Shown: piece by piece, positions 1 to 64,000 of the stretch | How positions within the stretch are numbered: the first letter of the stretch is position 1 | How the letters are laid out: each line of letters begins with the position of its first letter | Assembly: GCA_001189195.1 (NCBI GenBank) | Contig: LFCQ01000003.1 | Span: 207,791-271,790 of the forward strand | Length of the DNA stretch: 64,000 bases | Direction: 5' to 3' | From: Parcubacteria bacterium C7867-007 | GTDB lineage: Bacteria; Patescibacteriota; Minisyncoccia; Phycocordibacterales; Phycocordibacteraceae | Position numbers and translations under genes: made by a program | Notes under the pieces: generated by a model | The model's database searches: none | Told to the model about the DNA's origin: nothing | The model's input: the letters and a program-made list of their open reading frames with translations, nothing else

Positions 1-1
1 T

Positions 2-847
2 GGGTACAGTGCACTAGCCATTGGACCAAACACCTTTTATGCCGGGAATGGATTTAGCAGTGCAAGTGCAATCACGTGCGCATCGGACCCTTTTGGATGT
101 GCACAGCTCCACCTGTTTGATGCCCATGACACCGCACCAGTACGTATTGCTTCAATACAAATGCCTGCAGCAAGCGGCAGCGTTCCTGCTAGTGCAGTTA
201 TGTACAGGAGTGGAGTTCTCTATCTTGGACTTTCGAAAACAACGGGTGGGCAGGAGCTCCATCTAATCGATGTGCACGAGCCATCACTACCCAAGCATCT
301 TGGTGGATACACCGCTGGTAGAGGGGTAAACGGCATTGCTGCTGATCAACATGTTGCCTACATAACCACAGATGACAATAGCTCGTCAGGTAAGGCACTT
401 ATTGCACTGGACATACAAGACCCTACACATCCAGTAGAACTCGCATCATATAGATTTCTTGGTGCGGGGTATGCTCGACGCGTAGTACGTTCCGGGTCTC
501 GGTTGTATGTGGGACGTTCTTTTAGTGCAGGGACTTCAGAAGAGCTCTCTGTTCTGGATCGTTCCGACATATCAACACTCACTCGAATAGGTGGTATCGA
601 CATTGGCACTTCTCGGGCACCGGGTGGGGTGCGAGAGATACTGATTCGTGACTTCCTCGCATTTGTTCTATCGGAACGATCACTACAAATATGGAATATT
701 AGTGATCTATCAGAAATATCCCTATATGCATCAGTACCCCTCCCTAACGGTACGGGCACTTCTCTTAGTTGCAGGAACAACATGTTGTATGTCGGTTCAG
801 CAGGTGCAGAGGGAAATGGATTCTTAACGACCATAACTAGCTCTTAG
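2..847 (+). CDS. LVIVD-repeat / beta-propeller-like protein, 5'-truncated at window edge
   Basis: The frame is open from position 2. Repeated 'hydrophobic-x-[VL]-D-x-x-D/S-P-x-x-P' strings (e.g. LDIQDPTHPVELASY, LSVLDRSDISTL, IWNISDLSEISL) resemble the LVIVD repeat. Family assignment is from memory only. Confidence 0.4.
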   Translation, partial: GYSALAIGPNTFYAGNGFSSASAITCASDPFGCAQLHLFDAHDTAPVRIASIQMPAASGSVPASAVMYRSGVLYLGLSKTTGGQELHLIDVHEPSLPKHLGGYTAGRGVNGIAADQHVAYITTDDNSSSGKALIALDIQDPTHPVELASYRFLGAGYARRVVRSGSRLYVGRSFSAGTSEELSVLDRSDISTLTRIGGIDIGTSRAPGGVREILIRDFLAFVLSERSLQIWNISDLSEISLYASVPLPNGTGTSLSCRNNMLYVGSAGAEGNGFLTTITSS

Positions 848-848
848 T

Positions 849-1223
849 ATGCAGGGACTTACGCTTATTGAGACTCTCATCTACGTTGCTCTATTTACTC
901 TTATGATGAGTACCCTTATTCCTGCAGCAGCTGCTATTCAACAGACAGCAACACAAAATAACACACGGGCATTTGTCGTATACGAGGGAATGTTTTTGAT
1001 TGAGACTCTGTCGCAGGCAGTCATGGATGAAAGTATTAGTGCTTATCAACTCGTTGATTCTCGGCTCTTGCGTGATGGCATACCCATAAGCAGTACACAA
1101 ACACGTATGGAAGAATTTACTGCCACTCACGCTTTTGATGACCCACCCTTCTGGACGATTCGCTTTGTGCTCAATTCAGGTGGTATTAGGGAGGAGTTTT
1201 CACAACAAGAATATGAGCTATAG
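849..1223 (+). CDS. prepilin-type N-terminal cleavage/methylation domain protein (pseudopilin / minor pilin)
   Basis: N-terminus MQGLTLIETLIYVALFTLMMS matches the type IV pilin class III leader plus a hydrophobic helix. Small size (124 aa) fits, and it lies in a pilin gene cluster. Confidence 0.6.
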   Translation: MQGLTLIETLIYVALFTLMMSTLIPAAAAIQQTATQNNTRAFVVYEGMFLIETLSQAVMDESISAYQLVDSRLLRDGIPISSTQTRMEEFTATHAFDDPPFWTIRFVLNSGGIREEFSQQEYEL

Positions 1224-1626
1224 AAAGAATGGATACATTGCACTACTCACGGCAGTGATACTGACGGCTATACTCACCGCTACCGCATTTGCGGTAGGAA
1301 CAAGTACGTTTCTTGCGCGCAGTGATGTACTTGAGCATCAACAGTATCTCCAGGCACAGCACTATGCTCGTTCATGCGTATATGTTGCATTGTATGCATT
1401 AGCTAAAGATTATTCATACCAACCTGAGACAGCAGGAGCTGTGGTCTCCCTGTCTCCACATACCACATGTGTTATTCATTCAGTTCATAGAGGCAGTACA
1501 GAAGTTTTAATTAGAACATCTGCAAAAATACACCGCACTCGAAGTACTATCGAAGCACGGGCGACTGCAACCTCAACTGCTGCAGTACCTATACTTACAT
1601 CTTGGAAAGAACTGTATTCAATATAA
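1213..1626 (+). CDS. pilin-like minor pseudopilin (putative)
   Basis: The in-frame ATG at 1213 gives MSYRKNGYIALLTAVILTAILTATAFAV, an N-terminal hydrophobic helix like minor pilins. It overlaps the previous gene by 11 nt and sits between two pilin genes. Confidence 0.4.
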   Translation: MSYRKNGYIALLTAVILTAILTATAFAVGTSTFLARSDVLEHQQYLQAQHYARSCVYVALYALAKDYSYQPETAGAVVSLSPHTTCVIHSVHRGSTEVLIRTSAKIHRTRSTIEARATATSTAAVPILTSWKELYSI

Positions 1627-1725
1627 AGAAATGTATAGCTGCGGCGGGTACTGAATGGACTAATTAGGTATGGCAATCGTACGCCAGGTATCACACTTAT
1701 ATGTGTACTCATTCAATACTTTTCT

Positions 1726-2205
1726 ATGCATCAAAAACGTACCACTCCACTTCCTTTCGGGTTCACGCTTATAGAAATTCTAGTTGTTATTGGCATGATT
1801 GCCGTCTTGGCCGGCATAGTTCTTACCGCAATAAATCCATTACGTCAGTTTGCTCTTGCCCGTAACGCACAACGCGCGAGTGATGTGAATGCGATCCTTA
1901 ACGCAATAGGTCAGCGCATTGCGGAGAATCAAGGAGTGTTTACTGATGCAAGCGACTGCATACGCCCCCTCCCAAATACTTCTACGGATATTTCTTCAAG
2001 TGCTTTCGACCTGAGGACTTGCCTGGTTCCCTCATATATCTCTGAGCTTCCTATTGATCCTTCTGCGGGTACTTTGTCCGGAGCGACATATGATTCGGGA
2101 TACACGGTTACTCAAGCAAGCTCAACGGGTCGTATCACTATTTGTGCCCCGAACGCTGCAGAATCAGCTATTGTTGATTCTCAACCCTACTGCCTCACGA
2201 GATAG
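1726..2205 (+). CDS. type IV pilin (major pilin-like), prepilin N-terminal methylation domain
   Basis: The textbook motif GFTLIEILVVIGMIAVLAGIVL follows a short basic leader (MHQKRTTPLPF). The C-terminal region carries a Cys pair (C...C). Confidence 0.75.
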   Translation: MHQKRTTPLPFGFTLIEILVVIGMIAVLAGIVLTAINPLRQFALARNAQRASDVNAILNAIGQRIAENQGVFTDASDCIRPLPNTSTDISSSAFDLRTCLVPSYISELPIDPSAGTLSGATYDSGYTVTQASSTGRITICAPNAAESAIVDSQPYCLTR

Positions 2206-2320
2206 CTACTTTACGGTCTGGAATCAAGGGCGTACCTTTCATGAAGGTATCTTCATGAAGCCTTCATGCATAAACAGGGATACTCGAACTATTAGCCGAA
2301 CCCTGTAACCCCAGACCCGT

Positions 2321-2998
2321 ATGAGAATCCTCATTGTCGAAGACGAAGCGAAACTGGCAGAAGCACTCAAGAAAGGTCTTGAGCTCAAAGGCTACACCGT
2401 AGACTGGCTTGATGATAGCGAGAAGGCACGCACCCGCATCCTGCTCTATCGGGAGGAGTACGATCTCATCCTACTGGACCTCATGCTTCCAGGTATTGAT
2501 GGCGCAACTATATGCAAGGAGGTGCGCGCTGAAGGTGTCACTACTCCCATAATCATCCTAACGGCGCGTGATGAAACAGAGCAGAAGGTTAATCTCTTGA
2601 ATCTTGGTGCAGACGACTACATTGCAAAACCATTCTCCTTTGATGAGGTAGTGGCGCGTATGAATGCGGTGATGCGTCGTCCTTCTGAAACACTTCCAAC
2701 CACCCTCAAGGTTCGCGATATAGAACTTGATCCAGGCAAGCACACGGTAACAAAGAGCGGCGAACCTGTTGCACTAACCCTCAAGGAGTTCTCACTGCTT
2801 GAGTTCTTTATGCGTCATCCAAACGAAGCGTTGAAGCGCGAACAAGTTCTTGATCATGTATGGAGCTTCGACTTTCCTGCGTTTAGTAACGTGCTTGATG
2901 TGCATATGAAGAACCTTCGTAAGAAACTCGATGATTATGCAAATGCCGACCCCCTCTTCGAAACGATTCGAGGTATTGGGTACCGACTTAACGGATAG
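2321..2998 (+). CDS. OmpR/PhoB-family DNA-binding response regulator
   Basis: REC domain (MRILIVEDE...LLDLMLPGIDG...ILTARD) plus a winged-helix trans_reg_C domain (LTLKEFSLLEFFMRHPNEALKREQVLDHVW...RGIGYRL). Confidence 0.9.
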   Translation: MRILIVEDEAKLAEALKKGLELKGYTVDWLDDSEKARTRILLYREEYDLILLDLMLPGIDGATICKEVRAEGVTTPIIILTARDETEQKVNLLNLGADDYIAKPFSFDEVVARMNAVMRRPSETLPTTLKVRDIELDPGKHTVTKSGEPVALTLKEFSLLEFFMRHPNEALKREQVLDHVWSFDFPAFSNVLDVHMKNLRKKLDDYANADPLFETIRGIGYRLNG

Positions 2999-4073
2999 GT
3001 ACCGCAATAACCCGTACGTTAAAAGTACGGTACATATAATTGCGCTGCAGATCACGCTCACCATCCTTACCGTTGCGGTGTTTGGGTGGGGCCTCCAATA
3101 CTCACAAACTCAGATTGTAAGCTCTATTAGCGAGCATATTGCGCAGGCAATGCAGGGCGGTACCACAAGCAGCATTTCCCTTGGCGAATCAATCACTGAT
3201 GTGCAGTCGCAAACCATTGGATATGTGTTTGCGGTACTGATTCTTCTAACCATTCTATTTGGTTTTCTGGCGGCACGCTTTGCGCTACGACCCGCTCGCG
3301 ATTCACTTCGATTCCAGAAACGGTTTATTGGAAACGTGGCTCATGAAATCCGTACCCCACTCGCGGTTATTAAAACGAGTACCGAGGTTGCGCTCATGAA
3401 TCCGGGGGTATCAAGGGACATGCGCGAAACTCTAACCCAAACAATTAAGGAGCTTGATAGAATCTCAGAGACAATCAACAATCTTCTTTCTTTTGATAAC
3501 CTCATTCGCCCGGGCCGAATTAAATCACAACCCGTGGATCTTGGAATCCTTGTACGGGAAGCAGCAGCAAAGCATCAGGCACTAGCACACTCACGAGGGA
3601 TAACTCTGTCGGTACGAATACTAGATACTGAATACTGCATTTTAGGTAACGAGGTTGCACTAGATCAGGTACTCACTAACTTAATTAAAAACGCGATCAA
3701 CTATACTCCTGAACACAAGAATGGTTCGGTCTCCGTATCTCTTGAAGAGGACTATCAAGGACGGATTATTGTATTGATAGAAGACACAGGTATCGGTATT
3801 GCACAGAAGGATCTCTATCACATATTTGAACCTTTCTTTCGAGCTGAAACATCACGCAACCGGGGTATCGGTGGCGGAACTTCTGGTCTGGGTCTGGCTA
3901 TAGTCAATGAGATAGTACGCCTTCATCGTGGAAGTATCACGGTGCGCAGTGTTGTGGGTCGTGGTACGACCATTGAGCTATGCTTCCCTCGCATTGGGAG
4001 CGAGTCTCAAAAGAAGCCGGGGAACAGCGACTCGAATGATGGCGTGGAAGAAGTGGAAATGAATCTTGGCTAG
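2931..4073 (+). CDS. sensor histidine kinase (HisKA + HATPase_c)
   Basis: H-box HEIRTPLAVIKT, N-box LIKNAINYT, G-boxes IEDTGIGI and GGGTSGLGLAIV, and N-terminal TM segments. The 5' end overlaps the regulator, so the exact start is uncertain (2931 or a downstream Met). Confidence 0.85.
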   Translation: MIMQMPTPSSKRFEVLGTDLTDRYRNNPYVKSTVHIIALQITLTILTVAVFGWGLQYSQTQIVSSISEHIAQAMQGGTTSSISLGESITDVQSQTIGYVFAVLILLTILFGFLAARFALRPARDSLRFQKRFIGNVAHEIRTPLAVIKTSTEVALMNPGVSRDMRETLTQTIKELDRISETINNLLSFDNLIRPGRIKSQPVDLGILVREAAAKHQALAHSRGITLSVRILDTEYCILGNEVALDQVLTNLIKNAINYTPEHKNGSVSVSLEEDYQGRIIVLIEDTGIGIAQKDLYHIFEPFFRAETSRNRGIGGGTSGLGLAIVNEIVRLHRGSITVRSVVGRGTTIELCFPRIGSESQKKPGNSDSNDGVEEVEMNLG

Positions 4074-4582
4074 AGACCCTGATTCACCGATCCACTCGTA
4101 CGACGAATGAGATCATCACGCATCATTTCTGCTTCTACTTTTGTGAGTCCAGGAAGTATGCCTTCTGCACCTAGGTTAGTTCCACCATATTGGCTCACAC
4201 CACTGGAACCTGCAGTCTGAATATTTAGACTCGAAAGTCCAAGAAGGCGATCCAGAATACCGCGGTTGATATCAACATTCTGAATACGTGCGTACGGAAT
4301 GGTTACGTATCGTTTATAAATCACGCCAGACTCCTTCTTAAAACCTAAATCAGTCAGTTCATACTTGTATGTCTGATACGTTAGTTTTGCCCAGAGGTAT
4401 GAAAATGCGAGTAGTAGCAGTGCAATGAGCGCACTCCACATAACGGCTGTCTGGATCGAAAACACTTCAGAATCAAGAGCCATAAATCCAATACCAATAA
4501 AGGCAAAGAAGAGGACGAATAGGTAGGAAATGAAGTTCCCCACAAAGAATAAGTAGAATGATTTTGGATCAAGATGTTTCAT
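4070..4582 (-). CDS. bacterial PH-domain (bPH_2 / YdbS-like) membrane protein
   Basis: Two N-terminal TM helices are followed by a YKYELTDLGFKKESGVIYKRYVTIPYARIQNVDINRGILDRLLGLSSL pattern typical of DUF304/bPH_2. Confidence 0.55.
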   Translation of the reverse strand: MKHLDPKSFYLFFVGNFISYLFVLFFAFIGIGFMALDSEVFSIQTAVMWSALIALLLLAFSYLWAKLTYQTYKYELTDLGFKKESGVIYKRYVTIPYARIQNVDINRGILDRLLGLSSLNIQTAGSSGVSQYGGTNLGAEGILPGLTKVEAEMMRDDLIRRTSGSVNQGL

Positions 4583-4588
4583 GTGTGT

Positions 4589-5056
4589 TTAATTATTTTC
4601 TGAAGCTATTTGTCGCATGTATTTCACGGTTAGATACAGAGACGGCATCGCAAGTAAGATCAGGAGCACAAGGTCGGTATAGCCGTAGAATTCAAGCTGA
4701 GTAAATCCGATGAGTAGCGATAGGGTTAGGACTGCAATGCCAACAGGTATCAAGATGACCGCAATAGGAAAACTAATTGATAGATAACGATACCAAAACC
4801 TCTTTCCATCTCCCTTCTTATTAAGGTAGTACGCAAGTGCGGTGATACCAATCAGAAGCAGCACCTCAACACCAAACTCTGCCCATTTGAGCCATGCGGG
4901 AATGTAGAGGTAGTCATATGCACCCGTGAATGGAACTACGAGAAGCAGACAGAACGCCGCAAAGATTATTGCGTATGCAACAAACTCTCCCTTCCCCACC
5001 TTCTCTTCTTTAAGAGCCTGGGCCATCTTCCATGGCATGAATAGTCGCGTAAGCAT
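4589..5056 (-). CDS. hypothetical polytopic membrane protein
   Basis: Four predicted TM helices. The start is set at Met45 of the ORF (5056) to avoid overlapping the stop of the downstream convergent-frame gene. No recognisable family. Confidence 0.4.
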   Translation of the reverse strand: MLTRLFMPWKMAQALKEEKVGKGEFVAYAIIFAAFCLLLVVPFTGAYDYLYIPAWLKWAEFGVEVLLLIGITALAYYLNKKGDGKRFWYRYLSISFPIAVILIPVGIAVLTLSLLIGFTQLEFYGYTDLVLLILLAMPSLYLTVKYMRQIASENN

Positions 5057-5066
5057 ATCTATATAT

Positions 5067-5885
5067 TTAGTATTTAATGGTTCGCCCTGTGTCGAAGTAG
5101 AAGTAGCCTTCCTGATCAATATAGAACTTGATGTTGGTATTTGGATTCTCTCCCGCAAGTTCAAATTCTGGATTGCTCTTAGTCTCACGCACCAGCTTAA
5201 AGACTAGAGAATCGCTCATTCCACCTTGACCATCAATTTCTTGATTGCGTGCGTAATAATAAACTTTATTACCTATCGCAAGGTACGCCGACAGTGTATC
5301 CAAAGTTACGAGAATCCTTGGTTTCTGTCCATTGAGTTGTACTGCGAAGCTTTCAGTACCTTCGTAGATTGTTTCATCATCATATCCAAGACTTATATAT
5401 GACGATGCGGCATTGAGTTTCTGGGCAGCAGCGTCTGCAATAAGTGGTTGAAATGATTCTGGGTCTGCATAGGGTATTGGGTTCGATTCGAAATACACGT
5501 GCGACTGATCACGTCCATATCGTGGCGCATCAGGATACATAGTAAATGTATCGACGTTCCGCGTAACCAACCAGGAGGTATCGTTAAAGTTGTAATACAC
5601 TGCACCAAATTCAGGTATTACGTAGTAACCACCACACGGTAGATCATTCTTGTGGACTGAAAGAAGGAGTTCTGGAGCATCGTAATTGCATACAGGGGCA
5701 TCAGCAGTACTCTTGCCATCAACTTCCTTCCCATTTTCATATACGAACCTCGGCCCACCCTCATTGTAGTGAATGGTTTCTGGAATGTCTTTGTTCTGCA
5801 CTAAGTATATAAGTGCTCCAAGAGCGAGCAGGATCGCTAGTGCTGCACCAATGCGCCACACGTATTTCTCTACAACAGTCATCAT
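5067..5885 (-). CDS. hypothetical N-terminally membrane-anchored extracytoplasmic protein
   Basis: N-terminal TM anchor (IGAALAILLALGALIYLV) followed by ~240 aa rich in Y/N/D. No family recognised. Confidence 0.45.
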   Translation of the reverse strand: MMTVVEKYVWRIGAALAILLALGALIYLVQNKDIPETIHYNEGGPRFVYENGKEVDGKSTADAPVCNYDAPELLLSVHKNDLPCGGYYVIPEFGAVYYNFNDTSWLVTRNVDTFTMYPDAPRYGRDQSHVYFESNPIPYADPESFQPLIADAAAQKLNAASSYISLGYDDETIYEGTESFAVQLNGQKPRILVTLDTLSAYLAIGNKVYYYARNQEIDGQGGMSDSLVFKLVRETKSNPEFELAGENPNTNIKFYIDQEGYFYFDTGRTIKY

Positions 5886-5909
5886 ATATAGCTAAGAATA
5901 GCACTCACT

Positions 5910-6710
5910 CTATGCTTTGAGTCCAGTGCCCCTCTTGAAAAAGAAGAGTGTTAGAACAATAAGCACCGCAATTATGCTGTACATAACAATGAAGCAGGTA
6001 CTTAACGGAACATCGCTAACCCCAAGGAACCCATAGCGGAATGCGTTCACCATATAGAGGATAGGGTTGAAGAGCGAGAGTGTGCGGAAGAAGTCTGGTA
6101 GCTGATCAATTGAATAGAAGATACCTCCGAGGTACGTAAGCGGGGTTAATACGAAGGTCGGAACGATGTTAATTGCATCGAAGGACTTCGCGAACATACC
6201 GTTCACCAAACCAGCAAAGGAGAACAGAAGTGAGGTGAGGACGGCAGCAAGGATAACGATGGCGATATTGAATACCACGAGTTTAGTGAATAGAAGTGAG
6301 ACACCAATCACGAGTATACCCACCAACAGACCTCGCATAACACCACCCGTTACATATCCGGCAATAATCACCCAGTCTGGCATGGGAGATGCAAATAACT
6401 CATCAATGGTATGCATCCATTTTGCAAAATAGAATGTAGAGACCGTATTCATGTACGAACTTGTGATGATCGCCATCATAACCAAGCCTGGCACAATGAA
6501 GAGCATGTATGAGAAGCCCTGGATTTCATCTACCTGGGAGCCAATGAATGCCCCAAAGATAGCAAAGTACAGTGCTGTCGTGATAATCGGTGGAAGAAGT
6601 GTCTGTGACCAGATGCGAATGATGCGAATGAACTCCTTTCGGATCATTGTGTAGTACCCAATAAGTATCGGGGCACGATTGGGGTGTGCGATTGCGATTG
6701 TCGGTTCCAT
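5910..6710 (-). CDS. ABC-2 type transporter permease
   Basis: Six TM helices and ABC-2 family length/organisation. It lies immediately downstream of an ABC ATPase gene on the same strand. Confidence 0.8.
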   Translation of the reverse strand: MEPTIAIAHPNRAPILIGYYTMIRKEFIRIIRIWSQTLLPPIITTALYFAIFGAFIGSQVDEIQGFSYMLFIVPGLVMMAIITSSYMNTVSTFYFAKWMHTIDELFASPMPDWVIIAGYVTGGVMRGLLVGILVIGVSLLFTKLVVFNIAIVILAAVLTSLLFSFAGLVNGMFAKSFDAINIVPTFVLTPLTYLGGIFYSIDQLPDFFRTLSLFNPILYMVNAFRYGFLGVSDVPLSTCFIVMYSIIAVLIVLTLFFFKRGTGLKA

Positions 6711-6714
6711 ACAA

Positions 6715-7668
6715 TTATTTCTTTTCAGTTAGATTCACGAACACTTCTTCAAGACGACTCCCTGTATTACGAACATTCATTATCTCGATACCGATTGAAG
6801 AGATCTTGCGGAATGCATCATTCGCAGACTGCTTATGTTCAAGCTTCACTTCAAGAGTGGTGTCATCCATTTTTGTGATGGGATATCCACGAAGTAGTTC
6901 CATGTCCGCGAGCTTGAGCGGATCTTTGGTATCCACTAGTAACGTAGCGGTATTCAAGCTACTGAGTAGTCCCTTTACACTTCCCTCCTTAACAATTTCT
7001 CCCTGGTTAATGATTGCCACACGTCGACACAGCTGCTCAGCCTCTTCGAGATAATGGGTGGTGAGTATGATGGTGGTTCCTGCCGCATTAAGTTCACGAA
7101 GGAAGTCCCACATGCCGCGACGAAGCTCAACGTCCACACCAGCGGTTGGTTCATCAAGAAGCAATACTCGTGGCTTATGCACGAGTGCACGTGCAATAAG
7201 TAAACGACGCTTCATTCCTCCTGAAAGATGCTGCGCCATATCGTTACGCTTTTCCCATAGAGAAAGATCCTTAAGAACCTGTTCTGCGTGCGGCAGCGCC
7301 TCTGCACGTGTAATGCCGTAATACCCGGCCTGATCGAGTACGATATCGATTACCTTTTCAAAGATATTGAAATTGAGTTCCTGAGGCACAAGACCGATGA
7401 ATGCTTTTGCGTGATCTGGGTGCTCATCAATTGATATGCCGTGAATCTGTACCTGTCCTTCGTTCTTAGTTGCAAGACCCGAAACTATTGAAATAAGTGA
7501 GGTCTTTCCGGCACCATTTGGACCCAGGAAGGCAAAGAATTCACCCTGAGGGACGGTGAGGGATACACCTTTAAGCGCTTCAGTACCTGGCTTTTTCTTG
7601 GTTCCTGCGTACGTCTTTTTAAGGCCAATAATCTCAAGTGCGGGGACGGAGGATGATTCAGAAACCAT
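6715..7668 (-). CDS. ABC transporter ATP-binding protein
   Basis: Walker A GPNGAGKTS, signature LSGGMKRRL, Walker B LLLDEPTAGVD. The start is assigned to MVSESSS... at 7668, because the upstream ORF extension has no SD and looks non-coding. Confidence 0.9.
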   Translation of the reverse strand: MVSESSSVPALEIIGLKKTYAGTKKKPGTEALKGVSLTVPQGEFFAFLGPNGAGKTSLISIVSGLATKNEGQVQIHGISIDEHPDHAKAFIGLVPQELNFNIFEKVIDIVLDQAGYYGITRAEALPHAEQVLKDLSLWEKRNDMAQHLSGGMKRRLLIARALVHKPRVLLLDEPTAGVDVELRRGMWDFLRELNAAGTTIILTTHYLEEAEQLCRRVAIINQGEIVKEGSVKGLLSSLNTATLLVDTKDPLKLADMELLRGYPITKMDDTTLEVKLEHKQSANDAFRKISSIGIEIMNVRNTGSRLEEVFVNLTEKK

Positions 7669-7689
7669 AATATTTGCAGTATACCGTGG

Positions 7690-7725
7690 AGCGTTATAGG
7701 AAACAAAAAACGCGCCTATGGGCGC
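7690..7725. terminator. GC hairpin flanked by an A-run and a T-run (bidirectional terminator-like / possible leader attenuator)
   Basis: aaaaaaCGCGCCtatgGGCGCGcttttgtg. It lies between divergently transcribed genes (ABC ATPase start 7668 on -, GtrA start 7884 on +), which is an odd place for a terminator. Confidence 0.4.
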
Positions 7726-7883
7726 GCTTTTGTGTATAAGAGGATGAATGTACGGCCTAGTTGTAAAAAGTGGTTCAACACGAATGCTGAACATAAGCCG
7801 CACATTCATCACCTCACGTATTCCTATTATAGTATGTATGATTTTAAAAGTCAACTAGTGGGCAACACGGTACACTATGTGCG

Positions 7884-8294
7884 ATGCAGTACCTCAAAAG
7901 CCTGGCATTCAGGAGATTCTTAAAATATGCGCTTGTTGGAGGCAGTACCCTTACGTTTGATCTCACCCTCCTCTACATAGCGACCGATATCTTTGGTGTT
8001 CCCTACTATATATCCACCCCAATCGCGTTCTTAATCGCTGTTTCCATTAACTATTTGATAAGTCGTCGCTTTGTATTTAAGGGGACGGAGCGTCGAATAC
8101 ATCATGGGTATGTATATTTCATCACTATCGCTGTAGTGGGTTCATTTGCTACCACTGCCCTTGTTACGGCACTTGTTACTCTCACGGGAATGTACTACTT
8201 GCTGGCCCGTATCCTTGTGGCGTTTGTAATTGGTATAGGAAATTATCTGTTCAACCTCTATCTAAACTTTAGAGTGGTTGGACGACATCAATAA
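7884..8294 (+). CDS. GtrA-family membrane protein (polysaccharide synthesis/translocation associated)
   Basis: RFLKYALVGGSTLTFDLTLLYIATDIFGVPYYISTPIAFLIAVSINYLISRRFVF is the GtrA signature, with four TM helices and ~136 aa. Confidence 0.75.
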   Translation: MQYLKSLAFRRFLKYALVGGSTLTFDLTLLYIATDIFGVPYYISTPIAFLIAVSINYLISRRFVFKGTERRIHHGYVYFITIAVVGSFATTALVTALVTLTGMYYLLARILVAFVIGIGNYLFNLYLNFRVVGRHQ

Positions 8295-8296
8295 AT

Positions 8297-8326
8297 AAGG
8301 AGATCCCGTCTTACGACGGGATCCTT
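8297..8326. terminator. bidirectional intrinsic terminator between convergent genes
   Basis: GGAGATCCCGTC-ttac-GACGGGATCC forms a 9-10 bp stem and sits between the GtrA stop (8294) and the NUDIX stop (8325). Confidence 0.6.
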
Positions 8327-8804
8327 ATACATCCTCCCTGTCCTCAAAGGGGAGGAATTCGATTCTTTCAAATCCACGAGCACGTTCACGATAGTAGACG
8401 TTCGCACAGAACTTCTCTCCCGTGGCTGCTTTGCGGAACCACTCAATATCTGATTCCAGCATGCGCCAATAGGGCAGATCATCCGTCTCATGCCATGAAG
8501 GAATCATTTCTGGTGTCTCGCGTACGACTCCTTCAAAATGCTCTGTACGGAAGACATGAACGCGGAAGTCAGGAATACCGGCGACGTGTGCGGTGACAAT
8601 CGCAACCTTGGTCAAGGTTTCAGGAGAAAGCTTGAGACCAAGTTCCTCGTCCGTTTCGCGTATGGCGCACTCTACCAGGGTTTCACCTGGCTCAAGCTTC
8701 CCACCCGATCCGTTGAGGGTTCCGATTCCAATCTCACCCTTTTTCTTCTCAGCAAGTAAGGTGAGTGGTCCTTTTGTGATGATTACTAGTGAGGCTTCAA
8801 TCAT
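8325..8804 (-). CDS. NUDIX hydrolase
   Basis: Nudix box GGKLEPGETLVECAIRETDEELGL (GX5EX7REUXEEXGU). Confidence 0.8.
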   Translation of the reverse strand: MIEASLVIITKGPLTLLAEKKKGEIGIGTLNGSGGKLEPGETLVECAIRETDEELGLKLSPETLTKVAIVTAHVAGIPDFRVHVFRTEHFEGVVRETPEMIPSWHETDDLPYWRMLESDIEWFRKAATGEKFCANVYYRERARGFERIEFLPFEDREDV

Positions 8805-8866
8805 GATCGTCCTTTCTATAGGTTCAATGCCGAAATAACCATAGCACCCCTGCCTGTGTTATACAC

Positions 8867-9289
8867 GTGTCCCCTGACCTTCTGCGCGTATTACGCTATA
8901 TTATAAGTACGATTTGTATGTCCGGACTATCCCACAGATACCATGAAGACCGCCCGTGGGGATCTTTTGACCGTTTTACAGAAAACGAGCCATCTGAAGT
9001 TAAATTCCTAAATGTTGAAGCAGGAAAGCGTTTTTCACTACAGCGCCACTCAAAGCGTTCAGAGTTCTGGAAGACAATTAAAGGGAGCGGCGTGGCTGAA
9101 GTAGATGGTGTTGAATATCCAATGGAAATAGATAGTGAAGTGATAATCCCTCTTGGATCAACGCACCGTCTCACCGGAGGACCACAGGGGATTACCGTAC
9201 TTGAAATTGCGCTCGGTGAGTTTGATGAGAATGATATCGAACGATTAGAAGACGACTTTGGGCGAGTAGCGGAGCAGACTCATGAATAG
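8867..9289 (+). CDS. cupin-domain protein (mannose-6-phosphate isomerase type II-like cupin)
   Basis: A DRPWGSF motif followed by FLNVEAGKRFSLQRHSKRSEFW...PLGSTHRL resembles the ManC/PMI C-terminal cupin. The true start may be Met19 (8921). Confidence 0.55.
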   Translation: MSPDLLRVLRYIISTICMSGLSHRYHEDRPWGSFDRFTENEPSEVKFLNVEAGKRFSLQRHSKRSEFWKTIKGSGVAEVDGVEYPMEIDSEVIIPLGSTHRLTGGPQGITVLEIALGEFDENDIERLEDDFGRVAEQTHE

Positions 9290-10424
9290 CAGTCTCATTC
9301 TGTTTTTCATTGTTGTACTGATAGCATTTTTCGTAACGGGACTCTTTATTTATGGGGTCTGGAATGTTATTCGTTCCTTTGCTGAGAAAGCGAATCTCAT
9401 CCAAGCAATCATTGAAGCACTTCGTTTGGGTCGCTCTGGTGCTAATCCAATTCTTAAGAAAGGTCCGTATGAATGGGAAGCACAATCAGTATTAAATCCG
9501 GCTGCCGTTGAAGTGGATGGAAAGACTCATATGTTCTACCGCGCCATTGGAAACGATGGCGTGTCTCGTATTGGGTATGCTTCTTCGAAGGATGGTACAG
9601 ACTTTGATGAACGTCTCCCCTATCCTGTATTTGCTGGAGAACAACTACGCGCAGGAACATACCGGTATGATCCTGTGCTGTATCCCTCGGGTGGTAGCTG
9701 GGGAGGAACAGAAGATCCGCGTGCAGTGATTATTGATGGCATTGTATATCTAACATTCAACATGTTTGATGGATGGGACAACATGCGAGTGATGCTCACC
9801 ACGCTCTCTGTGGAGGATTTGAAAGCTAAGCGATGGAACTGGAGCACTCCCACGTACCTCTCTCCACAAGGACAGCGCCATAAGAACTGGGTTCTATTCC
9901 CTGAAAAGATCAACGGAAAGTTTGCGATACTTCATAACCTTCACACCGAAGATCCTGATCATGTGCGTGTGGACTATGTTGATGATCCCCGTCGTATTGG
10001 TACGGAACTTCCAACGATTGAAAGCGCTGACCCTAACGCGCTACCTGATCGCCCTGTTGCATGGCATAAGCGCATGCGCAGTGCCGGCCCCCCTCCACTT
10101 AAAACAGATGCAGGATGGCTTCTTCTGTATCACGGCACCGATGAAGAATCTCATAAATATAAGATGGGCGCTGCGTTACTCGATTTGAATGATCCAACCA
10201 AAATAATTGCACGTGCACCACTTCCCGTACTTGTACCTGATGCATCATACGAAAATGAAGGCAAGCCAGGTATCGTGTATGGTTGTGGCGCAACTATTAC
10301 TGACGATACTCTTCGTGTGTACTACGGTGGCGGAGATAATGTGATTTGCACCGCATCAGCACACCTCCCAACCTTCTTAAAGACCCTCATTGGCCAGGGT
10401 GCACCTAAGCTAGCAACTCCGTAA
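9282..10424 (+). CDS. glycoside hydrolase family 130 (DUF377) protein with N-terminal TM anchor
   Basis: N-terminal helix ILFFIVVLIAFFVTGLFIYGVW is followed by GH130 motifs: ANPILKKGPYEWEAQSVLNPAAVEVDGKTHMFYRAIGNDGVSRIGYASSKDG...EDPR.... Confidence 0.8.
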   Translation: MNSSLILFFIVVLIAFFVTGLFIYGVWNVIRSFAEKANLIQAIIEALRLGRSGANPILKKGPYEWEAQSVLNPAAVEVDGKTHMFYRAIGNDGVSRIGYASSKDGTDFDERLPYPVFAGEQLRAGTYRYDPVLYPSGGSWGGTEDPRAVIIDGIVYLTFNMFDGWDNMRVMLTTLSVEDLKAKRWNWSTPTYLSPQGQRHKNWVLFPEKINGKFAILHNLHTEDPDHVRVDYVDDPRRIGTELPTIESADPNALPDRPVAWHKRMRSAGPPPLKTDAGWLLLYHGTDEESHKYKMGAALLDLNDPTKIIARAPLPVLVPDASYENEGKPGIVYGCGATITDDTLRVYYGGGDNVICTASAHLPTFLKTLIGQGAPKLATP

Positions 10425-10425
10425 T

Positions 10426-12354
10426 ATGTTTATCGTAAACCGCTCACCCAATAATCCGATCATCGTCCCTTCGCGTGCAAATGCATTTGAGGCGATCGGT
10501 GCATTTAATCCAAGCGTAGTGCATAAAGATGGAGTTACCCACCTCTTCTATCGAGCCATGGCAGAGCCAGATGTGGTACGTACTCCCCATCATGGATTCT
10601 CAACCATTGGCCATGCTGCTGGATGCGGGGATGTTGATTTTGAAGAACGTACCCAGGTTATTGAAGCAACAGAAGAATGGGAGCACTACGGGTGTGAGGA
10701 TCCGCGTGCAACGTTCTTTGAGGGTAAGTGGTATGTGTTCTATACAGCACTGGGAGGATATCCGTTTGGTCCAGGAAATATTAAGGCAGCAGTCGCTATT
10801 GGAGAACGTCCAGATGCACTCACCGAGAAACATCTTGTTACTCCTTTTAATGCTAAGGCGGCGACCCTATTCCCTGAACGTATAGATGGTGATGCGGTAC
10901 TGCTCGTAACCGCACATACGGATTGGACACAAGAGCATCCACGTCCAACTATTGGCATAGCACGTTCAAAAAACATTGAAGATTTCTGGAACCCATCGTT
11001 TTGGAAAGAATGGCATGCAAATCTTTCCGATCATGCCCTTCCCGATGTGCGTCGTGCAGATACAGAGCATATGGAGGTTGCGGCAACACCTATCCGTATT
11101 CCACAGGGCTGGCTTCTCGTCTATTCACACATTCAGGATTACTACGATGAACATCGTCGCATCTTTGGTGTTGAAGCATTGTTGCTTGATGCAAATGATC
11201 CTCGAAAGATAATTGGAAAAACAGCGTATCCATTTATGGTGCCTGAGGAATCATATGAACGATACGGTATCGTCGCCAACATCGTATTTCCTTCTGGTGC
11301 GAGTGTGCACGCAGATACGCTTCATGTGTACTACGGTGCTGCAGATACCTCTTGTGCAACTGCGACTCTTTCACTTTCTTCTCTGCTTGAATCAATGGAT
11401 GCAGACAAGCGCAAGAACTTTGGTACTCGTGCCGAGGGTAACCCGATACTTGTTCCTGTTCCGGAACACTCATGGGAGTCACGTGCCGTCTTTAATGCCG
11501 CAGCAATTGATCACTCCGGCTCTATACACCTGCTCTATCGCGCCATGGGTGCAGATTCAACATCAACCATGGGGTATGCACGCCTTGAGGACGGTATTCA
11601 TGTCACTGAACGATTGAATGAGCCAGCATACTCACCACGTGAATCATTTGAAGCAAAGGGGGGTGCGCCAGATGGAAACTCTGGGTGCGAGGACCCACGC
11701 CTTACCCTCTTAGACGAAACACTCACCGTCTGCTACACCGCCTATGACGGACAAATATCGGTACGCGGCGCGCTTAGTACAATCCCCATTCAAGACTTTG
11801 TTGATAAGAAGTTTAATAACTGGAGCACACCGAAACTTATCACTCCGGCAGGGGTGCCCGATAAAGATGTATGTATCTTCCCTGAACGCGTTGAGGGGAA
11901 AGTAATTGTGATGCATCGGCTTGATCCAAATATTTGTATAGCAAAGTTTGATTCACTCGAAGATATTGATGTTATCGATAGCGCCTTCGATATTATGGGA
12001 CCACGTCGTGGTATGTGGGACGGCCACAAGGTTGGCGCAGGTGCTGCACCAATACGAGTACCCGAGGGATGGCTCTTTATCTATCATGGTATTGCCCCTG
12101 ACAAGAAAACGTATCGCCTGGGAGCTGCTCTATTAGACGAGAGCGGAGAGCGAGTACTCTCACGTATGGTTGCACCTATATTGGAGCCTCTTGAAGATTG
12201 GGAGAAGCACGGTCAGATTGGTGATGTGGTATTCACCTGTGGTATTGCCCAAAGAGACGATACGCTCTTTGTGTATTACGGGGGTGCTGATAGCAAGCTC
12301 GGTGTGGCAACATTCTCAGTATCAGATCTTATGAAGCGCCTTACCGCTACCTAG
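10426..12354 (+). CDS. tandem double GH130 (DUF377) domain protein
   Basis: There are two complete GH130 modules. The first begins NNPIIVPS...FNPSVVHKDGVTHLFYRAMAEPD...CEDPR. The second begins GNPILVPVPEHSWESRAVFNAAAIDHSGSIHLLYRAMGAD...CEDPR. The start is 2 nt after the previous gene's stop. Confidence 0.8.
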   Translation: MFIVNRSPNNPIIVPSRANAFEAIGAFNPSVVHKDGVTHLFYRAMAEPDVVRTPHHGFSTIGHAAGCGDVDFEERTQVIEATEEWEHYGCEDPRATFFEGKWYVFYTALGGYPFGPGNIKAAVAIGERPDALTEKHLVTPFNAKAATLFPERIDGDAVLLVTAHTDWTQEHPRPTIGIARSKNIEDFWNPSFWKEWHANLSDHALPDVRRADTEHMEVAATPIRIPQGWLLVYSHIQDYYDEHRRIFGVEALLLDANDPRKIIGKTAYPFMVPEESYERYGIVANIVFPSGASVHADTLHVYYGAADTSCATATLSLSSLLESMDADKRKNFGTRAEGNPILVPVPEHSWESRAVFNAAAIDHSGSIHLLYRAMGADSTSTMGYARLEDGIHVTERLNEPAYSPRESFEAKGGAPDGNSGCEDPRLTLLDETLTVCYTAYDGQISVRGALSTIPIQDFVDKKFNNWSTPKLITPAGVPDKDVCIFPERVEGKVIVMHRLDPNICIAKFDSLEDIDVIDSAFDIMGPRRGMWDGHKVGAGAAPIRVPEGWLFIYHGIAPDKKTYRLGAALLDESGERVLSRMVAPILEPLEDWEKHGQIGDVVFTCGIAQRDDTLFVYYGGADSKLGVATFSVSDLMKRLTAT

Positions 12355-12355
12355 T

Positions 12356-13102
12356 ATGCCTGCACTCATCTTCTTTGATATAGACAAGACGCTAACCTCT
12401 AGCAAGCAACCACTTACTCCAGAGATGGCAGCACTACTGACGCAGCTCCTTGAACGAACAAATGTCGCTATTATTTCTGGGGGAGCTTTTGCGCAGTTCC
12501 GCGAACAAATCATCAATCAGCTGCCACAGAGCGCATGTTTTGAACGTCTCTATATTCTTCCCACTTCTGGCGCAGCACTCTACACCTATCAGAATGGTGC
12601 GTGGAAACCAGTCTATGAGGAACACCTCACTGACGCACAAGCGGTGAAGATTCGTGCAGCAATTGAAACAGCTATACAAGAAACAGGAGTTATTGATCTT
12701 GGCACTCCATCATTTGGTGATCGTATTGAATTTCGTGGTGCACAGGTGACACTATCTGCACTTGGCCAGCAGGCACCTATTGCTGAGAAGGAGGGGTGGG
12801 ATCCAGATGCCTCAAAGAAACGTATTCTCCGTGATGCAATCGCACCCATGCTTCCGGAGTTCGATGTTAAGACCGGCGGGTCAACGAGTATCGACGTTAC
12901 GCTTCAGGGAGTTAATAAAGCGTACGGTGTTCGCAAGGTTAGCGAGATTGGCTCGTTCCTTATAAGTGACATGCTGTACATTGGTGACGCATTGTATGTA
13001 GGGGGCAACGATGAAGTGGTGAAGGAGACCGGTATTCGTACTCATCAGGTGAGTGATCCTGATGATACGATGCGAGTTATTCAAGAATTGTTGTCTCGAT
13101 AG
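12356..13102 (+). CDS. HAD-IIB hydrolase, eukaryotic-type phosphomannomutase (PMM)-like
   Basis: FFDIDKTLTSSKQPLTPEMAALLTQLLERTNVAIISGGAFAQFREQI aligns by eye to the PMM2 N-terminus (FDVDGTLT..RQKIT.EM..FL..L...IGVVGGSDF). A C-terminal GDALYVGGND motif is also present. Confidence 0.7.
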   Translation: MPALIFFDIDKTLTSSKQPLTPEMAALLTQLLERTNVAIISGGAFAQFREQIINQLPQSACFERLYILPTSGAALYTYQNGAWKPVYEEHLTDAQAVKIRAAIETAIQETGVIDLGTPSFGDRIEFRGAQVTLSALGQQAPIAEKEGWDPDASKKRILRDAIAPMLPEFDVKTGGSTSIDVTLQGVNKAYGVRKVSEIGSFLISDMLYIGDALYVGGNDEVVKETGIRTHQVSDPDDTMRVIQELLSR

Positions 13103-13116
13103 GCTATTCTATATAC

Positions 13117-15036
13117 ATGAATCAGTTCTACGTAGTACTCCCTGCAATCATCGGCTGCTATCTTGTTACGCTCGTATTTATTGCAGCAGTGATACGTGAG
13201 CTCTGGGTGATCCATCATCCTGGTTTAACGTTCTGGGGATTCTTGGAACACAAAGTGCGTATACCTAAAGAGAAGAAAATAAAAGAAGTGAAAGTGCCAG
13301 TCGTTAAAGTATCAAAGCCTATTAAAGTACAGTCACCAGCAGTTCCTATTGTTCCAGCAATTCCTCTGGCAGCACGTTCCCCACTCTATCGTTTAATACA
13401 GCCACACCTTCAAGGTGAGGTGGAAGACTCCACTGAGGAACGTGACAAGTATTCTCGAGACACTAGCCTCTTTACGAGAAAGCCGGAGCTCGTCGTGTAT
13501 CCAAAGAACGCTGATGATGTATCAGAGCTCGTTATAGCAGCACGTGCGGCACGTACCCATGGCATGGATGTTTCTATAACTGCACGCTCTGCAGGAACAG
13601 ATATGTCTGGTGGCCCCCTCACCAACTCAATTGTTGCAGTGTTCACGAAATACATGAATAAAGTGATTACTGTTGGTCCAGAAGGTGATCATGGATATGC
13701 CGTCACTGAGCCAGGGATCTACTACCGAGACTTTGAGAAAGAAACACTAAAGCATGGTTTTATACTTCCCTCCTATCCTGCCTCACGCTCTATCTGTGCG
13801 CTAGGAGGAATCATCAATAACGATTCCGGTGGTGAACGTACTCTTGAGTATGGAAAAACTCGCAAGTATGTAGAGGAACTTGATGTGGTGCTTTCAGATG
13901 GAACACAGACCACGTTCAAAGCTCTCACTGCCCGTGAACTTGCTGAGAAACAGAAGCTCCCAACGCTTGAAGGATCTATATACAAGCGTATGAGTGAGAT
14001 GGTGAGCACGTATTCAAAGACCATTGAGAAAGCACGGCCACGCGTGTCAAAGAACTCAGCTGGGTATGCGCTTTGGGATATACATGATCCTAAAACAGGC
14101 ATGTTCAATCTTGCAAAGCTTATTACGGGTGCACAGGGTACCCTCGCTCTTGTTACCAAGGCAAAGCTTTCACTCGTGAAGCCACAGGAACATCGTGCCA
14201 TGCTCATTGTGTTTCTTTCTGATCTTGAGGTGCTGCCGCAGGTGGTGAAGAAGGTGCTTCCCTTCAACCCAGAATCATTTGAATCATATGATGATCACAC
14301 GCTAAAACTTGCCGTGCAGTTCATGCCACAAATGCTTTCTCAGATGGGCATATTCCGTGCTGCACGTCTTGGCATGTCCTTCCTGCCTGAGGTGGGTATG
14401 GTACTTCGTGGTGGTGTACCAAAGTTGGTGCTCATGGCTGAGTTCTCAGAAGATACGGCAGACTACGCGCTTAAGCGTGCACAAGATGCACGTGCTGCTG
14501 TATCCTCTCTTAAGCTCCCGACAAGTATCGCAAAGAACGAGCGGGGTGCTGAGAAGTACTGGATCGTTCGTCGTGAGAGCTTTGCACTTTTGCGCAAGAA
14601 TCTAAAGGGGCTCTATGCTTCCCCATTCATTGATGACTTTGTGGTACCTCCGGAGTCTTATCCAAAGTTTCTTCCAGAACTTAACACTCTACTTGCGAAG
14701 TACGATCTTATATACACGATCGCAGGACATATTGGAGATGGTAACTTCCATATCATTCCACTCATGGATGTTTCAAAACCAGAGGCACGCAAGATTATTC
14801 TTGAGCTTGCACCACTCGTTTATGACATCGTACTCAAATACGGTGGCTCTACCACCGGTGAACACAACGACGGTATCATTCGTACCCCATACCTTGAACA
14901 GATGTTTGGTGCAGATATGGTGAAACTGTTTGCAGAAACAAAACGTATCTTTGATCCCGAGAATATCTTCAATCCTGGGAAGAAGGTTGGGGGTACCTTT
15001 GCAGATATTGAGGAGAGTATGATCCGGAAGATGTAG
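13117..15036 (+). CDS. FAD-linked oxidase (FAD_binding_4; GlcD/D-lactate dehydrogenase-like) with N-terminal TM and Pro-rich linker
   Basis: An N-terminal TM helix is followed by KVPVVKVSKPIKVQSPAVPIVPAIPL. The FAD-binding PCMH domain is then present (VVYPKNADDVSELV...RSAGTDMSGG....ALGGIINNDSGG), and a C-terminal FAD-oxidase_C region. Confidence 0.8.
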   Translation: MNQFYVVLPAIIGCYLVTLVFIAAVIRELWVIHHPGLTFWGFLEHKVRIPKEKKIKEVKVPVVKVSKPIKVQSPAVPIVPAIPLAARSPLYRLIQPHLQGEVEDSTEERDKYSRDTSLFTRKPELVVYPKNADDVSELVIAARAARTHGMDVSITARSAGTDMSGGPLTNSIVAVFTKYMNKVITVGPEGDHGYAVTEPGIYYRDFEKETLKHGFILPSYPASRSICALGGIINNDSGGERTLEYGKTRKYVEELDVVLSDGTQTTFKALTARELAEKQKLPTLEGSIYKRMSEMVSTYSKTIEKARPRVSKNSAGYALWDIHDPKTGMFNLAKLITGAQGTLALVTKAKLSLVKPQEHRAMLIVFLSDLEVLPQVVKKVLPFNPESFESYDDHTLKLAVQFMPQMLSQMGIFRAARLGMSFLPEVGMVLRGGVPKLVLMAEFSEDTADYALKRAQDARAAVSSLKLPTSIAKNERGAEKYWIVRRESFALLRKNLKGLYASPFIDDFVVPPESYPKFLPELNTLLAKYDLIYTIAGHIGDGNFHIIPLMDVSKPEARKIILELAPLVYDIVLKYGGSTTGEHNDGIIRTPYLEQMFGADMVKLFAETKRIFDPENIFNPGKKVGGTFADIEESMIRKM

Positions 15037-15080
15037 TTGTGCAGCATTGACTCTTACAGTCATCACCCCTATCCTAACTC

Positions 15081-15266
15081 TGGGTGTTCGAGCAACATGC
15101 GCACTACTGTACGGTTGGATCAGCATGCCAGCCCGAATACGCGCATGGCCATCGCATGTTAGCCGGCCTCGAATCGTTGAGCTTGATTGCTGAACCGCAG
15201 TTATTGCTTCTACCTTGAGGAACGCTCGCACCACAATGTGCGAATGCCTTGGTGCTCGAACACCCA
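15081..15266. repeat. 14-bp perfect long-range inverted repeat (tgggtgttcgagca / tgctcgaacaccca) enclosing ~158 nt with further internal hairpins
   Basis: Arms are at 15081-15094 and 15253-15266. Internal hairpins include catgcgc...gcgcatg and cgcac-cacaat-gtgcg. Confidence 0.5.
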
Positions 15267-15274
15267 ACCCACTA

Positions 15275-15304
15275 CACCGCTCTTTGAGCGGTGCTCTATT
15301 TTGC
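15275..15304 (+). terminator. intrinsic terminator closing the structured element
   Basis: CACCGCTC-tttg-AGCGGTG followed by ctctattttg. Confidence 0.5.
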
Positions 15305-15317
15305 AAAAGGTGTCTGG

Positions 15318-15337
15318 CTGGGACGATGTTGGAACCT
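15318..15337 (+). promoter_or_regulatory. copy 1 of a 20-nt direct repeat ctgggacgatgttggaacct, 48 nt upstream of the YkgJ-like gene start
   Basis: It is identical to the 20-mer at 15931-15950 and contains a TTGGAA (-35-like) hexamer. An SD sequence (ggag) precedes the ATG at 15386. Confidence 0.45.
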
Positions 15338-15385
15338 TTCTGCAATATATGGTAGGTTCTGTCCAGATCTGCACTGGAGAAACAC

Positions 15386-15874
15386 ATGGGCGACGAAGCT
15401 GAGGTAAGCATCCGCTCATGTGAGGGATGCACCGCCTGTTGCTATACGCATGCAGTCGGAGAAATACAGAAATGGGAATTCAGTACTTGCGCTTCATGCA
15501 ATGAAACGGGCTGCGGTATCTACGCATCACGACCCCGTGCATGCGGCTCATATTTCTGTGCCTGGGCGGTTAACGACATCGGAAATGATGACGAGCGTCC
15601 GGATAAGGTAGGTGTGGTTTGCAATACACTATTCACTCGCTTCACCGCAGATGATCCTCCCTCAATACTAATGCTGGAGGCATGGCCTGGAGCGCTTGAT
15701 GAAGGACCGGCGCAGGCACTGCTGGCTCGAATACTTGCAGACGGAACATCAGTCCGTACCGGAACACGAGATGGGTCACCACGCTGGAAATACCATGTTC
15801 TCAAACAGACGATGGAAACATTCGGGCAGATGCTCGAAGAGAATAATCTTAAAGTTGTCTGGCACGATATTTGA
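15386..15874 (+). CDS. YkgJ-family (UPF0153) putative Zn/Fe-chelating CxxCxxCC protein
   Basis: N-terminal CEGCTACC (CxxCxxCC), plus a further Cys cluster CASCNETGCGIY...CGSYFCAW. Confidence 0.65.
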   Translation: MGDEAEVSIRSCEGCTACCYTHAVGEIQKWEFSTCASCNETGCGIYASRPRACGSYFCAWAVNDIGNDDERPDKVGVVCNTLFTRFTADDPPSILMLEAWPGALDEGPAQALLARILADGTSVRTGTRDGSPRWKYHVLKQTMETFGQMLEENNLKVVWHDI

Positions 15875-15930
15875 ACTCATCTAGAGACCGTCTTAGGACG
15901 GTTCTCTTTTTATAATTGCGAGCTGGCAGT

Positions 15931-15950
15931 CTGGGACGATGTTGGAACCT
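15931..15950 (+). promoter_or_regulatory. copy 2 of the 20-nt direct repeat, 46 nt upstream of the next gene start
   Basis: Perfect match to 15318-15337 with the same spacing to an SD (ggagga) and ATG (15997). Confidence 0.45.
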
Positions 15951-15996
15951 GTGCTACGGTGGTCTCAGATTTGAAATATCAGCTCTGGAGGAGCAT

Positions 15997-16572
15997 ATGA
16001 CCAGAACAAAAACTGAGATACTCGCTCAAGCTCGGCAAGACAGCGCAATGCGAATGCTGTTCGAGGGGTTGAGCGAGGAGAATGCGCTTCGTGTTGCTTG
16101 GCAGGTGCTTTCCCACAAGCACTCGCGATATCTCAGCGAATTCGATCCGAATCTTATCGATGATATTTTCGCGCAAGATGTTCTTAGAATGATTCAAGAA
16201 TACACTGCTGAATTCATGACCTACGTAGACGTGGTCAGCATGGACGGGCACCGAGTTTCCCTTTCTGTCCGACTCACTACGGAGCTTCCGTTCAAGCTCA
16301 ATGGATCCTTCTTGGGCTTGCCGCCCTTTCCGCTTATCAACGAGGCCGAGCTGCTCGAAGTTCGGGTAAGTGGTCAGATGGTCATCTACAAAAGCCAGTG
16401 CACCACCGATCACACAAAGAATGAGAATTCTCTTTCAGCGATGACGAGTTTTGATTTGGTCACACTGGATCGGTGTCGTGTAGAAGTTGATTTTTTTGCG
16501 AATAATCGCTGGCTCACTCGACATCTGGTGCGCATTGACCCATCAGTTATTCAAAGTCACCCTTCGGGGTGA
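15997..16572 (+). CDS. hypothetical protein
   Basis: The start is placed at MTRTKTEIL (the ORF's Met28), which has a good SD (ggagga, 6 nt spacing). No family recognised. The stop lies inside a terminator hairpin. Confidence 0.5.
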   Translation: MTRTKTEILAQARQDSAMRMLFEGLSEENALRVAWQVLSHKHSRYLSEFDPNLIDDIFAQDVLRMIQEYTAEFMTYVDVVSMDGHRVSLSVRLTTELPFKLNGSFLGLPPFPLINEAELLEVRVSGQMVIYKSQCTTDHTKNENSLSAMTSFDLVTLDRCRVEVDFFANNRWLTRHLVRIDPSVIQSHPSG

Positions 16573-16584
16573 CTTCTTTTTTGC
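16555..16584 (+). terminator. intrinsic terminator
   Basis: GTCACCC-ttcg-GGGTGAC followed by ttctttttt. Confidence 0.65.
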
Positions 16585-16776
16585 TGGCAGATTAGGGATC
16601 AAACCATCAATGTAATGGTAATCCCCACCTCCGTGCGGAAACATTGCGATTTTGTCCATTCTGTAGCATACTAGGGGCAACTCGCCGATTTCCAGAAGCT
16701 TTGTGCGACCGCTCCAAAACGTGTCTCCCCAAGTGTTCGGTGCCAGCGAGGTTATTACATAGAATTCTCAGCCCAC

Positions 16777-17145
16777 ATGGCAAACAACAAGCTCTATGTC
16801 GGTGGTATCCCATACCGCACGACCGAGGATGAACTCCGAACTGCTTTTGAAGAAGCAGGTACAGTAACGTCCGCAAGTATTATCATGGACCGTATGACCA
16901 ATCGCTCACGTGGCTTCGGCTTCGTAGAGATGGCAGACGATGCAATGGCCCAAGCGGCTGTTGATCGCTGGGATGGCAAGGAGATGGATGGCCGTATGCT
17001 TTCCGTTTCATTTGCTCGTCCTCAGGGTGACCGTCCAGCAGGTGATCGTCCTCCTCGTCGCGAAGGCGGCTTTGGTGGCGGAAACCGTGGCGGTGGCTAT
17101 GGTGGTGGTGATCGCGGCGGCTTCGGCGGCGGCAACAGCTACTAG
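16777..17145 (+). CDS. RRM-type RNA-binding protein with Gly-rich C-terminus
   Basis: RNP-2 KLYVGGIP and RNP-1 RGFGFVEM motifs are present. The C-terminal tail GGFGGGNRGGGYGGGDRGGFGGG resembles cyanobacterial Rbp / glycine-rich RBPs. Confidence 0.85.
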   Translation: MANNKLYVGGIPYRTTEDELRTAFEEAGTVTSASIIMDRMTNRSRGFGFVEMADDAMAQAAVDRWDGKEMDGRMLSVSFARPQGDRPAGDRPPRREGGFGGGNRGGGYGGGDRGGFGGGNSY

Positions 17146-17157
17146 CACTCGCTAAAA

Positions 17158-17192
17158 GAAAAAGCGCTCCTCTAGGAGCGCTTTTTCTTTTT
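17158..17192 (+). terminator. intrinsic terminator
   Basis: AGCGCTCC-tcta-GGAGCGCT followed by ttttcttttt. Confidence 0.7.
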
Positions 17193-17266
17193 CACTATTT
17201 CCTTATAATCAAGGCTTGCGTATATAATTGTTTGTGATGAGGGCGCATCCTGCAGAAATGCAGCGA

Positions 17267-17300
17267 GATGTACGGAGAAAGACGACCGCGAGGTCGTCTT
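17267..17300 (+). terminator. second intrinsic terminator, 75 nt after the first
   Basis: AAAGACGACC-gcga-GGTCGTCTTT followed by cttttttg. TATAAT-like boxes (17203-17212 and 17222-17229) lie between the two terminators. Confidence 0.5.
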
Positions 17301-17325
17301 TCTTTTTTGTCACTGATCGAGGACA

Positions 17326-17769
17326 TTACTCCCCGAACTTAGCCTTAACTTCAAGCTTGCGGTCTTCTGCCATCCAGCCCACAAGATTTGCGAGTGTCAT
17401 AAGGAATGATGCAACTCCTGCAAGAGCAAGGATAAGTATCACCGGCCATGCGAAGGGTGTTGCAAAGTAGAAGAACACAACCATGAAGCTGAACCACAAT
17501 CCTGTACACCACGGGCAATTTAGAAGCGCACCAAGAGTGTGCGAGAAAGAGTTCTCACGAGAGTTGATAAACCAATCACGGATAAACTTCGTAATTACGT
17601 CATAGGTGAAGAGCCGAGTGAGACGGAATGTCGCAAGCGAGATAAGAGCAAGATCACGAACCGGTACGTCATAGAAAACACGTCCAGTCATGAAAAGCCA
17701 CCAGACTGCAACCGCTACTAAGCCAGCAAAGAAGAGGGACAAAACGGTGTTCCAGGGATGTATACGCAT
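17326..17769 (-). CDS. DUF1360-family membrane protein
   Basis: LLNCPWCTGLWFSFMVVFFYFATPF (CPWC motif) with three TM helices. The start is set at MRIHPWNT (17769). Confidence 0.55.
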   Translation of the reverse strand: MRIHPWNTVLSLFFAGLVAVAVWWLFMTGRVFYDVPVRDLALISLATFRLTRLFTYDVITKFIRDWFINSRENSFSHTLGALLNCPWCTGLWFSFMVVFFYFATPFAWPVILILALAGVASFLMTLANLVGWMAEDRKLEVKAKFGE

Positions 17770-17816
17770 ATAGGTATATTGTACTCCCGCAACGGTATAC
17801 GCGGTAGAATGGACGT

Positions 17817-18593
17817 ATGGAGGAATCTGTTGAGATTTCACGTGATGATATAGCGCTACTGGTACGCGATAAGTATCAGGGTAATTCCCCAGAGGACGCT
17901 TTGGCCGCTGATATTGTGCGGCTTGTTGAGGGTGAGCCCCTTGCCTATGTTATTGGGTGGATTCCCTTCCTATCCCTACGCATTCGCCTTGATTCACACC
18001 CACTCATTCCTCGTCCTGAAACTGAATATTGGACGAATGAACTAATCACTCACCTTCGAGAGAAGTTTGGTTCACGTCCATTCCGAATACTTGATCTCTG
18101 TGCTGGTTCAGGTGCCATTGGCCTTGCAGTATTAAAGGAGTTTCCAGATGCACAGGTATATTTTGCAGAACTCATGCCAGAACATATTGCACAGATTGAA
18201 ATCAACCTGAAGGAGAACGGTCTGGATGCATCACGTGTTGATATGTGTGTGAGTGATCTATTTGATACATTTCCTTCTTCTTGGACTGAGCCATTTGATG
18301 TTATTGCAACCAACCCCCCTTACATTCCTGAGGACCGCAGCCTTGATGCCAGTGTCACCAATTACGAACCACTCGAAGCACTCTTCTCTGGTAGTACGGG
18401 TCTTTCCCTAATTACGCGTATCGCACAAGAAGCCCCCATGCGACTCACCCCAGAGGGAGAACTATGGATTGAATGTGACATTGAGAATATCGGGACAGCC
18501 AAAACCCTTATAGACGCCTATGGAGCCCAGCACTCAGATATACGCAGTGACCAGTATGGTCGCCCGCGATTCGTAGTGTCATACTATCCGTAA
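17817..18593 (+). CDS. prmC: peptide chain release factor N(5)-glutamine methyltransferase
   Basis: SAM-binding LDLCAGSGAIG and catalytic NPPY (ATNPPYIPE), typical of HemK/PrmC. Confidence 0.85.
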   Translation: MEESVEISRDDIALLVRDKYQGNSPEDALAADIVRLVEGEPLAYVIGWIPFLSLRIRLDSHPLIPRPETEYWTNELITHLREKFGSRPFRILDLCAGSGAIGLAVLKEFPDAQVYFAELMPEHIAQIEINLKENGLDASRVDMCVSDLFDTFPSSWTEPFDVIATNPPYIPEDRSLDASVTNYEPLEALFSGSTGLSLITRIAQEAPMRLTPEGELWIECDIENIGTAKTLIDAYGAQHSDIRSDQYGRPRFVVSYYP

Positions 18594-18901
18594 TGGAGTC
18601 CGCTCCCCCACCCGTACTGAACGATACCGCTCCACAGATTAATCTTCTGGAGCGTTTTACAAACACCAGCGAACCCCGCGCGTTTGGACAGCCTGGAGTC
18701 TCACTGCCACCTATTGATTTAAGTGGGGTTATTCCTGTTGTGTTCAGTATTATCTTTCTTATATGGACGATATATAGCATCGTGATTATGTATCACTGGT
18801 TCCGCTATCATCATCGTTCGTGGTTTGCTGTGCCAGCTATTGTGATGCATTTCGTAGTGTCCGGTTTCATTATCCTATTTATGATTAGTGGCCTACGTTG
18901 A
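18593..18901 (+). CDS. hypothetical small membrane protein
   Basis: Two C-terminal TM helices. Start and stop overlap the neighbouring genes in operon fashion. Confidence 0.4.
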   Translation: MESAPPPVLNDTAPQINLLERFTNTSEPRAFGQPGVSLPPIDLSGVIPVVFSIIFLIWTIYSIVIMYHWFRYHHRSWFAVPAIVMHFVVSGFIILFMISGLR

Positions 18902-19496
18902 TATGGAAGAATTTGAACTTGAACTTGGTGAGGTCGTAAAAAAGTCTGTGAGGCAGCACTGGTTTCTGCTTGCACTTAAGATCGTTCCTTATGTTCTGCT
19001 AACCATCGCGCCACTTTTAGTGATCCCGCTATTCAACATACTGGCTACCGGCGTGAGTACGGCTGGCGTGCAGGTAGCGGTACTTGATGTGAGTTTGGGT
19101 AACCCACTGGTTCGATTCCTTCTTGGGGTATGGTGGATCTTCGTATGGATGGCAACCTTCACCATGTTAACTAAGTTCTTCCTGACTCAGTGGATTATCA
19201 CGAGTACACGCATTGTAAACATCTCACAAGAAAGCCTCTTTGATCGCCGCGTATCAAGCTTCCTCCTTGCCCGCGTACAAGATGTAACCACAGATGTTCA
19301 GGGCATTTTCCCCACCTTGATTGGATACGGCACTCTCAACGTTGAGACGGCAGGTCGTGATGAAAAGTTCTCAATGGAAGGAATCGCACACCCTGAAGAC
19401 GTTCGTGATCTAATCATGGGGGAAATTGCGGATCTTCAAAATCATGACAGTCTTGGTACGAAGATTGCAAAGACGGTTGGTAATGCACTTATTTAG
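18888..19496 (+). CDS. PH-domain (bPH_2/YdbT-like) membrane protein
   Basis: A TM hairpin is followed by WIITSTRIVNISQESLFDRRVSSFLLARVQDVTTDVQGIFPTLIGYGTLNVETAG, typical of DUF304. Confidence 0.5.
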   Translation: MAYVDMEEFELELGEVVKKSVRQHWFLLALKIVPYVLLTIAPLLVIPLFNILATGVSTAGVQVAVLDVSLGNPLVRFLLGVWWIFVWMATFTMLTKFFLTQWIITSTRIVNISQESLFDRRVSSFLLARVQDVTTDVQGIFPTLIGYGTLNVETAGRDEKFSMEGIAHPEDVRDLIMGEIADLQNHDSLGTKIAKTVGNALI

Positions 19497-19536
19497 TACA
19501 CATGCAGCCTGTGTATAGATTTGATACACTCAAACT

Positions 19537-20796
19537 ATGAGTGAGAACGAACCCCTAAGCACAGAATCCTATAAAGGTGTGCGTGATTTCTACCCTCGCG
19601 ATTTTGCTACACGAGAGGCGGTCTTCGGACGCATCCGTCGTACCCTAGGTCTATATGGCTATGAGGAATACAATGCTTCCCCGCTAGAACGAGCAGAACT
19701 GTATGAAGCAAAAACAAGTGAGGAGATTGTAAACGAACAAACCTATACTTTCACTGATCGTGGTGATCGACGTGTTACTCTCCGCCCCGAGATGACACCG
19801 AGCCTTGCTCGCATGGTTGCAGGCAAGCGACGTGAATTAGTATTTCCTCTTCGTTGGTTTTCAATTGGTAACCGGTTCCGCTATGAACGTCCTCAACGTG
19901 GACGTCTGCGTGAATTCTTTCAGACAGATGTGGACCTGCTTGGTCTTCCTGCCGGTGATGCAGATATAGAGGTTGTTTCTATTGCGACTCGTATCCTTAA
20001 AGAGTTCGGTGCAACAGACCAGGATTTCATCGTACGCGTTAACTCACGTGAACTCCTTACGCAAGCATGTACGGCAGCAGGTCTTTCTGGTGATTCCATT
20101 AAACAATACATGCGTCTGTTAGATAAGAAGGACAAGATGCCGAAGGAAATCTTCGATGTTGCGGTGCGTGAGATCACCCACAAGGATCCATTGAATTTAA
20201 TTGCTCAGGATGAGCCAAGTCTTATTGAAGCAAAGCGCATGATTCTTGGTACTATCGTGCAACTCAAGGAACGCGGTGTCGCCAATGCAGTATTTGATCC
20301 AACACTCGTTCGCGGTTTCGATTACTACACTGGTATCACCTTTGAGGTATATGATACTGATCCAGAAAACCCGCGCGCAATCTTTGGAGGTGGTCGCTAT
20401 GACCGACTTGTTGCTATGTTCGGTGGTGATCCAATCCCTGCGGTTGGTTTCGCGATAGGTGATGTAACGCTCATGGACTTCCTTGAGACACATGGTCTCA
20501 CCCCAGATGCTGGTGGCTTGCCCCAGGTATACCTTGGGACTATTCCAGAAGGACTTGAAGAAGCAACGACCTTTGCTGAGTCTCTTAGGACTGCAGGTGT
20601 TCGAGTATTTATGAACCTCACACAGCGCAGCTTAGGTGATCAGATTCGTGAGGCTGCTAAACGTGGTATTCCGTACTTCACTACCTACGGCCCGGATGAA
20701 GTGAAATCTGGAGTACTCCGTCTCAAACGTCTTGATACTGGCGCAGAAGAATCACTTGATGAACAGGATGTTGCTTCGTATTTGTTACGTTCCTAA
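19537..20796 (+). CDS. hisS: histidine--tRNA ligase
   Basis: Class II aaRS motifs (FRYERPQRGRLREFFQ motif 2-like; GGGRYDRL motif 3) and an anticodon-binding C-terminus. Confidence 0.9.
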   Translation: MSENEPLSTESYKGVRDFYPRDFATREAVFGRIRRTLGLYGYEEYNASPLERAELYEAKTSEEIVNEQTYTFTDRGDRRVTLRPEMTPSLARMVAGKRRELVFPLRWFSIGNRFRYERPQRGRLREFFQTDVDLLGLPAGDADIEVVSIATRILKEFGATDQDFIVRVNSRELLTQACTAAGLSGDSIKQYMRLLDKKDKMPKEIFDVAVREITHKDPLNLIAQDEPSLIEAKRMILGTIVQLKERGVANAVFDPTLVRGFDYYTGITFEVYDTDPENPRAIFGGGRYDRLVAMFGGDPIPAVGFAIGDVTLMDFLETHGLTPDAGGLPQVYLGTIPEGLEEATTFAESLRTAGVRVFMNLTQRSLGDQIREAAKRGIPYFTTYGPDEVKSGVLRLKRLDTGAEESLDEQDVASYLLRS

Positions 20797-20809
20797 GGAA
20801 ACATAGGGT

Positions 20810-21388
20810 ATGCGCGCTATAACGTTTGATATTGAGACAGTAAATGCATTCCCGAGCTTGGGCCGGAACGACCTCGCTCGTATGGAAATCTCCATTGTGG
20901 GCATCCATGATTCTGAAACTGATGAATACTCTTCATATTCTAAAGAAGAATTTCCAAAGCTCTGGCCGATTCTTGAACGTGCAGATATGCTCATTGGCTT
21001 TAACTCGGATACTTTTGATATTCCCATCCTCAACCGCTACTATCCTGGTGACCTCACCAAAATCAAATCATTAGATCTCCTTGTTGAAGTACAGAAAGCA
21101 CTTGGCCGTCGTGTTCGCCTACAATCACTTGCAGAAGCAACGTTGCATAAAGGCAAAGGAGGAAATGGGCTCCAAGCAGTTGAGTGGTGGGCACAAGGAG
21201 AATATGAAAAGGTTCGAAAGTATTGTATTGAAGACGTACGTATCACCCGTGAGCTCTATGACTACGCACTCACAAACAAATCACTTAAATATAAGGATCT
21301 TAAGGAAAAACGCGAAGTTAAAATTGATACTCGTACTTGGGAGGAAGTGCCCGATGCTCCTGCAATAACACACACCCTTCCCTTTTAG
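20810..21388 (+). CDS. RNase H-like 3'-5' exonuclease (DnaQ/PolB-exo-like, YprB family)
   Basis: ITFDIETV (Exo I DxE), then FNSDTFDIPIL and YCIEDVRITRELYDY (Exo III). Confidence 0.65.
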   Translation: MRAITFDIETVNAFPSLGRNDLARMEISIVGIHDSETDEYSSYSKEEFPKLWPILERADMLIGFNSDTFDIPILNRYYPGDLTKIKSLDLLVEVQKALGRRVRLQSLAEATLHKGKGGNGLQAVEWWAQGEYEKVRKYCIEDVRITRELYDYALTNKSLKYKDLKEKREVKIDTRTWEEVPDAPAITHTLPF

Positions 21389-21448
21389 CCATATTCTTGG
21401 CTGTTTTAATGAAGTAGTGTAAGATCAGTAAAATGTGGCCCACATACG

Positions 21449-21865
21449 GTGGGTCACGCACCTTTCAGGAGTCTCTGTGTGCATATCGATATTGTTGGAC
21501 TACACTCGCCAGAACACGAACGCGGTCGCTCGGTCGCGGCAACAAACCATCTCGGAGCAAACTTTAGCCAGTTGATGGCTAAGCTCAGAAGTAGGCCGAG
21601 TCTGAAGACGTACTTCGAACTTCATCGCGGGTCAGCTATCGGTCTCGGGAACGTGACGATTTCTCCCCGTGAAGATACGCCGGCGGTCCAGATTCGTCTG
21701 TCCTGGCTCCCCGAACACAACGAGGTACGGGCTGCGATCGTGGAGATGGTCGAGAACACCGTGTTCGCCGCATTTGAAGGAGCAGCAGACGTTCTGGTCT
21801 ACGGGCCAAACGATCGCTCTGTTCCAATCTCAGCGCGTCGTTGTATCGATACACAAGTTGCGTAG
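21449..21865 (+). CDS. hypothetical protein in a high-GC island (or structured RNA)
   Basis: A 138-aa ORF with high-GC3 codon usage unlike its neighbours. A TTGGCT-17-TAAGAT promoter-like pair sits at ~21401-21430 and a strong terminator follows. No family recognised. Confidence 0.3.
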   Translation: MGHAPFRSLCVHIDIVGLHSPEHERGRSVAATNHLGANFSQLMAKLRSRPSLKTYFELHRGSAIGLGNVTISPREDTPAVQIRLSWLPEHNEVRAAIVEMVENTVFAAFEGAADVLVYGPNDRSVPISARRCIDTQVA

Positions 21866-21887
21866 TAGATATGCGCAAACTCCCTTC

Positions 21888-21926
21888 GCCCCGGCAGCCT
21901 CTATGGCTGCCGGGGTTTCTTTTATA
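21888..21926 (+). terminator. intrinsic terminator
   Basis: CCCCGGCAGCC-tctatg-GCTGCCGGGG followed by tttcttttat. Confidence 0.6.
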
Positions 21927-21956
21927 TACACAAATAGTGCGTGGTATTCTGTTCTT

Positions 21957-22676
21957 ATGGATGCAGATCAGGATGTAGCACTCGTACAGGAATCTCGCAG
22001 TATATGGTTTATACCTGGTGCAATTATCGCTGCAGGTGTTCTGTTGGCGATAAGTATTTACGTGGTACGTACCACAATACCTCCAAGTGCTCCTAAGGGA
22101 GACATCTCTTATCTGCGACCAGTATCAGATTCAGATCACATTATAGGGAACCCAACGGCACCCGTTGTGATTATCGAGTATGCCGATATGGATTCCAGCT
22201 ACACCAAGACCTTCCAGCAAACCATGCAGCAAATTATGGCCGAGTATGCTCCTGGAGGAAAAGTGGCTTGGGTATATCGTCACTTCCCCCTTATCGATCA
22301 ATACCGAAACAGCGAACAGCATGCAGAAGCTGCTGAGTGTGCGAGCGCACTCGGTACCACAAACACATTCTGGACCTTCATTGATATTCTTCACGCACGC
22401 GCACCCGGGAATCAGGTATTCAATCCTCAAAACTACGACAGTATCATTGAATCTCTTGGTGTTGATCCTGCGAGATTTGAGTCATGCATGCAAGCAAATA
22501 CGTATCGTGAGCGAGTGAGTAACGATATATCAAATGCAATTGAAATCGGAGCATACAGCACACCAACCATCGTTGTGGTGATTAAGGGACAGAAGAAGCC
22601 TGTACTCATTAGTGGCGCTCTCCCCTATGACGCTATGAAGAAGATTATTCAGGAGTCGATTGCGAAGACGAAATAG
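21957..22676 (+). CDS. DsbA-like thioredoxin-fold protein lacking the CxxC motif
   Basis: An N-terminal TM anchor is followed by the DsbA fold (APVVIIEYADMDSSYTKTF...). At the position where DsbA has E(F/Y)xDYxCPxC this protein has EYADMDSSY, i.e. no cysteines. Confidence 0.65.
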   Translation: MDADQDVALVQESRSIWFIPGAIIAAGVLLAISIYVVRTTIPPSAPKGDISYLRPVSDSDHIIGNPTAPVVIIEYADMDSSYTKTFQQTMQQIMAEYAPGGKVAWVYRHFPLIDQYRNSEQHAEAAECASALGTTNTFWTFIDILHARAPGNQVFNPQNYDSIIESLGVDPARFESCMQANTYRERVSNDISNAIEIGAYSTPTIVVVIKGQKKPVLISGALPYDAMKKIIQESIAKTK

Positions 22677-25502
22677 CTAGGTAAATAATTTAAGTAGATC
22701 GTCATACTCAGAAGGTTCTCCTTTACGCCATGCACCAGACCACAACTCCTGGATCACCTCTTCTAAGGTGGTGGCGAGCTGGGTACGTATATCGTCTGTG
22801 AGGGGTATGGGGTATTCAGTTACATCCTCTGGGGAAACCTGCACAATGCTGGCGTGTGTGGTGTTGTGTCCACCAGAACGAAGGAGAAGGTCGTAGAAGG
22901 CGAGCTGGCGAGCATGCTTTTCATCTTTGATATGAACATCGCTTGAAGTCTTGAAATCCACAATACACTCCCCTGCCGGCGTACTAAAGATTGCGTCCAC
23001 CTTTCCTTGGAGCTTAATGCTATGTCCGGCAATTTCCTTAGTGACAGAAAAGCCCTTCTCGATTGCAACCACTTCTTTCAGAGTGCCTTCGTGTGCAATG
23101 TATGAGGCAAGACTGTTCTGTGCATGCTCCACCACACGATTGTATGCAGCGTTACGCGGCAGGAGTGACTTCTTAAGGCACCGTGCCAGCGCTGCTTCGG
23201 CCTCCTCCTCACTCTTGGTTTCAAGATATGCAGCAATACCAGCATGAACCGCAATACCAATAGCCGTAGCGGGTGCTTCTGGTTCATGGAGACGAAGTAC
23301 ACGTCGAGCAAAGAAGGTACTTGGAGACTCAAGGTATTCATTCATTGCTGATGGTGAGAGACCATCCTTGGTGAGGAATTCCTGCACCAATTCACAGACT
23401 AGTTTTGACGCGTTAACGGAAGCATGCAGAACAGGAAGCGGATCATACGCAGGGGTGATGCTTGGTATAGCGGACGGGAGGAGGGCTGATGGTGGTGTTT
23501 CTCTTCCATCTGCAGATTCAGCAGCATAGGAAAATACCAGCTCATCCTTCGCTCGCGTGATAGCTACATAGAAAAGCTTTGTTATATCCTCCAAGCTTCG
23601 AGATTGATCCACGGGTGATGGAATCTTTGCCGGCATTCCTCCCTTTTCCCATTGTCGCGCGTTCATCCCAACCACAAAAACCTTTTTAAACTCCATACCC
23701 TTGGCCTTATGCGCGGTGATTACCGTTACCTTTCCTTCTGCGAAGGTGATGCTTGTTTTAACATTCTCAAGTCCATGTTCATTTGCTTGTATTAACGTGC
23801 GCACTACATCTGCAAATGATTGATTAGGATTGCGTGCTACCAGCTCTTCAATATGCATAAAGAGCTTTCGTACTAGAGTGATGTCTTCTAGGTGATCTGC
23901 GTGCGACAGAAGGAATGCTCGTGCACCTGAGTCTATTAGTAATTTAGAAAGAAGTGGAAGTGGTGCAGTGGTGAGAACAGCAGCACGTAGTGTTGCTAAT
24001 GCTTCAGCCACGTTGGGTGCACGGGATTCAAGTGCAAGCATCAGTTCATTGTCTCGGTTCTGGCGCAGGAGTTCTGCGCGCTCGGAAAGGGCGAGTGGCC
24101 ACCACGGAGCAAGTAGTGCTTCACGTACACTACTTACATCAAGGGGATCTGCAATTGCGCGCATAAGCGCAAGAATGCCTCGTAGCGTTGCCCGGCTGCT
24201 CAGCAGTACGTCACCAGCACGAAGTGTGGGTACACCACGTGCAGTGAGTATTTCTGCAAACTCATTTGCAGTACTATTGCGGGCTGCTATCACCGCAATC
24301 TCGTGAGGTTCTGTTCCCGCTGCGATAGCATCTGAAATAAGCTGTGCAATCTGATCACGTTCAGCAAGTGGATCAGGTGCTGCAAGTACTGATATGGTTG
24401 CTGATTCTTCTCTGCCAGCCAAGGCAAGGTGCGTGCCTGTAGCGCTTGGCACAGCCTGAATAAGCGTGTGTGCCTTGTCTAGAATGCCCTGACGTGAACG
24501 ATAGCTGGTGGTGAGTGAGATAACTTCTGTGCGTGGGTAGTGCTCCGTGAAAGTTTTGAAATGGGAACTGTCTGCACCCTGGAAACGATAGATTGCCTGC
24601 TTCTCATCACCCACAACGAAGATGTTTGGGTGCTCATCATATGCAAGTACATCCAAGAGCGCGTGCTGGAGTGCATTAGCATCTTGGTGTTCATCAGCAA
24701 GGACGTATTGGTACTGCTCCTGGATGGATGCCCGCAGTTCTGCGTCTTCACTAAGTCCATCCACAGCAATACGCAGCACATCGGCGAAGTCGTATACCTC
24801 ACGTTCCTCTTTAAGGGTTTCGTATGCTTCGATAAGGCGTGCAGCTTCATATACTTTCTCTAACCGATCAAGTTTCTTCTGTCCCTCTGGCTTTAGTTCT
24901 CCTTTGGCACCATGTTTGCTATCTCGTTGGTACTGTAGAGATTCATCAGTGCGAATTCGATCTGCTTCTGTACGTGCCCATGCACGATAGTCGTCCAGTG
25001 AGATACGCTCACGCAGCAAGTCGTTACGGAGCATCGCAAGATCCGTTAAATAGAAGTATGGAGACTTTGTAGTACGGAGCGCCACAAGATCTTCGTTCTC
25101 TAATACTTCACGCCATAGCAAGGTGCTCTCAACATCACCTGCCAGCCGTTTCCCTATTGCTTGTGGGAATGAGTCTTGATAGTTCTGAAGCAGGTGCTCT
25201 GCAAAGCCATGAAAGGTTGTTATAAAAACATCCCGTGCTGCCGTGTCTCCAATCATGCTCGCAAGACGTGTGCGTACCGTGCGTGCTGCGCTCTCGGTAA
25301 AGGTGAGGACGAGAATGTTGGTGGGGTTGGCCTGTGTTAAGCGAAGGATGTTCGCAATGCGCAGTGTGAGAATGTGGGTCTTGCCGGTACCCGGTCCAGC
25401 AATAACCAGTACTGGACCCTCTACCGTATCAACAGCCTTCTTCTGGGCTTCATTAAGAGTGCCGTATGCCTTTAGGAACATGCCCTGGTCCGTCTTATCC
25501 AT
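22677..25502 (-). CDS. UvrD/PcrA-type helicase fused to a C-terminal PD-(D/E)XK (RecB/Cas4-like) nuclease (AddA-like)
   Basis: Walker A GPGTGKTH, UvrD motifs (VLADEHQD, TTSYRS, VITAHKAKGMEFKKVFV), and a C-terminal ...CIVDFKTSSDVHIK...QLAFYDLLL nuclease core. Confidence 0.85.
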   Translation of the reverse strand: MDKTDQGMFLKAYGTLNEAQKKAVDTVEGPVLVIAGPGTGKTHILTLRIANILRLTQANPTNILVLTFTESAARTVRTRLASMIGDTAARDVFITTFHGFAEHLLQNYQDSFPQAIGKRLAGDVESTLLWREVLENEDLVALRTTKSPYFYLTDLAMLRNDLLRERISLDDYRAWARTEADRIRTDESLQYQRDSKHGAKGELKPEGQKKLDRLEKVYEAARLIEAYETLKEEREVYDFADVLRIAVDGLSEDAELRASIQEQYQYVLADEHQDANALQHALLDVLAYDEHPNIFVVGDEKQAIYRFQGADSSHFKTFTEHYPRTEVISLTTSYRSRQGILDKAHTLIQAVPSATGTHLALAGREESATISVLAAPDPLAERDQIAQLISDAIAAGTEPHEIAVIAARNSTANEFAEILTARGVPTLRAGDVLLSSRATLRGILALMRAIADPLDVSSVREALLAPWWPLALSERAELLRQNRDNELMLALESRAPNVAEALATLRAAVLTTAPLPLLSKLLIDSGARAFLLSHADHLEDITLVRKLFMHIEELVARNPNQSFADVVRTLIQANEHGLENVKTSITFAEGKVTVITAHKAKGMEFKKVFVVGMNARQWEKGGMPAKIPSPVDQSRSLEDITKLFYVAITRAKDELVFSYAAESADGRETPPSALLPSAIPSITPAYDPLPVLHASVNASKLVCELVQEFLTKDGLSPSAMNEYLESPSTFFARRVLRLHEPEAPATAIGIAVHAGIAAYLETKSEEEAEAALARCLKKSLLPRNAAYNRVVEHAQNSLASYIAHEGTLKEVVAIEKGFSVTKEIAGHSIKLQGKVDAIFSTPAGECIVDFKTSSDVHIKDEKHARQLAFYDLLLRSGGHNTTHASIVQVSPEDVTEYPIPLTDDIRTQLATTLEEVIQELWSGAWRKGEPSEYDDLLKLFT

Positions 25503-25896
25503 CCCTCCATTCTACCTGACCCGTATATGCTGCCTATCTCTTCATGAACCACCCTTCATGGTATGGTTTGTATCAGGAATAGGGAGGACCAGTGATGCGA
25601 ATTGCTACCCACACGTACCTTGTGATTCCGCGCCCTGCCCAGCGGATGGCGCACACTCGCAGGCTGGGGCACCGCGATTTCCGCTGGTTCCTCAAGCACA
25701 AACGGATCGGGCTCACAGGCCGTGGGCACATGTACCAGAGGACCTGCCAGCTCCGTGCTGAGCGTCGGCAGCGCTTCAAGACCATTCGACAGCAACGCCG
25801 GCAACGACAAGCTACCACCCTGCACAAGCATCAGTATCGCAGCTGACGTTCTGAGAATGCCCGGGAACCGCAGAAGCGGATCCCGGGCTTCTTCAT

Positions 25897-26484
25897 TTAC
25901 TTGAACCCACTTTTTAGTACGGAACGCAGTCGCTTGTATTCAGGTATGGTCTCTCCCACCAGGCTCCAGAACTTTGGGGAGTGATTGTGCTCCTTTGTGT
26001 GACAGAGCTCATGTACGACAAGGTAGTCTTGCTGTGCAGGGGGAAGATAGGCGATGCGGTAGTTGAATGATAGGTTACCCGCAGCAGAGCAGCTTCCCCA
26101 TCGCGTCTTTTGGTTACGAATGGAGATGCTTCCGTACGTAAATTTATAGTGTTCATTGAAATGACTGAGTCTTTCGGTACTGATTGCTCGAGCGATTGCC
26201 ACCGCTTGTTTGTATGCAGCACTTCCCATACGAGGCTTTGGTAGTAGGATTGGTTCTGCAATACCAAGCTTCCTTCGCTTCTGCTCTATCTTCTTGGTGC
26301 GTGCAATAAATGCTTCCTTTGTTTGAAGAATCCATGCCGTGCGCTGTTTTAGAAATGCTTCTGCAATATGTAGAGGCATACGAATGGGTTTGGTGAGGAG
26401 TACCCGTCCATCTGGAAATACATCAATCCGCAGGTGCTTTGCCCGTGCGGATTCTCTGATCTCATGCGTTACTGTTTGACCCAT
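25897..26484 (-). CDS. DUF45 / YgjP-like zinc metallopeptidase-fold hydrolase (M48/WLM-like)
   Basis: [16 protein letters not shown] contains the HExxH...NH zincin-like motif characteristic of DUF45. Confidence 0.7.
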
Positions 26485-26559
26485 ACTATATCTTTGCTAT
26501 CATACTCTTATTACGGCTTCGGCCTCCGAGAGTCTTCGCAGCAGTGCGAAGACTCGTGT

Positions 26560-26979
26560 TTATATTAGTGACACTAGCAAGGCTTGCTTAGTTTCTCGAA
26601 AGTCATCTTCAGAAATTGAACCTATTTTGCGTAGCAAGCGCTTGCTACTAATAACCCGTACTTGAGTAAGCTTCACCCACGAGAGTTTTCCACGAATCTG
26701 AACTGGATGATGGAACGAGTTCTCATGTTTTTTGCTAGTAACTGGCAGAACTAGCAGAGTAAGGGAATTATACACTTTTAAAACCAATACTGGTCTTTCA
26801 AACACACTATTCTTTCCATCAATTTCAGCTCCAATATTGAGTCCAAGTGCACACCACCAGACTTCGCGATTGTGTGCAAATATATGTACAGAACGTTTTT
26901 CGAGAAACTTTTTCTGCTGATTCCATGTATCAAAATCTTTCTCACTTTGCATGACCGCAGAAGTATACGCCATGCACAT
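26560..26979 (-). CDS. PemK/MazF-family toxin-like endoribonuclease (no cognate antitoxin gene seen)
   Basis: REVWWCALGLNIGAEIDGKNSVFERPVLVLKVYNSLTLLVLPVTSK...QIRGKLSWVKLTQVRVISSKRLLRKIGSISEDDFRETKQAL matches the MazF/NdoA pattern G-x-V-W-x-x-L-x-x-x-G-x-E-x-x-G-K...RP-V-L-V-L...L-P-x-T-S...IRTI-SK-RL...IG-LS. The start may be Met10 (26952). Confidence 0.6.
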   Translation of the reverse strand: MCMAYTSAVMQSEKDFDTWNQQKKFLEKRSVHIFAHNREVWWCALGLNIGAEIDGKNSVFERPVLVLKVYNSLTLLVLPVTSKKHENSFHHPVQIRGKLSWVKLTQVRVISSKRLLRKIGSISEDDFRETKQALLVSLI

Positions 26980-27344
26980 AAAATTAAACTGAATCTTTTA
27001 TGGAAAGGAAAAGGCCCGCGCATCTCGCGCGAGCCTCCTTTATTCCGCTGCCGCGGCGGTGCGGTCAGTCGTCCGGCGGGCTGCTGCCCTGCCGCGGCGT
27101 CACGACCCCCCGAAGCGGGGACTGCCGGGACTCGCGTCCCTTGTGCCCTTTCGAGCCCTTGCTGCCATTGCAGCGGCGGTTTTGGATTCGAGCCAACCTC
27201 TTCTCCCTAAGTACTTCCCTGAGCCCCATTTGCCCAGAAACTACAAGTTATAACATGAGGTATGGGAAGTCAAATATACTGAATGACTGACTCCCAAAGT
27301 ACGAACAATATCTTACGTCGATGTACTTCGTTTATACTCTCTAT

Positions 27345-27806
27345 ATGAAATCTGAATCCCGGTACTGGCTCGTTAAATCTGAGCCCTCCTCATACTCCAT
27401 TGATGATTTGAAGGTGGACAAAAAGACTTCTTGGACGGGTGTTCGTAACTATACAGCTCGAAACTTTATGCGTGATGCTATGAAGCAAGGTGATCCGGTT
27501 CTCTTCTATCATTCCAGCTGCCCTGTTCCGGGTGTGTATGGTATTGCGAAGGTTGTATCTAAATCATATCCAGACCCCACTCAGTTTGACCCCGCGTCTC
27601 CCTACTACGATCCGAAAGCAACTGAAGAGAAACCTATTTGGTATTTGGTTGATATTGGCTTTGTTGCAAAGCTAAAGGACCCCGTTACGTTAGACGCGAT
27701 GAAGAAGGACAAGAGATTGCAGAACATGACGTTGCTTCAGCGAGGAAATAGGTTGTCTGTGATGGAAGTTAGAGCTAATGAGTTTGTGGCAATTGAATCG
27801 TCTTAG
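27345..27806 (+). CDS. EVE-domain (PUA-like) protein
   Basis: RYWLVKSEPSSYSIDDL...WTGVRNYTARNFMRDAMKQGDPVLFYHSS...GVYGIAKVVS is the canonical EVE/THYN1 signature. Confidence 0.75.
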   Translation: MKSESRYWLVKSEPSSYSIDDLKVDKKTSWTGVRNYTARNFMRDAMKQGDPVLFYHSSCPVPGVYGIAKVVSKSYPDPTQFDPASPYYDPKATEEKPIWYLVDIGFVAKLKDPVTLDAMKKDKRLQNMTLLQRGNRLSVMEVRANEFVAIESS

Positions 27807-27847
27807 ATTGCTGGGTGTTTGGGGGCTAAAATATAAATATAAGTATA

Positions 27848-27890
27848 TAAAAACAACAGCCTGCTCGTATGCAGGCTGTTGTCCAATATA
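27848..27890. terminator. bidirectional terminator between convergent EVE gene and rpoD
   Basis: aaaaACAACAGCCTGC-tcgtat-GCAGGCTGTTGT followed by ccaatataat. Confidence 0.65.
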
Positions 27891-27906
27891 ATAACTATGC
27901 TAGAAA

Positions 27907-29202
27907 CTAATAACTCTTAAGACGTCGAGACTTCTCATGAGTCCTGATCTTCTCAAGTGCCTTTGCTTCAATCTGACGAATACGCTCACGGGTAACACCA
28001 AACTCCTTGCCTACTTCCTCAAGGGTGTGGTACACACCGTCGAGTAGACCATGGCGCATTTCAAGAATCTTGCGCTCCTTTGGTGAGAGGTCGTCGAGAA
28101 TGTCACGCACCTGTTCTGTGAGGATACGCTCAGATGATTCCTGAACCGGAGATGGAATCTTATCATCTGCAATAAAGTCTCCGAGGGTAGACTGATCATC
28201 ACCGTCAGAACCAACGGGATTCTCAAGTGAAAGAGTGTCCTGATTGATCTTCTCAATCTGGTAGATCTTATCTACCTCAACACCCATCTCAATAGCGATT
28301 TCTTCAGGCTGTGGGTCACGACCAAGTGCCTGTGCGAGACGGCGTGATACCTGCTTGTATTTAGCGATGGTCTCAACCATGTGCACAGGAATACGAATGG
28401 TGCGGGATTGGTCTGCAAGGGCACGAGTGATAGCCTGACGGATCCACCATGTTGCATAGGTTGAGAACTTGTATCCTTTCTTCCAATCGAACTTGTCTAC
28501 GGCCTTAAAGAGACCCAGGTTACCCTCTTGAATAAGGTCGAGGAGCGTGAGGTCAGGAGAACGACCTACGTACTTCTTTGCGATAGACACCACAAGACGA
28601 AGGTTTGAACGGGCAAGAATATTGCGTGCCTCTGCATCTCCCGCATCTATACGCTTTGCGAGTTCCTTCTCTTCTGCACCCGTAAGAAGTGGGTACTGGC
28701 CAATCTCACGAAGATAGATTTGGATGGAGTCGTATCCAGAAGACTCACGACCTTTGATGTTACGGGTTGCGAGATATTCATCTGCATTGTCTTCGAGCAT
28801 ACCTCCTTCAAGGATATCGATGCCTGCAATGGTGAAACGCTCATAAAGGTCATCGAGGAAGGATACGTCCTCTTCTACATGCGGGAACTCCTTAAGGATT
28901 TCACTGTATGTGATGTATCCACGCTCCTTGCCTTTCGCGATAAGGCGAGTTGCTTTGTCCTGGTTTGCCGCAGCAGCTTTTGCCTTAACACCCGTAACAG
29001 CAGCACGCACTACGTTCGCTGCACGGACATTCTTAGCAGCTTTCTTTGGTGCTGCTTTCTTAACAACCTTTTTGGGTGCAGCCTTCTTAACCACCTTCTT
29101 TGCAGGCTTTACCATTTTCTTGACTACTTTCTTAGGAGCAGCCTTCTTCACAACTTTCTTGGGTGAAGACTTTTTCACCACCTTCTTCTTTGCGGTAGGC
29201 AT
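27907..29202 (-). CDS. rpoD: RNA polymerase sigma-70 factor with N-terminal Lys/Ala/Pro-rich (histone H1-like) repeat domain
   Basis: Regions 2-4 are present ([38 protein letters not shown]; region 4 [21 protein letters not shown]). The N-terminal ~70 aa consist of ([11 protein letters not shown])n repeats. Confidence 0.9.
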
Positions 29203-29243
29203 AGGGAAAATGTATTAGGGAGATAATGTAGAAAATATAAAAA

Positions 29244-30959
29244 CTACCGAACAGAATTTAGAGTTGCGAGCTGTGCACTTAGTGCACGAAAAGTATGCAT
29301 CGCTTCTGTAATGGATTCCTGATCACCCTGAGCTTCAGCAGTACGTAGCTGTTTGGTTGCTTCGTTTAGCTTAGCAGAAAGGACTGTTTGTTCGAACATC
29401 TGGAGCAATTCATCGCCCGCGTGTTGGTCTGGCGTCTCCCCGTAGGTGAGTCCCGCCTCAAAAAGGGCTCGCTCATCCACTGGTAAATCCAGCGAATCGT
29501 CAGCGCCTGTAATTCGAGTATATTCGGTCTTAAGGCGATCCGCAAGAGCAGTTCCCGCATAGGCCTGTATAACCGCTATAACCATGCCTCTTCGCACCTC
29601 AAGAACGGATGAAGGTACTGCGCTGCCTGAAAGTGTGGACACAGATAGTGGGGACTTCTCTTCTGGAGCAACCTCAAGTCTTGGGAGGGCACGTCGCACT
29701 GCTTCTGGTGTGGAGTTCACGGCTCGAGCGATGATGTCTATAAAACGATTCTGCTCTAGGGAACTTTTCACTGCCACAACAAGTGGAAGGACTATTCCCT
29801 CCACCGCTCGAAGGAGACGTGTCTCATCTTTCTCCTGAGCTGAGAGTACAGCAAGGAAGAATTCAATGATGCTCTTTGCATCCTTAGCGAGATTGGTAAA
29901 CGCATGCGCATCTTCACTCACGATATCTGCAGGATCTTTCCCTTCTGGCATACGAATAGCTTTCACACGCATACCGGCAAGCAAGGCAGCGCGTGCACTT
30001 TTGGCACTGGCTGCCAACCCTGCACGATCAGAGTCTAGACAGAGCATAAGGTTATCTGCATACCGTTTAATGAGCGAGAGGTGCTGTGTGGAGAGTGCGG
30101 TGCCAGAAAGAGCGATGGTGTTTGTGAATCCAGCTTGATGCAAAAGTATAAGATCAAACTGTCCTTCCACTAGGATAGCGAATCCTCTCTGGCGAATGGC
30201 ATCCTTGGCACGGTCCATACCAAAGAGAACTTCAGACTTCTTGAAGAGATCAGTTTCTGGAGAGTTCAGGTACTTTGCCTGGTCATCAGGGCTGAGTGCA
30301 CGGCCTGTAAAGGCGACAGTGCGTCCTGCTGCATCACGTATGGGAAACATGAGACGGTTCCTAAAACGGTCATAGAATGTACCTCGTTTCTCATCTGCCT
30401 CTTTCACCAGACCTGCAGCAGTTAGTTCAGGAAGCGTGAATCCTTCGCTGGTGAGAGACTCTAGAAGACTACGCCAGCCATCGGGAGCAAGGCCGAGATT
30501 CCATGCCGCTATGGTTTCTTTGGTGAGACCACGCTTTGCCGCGTATGCATATGCATCCGTACCTTCACCCAGTGCAGTTGAGAAATATACCTCTGCTTTC
30601 CCCATTGCTTCACGCAATCGTTCAACACGATCCTTTGAAGCACGATTCTCTGCACTTCCCTGGTACACAATCTCAATACCTGCTTTCTCTGCAAGAATCT
30701 TTAGTGCACCTTTGAAGTCCACACCCTCCATTGCTTGAATGAATGAAAATTGATCTCCTCCCTGACTAGAGGAGAAACAGTAGTACGAACCACGTTCTGG
30801 GTTTACGTAAAAGGAGGGGGTCTTTTCTTTATTAAAAGGTGATAGCCCACGATAGTACTTTCCTGCCTTTGTGAGCTTAACGTATGGAGAAATAACCTCG
30901 ACTATCGAGAGCTTATCCTTCACCTGCTGTACGGTATCTTCCCCAGCCATTTCCTTCAT
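29244..30959 (-). CDS. dnaG: DNA primase
   Basis: Zn-ribbon (YYCFSSSQGGDQFSF...), Toprim (ILVEGQFDLILLHQAGF...CLDSDRAG). Lies upstream of rpoD in the conserved MMS-operon arrangement. Confidence 0.9.
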   Translation of the reverse strand: MKEMAGEDTVQQVKDKLSIVEVISPYVKLTKAGKYYRGLSPFNKEKTPSFYVNPERGSYYCFSSSQGGDQFSFIQAMEGVDFKGALKILAEKAGIEIVYQGSAENRASKDRVERLREAMGKAEVYFSTALGEGTDAYAYAAKRGLTKETIAAWNLGLAPDGWRSLLESLTSEGFTLPELTAAGLVKEADEKRGTFYDRFRNRLMFPIRDAAGRTVAFTGRALSPDDQAKYLNSPETDLFKKSEVLFGMDRAKDAIRQRGFAILVEGQFDLILLHQAGFTNTIALSGTALSTQHLSLIKRYADNLMLCLDSDRAGLAASAKSARAALLAGMRVKAIRMPEGKDPADIVSEDAHAFTNLAKDAKSIIEFFLAVLSAQEKDETRLLRAVEGIVLPLVVAVKSSLEQNRFIDIIARAVNSTPEAVRRALPRLEVAPEEKSPLSVSTLSGSAVPSSVLEVRRGMVIAVIQAYAGTALADRLKTEYTRITGADDSLDLPVDERALFEAGLTYGETPDQHAGDELLQMFEQTVLSAKLNEATKQLRTAEAQGDQESITEAMHTFRALSAQLATLNSVR

Positions 30960-31072
30960 TCTACTCCAGAACGGAATTCACAGCACAAGTGTAAAAAGAT
31001 GGCCCCCGACGCGCAATGCGTCGGGGTGCCGTTGGGCGTCTCTTGCGAGACATTCTGGTCCGGAAGGTGGAC

Positions 31073-31261
31073 CTACTGGGTGGCGACCTGGTGGGTCACC
31101 GCGCCGACGCCGTTGTCCTGCTGCAGGCCGACCAGGGTGCGGGCGGCAGTGGCCGGCTGGCCGGTGTCGGTCGACGGAGCGGCGATGCTCTGCACGGTCG
31201 GGGCGCCGAAGGTGAGGGAGGAAACGAGCGCCATGTGGCGCGTGGTGCGATGGGAACTCAT
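31073..31261 (-). CDS. small high-GC ORF with signal-peptide-like N-terminus (hypothetical secreted peptide)
   Basis: MSSHRTTRHMALVSSLTFGAPTVQSIAAPSTDTGQPATAARTL...VATQ*. GC is ~65% versus ~50% nearby. It has its own terminator (CCCCGACGC-attgc-GCGTCGGGG + T-run, minus strand, ~31010-31045). Confidence 0.35.
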   Translation of the reverse strand: MSSHRTTRHMALVSSLTFGAPTVQSIAAPSTDTGQPATAARTLVGLQQDNGVGAVTHQVATQ

Positions 31262-31394
31262 GGGAACCTCGCTCGAAAGGACAGTTTTATCGAGGCGGAC
31301 GCCACGACTCACTCACTATACTCCTGTTCATGAAGACTGCAAGAACTTATACACAGATAAAGAAAAACGGCCTTTCGGCCGTCTTTCTAAGATA

Positions 31395-31524
31395 TCCTCG
31401 CTTATTTGCGGATTTCCCTCATCACTAGTAATACTATTCCTCAACGCAATAACCGTCAACATAATTGCGCCGGTGGAGGGACTTGAACCCTCGAGGATAT
31501 CTTGATGAGGGAAATCCTCGCAAA
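31395..31524. repeat. ~19-bp imperfect inverted repeat (ttgcgGAtttccctcatca / tgatgagggaaaTCCTcgcaa) flanking an ~88-bp core that contains a tRNA-like T-arm
   Basis: Arms are at 31395-31414 and 31503-31524; rc(right) = ttgcgAGGAtttccctcatca. Confidence 0.5.
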
Positions 31525-31536
31525 CCTGCCACCGAC
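31466..31536 (-). tRNA. tRNA-like element (canonical T-arm GAGGG-TTCAAGT-CCCTC and a 7-bp acceptor, but no clean D/anticodon arms)
   Basis: The minus-strand read is GTCGGTG GC ...GAGGGTTCAAGTCCCTC CACCGGC G CA. The acceptor pairs 7/7 with one G-U. The middle instead forms a 6-bp GAGGAT/ATCCTC stem with a 15-nt loop. Confidence 0.3.
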
Positions 31537-31651
31537 TCAAACAGGATATAAAAGGTGTGATGACGGCACGGTCCAAGGAAAATAAACTCTCACTGAATAA
31601 AAAGAACACTGCCCTTTCGAGCAGTGTTCTTTTTAAAACTTTGTTGGCAGG

Positions 31652-34600
31652 TTATGCCTTGAATGCAACACCTGGTGCTTCCACCTCTTCATCCTCACGA
31701 GGCATGCGCGCTGCACGAGCTGCCTGAAGGGCGTCGATAGACGCGCGCTTCTTGCTACCCTTGAAGCCGGTACCTGCTGGGATGAGACGTCCGAGAATCA
31801 CGTTCTCCTTAAGACCACGGAGGGTGTCTGTTGAACCCTTAAGCGCAGCATTAATGAGAATCTTTGTGGTCTGCTCGAATGATGCCGCGGAGAGGAAGGA
31901 ACGGCGCGAGAGCGCAGACTCCTTAATACCGAGTACCATTTCACGTGCTGAAGGAGGGATCTTGCCCTGGTCTTCCATGGCCTTCACTTCCTGCTCCATC
32001 TCCCAGTGCTCGATAACATCATTGATGGACCACTCTGAGTCACCGGTAACGGTAACCTTCGCGCGTGAGAACATCTGACGTACGACCACTTCGAGGTGCT
32101 TGCGAGAAACTGATGCGCCCTGGAGTTCATAGATCTTCGAAGTCTCAGTGATGATGTACTCCTGTACCGCAGCGCGGCCAGCGTACTCAAAGAGCTCATC
32201 GAGGTCTACGGAACCGTCCGTGAGGAGCTGTCCGCGGGTTACCGCTTCACCTTCCTTCACGAATGACTGACGAGGATACGGTGCAACGTATTCGATTGCA
32301 GTACCGTTCTTCTTACCCTGTCCAACCTCTGGCTGAACAACGATAACCTTGTCACGACCCTGATCACGAATCTCCGTTACCATACCGTCCGTCTTAGAAA
32401 CGGTTGCTGGATTCTTAGGAGAACGCTTCTCGAAGAGTTCCTCAACACGAGGGAGACCCTGGGTGATGTCTCCACCAACAGACGCAGTACCACCAGCGTG
32501 GAAGGTACGCATAGTGAGCTGGGTTCCCGGCTCGCCGATAGCCTGTGCAGCCACCGTACCTACTGCTTCACCAAGATCAACCATGACCTGAGTGGTGAGA
32601 TCCATACCATAACAAGCGGCACAGATACCGTAGCGTGTCTCGCAAGACATCGGTGATAGTACCTGCACGGTCTGGATAGAATCATCAGCAGCGATAGCAC
32701 GTGCGTCATCTGCGGTTAGGTAGTGACGGGTCTTGAAGCCACCTGCGGGTGCAGATAGAACACGGCCACGTGTGCTTTCTGCGAAGTCGATCTTGATACC
32801 GGAAGCCGATACACGATTGATCGCAACTCCACGCTTGGTACCACAGTCTGTTTCAGTGATGATGGAGTCCTGAGCAACGTCGAAGAGACGACGGGTGAGG
32901 TATCCAGCACGAGCAGTACCGAGTGCAGTGTCGGTAAGTCCCTTACGGGCACCGTGCGTACTCATGAAGTACTCGAGTGGGTTAAGACCTTCAGTCATAG
33001 AAGACACAATCGGCACTTCAATAGTCTCACCAGCAGTGTTCTGGATAAGACCCTTCATACCCGCCATCTGCGTTAGGTTACCCATCGAACCGCGGGCACC
33101 AGAAGTCACCATGTCTGAGACAGAACCCATAGGATCCAGTGCCTCACCGACAAGTGCCTCAACTTCCTGCTTGGTTCCGTGCCATACCTCAATAACCATA
33201 CGGCGCTTCTCCTCTTCAGAAAGAAGACCATCCTTGAAGTCACCTTCAATCTTTGCAATCTTCTCACGTGCTGCAGAGATAACCTCTGCCTTGCCTGCAG
33301 GAACCTTAACGTCGTCGAGACTCCATGACACACCAGACTTGGTTGCATACTCGAAACCGAACTTCTTGATCTTGTTCACGATGCCCGGAATAGCGTCGAG
33401 ACCGTAGCGTACGATGCTGTCTGCCATGATGCTTGAGAGCACTTTCTTGGTGATTGCATCATTAACGTACGGGTAGTCGCCCGGAAGCACCGTGTTGAAG
33501 AGAAGACGTCCTACGGTTGTCTCGAAGGTCTTTCCTTCAAACGGTGCATACTTCACCTTTTCCGTAGTTGGAAGCACGTGGATCTTCGCGCGAAGATCGA
33601 TCCCGTCATACTCGTACGCGAGAATAGCTGCGTTAGGAGACGCGAAGTACTCGCCTTCTCCCTTAGCACCCGGAACTTCCTTGGTGAGCCAATAGGTTCC
33701 AAGTACGATGTCGAGCGGCTTCTGCGTCATAACGATCATCTCACCAGAACCTGGTTTGAGAATGTTCTTGTTTGCAGACATGATGTTTGCTGCCTCCCAT
33801 TGTGCTTCCTCAGAAAGGGGTACGTGGATAGCCATCTGGTCTCCGTCGAAGTCTGCGTTGAACGCGGGACAAACGAGTGGGTGAAGCTGAATAGCATCAC
33901 CTTCGATAAGACGAGGACGGAATGCCTGGATACCCTGACGGTGAAGTGTTGGGGCACGGTTCAAGAGAACGTGCTTGCCCATGATCGCCTCTTCAAGAAT
34001 CTCCCATACTTCTGGTACACCGTCTTCGATAAGACGACCTGCACCACGGATGTTAAAGGCAAGTTCACGCTCAAGGAGTCCTGCAATAACGAATGGGCGG
34101 AAGAGCTCAAGTGCCATGTGCTTAGGGAGACCACACTCATCGAGTTCGAGGTCTGGGCCCACCACAATCACGGAACGACCTGAGTAGTCCACACGCTTTC
34201 CGAGAAGGTTCTGGCGGAAGTACCCCTGCTTTCCCTTTAGGTAGTCTGCAAGAGATTTAAGCGGACGACGCTGTGCTGGAGTGAGTGCTCCACCGGATGC
34301 ACCGCTCTTACGAATAGAATTGTCGAGAAGTGCGTCAACTGCCTCCTGAAGGATACGCTTCTCGTTACGAAGGATCACTTCTGGTGCATGGATGTCGAGC
34401 AGCTTCTTAAGACGGTTGTTGCGGTTGATCACACGGCGGTAGAGGTCGTTAACGTCAGACGTTGCATGACGACCACCTTCCAGTGCGACCATCGGACGAA
34501 GTGCCGGTGGGATAACAGGAATCTTGGTGAGGAACATCCACTCAGGACGTACGCCTGCAGCGATCATGTTCGCGATAAGCGAGATACGCTTTGCGAGTTT

Positions 34601-35386
34601 CTCACGCTCTGCTGCACCAGCCTTAGTGTATCGCTCTTCAAGGGTGTCCTTGAGCTTAACAAGATCGAGGGTGCGGAAGATATCGTAGATAGCCTCAGCT
34701 CCGATCTTCGCCTCGAAGAGTGTGCCGTACTTCACCGAGAAACGGTGGTATGACATTTCATCGAATACCTTTCCAACTACCACAGAGTCTATTTCAGACT
34801 TTGCAGTGGTCATGCGCTCCTTAAGAGCATCACGTGCAGCATCGGTTTCAGATGCCTTGTGCTTGGTCTTGTACTCGCTTTCAAGTTCGTTAAGAAGGCG
34901 CTTCTTAGTATCTTCGTTTACTTTCGTAACAATGTATCCTGCGAAGTAGATAACCTTCTCGAGTTCAGCGGATGGTACACCAAGGAGCTGCGCCATGCGT
35001 GATGGCATAGAGCGAAGGAACCAGATGTGTGCGACTGGAGAGACGAGTTCAATGTGGCCCATGCGCTCACGGCGCACGATGCTGCGGGTGATTTCCACAC
35101 CACACTTGTCACACACGATACCCTTGTATCGAATACCCTTGTACTTGCCGCAGTAACATTCGTAGTCACGTTCAGGTCCAAAGATCTTCTCATCGAAGAG
35201 TCCGTGCTTTTCTGAGCGCTGTGTACGGTAGTTAATAGTTTCTGGTTTGGTGATCTCACCACGAGACCACTCAAGAATGCGTTCTGGTGATGCGATCGAG
35301 AGACGGAGTGCGTTCCAGTCGTTGCGACGGGGACCGCGAGGTGCAGAACCGTCGTTCTTCTTTCCTGAGAATGATGTTGGTGCCAT
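31652..35386 (-). CDS. rpoC: DNA-directed RNA polymerase subunit beta'
   Basis: 1244 aa. Zn-finger CxxC...CxxC near the N-terminus, NADFDGD catalytic motif (AFNADFDGDQMAIHVPLS), and trigger loop/bridge helix regions. Confidence 0.95.
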   Translation of the reverse strand: MAPTSFSGKKNDGSAPRGPRRNDWNALRLSIASPERILEWSRGEITKPETINYRTQRSEKHGLFDEKIFGPERDYECYCGKYKGIRYKGIVCDKCGVEITRSIVRRERMGHIELVSPVAHIWFLRSMPSRMAQLLGVPSAELEKVIYFAGYIVTKVNEDTKKRLLNELESEYKTKHKASETDAARDALKERMTTAKSEIDSVVVGKVFDEMSYHRFSVKYGTLFEAKIGAEAIYDIFRTLDLVKLKDTLEERYTKAGAAEREKLAKRISLIANMIAAGVRPEWMFLTKIPVIPPALRPMVALEGGRHATSDVNDLYRRVINRNNRLKKLLDIHAPEVILRNEKRILQEAVDALLDNSIRKSGASGGALTPAQRRPLKSLADYLKGKQGYFRQNLLGKRVDYSGRSVIVVGPDLELDECGLPKHMALELFRPFVIAGLLERELAFNIRGAGRLIEDGVPEVWEILEEAIMGKHVLLNRAPTLHRQGIQAFRPRLIEGDAIQLHPLVCPAFNADFDGDQMAIHVPLSEEAQWEAANIMSANKNILKPGSGEMIVMTQKPLDIVLGTYWLTKEVPGAKGEGEYFASPNAAILAYEYDGIDLRAKIHVLPTTEKVKYAPFEGKTFETTVGRLLFNTVLPGDYPYVNDAITKKVLSSIMADSIVRYGLDAIPGIVNKIKKFGFEYATKSGVSWSLDDVKVPAGKAEVISAAREKIAKIEGDFKDGLLSEEEKRRMVIEVWHGTKQEVEALVGEALDPMGSVSDMVTSGARGSMGNLTQMAGMKGLIQNTAGETIEVPIVSSMTEGLNPLEYFMSTHGARKGLTDTALGTARAGYLTRRLFDVAQDSIITETDCGTKRGVAINRVSASGIKIDFAESTRGRVLSAPAGGFKTRHYLTADDARAIAADDSIQTVQVLSPMSCETRYGICAACYGMDLTTQVMVDLGEAVGTVAAQAIGEPGTQLTMRTFHAGGTASVGGDITQGLPRVEELFEKRSPKNPATVSKTDGMVTEIRDQGRDKVIVVQPEVGQGKKNGTAIEYVAPYPRQSFVKEGEAVTRGQLLTDGSVDLDELFEYAGRAAVQEYIITETSKIYELQGASVSRKHLEVVVRQMFSRAKVTVTGDSEWSINDVIEHWEMEQEVKAMEDQGKIPPSAREMVLGIKESALSRRSFLSAASFEQTTKILINAALKGSTDTLRGLKENVILGRLIPAGTGFKGSKKRASIDALQAARAARMPREDEEVEAPGVAFKA

Positions 35387-35409
35387 AGAGGTGGAATTAG
35401 AAGATACGA

Positions 35410-38400
35410 TTACGCATCTACGTCACGCACGTTCTCAATTGGCTCGATATCGAGCGCGAGACCGCGGATCTGGTTAGTAAGTACGGAGAACGATGCAGGA
35501 GTTCCCGCATGGCTCACCGGTTCGCCCTTCACGATCGCATCGAAGGTCGCAGAGCGTCCCTGGATATCATCAGACTTGATGGTGAGCATTTCGCGGAGGG
35601 TATATGCCGATCCGTATCCGAGAAGTGCCCATACTTCCATTTCTCCGAAGCGCTGACCACCGTTCTGTGCCTTACCTCCAAGCGGCTGCTGGGTGATGAG
35701 GCTGTACGGACCAATGGAGCGCATGTGGATCTTGTCTTCCACCATGTGATGGAGTTTCAAGATGTACATGTATCCAACGGAGATCGCCTGTGCGAATGCT
35801 TCACCGGAACGACCATCATAAAGACGGAGCTTTCCAGTCTTATCGAAGCCAGCCTTTACGAGCTCATCACGGATTTCATCTGCGCTAGCTCCTGCGAATG
35901 GAGGCACAACCGCCTGATATCCAAGAGAGTTTGCAGCGAGTCCGAGATGGAGCTCAAGAATCTGTCCGAGGTTCATACGGGATGGCACACCCAGTGGAGT
36001 GAGGATCACGTCGATCGGATTACCGAGCTCATCGTATGGCATGTCCTCTACCGGAAGCACGCGGGAGATAACACCCTTGTTTCCGTGACGACCTGCGAGC
36101 TTATCACCCACTGATACGTTACGAACCTGTGCAACGGTAACGACAATCTTCTTGATGATGCCGCTCTCAAGCTGATCACCGCGTTCACGGCTGAATACTT
36201 TCACGCCGATAACACGACCGCGCTTCCCTCCTTCCATGCGAAGTGAGGTGTCCTTAACATCTTTCGCCTTGTCTCCGAAGATCGAACGGAGGAGACGCTC
36301 TTCAGGAGTAAGCTGAGTCTCTCCCTTAGGAGTTACCTTACCCACGAGGATGTCTCCAGGACGTACTTCAGCACCGATGCGGATAACACCTTCCTCGTCG
36401 AGGTTCTTAAGACGCATTTCACCAACGTTAGGGATGTCATGCGTTGTTACCTCCGGACCAAGCTTGGTATCACGTACCGCTGCTTCGAAATCTTCAATGT
36501 GTACGGTGGTGAACTTAGAGTTCTGAACGAGGCGCTCAGACACAATGATCGCGTCTTCGTAGTTAGCACCGTTCCAACTCATGAACGCAACGCGTACGTT
36601 CTGACCAAGTGCCATCTGACCCTGATCAGAGCTAGACGCATCAGCGAGCACATCACCCTTCTTCACCTTGTCTCCAAGGAGAACTGATGGGCGCTGGCTA
36701 AATGCAGAATTCTGGTTGGTTTGCGTAAGGCCTTGGAGCTTGTACTCCTTCTTCTTACCTTCTTTGTTCGTAACGGTTACATGACGAGCATCAACGAATG
36801 TTACTTCACCGGCTTCCTGTGCAAGCACAAGACGTCCCGTGTTACGAGCTGCGTGACCCTCAATACCTGTAGCAACGAGTGGTGCCTCTGGAATAAGAAC
36901 CGGGGTTGCCTGCTTCTGCATGTTTGAACCCATGAGTGCACGGTTCGCGTCATCGTGATCCACGAATGGAATCATAGCGGTCGCCGCAGAGAACATCTGA
37001 TAGGTTGACGCATCAATGAGTTCAATCTCACTGCGCTCAACGATAGCCGGCTCACCATTCTTGCGTGCCTCTATTGAATCAGGAACGATACGTCCCTTGT
37101 CGTCGATAGGTGTAGCAGCGTGTGCGATAACCTGCTCCTCTTCTTCAAGAGCGTTGAGGTATACGACCTCTTCGGTAACGACACCATTCTTCACCTTAAC
37201 GTACGGTGTTTCAATAACACCGAACTCGTTCGTACGCGCATGGAGTGCGAGACGAAGGATAAGACCGATGTTCTGTCCTTCTGGAGTGTGGATTGGGCAG
37301 AGACGACCATAGTGGGAAGGATGCACGTCACGTACTTCGAAACCTGCGCGCTCACGAGTGAGACCGCCGGGACCAAGTGCAGAGAGTGTACGCATGTTCT
37401 CAAGCTCAGCAAGAATGTTCTGCTGATCCATAAACTGTGAGAGCTGGTTCGCAGTGAAGAATTCACGAACCGATGCCTGAAGTGGACGAGGGTTAACGAA
37501 CGCCATAGGAAGAGTCGTTTCAGACTCAATGGTGCTCATACGATCCTGAATGTTGCGCTTCATGCGGCTCATACCAACACGCATACGTGCCTGAAGGAGT
37601 TCACCAACGAAACGAACACGACGGAAGCCGAGGTGATCAATATCATCTGGCTGAGCGTCTGGAGTTACGTTAAGACGTGCGATCTCTGCAGTGATGCGGG
37701 TGAGGTCATCAAGGGTTAGTGCACGCTGTTCAAGAGACTTCTTGTCGGTTGGCAGACCGAATCGTGCGTTGAGGCGGTGACGACCAACCTTTGAAAGGTC
37801 GTAGCGCTCAGGAGCAAAGAGGGTGTTTACGTACTGCTTTGCGTTGTCTGGGGTTGCGAGATCACCATCGCGCATACGGCGGTGGATCTCTACATATGCA
37901 TCATCAACAGACTTTGCGGTGTCGTGTGCAACCGTTGCGCTGATAGCAGCAAGGGCAATAGGATCTTTCGCAAAGAGTCCCATGATATCTTCCTTTGTTC
38001 CTGCACCAAAAATGGTGAGGAGGTTGGTGATGGGGAAACGGCGCTTGCGGTCGATCTTAACGAAGATCGAACCATCAACATCAGTTTCAATCTCAATCCA
38101 TACACCACGTGCAGGAAGGATCTTGGCACCGAAGTACGACTTTCCTTTCACCTCTTCTGCAGCGAAGAATGCACCGAATGAACGAGCGAGCTGGGGAACG
38201 ATTGCGCGCTCAACACCAGATACGATAAAGGACCCGTGTGGGGTCATCATAGGAATATCCGCAAGGAAGATGTCCTGCGTCTTTTCTGAACCGAACGTCT
38301 TGTTTACAAGGGTAACAGTAGCCTTAAGAGGTGCCTCGTAGGTACGCATGTTCTCACGCGCAGATTCCTCATCACCCTTAGGCTCACCTACTTCGAATCC

Positions 38401-38592
38401 ATCGAAACGGAGTTCGAACTTCTTATTTGAATAATCACTGATCGGAGAGAACTCGCTAAAGAGTTCCTTGAGACCATCGCGGAGGAACCATTCAAATGAT
38501 TCGCGCTGATGACCCACAAGATCCGGGAACTCAACGCGTGGTGCACGGTATGCACCGAACGTTTTCTGCACGAGCGTTTTTGCCTTCGGCAT
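35410..38592 (-). CDS. rpoB: DNA-directed RNA polymerase subunit beta
   Basis: 1060 aa. Conserved blocks GRHGNKGVISRV, NYEDAI, PLGVPSRMN and SLITQQPLGGKAQNGGQRFGEMEVWAL. Lies immediately upstream of rpoC. Confidence 0.95.
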   Translation of the reverse strand: MPKAKTLVQKTFGAYRAPRVEFPDLVGHQRESFEWFLRDGLKELFSEFSPISDYSNKKFELRFDGFEVGEPKGDEESARENMRTYEAPLKATVTLVNKTFGSEKTQDIFLADIPMMTPHGSFIVSGVERAIVPQLARSFGAFFAAEEVKGKSYFGAKILPARGVWIEIETDVDGSIFVKIDRKRRFPITNLLTIFGAGTKEDIMGLFAKDPIALAAISATVAHDTAKSVDDAYVEIHRRMRDGDLATPDNAKQYVNTLFAPERYDLSKVGRHRLNARFGLPTDKKSLEQRALTLDDLTRITAEIARLNVTPDAQPDDIDHLGFRRVRFVGELLQARMRVGMSRMKRNIQDRMSTIESETTLPMAFVNPRPLQASVREFFTANQLSQFMDQQNILAELENMRTLSALGPGGLTRERAGFEVRDVHPSHYGRLCPIHTPEGQNIGLILRLALHARTNEFGVIETPYVKVKNGVVTEEVVYLNALEEEEQVIAHAATPIDDKGRIVPDSIEARKNGEPAIVERSEIELIDASTYQMFSAATAMIPFVDHDDANRALMGSNMQKQATPVLIPEAPLVATGIEGHAARNTGRLVLAQEAGEVTFVDARHVTVTNKEGKKKEYKLQGLTQTNQNSAFSQRPSVLLGDKVKKGDVLADASSSDQGQMALGQNVRVAFMSWNGANYEDAIIVSERLVQNSKFTTVHIEDFEAAVRDTKLGPEVTTHDIPNVGEMRLKNLDEEGVIRIGAEVRPGDILVGKVTPKGETQLTPEERLLRSIFGDKAKDVKDTSLRMEGGKRGRVIGVKVFSRERGDQLESGIIKKIVVTVAQVRNVSVGDKLAGRHGNKGVISRVLPVEDMPYDELGNPIDVILTPLGVPSRMNLGQILELHLGLAANSLGYQAVVPPFAGASADEIRDELVKAGFDKTGKLRLYDGRSGEAFAQAISVGYMYILKLHHMVEDKIHMRSIGPYSLITQQPLGGKAQNGGQRFGEMEVWALLGYGSAYTLREMLTIKSDDIQGRSATFDAIVKGEPVSHAGTPASFSVLTNQIRGLALDIEPIENVRDVDA

Positions 38593-38803
38593 AGGGTACG
38601 TGAAAATGAAGTACGGAAACGCGAAATGGGCTCATACATGCATGAGCCACGTCTCTCGTTTTCCGAGACGCTTGATAAATCAATCTTTTTCTTACTGAGA
38701 AGCCCTTCTCCCGCCAGAGTGCCTGCCACCACTCAATCCGTTCTGGTTAAAGACAGTATATAGGGGTATGGGGACCCGTCAAGTGAGTTTTGGGTGAAAT
38801 GAG

Positions 38804-38848
38804 AAAAGGCGGGTCCACAGTTTTGTGGTACCCGCCCTTTATTCTGCT
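38804..38848. terminator. bidirectional terminator
   Basis: aaaaGGCGGGTCCACAG-ttt-TGTGGTACCCGCC followed by ctttattctg. Confidence 0.55.
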
Positions 38849-38860
38849 CCCGCGCGGTGC

Positions 38861-39259
38861 TTAGCGTAGGAGTCGGCCGGTGAACGGCCTAGATGCTGCT
38901 CCCTTCGGGGAGAAATCGAGCCCGCGGTGACCCTTGGTGAACCGCTGATAGAGCAGGTCCCAGTCGCCGAAGGTCTGCTGGATCTCGGTCAGGACGAACC
39001 TGATCGAAGCAGAGCCGAGAACGAGCAGGATGGAAGCGATGAAGCCGGTCGCCTGCGCGAGCAAGTTCATCACGAAGCTCGTGTCGGTCACCAGCGGCAT
39101 GAGAAGCACGCCGGCGGCAGCGATCGCGAACATCCAGACCTTGAAGGTCTTGGTCAGCAGCTGCTCCGCCACCGGACCCATCGTGAAGATGGCTGCGGCG
39201 AAGGAAACAGCCGAGAAGAAGACCATATTCGGCCAGTCGGTAGCCCAGTCGAAGTGAAT
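38861..39259 (-). CDS. high-GC hypothetical membrane protein
   Basis: MIHFDWATDWPNMVFFSAVSFAAAIF...: about four TM helices, GC ~60% with GC3-rich codons. The ORF extends to 39340, but MIHF at 39259 is preferred. Sits between rpoB and trmD. Confidence 0.4.
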   Translation of the reverse strand: MHFDWATDWPNMVFFSAVSFAAAIFTMGPVAEQLLTKTFKVWMFAIAAAGVLLMPLVTDTSFVMNLLAQATGFIASILLVLGSASIRFVLTEIQQTFGDWDLLYQRFTKGHRGLDFSPKGAASRPFTGRLLR

Positions 39260-39385
39260 CATCTTGGTTCCCCCAACGGAAAACGATGAAAGAGGCAGTG
39301 AGGCGGGTGCCACACACACCGGACTAGTAGCTGAAAACAAATATACCCCTTTTAGGGGTACTTGTCAATAGCATGAATATGTGTC

Positions 39386-40066
39386 CTATTTAGCACCCTT
39401 CTTTGCAACTTTCCACTCATCTATTTTTGCTCGGTGCCCTGAGAGCAGGATTGCAGGAACTTTGTATTTCTTCCCTTTGAAGTCTAGTACTTCGGGACGT
39501 GTGTATACGGCATTAGACGCAACACGACGCTCTTCAACCGACTCATCCTTTCCAAGGACTCCAGGGATACGGCGAGTCACCGCATCGACAATAGCCATAG
39601 CAGGGACTTCCCCACCAGTGAGGGTTGCCTCCCCTACAGAATACGTGAGGAACTTTGAGCCTGTCTTCCCTTTTAGAAAGGCTTTGAGCATAGAAACTGC
39701 CCGATCATCAATACCTTCGTACCGGCCACATACCAGCACCACATCATCGAACTTCATGAGAGCATCGGCTTCCTTGTTATTAAAAGGTTTTGCACCAGGC
39801 ACAAACCAAACGATCGCGGTCTTTCCATTGCGACGACTAAGGGCTCTCTTCACTGCCTTCACCACAGGAAGGGCGGTCATAACCATACCTGGCCCACCAC
39901 CGTACGGACGCTCGTCTACCTTCCCCCATTTGTTGGAGACGTAGGTGCGTGGACTTTGATAATCCACTTTGATCTTCTTTGCCACGCGGGCACGTCCCAG
40001 AATAGACGCATTGAGATATGCGTCGCAGACTTCTGGGAAAAGTGTAATGAGATGAAAGCGCAGCAT
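39386..40066 (-). CDS. trmD: tRNA (guanine37-N1)-methyltransferase
   Basis: MLRFHLITLFPE..., SPOUT knot motifs (GRYEGIDDR; SIGDYVLTGGE-like SVGEATLTGGEVPAMAIVDAVTR). Confidence 0.9.
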   Translation of the reverse strand: MLRFHLITLFPEVCDAYLNASILGRARVAKKIKVDYQSPRTYVSNKWGKVDERPYGGGPGMVMTALPVVKAVKRALSRRNGKTAIVWFVPGAKPFNNKEADALMKFDDVVLVCGRYEGIDDRAVSMLKAFLKGKTGSKFLTYSVGEATLTGGEVPAMAIVDAVTRRIPGVLGKDESVEERRVASNAVYTRPEVLDFKGKKYKVPAILLSGHRAKIDEWKVAKKGAK

Positions 40067-40072
40067 CGTGAG

Positions 40073-40378
40073 CTATACGCCCAAATCACTGATCACCTCA
40101 TCAAGAGGACGATCCTCACCGAAGCGCTTGCCTCCTGCTGGTTCGTTGATCTTCATGTTCACACGAGCATTGTGCTTCATACCAACAACACGTAGGAGGG
40201 TGCGAAGTGCCTTCGCGATGTTTCCATCACGGCCAATAATCTTGCCCATATCGTCTGGAGAGACGGTGAGGGTTAGGAGTACGCCCATCTCATCTACGGT
40301 GCGAGTTACGACAACTGCGTCTTGGTTATCGACGAGTGCTTTAACGACGTATTCAAGAAATGCCTGGTCTGTGTCCAT
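40073..40378 (-). CDS. KH-domain RNA-binding protein (YlqC/KhpA-like)
   Basis: GKIIGRDGNIAKALRTLL (KH GxxG loop). Lies between rpsP and trmD, as in the conserved rpsP-khpA-rimM-trmD cluster; rimM is absent here. Confidence 0.7.
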   Translation of the reverse strand: MDTDQAFLEYVVKALVDNQDAVVVTRTVDEMGVLLTLTVSPDDMGKIIGRDGNIAKALRTLLRVVGMKHNARVNMKINEPAGGKRFGEDRPLDEVISDLGV

Positions 40379-40460
40379 AGAGTTTCAGAGTTACGGGATA
40401 TCGGTTCAGAATCGCATTAACAGAACGAAAATAGGATGAAGGCGCCTAAGCGCTTCCTCC

Positions 40461-40916
40461 TTATGCAGCTGGCTCTTCCTTTGCAGGAACCTCCTCTACT
40501 GCAGGTGCCTCTTCAACCGCTGCCTCCTCTACAGGAGCTTCCTCAACGGTAGCGACTTCCTCAGGAGATACCTCAACCACCTCTTCAGCAGCAGGTGTCG
40601 CAGCTACAGGAGCTGGTGCAGCTTCTTCAACAACAGGTGCTGGGAAGGTCTTCTTAGGAAGAACGTTGATCTTCTTTCCTTCAAACACACCCTTAGCGAT
40701 GAGGAGGTTCATTAGTGAAGGAGATACCTGTGCACCCTTAGCTACCCAATCCTTAATACGCTCAGGCTGCAGGGTAACTGCCTTGGTCTTAGGGTTATAG
40801 GTACCAACGAGGTCCACGTACTTGCCTGCCCTAGGGCCAGAGGCTTTCTCGAGCACGAGCATGCGAAAAGCCGGGTCGTTCTTTCGGCCAATGCGCTGGA
40901 AACGGATCATCAACAT
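40461..40916 (-). CDS. rpsP: 30S ribosomal protein S16 with acidic Glu/Ala/Pro/Val-rich C-terminal extension
   Basis: MLMIRFQRIGRKNDPAFRMLVLEKASGPRAGKYVDLVGTYNP... is the bS16 core (~85 aa). It is followed by ~65 aa of (EEAPAV)n-like low complexity. The long N-terminal ORF extension (to 41453) was rejected. Confidence 0.85.
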   Translation of the reverse strand: MLMIRFQRIGRKNDPAFRMLVLEKASGPRAGKYVDLVGTYNPKTKAVTLQPERIKDWVAKGAQVSPSLMNLLIAKGVFEGKKINVLPKKTFPAPVVEEAAPAPVAATPAAEEVVEVSPEEVATVEEAPVEEAAVEEAPAVEEVPAKEEPAA

Positions 40917-41133
40917 AGTGAGGCCAACAATACCAGATGGGCTCGGTAGAGTCAAAGTGGATTGGGTTTGGATAAAAAGAGAGACGGCCCGGTGTGTGGT
41001 GAACCGTCTCTGAGTTGTGTCGCACCTAGGGGGCTTCCCCACGCTCGAGGGGTCTGACGCAGGGTGGGTCCAGGTACGACTTACGTAGTATAGCTCGTTC
41101 CTATAAATGTAAAATGAACGGCAATCTGGTACA

Positions 41134-43134
41134 GTGCTTCTATCTATGGCTATTCCACAAGGCGCCCTGTTTGAGGGACCAATCACTGTTATCCGCTCAG
41201 GTAAGGGGTTCTTTAAGATTCCTGACTCAGAAGAGGAACTATTTGTACCCGGAGAGAATCTTGGTACTGCATTCCCGGGAGACGTCGTTAAGATACAGGT
41301 TTCAGGAACAAACACTGATCCCAAAAGCGGAGAGACTCGCAACACAGGAAACGTGGTGGGTATTGTAAAGCGCGCACGTGAGACCTTTGTTGGAACTATT
41401 GTTCCTTCAGACCCTGCAAATGAATTCGGTCTTCCAGGGCAGTTCTTCCTCATTCCAGATCACAAGAAGATGTACACACCATTCCTTATGGTGGGCGACT
41501 CTATGCCAGTGGGCCAGAAAGTGGTGGCACGATTCCAAGGATGGGAGAAGGGTCAGCTACGTCCAAGTGCAACGCTAGATGAAATCATCGGGCCAGCCGG
41601 GGTACACGAAACAGAAATGCGTGCACTCGCCCTCTCACAAGGATTCAGTTCTAACTTCCCTCCTGGCGTTGAGAAAGAGGCAGCAGAGCTTGATAAGAAT
41701 GGGAAGGATCAGCTTGCTGGTGAGGTTGAAGCAGCAGTTGCTTCAGGTGCTCGTCGTGACTTCCGCTCCATAACCACGTTCACCATCGATCCGTATGATG
41801 CAAAGGACTTTGATGATGCACTTTCGGTTCGTGAACTTCCAGATGGAAATACAGAGATTGGTGTACACATTGCTGATGTTTCGTTCTACGTACGCCCAGG
41901 TACCGCTATCGATGATGAGGGACGTGAGCGTGCAACTTCGGTATATCTCGTAGATCGCACCATACCGATGCTTCCTGAGGTACTTTCAAATAATCTTTGT
42001 TCCCTAAATCCTAATGAGGATCGTCTCGCGGTATCTGCAGTGTTTGTACTTAACAAGAATGCAGAGATCGTTGAGAAGTGGTTCGGTGAGACCGTCATCC
42101 ACTCAGACAAGCGCTTCACTTATGAGAATGCTCAGGAGGTTCTAGACAATAACGAAGGCGAGTATCTTAAGGAACTTGTTACCCTTCGTGACCTTGCAGA
42201 TAAGATTCGCGCACGTCGTGTTGCAAAGGGCGCCATTGCCTTTGATACCCCTGAGATCAAGGTGAAGCTTGATGAGAATGGGAAGCCCATTGAAGTACTT
42301 CTTAAAGAGCGCCGCGCTACGAACCTCCTAATCGAAGACTTCATGCTTCTTGCGAACGAGCATGTGTCTGAGTACCTCACCAAGAAGGGCGAGGCTGCAG
42401 GTCTTGAAGGTAGCGTGGTGTATCGCGTACACGATGTACCAGATGCAGACCGCATTGAGAATCTATCGCAGTTCCTCAAGGTGCTTGGGTACCACCTTGA
42501 TTCTCAGAACGGAAAAGTGAAAGGTACCGCAATCAATGCACTGCTTGAAAGTGTTGTTGGAAAGCCTGAAGAGTATTTGATCAAGGTTGCAGCCCTACGC
42601 TCTATGGCAAAAGCGGTATACAGCACGAAGAACATTGGACACTTCGGTCTAGCGTTTGAGTTCTACTCACACTTCACCTCCCCTATTCGTCGCTATCCAG
42701 ACCTCCTCACCCACCGCATGGTGAAGCACTATGCAGAGCGCGAGAAGATCACCAAGACTGAGATTGCAGAACTTGAAGGTCTTGCACAACACTCTAGCGA
42801 ACGAGAAGTATCTGCGGCAGAAGCAGAGCGTGATTCCGTAAAAATGAAGCTTGTTGAATTCATGGTTGATAAAGTTGGTGATGAATTCGATGCAGTTATT
42901 TCTGGTGTTTCAGATCGTGGTCTCTATGTGGAACTAAAGGAGACACATGCAGAGGGCCTAGTTAACGTTCGCGCTCTTGGTGATGACTATTTTGATCATG
43001 ATCAGAAGCGCTATCGACTTGTTGGGCGTCGTACGAAAAAGGAATATGCACTTGGTGATGGTATTCGTGTGAAGCTGCTTGCAGCTCGTGTGCAGGATAA
43101 AGAGTTGGATTTCACTCTTGCAGCAAGTACATAA
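41134..43134 (+). CDS. rnr: ribonuclease R / RNase II family 3'-5' exoribonuclease
   Basis: RNB domain (ITFTIDPYDAKDFDDALSV...; HFGLAFEFYSHFTSPIRRYPDLLTHR) and a C-terminal S1 domain. Confidence 0.9.
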   Translation: MLLSMAIPQGALFEGPITVIRSGKGFFKIPDSEEELFVPGENLGTAFPGDVVKIQVSGTNTDPKSGETRNTGNVVGIVKRARETFVGTIVPSDPANEFGLPGQFFLIPDHKKMYTPFLMVGDSMPVGQKVVARFQGWEKGQLRPSATLDEIIGPAGVHETEMRALALSQGFSSNFPPGVEKEAAELDKNGKDQLAGEVEAAVASGARRDFRSITTFTIDPYDAKDFDDALSVRELPDGNTEIGVHIADVSFYVRPGTAIDDEGRERATSVYLVDRTIPMLPEVLSNNLCSLNPNEDRLAVSAVFVLNKNAEIVEKWFGETVIHSDKRFTYENAQEVLDNNEGEYLKELVTLRDLADKIRARRVAKGAIAFDTPEIKVKLDENGKPIEVLLKERRATNLLIEDFMLLANEHVSEYLTKKGEAAGLEGSVVYRVHDVPDADRIENLSQFLKVLGYHLDSQNGKVKGTAINALLESVVGKPEEYLIKVAALRSMAKAVYSTKNIGHFGLAFEFYSHFTSPIRRYPDLLTHRMVKHYAEREKITKTEIAELEGLAQHSSEREVSAAEAERDSVKMKLVEFMVDKVGDEFDAVISGVSDRGLYVELKETHAEGLVNVRALGDDYFDHDQKRYRLVGRRTKKEYALGDGIRVKLLAARVQDKELDFTLAAST

Positions 43135-43137
43135 TGC

Positions 43138-43170
43138 GAAACCCCCTTATTTAAAAGGGGGTTGTTCGTT
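43138..43170 (+). terminator. intrinsic terminator
   Basis: AACCCCCTT-attt-AAAAGGGGGTT followed by gttcgtttaattttc. Confidence 0.7.
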
Positions 43171-43637
43171 TAATTTTCTCATTAAATTAAACGTAATGCA
43201 GACCGGATTGTCTGTGTAGATTTTGTGGACACCTTCAGGTAGTAATTCTCCGAATAGTCTGTACTACAGTAGTGGTTCCATGTGCGATCATTTCATGTGG
43301 TCAGCGTAGGCTTGGGTAGTGCTTAGGTAGACTTAGGCGAATACCAGGTCCGTCTCCGATATGGATGTTGCGTACGGAGTTGGGTATTAATTTCCCTAGA
43401 TTCACTCTGGTGCGCCACCGCTATGTGGTACCGCAACCGTGTAGACCAGTCTTTATCACCCTTATCTTTGATTGGATCCACCTTTAGGGTTGTCCATTCG
43501 CAGAAACGGCATTTGACTCGTTCGTCGCTGTTTTGCATTGCATGTCCTCTCTGAAAGTCAGAATGGGTGATGCCTGCTAACCACGAGTAGATCAAGATTC
43601 CGCTCTAACTATACATTTCTAATATTTAAAGTCAAAT

Positions 43638-45845
43638 CTACTTAGCAACCTGCACCGCTTCTTCAAACCGTACTGAAAGGAGTTTTGAAATACCGTCACT
43701 TCCCATAGTGACGCCATAGAGGATACCTGCACGGCTCATAGTCTCGCGGTTGTGTGAGATAACAATGAGTTGAGACTTCTTTGCAAGGTTATCGATCATA
43801 TCTCCATAGCGGCGGCTGTTTGCTTCATCGAGTGCTGCATCAGTTTCATCAAGGATAAGGAACGGTGGCGGGTTAACCTGACTCATTGCGAAGATAAGGG
43901 CGATTGAGGTTAATGCACGTTCACCACCTGAGAGCTGCATGAGAGACTGCACACGCTTCTTGGGAAGGTTTACGGAGATCTCAATACCCGCTTTACGTGG
44001 CTTCCCTGGTTCAGCCTGCTCACTTTCTTCATCCTCTTCTTCTTCAACAACATTGAGCTCTTCAAGTACCAGCTTTGCACCCCCTCCTCCAAACATAAGA
44101 CTGAAGAATTCCCCGAATGATGCGTTTACCTTGGTGAGACCTTCGCTGAACGTCTTGTGCAGTTCAACATCTAGATCGGCTATGAGTGCACGAAGTCCTT
44201 CCGCTGACTTAGCAAGATCATTGAGTTCACGTTCAAGGAATTCTTCACGAGCCACCGCATCCTCGTATTCCTTCTTCACGTCCTCTGTACCGCCTCCTGC
44301 TTCCTCCACACGGATCTTAAGGCGTTCCATTCCCCGCTTCCGTTCCTCTTGCGTTCGACGATCTTCCTGAGGAAGCTCAGTGAGCTTTTGGTATGAAAGG
44401 GCTGATGATCCTGCAAGAGCAAGGACCTCTGCACGCTCACGCGTGAATTCTTCTGCGAGATATGTGAGTTCGTTTAGACGTGCATCAAGGCGAGCAACAT
44501 TCGCCTCTTCGGTTGCACGTGAGTCTGCAACTGCAAGAAGTCTATGCTGTTGTTCACGACCCGTCTCGTCATACGCAAGACGATCCTGACGCGCACGCTC
44601 AAGAGTGGCTCGTGCATCTGCGATAGTGTCTGCAAGTTCCTGATCCTTCTTGCCTAGTACCTCGCGCTCACTTTCAAGCGTGTATACAATATTCTCCTCT
44701 TCGATCATGTACTCATCTGCAGGCGCAGTGAAGCGTACAAGGAAGGCTCCTATAGCTCCCTTAATCGCATCTAAAGCGGAACGCAGTGCAGCTTGATCAC
44801 TTCCTTCTGCAATATCCCCTGCACGCTCTATAGACGCTTGTAGCTGGGTTAGATCTTGCCGAGGTACCTTTACGTATGGCTCTTCCTTCACTGCATGGCT
44901 ACGACGTTTCGCTGAATCAAGTGCCCCCTCAACTCGTCCCATCTCACGAGCAAGTTGTGCACGCTCCTGCGTAACACGATCAAGTTCACGCTCTGCAAGA
45001 CGCACTTTCTCTACATGCTTCAATCCCTCTGAATCATTGTTACGGTCCTCAAATGCTTTGAGTTCTGCTTCTGCCTGTGCAAGCTTTGTGCCAGCAACTT
45101 CCCGTTCCCTCTTTACGCGCACATTTTCCGTATCCAAATATAGTTCTTCGATAGCGAAGTATGTCTGGCACGCAGCGGCAAGTTCACGTGCTAGCTCCTC
45201 TGCCCTTTCTAATCGCTCTACCTGTTTCTTAAGGAAACGTATGTGCGGTGCGATCTCACGACGCAATGCTTCAACTTCCTTAACATTCGCATCGGTACGT
45301 TCAAGTTTTCGTTCTGCTTCCTGCTTTCGGAATTCAAATGCCTTAAGACCCAGTGCGTCTTCAAGCATGGCACGACGCTCACGTGGATTCGCGAGGAGAA
45401 TACGGTCTGCTTCACCTTGAGAAATAATATGGTGTCCCGTCTCTCCAATGTTTGCTGCAGCCAGGAGTTCCTGAATATCACGGAGTCGTACCTTGCTCCC
45501 GTTGAGAGAGTATTCACTTGAGCCATCACGAAACACTGCGCGTTCAATAGCAACCTCATCAAAGTCTATCTTTGGGAAGATACGCTTTGTGTTATCGAAG
45601 ATGATTGCAACCGCAGCACGGTTTGCACGTGCACTCATGTGTGTACCACTAAAGATGAGATCCTCGCTGCGCTTGCCGCGCATACTCTTCATAGACTGTT
45701 CGCCTAGCGCAAAACGAAAGGCTTCTGCAACGTTTGATTTACCAGAACCGTTCGGTCCAACAATAGCTGTTGTCTGGTTAGAGAAATCAAGCACGGTCTT
45801 ACGCGCGAAGGATTTAAAGCCTGCAATCTCAAGACGCTTCAACAT
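43638..45845 (-). CDS. SMC-family ATPase (short, 735 aa)
   Basis: N-terminal Walker A GPNGSGKSN, long coiled coil, C-terminal signature LSGGERALTSIALIFA plus Walker B LILDETDAALD. It is shorter than canonical SMC; no obvious hinge. Confidence 0.75.
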   Translation of the reverse strand: MLKRLEIAGFKSFARKTVLDFSNQTTAIVGPNGSGKSNVAEAFRFALGEQSMKSMRGKRSEDLIFSGTHMSARANRAAVAIIFDNTKRIFPKIDFDEVAIERAVFRDGSSEYSLNGSKVRLRDIQELLAAANIGETGHHIISQGEADRILLANPRERRAMLEDALGLKAFEFRKQEAERKLERTDANVKEVEALRREIAPHIRFLKKQVERLERAEELARELAAACQTYFAIEELYLDTENVRVKREREVAGTKLAQAEAELKAFEDRNNDSEGLKHVEKVRLAERELDRVTQERAQLAREMGRVEGALDSAKRRSHAVKEEPYVKVPRQDLTQLQASIERAGDIAEGSDQAALRSALDAIKGAIGAFLVRFTAPADEYMIEEENIVYTLESEREVLGKKDQELADTIADARATLERARQDRLAYDETGREQQHRLLAVADSRATEEANVARLDARLNELTYLAEEFTRERAEVLALAGSSALSYQKLTELPQEDRRTQEERKRGMERLKIRVEEAGGGTEDVKKEYEDAVAREEFLERELNDLAKSAEGLRALIADLDVELHKTFSEGLTKVNASFGEFFSLMFGGGGAKLVLEELNVVEEEEDEESEQAEPGKPRKAGIEISVNLPKKRVQSLMQLSGGERALTSIALIFAMSQVNPPPFLILDETDAALDEANSRRYGDMIDNLAKKSQLIVISHNRETMSRAGILYGVTMGSDGISKLLSVRFEEAVQVAK

Positions 45846-53836: not shown

Positions 53837-55588
53837 ATGGTATCCCTCGAAGAAAAGCGCCATACATTGGCCCATTTACTGGCTGCAGCCGTACAGGAAC
53901 GGTATTCCCACGCTAAGGCAACTATTGGTCCAGCGGTAGAAAATGGCTTCTATTACGACTTCGATTTCTCTGGGGGTGAAGCACCCAAGGAGGCTGATTT
54001 AATTGAGCTTGAGAACGCAATGCGTGAACTTCTTCCCTCTTGGGAGAAAATGACCGGTACTGAAGTATCAGAAGATGATGCACGTTCTCGTTTTATAGAT
54101 AATCCTTTCAAGCTGGAAATTATCGACGGCATCGTTGCTTCAGGTGAGAAGATCACTTTGTACACTGCCGGTGACTTCACAGACCTCTGTCGTGGAGGCC
54201 ATAGTGAACATCCCTCAAAGGACATTAAAGCTGACTCATTCATTCTCGATCGTGTTGCGGGCGCGTACTGGCGAGGTGATGAAAACAAACCAATGCTCAC
54301 TCGAATCTACGGTCTCGCATTTGATACAAAAGAAGAAACGGAGGCATATGTTTCCGCACGTGAAGAAGCAAAGCAACGTGATCATAAGAAGCTTGGCAAG
54401 GAACTCGACCTCTTCTTTATTGATGAGAAGGTTGGCAAGGGACTTCCCCTTTGGACCCCAAAGGGTACTGCAGTGAAGTTTGAGATGGAGAACTTTGTCC
54501 GTACGCTTGAGCGTTCATATGGCTATGAGCACGTTTCAACACCGTACCTAGGTGGTGAGGAGCTGTATCGAACATCTGGTCACCTTGATCACTACAGTCA
54601 CAACATGTACGCACCTATCGATATGGATGGCGACATGTTCTATCTCCGCCCAATGGCCTGCCCGCATCACATTCGTATGTTCCAGCGCAAGCCATGGAGC
54701 TACCGCGACCTCCCTGTTCGCTACGCAGAAATTGCAGACTACAATCGCTACGAGAAGTCTGGTGAGCTTATGGGTATGATTCGTGTGCGTAAGTTTCAAC
54801 TTTCAGATGGGCACATCTTCGTAAGTCCAGAAGGACTTAAGGAAGAGTTTAAGAATGTATGTCGCATGATCGTTGAGGGTATGAAGGGTCTTGGTCTTAT
54901 TGATATTGTTTCGTACCGTTTCTCGAAGCGTGATCCAAACAATAAAGAAAAATACTATCCAGACGACGAACTTTGGAACCACGCGGAGGCACTTATGAAA
55001 GAGGCCCTTGATGAACTGGGCTTCGACTATGTTGAGGCAGAAGACGAAGCAGCGTTCTATGGCCCTAAGCTTGATGTGCAGGCACGCAATGTAAACGGGA
55101 AGGAAGACACGCTCTTCACGGCACAGATGGACTTCCTTCTTCCTGAGAAGTTTGATATTGAATACACCGACGCCACCGGTCAGAAGAAACGCCCCGTGAT
55201 GATTCACCGTTCAACGATTGGTAGCCTAGAGCGTGTGTTTGGATTCTTGATTGAACACTATGGTGGCGCCTTCCCCACCTGGCTCGCACCCGTGCAGGTT
55301 AAGATCCTTCCTATCTCTGCAGAGAAGCATTTGGAGTACGGCAAAGAGATTCTTGCACAGCTTACGGGTGCAGGTGTACGTGCTGCGTTAGATGACGCCA
55401 ATGATTCTCTTGGCAAGCGTATTCGTGCAGCAAAGGCAGAGAAGATTCCATACCTCCTTGTTATTGGTGACGCAGAAGCTGAAGCAAAGACCGTCACCAT
55501 CGAGAGTCGTGATAACGGAAAGATGGAGGCCGTTCCAATGGTTGAATTTGTTGCAACCGTTCAAAAAGAAATAAAAGATCGCGCGTAG
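53837..55588 (+). CDS. thrS: threonine--tRNA ligase (catalytic + anticodon-binding; short N-terminus)
   Basis: Class II motifs (FRYEKSGELMGMIRVRKFQLSDGHIF; the HRSTIGSLERVFGFLIEHYGG region) and a C-terminal anticodon-binding domain. The start is assigned to MVSLEEKRHTL (53837). Confidence 0.9.
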   Translation: MVSLEEKRHTLAHLLAAAVQERYSHAKATIGPAVENGFYYDFDFSGGEAPKEADLIELENAMRELLPSWEKMTGTEVSEDDARSRFIDNPFKLEIIDGIVASGEKITLYTAGDFTDLCRGGHSEHPSKDIKADSFILDRVAGAYWRGDENKPMLTRIYGLAFDTKEETEAYVSAREEAKQRDHKKLGKELDLFFIDEKVGKGLPLWTPKGTAVKFEMENFVRTLERSYGYEHVSTPYLGGEELYRTSGHLDHYSHNMYAPIDMDGDMFYLRPMACPHHIRMFQRKPWSYRDLPVRYAEIADYNRYEKSGELMGMIRVRKFQLSDGHIFVSPEGLKEEFKNVCRMIVEGMKGLGLIDIVSYRFSKRDPNNKEKYYPDDELWNHAEALMKEALDELGFDYVEAEDEAAFYGPKLDVQARNVNGKEDTLFTAQMDFLLPEKFDIEYTDATGQKKRPVMIHRSTIGSLERVFGFLIEHYGGAFPTWLAPVQVKILPISAEKHLEYGKEILAQLTGAGVRAALDDANDSLGKRIRAAKAEKIPYLLVIGDAEAEAKTVTIESRDNGKMEAVPMVEFVATVQKEIKDRA

Positions 55589-55599
55589 CATACATGAAG

Positions 55600-55638
55600 A
55601 GGCGCCGGGACCAAAGATCCCGGCGCTTTTCTTTCCCA
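55600..55638. terminator. bidirectional terminator
   Basis: GGCGCCGGG-accaaagat-CCCGGCGC followed by ttttctttcc. Confidence 0.7.
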
Positions 55639-55647
55639 CCCGTCACG

Positions 55648-55908
55648 CTATTCGAAGCTGTGTCGCTGGCTAATGATCAATTCCTCATTGAACTGCTGCA
55701 CCTGCGTATCGACGTCGCTCGAAAAGTGAACGGTAGCTTCCTGCACCGGTTCCCGACAAAGGAGGTATCCGGTCGCCAAGAGGAACGTCGCAACGCCAGC
55801 TATAAGCCAACCCCATGGCCCCATAGGACGCACGGGACTTGGGTCTGGGGGTGGTTCGTAGTAGTGGCGATCATTGGCAGGTCGCTTGATTTGTGGATCT
55901 ACACGCAT
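55648..55908 (-). CDS. hypothetical small membrane protein
   Basis: An 86-aa ORF with one TM helix (WGWLIAGVATFLLATGYLL) and a Pro-rich N-terminus. Terminators lie on both sides. Confidence 0.3.
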   Translation of the reverse strand: MRVDPQIKRPANDRHYYEPPPDPSPVRPMGPWGWLIAGVATFLLATGYLLCREPVQEATVHFSSDVDTQVQQFNEELIISQRHSFE

Positions 55909-55969
55909 GAGCGTCTCCCCATGTTTTTTTGGCAGTATGCCCTGCGATAAACGGTACTCCTGTTTGAAT

Positions 55970-56004
55970 AAAAAGAAAGCGCCCGCAAGCGGGCGCTTTC
56001 TTTT
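55970..56004. terminator. bidirectional terminator
   Basis: aaaagaaaGCGCCCGC-aag-CGGGCGCtttctttt. Confidence 0.7.
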
Positions 56005-56014
56005 AGAGCACTGC

Positions 56015-58120
56015 TTATCCGTTCACAATCGCAAGAGCACGTGTTGCTGCAAGCTTTGCACCGGTCATACCAGCTGAATAGCTTGAATCAATTGCTGTTG
56101 CAAGTGAAGAGACGAGACGCTCAAGGAAGTGCGTTGCGCAATCTGAAGTGATGCGTGCAATCTCAGGGTGACACGGGGTGCCATCAATGCGAGCGCGGTA
56201 TGCATCATCAAGAGCACAGACGGCATGTGCAAGGAATTCCTGTGCATCACCACCCGTACGGTTCACGGTACGGAGAGTACCGAATACTTGTTCGCGGTCT
56301 CCAGAAAGGAGTGCGCCAAGGAAGCCGGAAATATCATCCGAGTACGTGATGGTCTCTACCGGTGCAGCAACTGGTACTGCCTGTGGCATAACCTCTTCCT
56401 GAACCTCTACCTTCGCGGCGCGTGGTGCCATATCCATATCATACGATGGGATTGATGGTGCTTCTACCTGTTCAAGGTGTGGAGCAAATACCATTCCAGA
56501 CTCACGTGAGAGACCCTTTACGATGTCATCGATCGTGAGTGCTTCGTTTGTAGCGAAGGACTTGAATCCCTGCTGCTGAAGCTGGTTAAGCGCAGGCGCT
56601 GCTGAGACCTGTATTGGTTCGATGTGTGCAACGTGAGCAACAGGCTCATAGGTTGGGATCGCTACAGGCATTGGTGTTGATTGTGGCATAGGTTCCGTGA
56701 CTTGTGGTGCTTCTGAATTAATTGCTTCCTGTACATTACTACCAAATGCCTTTGCGCGTCGAATTGCGAATGGGACACCTGCAAAGAGAATGAGGTATGC
56801 CGCTGCACCACTCCAAAGCACGAGACTTATCCAATAGATGGTGGTGCCAACAGGACCGAGCTCAAGACCGGTGTATGGAATCTGTGAGAGGTACACAGAT
56901 GCGAGAGGCTGTGAAGACGCAAGCATAACGTTTGGTCGACTACGACCACCTCCTCCGCCACCTCCTCCGCCACCGCCGCCGCAGTTCTCTGTACAGCCAG
57001 TCGTTGGGATCTTAATCTCCACCTTACAACTTGGGTTTGAGGTATCACCAGGGACACTAAGCTGATAGGTAGTTTCTGATGTTGGGTTAACCGTCTTGGT
57101 GCCATTAAGGGCAACCGACTCACCATTAAGAGTAGCGGAACTTGCATTCTGCGTATTCCAGGTAAGGATCACGTCCTCACCTGACTTAATTGAAGTCTTG
57201 CTTGCGGTTAGAAGTACACACTTACCCGGGTTACCTCCTCCACCTCCTGGAGGAGTTGTTGTAGTGGTGATCTTTACACTCACCACGCAAGGATTGCTTC
57301 CAACTGCACTTGGTACTGTCGCAGTGTATGTAGTATCTGCAGTTGGCTTAACGGCAACTGTCCCGAATGGAATTTGGGTGAATGTGCCAACACCATTATC
57401 AATAGTGATTGATGTTGCGTTAGCAGTGGTCTGCCATGAAAGCTGAATAGTTTCACCTGCAGTGATTGTTGTCTGGCTCGCAGTGAGCGCAAGACACTTT
57501 GGTACCTCAGGTACTACCGGTGGGATAACCGGTGGAACTACGGGGGGTACCACTGGAGGTACTACTGGTGGAACTACGGGAGGTATCGTTGGAGGAACCA
57601 CAGGAGGTACCACTGGTGGAGTAGTCTCAGGGAGCGTACAACACGGAGGAAGTATGTCTGGTGGAGCTACTATCGGTGGTGTAAGTGGTGTGTCGCTGGG
57701 AACAGTACAGCAAGGTGGGAGTACATCCGGTGCAGGTGTTACGGGTGGTGTTGGAGGAGTTGAGTCGGGAATAGTACAACACGGAGGAAGTACGTCTGGT
57801 GGTGGTACCACAGGCGGTGTTGGTGTTGGCGCATCAGGTATGGTGCAGCACGGCGGCAGTGCATCCGGTTCAGGAGTTGGAACTATAGGTGGTGGTGGAA
57901 GTGGTGGGAGTACAGGAGGAGGTGGTGGAGGTGGAGGTGTTGGAACAGTACAGCAGGGCGGCAGTACATCGAAGGCTTTCACCATCTGCGGCGTAGCAAA
58001 ACCAGTCGCGAATGCAGTCGCCATTCCCACCGAAAGTACGGCGAGCACAGCGAACACACCCGTTGCGATAGGGTTTAGCTTTGAAGGCACGCGGCCGTTC
58101 GAAGAGTTGATTGATTCCAT
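56015..58120 (-). CDS. large Pro-rich surface protein with (D)VLPPCCT(V/I)P repeats, two Ig-like domains, a Gly12 run, an internal TM helix and a ~250-aa C-terminal cytoplasmic domain
   Basis: N-terminal TM/signal, then five PPCC repeats embedded in poly-Pro and (PPVV)n. Two ~90-aa Cys-bounded beta-rich modules follow (CLALTASQTTITAGETIQLSW...; CVLLTASKTSIKSGEDVILTW...). Then G12, IPYTG + TM + RRAK, and a C-terminal helical domain. Confidence 0.7.
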   Translation of the reverse strand: MESINSSNGRVPSKLNPIATGVFAVLAVLSVGMATAFATGFATPQMVKAFDVLPPCCTVPTPPPPPPPPVLPPLPPPPIVPTPEPDALPPCCTIPDAPTPTPPVVPPPDVLPPCCTIPDSTPPTPPVTPAPDVLPPCCTVPSDTPLTPPIVAPPDILPPCCTLPETTPPVVPPVVPPTIPPVVPPVVPPVVPPVVPPVIPPVVPEVPKCLALTASQTTITAGETIQLSWQTTANATSITIDNGVGTFTQIPFGTVAVKPTADTTYTATVPSAVGSNPCVVSVKITTTTTPPGGGGGNPGKCVLLTASKTSIKSGEDVILTWNTQNASSATLNGESVALNGTKTVNPTSETTYQLSVPGDTSNPSCKVEIKIPTTGCTENCGGGGGGGGGGGGRSRPNVMLASSQPLASVYLSQIPYTGLELGPVGTTIYWISLVLWSGAAAYLILFAGVPFAIRRAKAFGSNVQEAINSEAPQVTEPMPQSTPMPVAIPTYEPVAHVAHIEPIQVSAAPALNQLQQQGFKSFATNEALTIDDIVKGLSRESGMVFAPHLEQVEAPSIPSYDMDMAPRAAKVEVQEEVMPQAVPVAAPVETITYSDDISGFLGALLSGDREQVFGTLRTVNRTGGDAQEFLAHAVCALDDAYRARIDGTPCHPEIARITSDCATHFLERLVSSLATAIDSSYSAGMTGAKLAATRALAIVNG

Positions 58121-58233
58121 AAGATGTTCTGGGATAGTAAAAAGCGCACTGCCCTGCCGTTTTCACGGCGTACAAAAAAGAGGAGTGGTGACGCGCGCGC
58201 AAAACGAGCGCGTCACCAGAAGTGGTAGCTGAC

Positions 58234-59268
58234 CTACTTGGGGTAGGTGACGTGCGACGGAAGGACCGTCGCAACGTACTTGCCGTCAGGTTGCTTCACG
58301 AAGTGAACCGAACGGATGCCGACGGCATTCGAATGGCTTCTCACCGTGCGCTTTTGCTCGACCCCGTCGACGACGGTGGTCACGACGTGGCTCTTCGTCC
58401 AGCAGAAGACGATCGTGTAGACGTCCCCTTTTGTGACGATGGACTTCGGCACGTACAAGATGTTGTTCGTGCCGAAGTGCTCCGGCACTTCACTGATCGG
58501 CTTCTGCAGCTTGCGGCCCGTCGCGTTAACAAGGGCCTGCATGTTGCAGAGGTATTCCGGGCATTGGTCGGGTAGTTCCCGATCATATTTGGTCGTGCCG
58601 GACCACTTGATGCCCCAGCAGGTCGACTTGGGGAACGCTTCGTTCCCCATCACCGGGATGTTCACCCCGATGTCCTTTCCATCAGTGTTCTGAGTCGGGA
58701 AGATGACCTCGGCACATTCATCCTCAACGACGACTTCCTCAACCTCGAGCAGCGCGATGTTCGCGCAATCCTCGAGAGCGATGACCTTACCTGTCTGGGT
58801 GTCATACCAGGCAAACTCGTCGTCGCGCAGTTCACGCTTGAATCCACTGTTGAGGTCCAGCACCATCTTCCCGTTGACCTCGATCATGCGGGAAGAGAGG
58901 TACCAGCCGCCTTTGACTTTTTGCCTCGAGAGGCTACGGAAAAAGGCCGGAAGTTGCTCCGCCTTGGTGATTCCGGAATCTGAATGCCATTTCACAATGG
59001 CTTCCAAATACGAATTCGGCGTAGCGCAGCGAGATCGGTTGGCCGGGGTGCATTCGCCGGGGGCGAGCAACCCATTTCCCGAAGGATCGTCCTTCAGGGA
59101 CCGTTCGATCCGCTGTGCCGCATCTTCGGGACCTTTCAGGCCCTTCATGAGCGGGTGACCAGGATGTTGTTCCGAGGTCGACGAAGTGTTCGTTTGCGCC
59201 GCCTGCGCAGTCCCCGCCGTGAAGGCGAAGGCCAGCACGGCGGCCGTTGCGAGCAGTTGCGTACGCAC
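58234..59268 (-). CDS. high-GC hypothetical secreted protein
   Basis: Signal peptide MRTQLLATAAVLAFAFTAGTAQA. The 344-aa protein has several Cys pairs. GC is ~60% with GC3-rich codons, unlike the housekeeping genes. Confidence 0.6.
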   Translation of the reverse strand: MRTQLLATAAVLAFAFTAGTAQAAQTNTSSTSEQHPGHPLMKGLKGPEDAAQRIERSLKDDPSGNGLLAPGECTPANRSRCATPNSYLEAIVKWHSDSGITKAEQLPAFFRSLSRQKVKGGWYLSSRMIEVNGKMVLDLNSGFKRELRDDEFAWYDTQTGKVIALEDCANIALLEVEEVVVEDECAEVIFPTQNTDGKDIGVNIPVMGNEAFPKSTCWGIKWSGTTKYDRELPDQCPEYLCNMQALVNATGRKLQKPISEVPEHFGTNNILYVPKSIVTKGDVYTIVFCWTKSHVVTTVVDGVEQKRTVRSHSNAVGIRSVHFVKQPDGKYVATVLPSHVTYPK

Positions 59269-59384
59269 TTCTGTAACTCCTCTGTTGTCGTCCCGTAGGA
59301 CGAACTGATTGAATGTTCAGGTACTCACCACACATGTGATGAGGCTTACTACAATTACTTGCAGCGAGCGATCTGACCAGAGCA

Positions 59385-60044
59385 CTAGGCTCCGATCAGG
59401 TCGCTCTCAACAAGATTCGCCGTAACAACGAAACGAGCAGACTTCGTACCAAATGAGTCACAGGTCGCAAGAGTTAGCTTGCTGCCCGTAACGATTAGAG
59501 GTATTGAGTCAGACTCAGCATCTGCCTTTACGACGGACTCCACGGCATAAACATACACATGGTCTGAACCAGTAACCGTAATACGGTCGCCGGGCTTCAG
59601 ATCCTGAATACCATCGAAGGCCTTGAATGCAGGATTGTTCACAATGGGCAGATAACTAGAGTGCCCAAATATGATTACATTCCCTGCCTCCCCAAGTTTT
59701 GATGAAGTTGGGTAACGGACGGTTCCCTTAAGGAGTTCACGGTCCAGAACCGCAACGTCTGTAGACTCAGGGTTTGATACGGTAACAGACAGCTTAATAC
59801 TCGGGATCTCAATCTTTGTTGGAAGCTCTGGCTTGGTAGTTACCGCCTGAACTGCAGATGCAGTGAGGCTGGTAGCTACTTTTACAGGAGCTTCGGGAAC
59901 AAGATCTAGAGCAACCAGGGTGCTGTAGGAGGTAAGGAATACCAATGCAAAAGATACCAAGAAGCTCCACTTCTTGGCTGAAACCTTCTGTCCAGCCTGC
60001 ACGCTTGAAGCGGCGACCTTGATAATTGGTCCGTTTGTTGCCAT
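59385..60044 (-). CDS. sortase-family transpeptidase
   Basis: N-terminal TM anchor, catalytic His in IIFGHSSY and catalytic Cys in LTLATCDSFG (the TLxTC motif). Confidence 0.7.
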   Translation of the reverse strand: MATNGPIIKVAASSVQAGQKVSAKKWSFLVSFALVFLTSYSTLVALDLVPEAPVKVATSLTASAVQAVTTKPELPTKIEIPSIKLSVTVSNPESTDVAVLDRELLKGTVRYPTSSKLGEAGNVIIFGHSSYLPIVNNPAFKAFDGIQDLKPGDRITVTGSDHVYVYAVESVVKADAESDSIPLIVTGSKLTLATCDSFGTKSARFVVTANLVESDLIGA

Positions 60045-60127
60045 ATCGTCTTATACATATTTACATCATAACAACCCTATTGTCAAGCCCTGCTTCATGT
60101 TCCGACACTTGACACTATATGTAGGGT

Positions 60128-60913
60128 GTGGTAAATAGTACTTATATGGAAACGATCACAAAGACCACCGTCACTCGCGATCCGCGTCGTGGTTATGCTA
60201 TCCACGCTCTTGCAGTGGTTGGCTTTATCACACTTATTATTACGGGTATCTGGCTTGCAATCTACACTGCACAGTTTGTGCCTACCGCAGTTAACCGCGT
60301 TGGTACTGCTGCTGTATTCCTATCTCAAGTGTTCTCTCCTTCCGAGGATAAGAACCTTACGGTAGTGCCCCAGATTCCATTCGATAATACGGTTGCATCT
60401 ACTACCACAGCAACCACTACGGTACCTGCAGCACCTGTGGTAACCACCATTCCTGGTGGCCCTGCACCCGTCGCAACAAACCCTGGTCGTCCTACAACAA
60501 ACACCTACCCGGCAGCCGGCAGCACCAATGCTCCCCTTTCCGGAAAGTCTGACCTGATCGTTTCAATCACCCAGACGGGATACCTTACCAGCAACTCAAC
60601 AGATTCATTTGTTTCAAGTAACTCTGTACCAGACAACAAGAATGCTGCAGTAAAGTTCACCGTCACCAACATTGGTACCAATATCAGCGGTACCTGGGAG
60701 TTCCGTGCCTCGCTTCCAACCACCTCAAGCTATACCTTCAACTCTGATACGCAGCAGTCACTGCGTCCTGGAGAAAAGATTGAGTACGTACTTGGTTTCG
60801 ACCGCGCACGCTCAGGAGATCGTTCTATCACCATTACGGTTGATACTGACAATGATGTGAATGAATCAAACGAGGGCAATAACAGTGATTCAGAAATAAT
60901 CACGATTAAGTAA
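60128..60913 (+). CDS. membrane-anchored CARDB-like surface protein
   Basis: N-terminal TM helix, Thr/Pro-rich linker, and a C-terminal domain (...DLIVSITQ...VTNIGTNISGTWEFRA...NESNEGNNSDSEIITIK) typical of CARDB. Confidence 0.55.
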   Translation: MVNSTYMETITKTTVTRDPRRGYAIHALAVVGFITLIITGIWLAIYTAQFVPTAVNRVGTAAVFLSQVFSPSEDKNLTVVPQIPFDNTVASTTTATTTVPAAPVVTTIPGGPAPVATNPGRPTTNTYPAAGSTNAPLSGKSDLIVSITQTGYLTSNSTDSFVSSNSVPDNKNAAVKFTVTNIGTNISGTWEFRASLPTTSSYTFNSDTQQSLRPGEKIEYVLGFDRARSGDRSITITVDTDNDVNESNEGNNSDSEIITIK

Positions 60914-60917
60914 GCAA

Positions 60918-60957
60918 AAGAAAAACCGCCCGCTTATTGCGGGCGGTTTTTCTTTTG
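60918..60957. terminator. bidirectional terminator between convergent genes
   Basis: aaaaACCGCCCGC-ttatt-GCGGGCGGTttttcttttg. Confidence 0.7.
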
Positions 60958-60958
60958 C

Positions 60959-63040
60959 TTATACGTCTAGGTTTGCGAGCTTCGCATTAGATTGAATGAA
61001 GCTCTTACGACTCGGTACATCTGATCCCATCAAGATATCGAAGATACGGTCTGCATCGGTAGCGTCTTCGATGGTGACGCGCTTAAGAACACGATTGCTT
61101 GGATTCATAGTGGTCTCCCATAGCTCTTCTGGATTCATCTCACCGAGACCTTTGTATCGCTGGATAGAGACTTTCATTCCTTTCTTGGTGGTTAGCTCTT
61201 CCTCTGGAGTTTCATCACCATCTTCTTCTGTTCCTTGAGCTTCGTCCGAAGCTTCTACAGCCATTTCTGCATCAGGACCAAGTATACGGAACTTCTCTTC
61301 ATCAGTGTATGCGTACATCACCTCTTTACCGCGCTTGATCTTATAGAGAGGTGGCTGTGCAATGTATATAAAACCACCATCAATGATTGGGCGGAAATGG
61401 CGATAGAAGAGCGTTAGAAGAAGTGTACGAATGTGTGCACCATCTACGTCCGCATCAGTTGCAATGATGATCTTGTGGTATCGAAGCTTGCTGATATCAA
61501 AGATGTCACCAATAGCAGTACCCATGGCGACCACAAGGTTCTTAATCTGTTCAGACGCAAGCATCTTATCAAGACGAGCACGCTCGATGTTAAGGATCTT
61601 GCCGCGGAGTGGAAGAATAGCTTGAGTACGACGATCACGGCCGGTCTTTGCAGAACCTCCTGCAGAATCTCCCTCCACAATAAAGATTTCTGATTCAGCC
61701 GGGTCCTTTGTTTGGCAGTCTGCCAGCTTACCTGGAAGGGTCATACCTTCAAGAGCTCCCTTTCGAAGCACAGAGTCCTTTGCGGCCTTTGCGGCCTTAC
61801 GCGCCTTAAGTGCGAGCAGCACCTTGTTTACAATTGCACGACCATCATCTGGATTCTCTTCAAGGAAGGTGTTAAGTGCTCCACCAAATACTGTTGCCAC
61901 AGCACCTTGCGCTTCCACTGAACCAAGCTTGCCTTTTGTTTGTCCCTCGAACTGAATTTCGGGCATTTTAACTGAGACCACTGCAGTGATACCTTCCAGC
62001 ACATCGTCACCCGTGAAATTCTCTTCACTTTCCTTCAGTATTCCTGCAGTGCGTGCGTACGTGTTAAGGGTACGAGTTAGTGCCGTCTTAAAACCGGTTA
62101 CGTGCGTACCGTGTTCTGGATTGTATGTGTTGTTCGCAAATGCAAGAAGTCGAGGTGAGATATCATCAGTGTACTGAAATGCCACTTCAACCATCACTTC
62201 ATTCTCAGTGGCGTCTACATAGAAAATATTCTTGTGCGCAGGCGCTTGATGTTTGTTGGTGAAGGCAACCAGCGAGCGAAGACCGTTCTCGAAGAAGAAC
62301 GTCATGGTGGGTACTTCCAGACCAAGCTCGCGAACGTACGCAACCTCTTCGGAATCCACCATACCTGCTTCACGTGCATCAATCACACACATACGTGTTC
62401 CCTTTACGAGGTATGCTTGCTGACGAATATGTCCAACAATTCGGTCCCAGTTCCAATTGATACCGTCTTTAAATATTGAAACGTCTGGTTTGAAGAATAC
62501 GACCGAGCCCTGATGTTTGGTTTTACCAATCTGCTTTACCTTAGCCATTGCCTTACCGATCTTGTATTCCTGCATGTGCGTTGCACCCTCTTTATGTACG
62601 ATGACCTTCGCGTGTTCAGAGAGTGCGTTCACTACAGACGCACCCACACCGTGTAGACCACCAGACACCTTGTATCCAGAATCTTCACCACCAAACTTAC
62701 CTCCCGCATGGAGCGTGGTCATAATCGTCTCAAGTGCTGAGACCTTTGTCTTTGGATGAATGCCGACAGGAATACCGCGACCGTTATCTACAACACGCAC
62801 ATAGCCACCAGGAAGAAGGGTGATCTCAATATCATCAGCAAAACCACCCATCGCTTCATCACGTGAGTTATCGAAAATCTCCCAAATGAGGTGGTGGAGA
62901 CCATCGGGACCAGTGGTTCCGATGTACATACCTGGGCGCTTACGCACAGGATCGAGGCCTTCCAGAACAGTAATGGAGGACGCATCGTAATCGCCGCTCT
63001 TAGCGGCCTTTTTAGTCGTTTTATCGCCTTCCTTAGCCAT
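60959..63040 (-). CDS. gyrB: DNA gyrase subunit B (type IIA topoisomerase ATPase subunit)
   Basis: GHKL ATPase (GLHHLIWEIFDNSRDEAM...DNGRGIP), Toprim (EIFIVEGDSAGGSAK) and a C-terminal tail. It could be parE; gyrB is preferred on length (693 aa). Confidence 0.9.
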   Translation of the reverse strand: MAKEGDKTTKKAAKSGDYDASSITVLEGLDPVRKRPGMYIGTTGPDGLHHLIWEIFDNSRDEAMGGFADDIEITLLPGGYVRVVDNGRGIPVGIHPKTKVSALETIMTTLHAGGKFGGEDSGYKVSGGLHGVGASVVNALSEHAKVIVHKEGATHMQEYKIGKAMAKVKQIGKTKHQGSVVFFKPDVSIFKDGINWNWDRIVGHIRQQAYLVKGTRMCVIDAREAGMVDSEEVAYVRELGLEVPTMTFFFENGLRSLVAFTNKHQAPAHKNIFYVDATENEVMVEVAFQYTDDISPRLLAFANNTYNPEHGTHVTGFKTALTRTLNTYARTAGILKESEENFTGDDVLEGITAVVSVKMPEIQFEGQTKGKLGSVEAQGAVATVFGGALNTFLEENPDDGRAIVNKVLLALKARKAAKAAKDSVLRKGALEGMTLPGKLADCQTKDPAESEIFIVEGDSAGGSAKTGRDRRTQAILPLRGKILNIERARLDKMLASEQIKNLVVAMGTAIGDIFDISKLRYHKIIIATDADVDGAHIRTLLLTLFYRHFRPIIDGGFIYIAQPPLYKIKRGKEVMYAYTDEEKFRILGPDAEMAVEASDEAQGTEEDGDETPEEELTTKKGMKVSIQRYKGLGEMNPEELWETTMNPSNRVLKRVTIEDATDADRIFDILMGSDVPSRKSFIQSNAKLANLDV

Positions 63041-63351
63041 ACTTTGTTACATGAAGTATAGCATATTCATATGTAAACCGGTCTTTGACGAAGCATACTA
63101 TTAAGGGTATAACGCAGATAGACCTCACATCAGGTTTAGGAAAGCAGGCAACCAGTGAGCAACGTAATTAGGACCAGAAACCCGATCATGATCGCATTGT
63201 CAGCAATTGGAGATGCGCTGACAGTAGCCATCGTACTATGCATCCTTATTCCAGCTTGGGTATGGATGAGTAAAGTAGAGCGTACCGATGATGACTGGGA
63301 CTAACCCACTAGATCGCCTCGTAAAGAAACGGGGCGATCATTGCGTTATGG

Positions 63352-64000
63352 CTAACGTACTTCCCAACCCTCCTGCGCGTTAAGAATGTTTGTCACACGT
63401 TCCATGATTGGATCTAGATCCGTGTCTGCAAGTGTGCGATCGCTTGCTTGGAACACAAGACGGAATGCGTATGAAGTACGTCCATCCTTTTCGAAACGAT
63501 CGAAGCGATCAATACGCGCAAGGAGTTCATCTGCCTCCTGCGCAATAAGGAGGGACACTTCTGATTCTTGAGTACCCTCTGGAGTCCATACGGCTATATC
63601 GCGAAGAGCAAATGGGTATATTGAGTATCCGTGATAGGGGCCGAGAGATACGGTTCTTGGAGCGTACCCACGTCCAAGTAGAGAAAGAGAGATCGCCTCG
63701 ATATCGCACTCTCCAACGTGCTCGGTAAGGATTGATGTATGAAGAGCGAACTCATCACCAAGTGCGGATGCGGCTTCAGAAACAGCACCAGGATACTTCT
63801 TTCCACTAACCTGCTGAATACCGTAACAGAGTGAGAGATGTTCACCATCATTTGTGAAGACATTTCCAATTTCAAATAGTTTTACGAATGGATCTGGCCC
63901 AAGCACACGTGGTGCTACAGACACCGCATGTGCGAGTGCTGCAGTCATGTTTTCTGAAAGAGTGGTGCGGAGGGCTGGTTTCGTTTGATCGAGGGGATTT
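63352..64000 (-). CDS. pheT: phenylalanine--tRNA ligase beta subunit, C-terminal part (gene continues beyond window end)
   Basis: The C-terminal FDX-ACB domain (RDIAVWTPEGTQESEV...YAFRLVFQASDRTLADTDLDPIMERVTNIL) matches the PheT C-terminus. The frame is open to the window edge. Confidence 0.7.
   Translation of the reverse strand, partial: NPLDQTKPALRTTLSENMTAALAHAVSVAPRVLGPDPFVKLFEIGNVFTNDGEHLSLCYGIQQVSGKKYPGAVSEAASALGDEFALHTSILTEHVGECDIEAISLSLLGRGYAPRTVSLGPYHGYSIYPFALRDIAVWTPEGTQESEVSLLIAQEADELLARIDRFDRFEKDGRTSYAFRLVFQASDRTLADTDLDPIMERVTNILNAQEGWEVR

Follow-up and report, generated by a model that had tools for sequence, protein, structure and literature searches.

A GC-rich block between the EVE and PemK genes

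We analysed a 64,000-nucleotide stretch of contig LFCQ01000003.1 from Parcubacteria bacterium C7867-007 (hereafter the window, whose positions are used as coordinates throughout). The EVE and RpoD proteins encoded in the window match those of this genome exactly. The genomes of C7867-007 and its sister C7867-008 were described in Nelson and Stegen, 2015 (PMC4508563). Within the window, an EVE-domain gene on the plus strand and a PemK/MazF-family toxin gene on the minus strand are separated by a short block that stands out by its composition (Table 1). GC content is 0.68 at 27000–27199 as compared to about 0.37–0.42 in the flanks, and the 150-nt peak within 26980–27250 reaches 0.74 against a window mean of 0.49 (sd 0.049), as expected from the initial annotation, which had described a GC-rich block amid AT-rich flanks. 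The stems that it named, its gcggcggt direct repeat and its 54-aa minus-strand ORF are also all present in the sequence. Its description of the block as hairpin-dense does not point to a special feature, as this density is expected from the composition and the body without the terminator folds like the antisense strand. One of the named stems, CGCGC-atctc-GCGCG, forms the centre of an intrinsic terminator on the minus strand, and the direct repeats are short two-copy matches of 75–76% identity. What had been taken for a perfect Shine-Dalgarno (SD) and ATG pair (AAGGAGG at 27040–27034, ATG at 27023–27021) falls in the flank and loop of the terminator hairpin and is absent from a related lineage, L093.

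As read from its sequence, the block is a compact, self-contained minus-strand transcription unit, bounded by a promoter and a terminator of its own, both predicted; transcription is predicted to start near 27240. We refer to this unit as the element. It is un-annotated in the NCBI records of either metagenome-assembled genome (MAG).

Table 1. Coordinates of the element's predicted parts and of the two flanking genes, in window positions.
Feature	Coordinates	Strand	Details
EVE-domain gene	27333..27806	+	ATG 27345; -10 box TATACT 27333-27338, 6 nt before ATG
Element promoter (predicted)	27247..27273	-	-35 TTGACT 27273-27268, 15-nt spacer, extended -10 TGtTATAAC 27255-27247
5'-terminal hairpin (predicted)	27216..27240	-	UUUCUGGGC-AAAUGGG-GCUCAGGGA; AUG1 (27229-27227) in loop
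SD-like motif	27202..27208	-	AGGGAGA, kept in all three DNA copies
ORF	27065..27229	-	54 codons from AUG1 (27229) or 43 from UUG (27196-27194); UGA 27067-27065
Stop-codon hairpin (predicted)	27048..27068	-	CUG-A-CCGC / GCGG-CAG
Intrinsic terminator (predicted)	27003..27038	-	GGCUCGCGC-GAGAU-GCGCGGGCC then UUUUCCUUUCC
PemK/MazF-family toxin gene	26560..26973	-	PF02452 PemK_toxin, E = 1.1e-16; JGI gene call in L087

Distribution among relatives

Loci were compared by anchoring on neighbouring conserved proteins. The sister genome C7867-008 (L001, and the identical JGI contig L002) has the gene order rpoD, a 263-aa gene, EVE, ygjP and uvrD, with no PemK/MazF gene, and carries a copy of the element beside EVE (69% identity over 282 nt, E = 1e-17). 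In L093/L094/L095, EVE is again flanked by a copy, the third and a more divergent one, which precedes a Cys-rich 137-aa gene; nhmmer matched this copy over its full length (E = 5e-5), and the UvrD of this lineage is 82% identical. The element was absent from seven related lineages (L089, L090-92, L096, L097/98, L099, L100 and L003, the last with broken synteny), giving 3 of 10 lineages as carriers. Non-carriers have other cargo in the EVE–ygjP gap, including a Zeta toxin and large and small proteins of unknown function. In a UvrD tree of the clade, the three carriers fall on both sides of the deepest split, and on this phylogenetic placement the element is either old with repeated loss or exchanged at the hotspot.

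Beyond these lineages, searches returned little. The element is missing from 80 metagenome loci that contain EVE relatives of no more than 64% identity, and contigs from the RpoD cluster either end short of the element or show a different context. Phage and plasmid collections gave no match in a distant blastn search. A scan of GTDB for an invariant 20-mer gave only the sister genome and one chance match (L005 3258–3277), which we set aside as unrelated: it is inside a Bacteroidetes MAG's gene for a KAP-type P-loop NTPase, in the Walker A region (GIEGKWGSGKTTF).

The EVE–ygjP and ygjP–uvrD gaps (window 25900–27320; L001, L089–L100) are variable-cargo hotspots in this clade. Their cargo includes PemK, Zeta toxin, Cys-rich 105–137-aa proteins, 128–135-aa and 690–708-aa proteins, and a CsoSCA-like protein; PADLOC recognised none of the hotspot cargo tested. 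Restriction-modification genes adjoin rpoD or EVE in some relatives.

Conserved signals along the unit

The -35 and extended -10 hexamers of the element are invariant in the sister genome, and the spacer between them varies. The L093 counterpart of the -10 is TGcTTTAAT, likewise 17 nt from AUG1. A simple promoter scan did not list this promoter because its spacer is 15 nt. The 5' hairpin falls within a 27-nt block that is identical in the sister genome, and its seven core pairs are either kept in all three lineages or altered by one-sided changes, with one pair broken in L093.

Downstream of the hairpin, the AGGGAGA motif is followed by a second in-frame start codon, which is UUG in the window, GUG in the sister and AUG in L093, and then by GCU. 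The spacer between motif and start is 5, 6 or 8 nt and variable in sequence, with both the motif and NUG-GCU kept, a pattern that appears typical of an SD–start pair. AUG1 lies in frame 30–33 nt 5' of this second start. Translation may in fact begin at the UUG preceded by the SD-like motif (27196) and not at AUG1 (27229). The product would be (MGLREVLREKR)LARIQNRRCNGSKGSKGHKGRESRQSPLRGVVTPRQGSSPPDD, with a pI of about 11.6.

The ORF ends in a conserved stop block, CCGGAC(GAC)UGA. The hairpin at the stop codon recurs in the sister as CUG-A-CCACA / UGUGG-CAG (G-C to A-U), and at an equivalent place in L093 as CGUCG / CGACG. The stop codon is 24–31 nt from the terminator stem in all three lineages. 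The terminator has the form of a rho-independent terminator, with a GC-rich stem of 9–13 bp followed by UUUUCCUUU; the sister and L093 retain it, although its stem has a different sequence there. In L093, a junction homologous to that between terminator and ygjP in the sister (GGTCTTTCCCTTTGATTTCAGGTACA; L093 3151–3180 and 3671–3724) sits after the Cys-rich cargo gene, and the terminator of the L093 element differs from this sister-type junction terminator. The position of the junction past the cargo, together with the different element terminator, suggests that the L093 cargo may have been inserted between the ORF and the ancestral terminator.

Coding evidence and the encoded peptide

Of the roles offered by the initial annotation, a small basic peptide gene on the minus strand is the best supported. 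The AUG1 frame is the sole sense frame open in all three DNA copies, and its start and stop are kept in each. All indels within it are multiples of three, including the loss of a GAC codon inside the stop block. By composition, the chance of a shared open frame with in-frame indels is about 0.098 x 1/9 = 0.01, an optimistic figure given that the lineages are related; in 65% GC sequence, any one lineage would show an open 50-codon frame with a chance of 0.44–0.51, and the three are not independent of one another. An SD-like motif at 5–8 nt precedes UUG, GUG or AUG plus GCU in every copy. The ORF was also called independently by gene callers in JGI and Logan assemblies (P0001, P0130, P0132 and P0131), with P0130 and P0131 coming from two further assemblies and P0131 from a Logan contig of 2,925 nt. 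A word-index protein search with the three-peptide profile recovered P0001 and P0130 only. An exhaustive HMMER search of 1.84 billion representatives gave P0131 as the only further match (E = 2e-4); compared at the peptide level, P0131 shares 26 of 43 residues with the window peptide, with conservative replacements and the same MAR start position.

Support for the gene has to be qualified, because the peptide evolves almost neutrally and because the true start may be the UUG. Among the three DNA-supported copies, amino-acid identity is 33–38%. The pN/pS of the ORF is 0.69–0.87 as compared to 0.22–0.32 for EVE and YgjP, and its differences are spread evenly over codon positions (20/23/23) as against 47/36/100 for YgjP. 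In these three copies, neither pN/pS nor codon positions give a clear sign of purifying selection on the peptide sequence, and its exact sequence is weakly constrained; window and P0131 peptides look better conserved as a pair. The window ORF has an excess of GC at third positions (GC3 0.80, p about 0.03), which we discounted as coding evidence because the sister ORF does not share it.

The peptides are rich in G/S/P/T and K/R, have few hydrophobic residues and have pI values of 10.9–11.7. AF2/AlphaFold predicted an N-terminal helix at residues 3–20 and no fold for the rest. Pfam, NCBIfam and PADLOC returned no family match for the peptides.

RNA structure and RNA families

Rfam 15 gave no matches at gathering threshold across the whole window. 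At E up to 10 on 25300–27500, sub-threshold matches only were found (ctRNA, Leu_leader with 23 bits where 50 are required, and others), all aligned to the terminator hairpin alone. ARAGORN found no tRNA or tmRNA. Folding z-scores for the whole transcript were -1.9 (window), -3.5 (sister) and -2.7 (L093), and are driven by the terminator: without it, the body scores -1.1, -2.6 and -0.7, respectively, similar to the antisense strand and not more stable than shuffled versions. An RNAalifold consensus of the three sequences had an unfavourable covariation term (+2.9) and many broken pairs in mid-body. The structures recurring in all three lineages are the 5' hairpin, the post-stop hairpin and the terminator only, and these three sequences do not show the conserved, covarying structure of a riboswitch or structured leader.

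Relation to the neighbouring genes

The PemK gene is cargo between the element's terminator and ygjP, and is absent from the sister genome. It starts just past the terminator in a TAATTT-N7-ATG arrangement, a palindromic hairpin (26530–26555) follows its stop codon, and no antitoxin-like ORF adjoins it. The proposal that the block is an RNA antitoxin or structured leader for this orphan toxin fared poorly. Type III systems have tandem direct repeats (units of about 34–36 nt) upstream of the toxin; TRF at a score of at least 30 found no array in 26400–27400, its sole match being 9 nt x 2 inside the PemK gene, and the ToxI-like repeats that had been suggested as a check reduce to short two-copy repeats. 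The downstream gene is of family PF02452 rather than a ToxN/AbiQ/CptN-family toxin, no Rfam family matched, and the body shows no conserved structure. RNA and toxin do not strictly co-occur either, as L001/L002 have the element without PemK and L093–L095 have it before the unrelated Cys-rich gene. For a type II antitoxin (MazE/PemI), no AbrB/SpoVT or RHH match was found in Pfam/NCBIfam at E up to 0.1–1, and such antitoxins are usually acidic, as opposed to the pI of 11.6 here. The distribution of the element across lineages refutes a dedicated link to MazF/PemK. Judged from these comparisons, the element is not a partner of the toxin, and nothing links it to mazF regulation. Its position immediately upstream of mazF, as described in the initial annotation, does not hold functionally, given a strong terminator in the roughly 90-nt gap between ORF and PemK and a sister genome that has the block without mazF.

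The EVE gene is divergent from the element and keeps its -10-N6-ATG geometry in all lineages examined (L001, L090, L093, L096 and L099). A shared regulatory region had been suggested for the block. This stands insofar as the element's promoter and a leaderless-type EVE promoter are predicted back to back, and fails for the GC-rich body, which would itself be transcribed and has no link to mazF. SD motifs are rare in this genome (4 of 33 and 7 of 44 long ORFs), and a TAnnnT box lies 5–8 nt before the ATG in 11 of 44 long ORFs versus 5.5% of all ATGs; the scarcity of SD motifs and the enrichment of TAnnnT before ATG suggest that leaderless mRNAs may be widespread. As most genes here have neither SD nor leader, the element's proposed initiation signals are atypical for the organism.

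The same geometry occurs at ygjP, as TACAGT-N6-ATG in the sister and TACACT-N6-ATG in L093. The ygjP start is 10–16 nt past the U-tract in the sister, and the PemK start 25–30 nt past it in the window. We had entertained forced read-through of the element into the sister's ygjP, and withdrew it because the -10-N6-ATG leaderless geometry is common in the genome and present at ygjP. The downstream gene has no constant functional class: the window has PemK in this place, the sister has ygjP, and L093 has a gene for a Cys-rich protein.

A 6-mer at the second start (27189–27194; GGCUCG, sister GGCUGA) has its complement in the outer part of the terminator's 3' arm (27013–27018; CGGGCC, sister UCGGUC). 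Both sides are changed in the sister, pairing is possible in all three lineages, and such complementary 6-mers number 1–2 per 200-nt body. An antiterminator formed by GGCUCG/CGGGCC was rejected on kinetic and thermodynamic grounds, and we do not take the pairing as evidence of a mechanism. This 6-bp contact with the 3' arm was the only one found, and no pairing partner for the 5' arm of the terminator was identified.

Interpretation and alternatives

Our best reading, to which we attach about even confidence, is that the block forms an autonomous gene of about 235 nt on the minus strand, confined to this clade and likely to encode a basic, largely disordered and fast-evolving peptide. Transcription would begin at the extended -10 promoter and yield a short RNA that opens with the conserved hairpin and carries the SD-like AGGGAGA, a start 5–8 nt further on, a frame of 40–54 codons, a small hairpin and the strong terminator. 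Translation of this RNA would give a very basic (pI about 11–12), Gly/Ser/Pro/Arg/Lys-rich peptide with at most one N-terminal helix and otherwise disordered. Its most plausible action would be electrostatic binding to nucleic acid or the ribosome, and the 5' hairpin would most plausibly serve mRNA stabilisation or translation gating. The terminator would end the unit and insulate whichever gene lies downstream (PemK here, ygjP in the sister, the Cys-rich gene in L093), as these genes appear to own leaderless-type promoters. The element would then be one of several interchangeable cargo items in the variable EVE–ygjP gap.

A non-coding or dual-function sRNA is a serious rival to the peptide gene, though on balance we consider it unlikely. 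Here, the transcript of about 235 nt would be the functional product, with the invariant 5' hairpin and its loop as the active part or seed and the open frame incidental to GC content. A promoter and terminator around a body of typical sRNA size would suit this, as would the strongest conservation being in the 27-nt 5' block rather than in the peptide, the even substitutions over codon positions with pN/pS near 1, the open frame being roughly a coin toss per lineage by composition, and an AUG1 that has no SD and misfits the genome's usual leaderless geometry. However, the frame has survived in three lineages with its start and stop intact and with indels that preserve it, which composition makes a rare outcome, the SD-like motif precedes NUG-GCU at proper and variable spacing, and a fourth peptide, P0131, differs by conservative replacements; moreover, the body has no Rfam match and no conserved structure or covariation beyond the terminal hairpins. 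The near neutrality of the ORF body could also be that of a functionless remnant of foreign high-GC DNA in a recombination hotspot, and the patchy occurrence in a variable-cargo gap fits this too, as do two other nearby GC-rich intergenic islands that are likewise lineage-restricted. We judge this decidedly improbable: the promoter hexamers, 5' block, SD-like motif, stop block and terminator are conserved against 42–52% difference at neighbouring third codon positions, the element spans the deepest UvrD split, and it has no similarity to phage or plasmid collections.

The remaining alternatives tie the element to the gene downstream. As a cis-acting 5' leader or attenuator, it would set read-through into ygjP-uvrD or PemK at the terminator by translation of a leader ORF. 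A reading frame that stays open despite a drifting peptide is what marks a regulatory leader ORF. The closeness of the next same-orientation gene to the U-tract, the constant distance from stop to terminator and the possible pairing of the second-start 6-mer with the terminator 3' arm, seen in each of the three lineages and altered on both sides in the sister, are all in keeping with it. However, the gene downstream changes from lineage to lineage, ygjP occurs in seven relatives that lack the element, both ygjP and PemK show a leaderless -10-N6/7-ATG arrangement of their own past the terminator, and the body lacks conserved aptamer-like structure. The terminator is also strong, with no credible competing structure involving its 5' arm; the 6-bp alternative engages the 3' arm instead and is too weak to displace the local stem. 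We therefore regard a leader as quite unlikely. A partnership with the orphan MazF/PemK toxin, whether as an RNA antitoxin resembling type III or as a small antitoxin protein, draws on the element lying directly upstream of PemK on the same strand with no other antitoxin candidate adjacent. It is extremely improbable, since C7867-008 has the element and lacks a PemK gene, L093 has it before an unrelated gene, there are no tandem repeats, the toxin is of a type II rather than ToxN/AbiQ family, the strongly basic peptide matches no MazE/PemI, AbrB or RHH domain, and a strong terminator separates the two genes.

Among known systems, the peptide gene that we favour most resembles lineage-specific microprotein genes, with which it shares a compact layout of own promoter, 5' UTR hairpin, SD-like motif, 40–54-codon ORF and terminator, as well as the lack of homologues outside a narrow clade; such genes are often missed by annotation pipelines. 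It differs from them in a nearly unconstrained peptide, a GC content 15–25 points above the genome average, and a hotspot location, in alternation with toxin genes and other cargo. A lead only is offered by small basic peptides that are hydrophilic or ribosome-associated, such as Sra/bS22, bL34 and the KGG-repeat stress proteins YciG/GsiB. They have in common with the element's peptide a length of 40–60 aa, a pI above 10, Gly/Lys/Ser/Arg-rich low complexity (GSKGSKGHKG in the element) and predicted disorder; no sequence relationship to any of them was seen in Pfam, NCBIfam or the exhaustive HMMER search. Type III toxin-antitoxin RNAs (ToxI/ToxN, AbiQ/antiQ, CptIN) likewise have structured, GC-rich-looking DNA upstream of a toxin with a terminator between, whereas the element has no tandem repeats, adjoins a PemK/MazF-family toxin and occurs without a toxin. 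With attenuators of the trpL/pyrL/tnaC type, it shares a short, poorly conserved ORF followed by a terminator and a same-strand gene, but it shows neither runs of regulatory codons nor an evident antiterminator using the terminator 5' arm, and its downstream gene is inconstant, with promoter-like boxes of its own.

If right, the favoured reading would give an uncultivated lineage of Parcubacteria a clade-specific small gene that annotation had missed, would leave an apparent orphan PemK toxin without an RNA partner at this position, and would be a small data point on CPR genomes gaining fast-evolving micro-genes and toxin cargo at the EVE/ygjP/uvrD hotspot. The finding is modest, an orphan small ORF gene whose function is inferred; it is not a new toxin-antitoxin RNA and opens no long-standing question.

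Other GC-rich islands nearby

Two further GC-rich islands lie close to the element, and the three share no similarity that would make them a repeat or MITE family. A broader idea, which we regard as a long shot, is that the element and perhaps the other two islands are GC-rich dual-function micro-genes of CPR cargo hotspots, in which ribosome occupancy of a translated ORF free to vary in sequence, the invariant 5' hairpin and the complementarity of start and terminator would together tune mRNA fate or the read-through into whichever cargo gene lies downstream, here that of a toxin.

The ygjP–uvrD island (25503–25896, peak GC 0.68) is absent in the sister, where the gap is 62 nt, and apart from 60 nt next to uvrD it has no counterpart in the other lineages. 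It contains an Arg-rich 84-aa plus-strand ORF (25592–25846), which was called as an 83-aa gene by JGI. The second island (30960–31400, minus strand, with the GC-rich part at 30960–31330 and peak GC 0.75) lies between dnaG and rpoC and has a counterpart in the sister at L001 7483–8200. It looks like a separate small gene, with a conserved promoter (TTGCAG-N16-TATAGT), an ORF (31312..31073, minus strand) and a terminator at about 31030–31003, and has strong 3-nt GC periodicity, matched in 0 of 2000 shuffles. In the sister, its promoter and small ORF are present twice in tandem, and the C-terminal peptide is conserved there (...APSTDxGQ...D.G.GA.THQV.TQ*).
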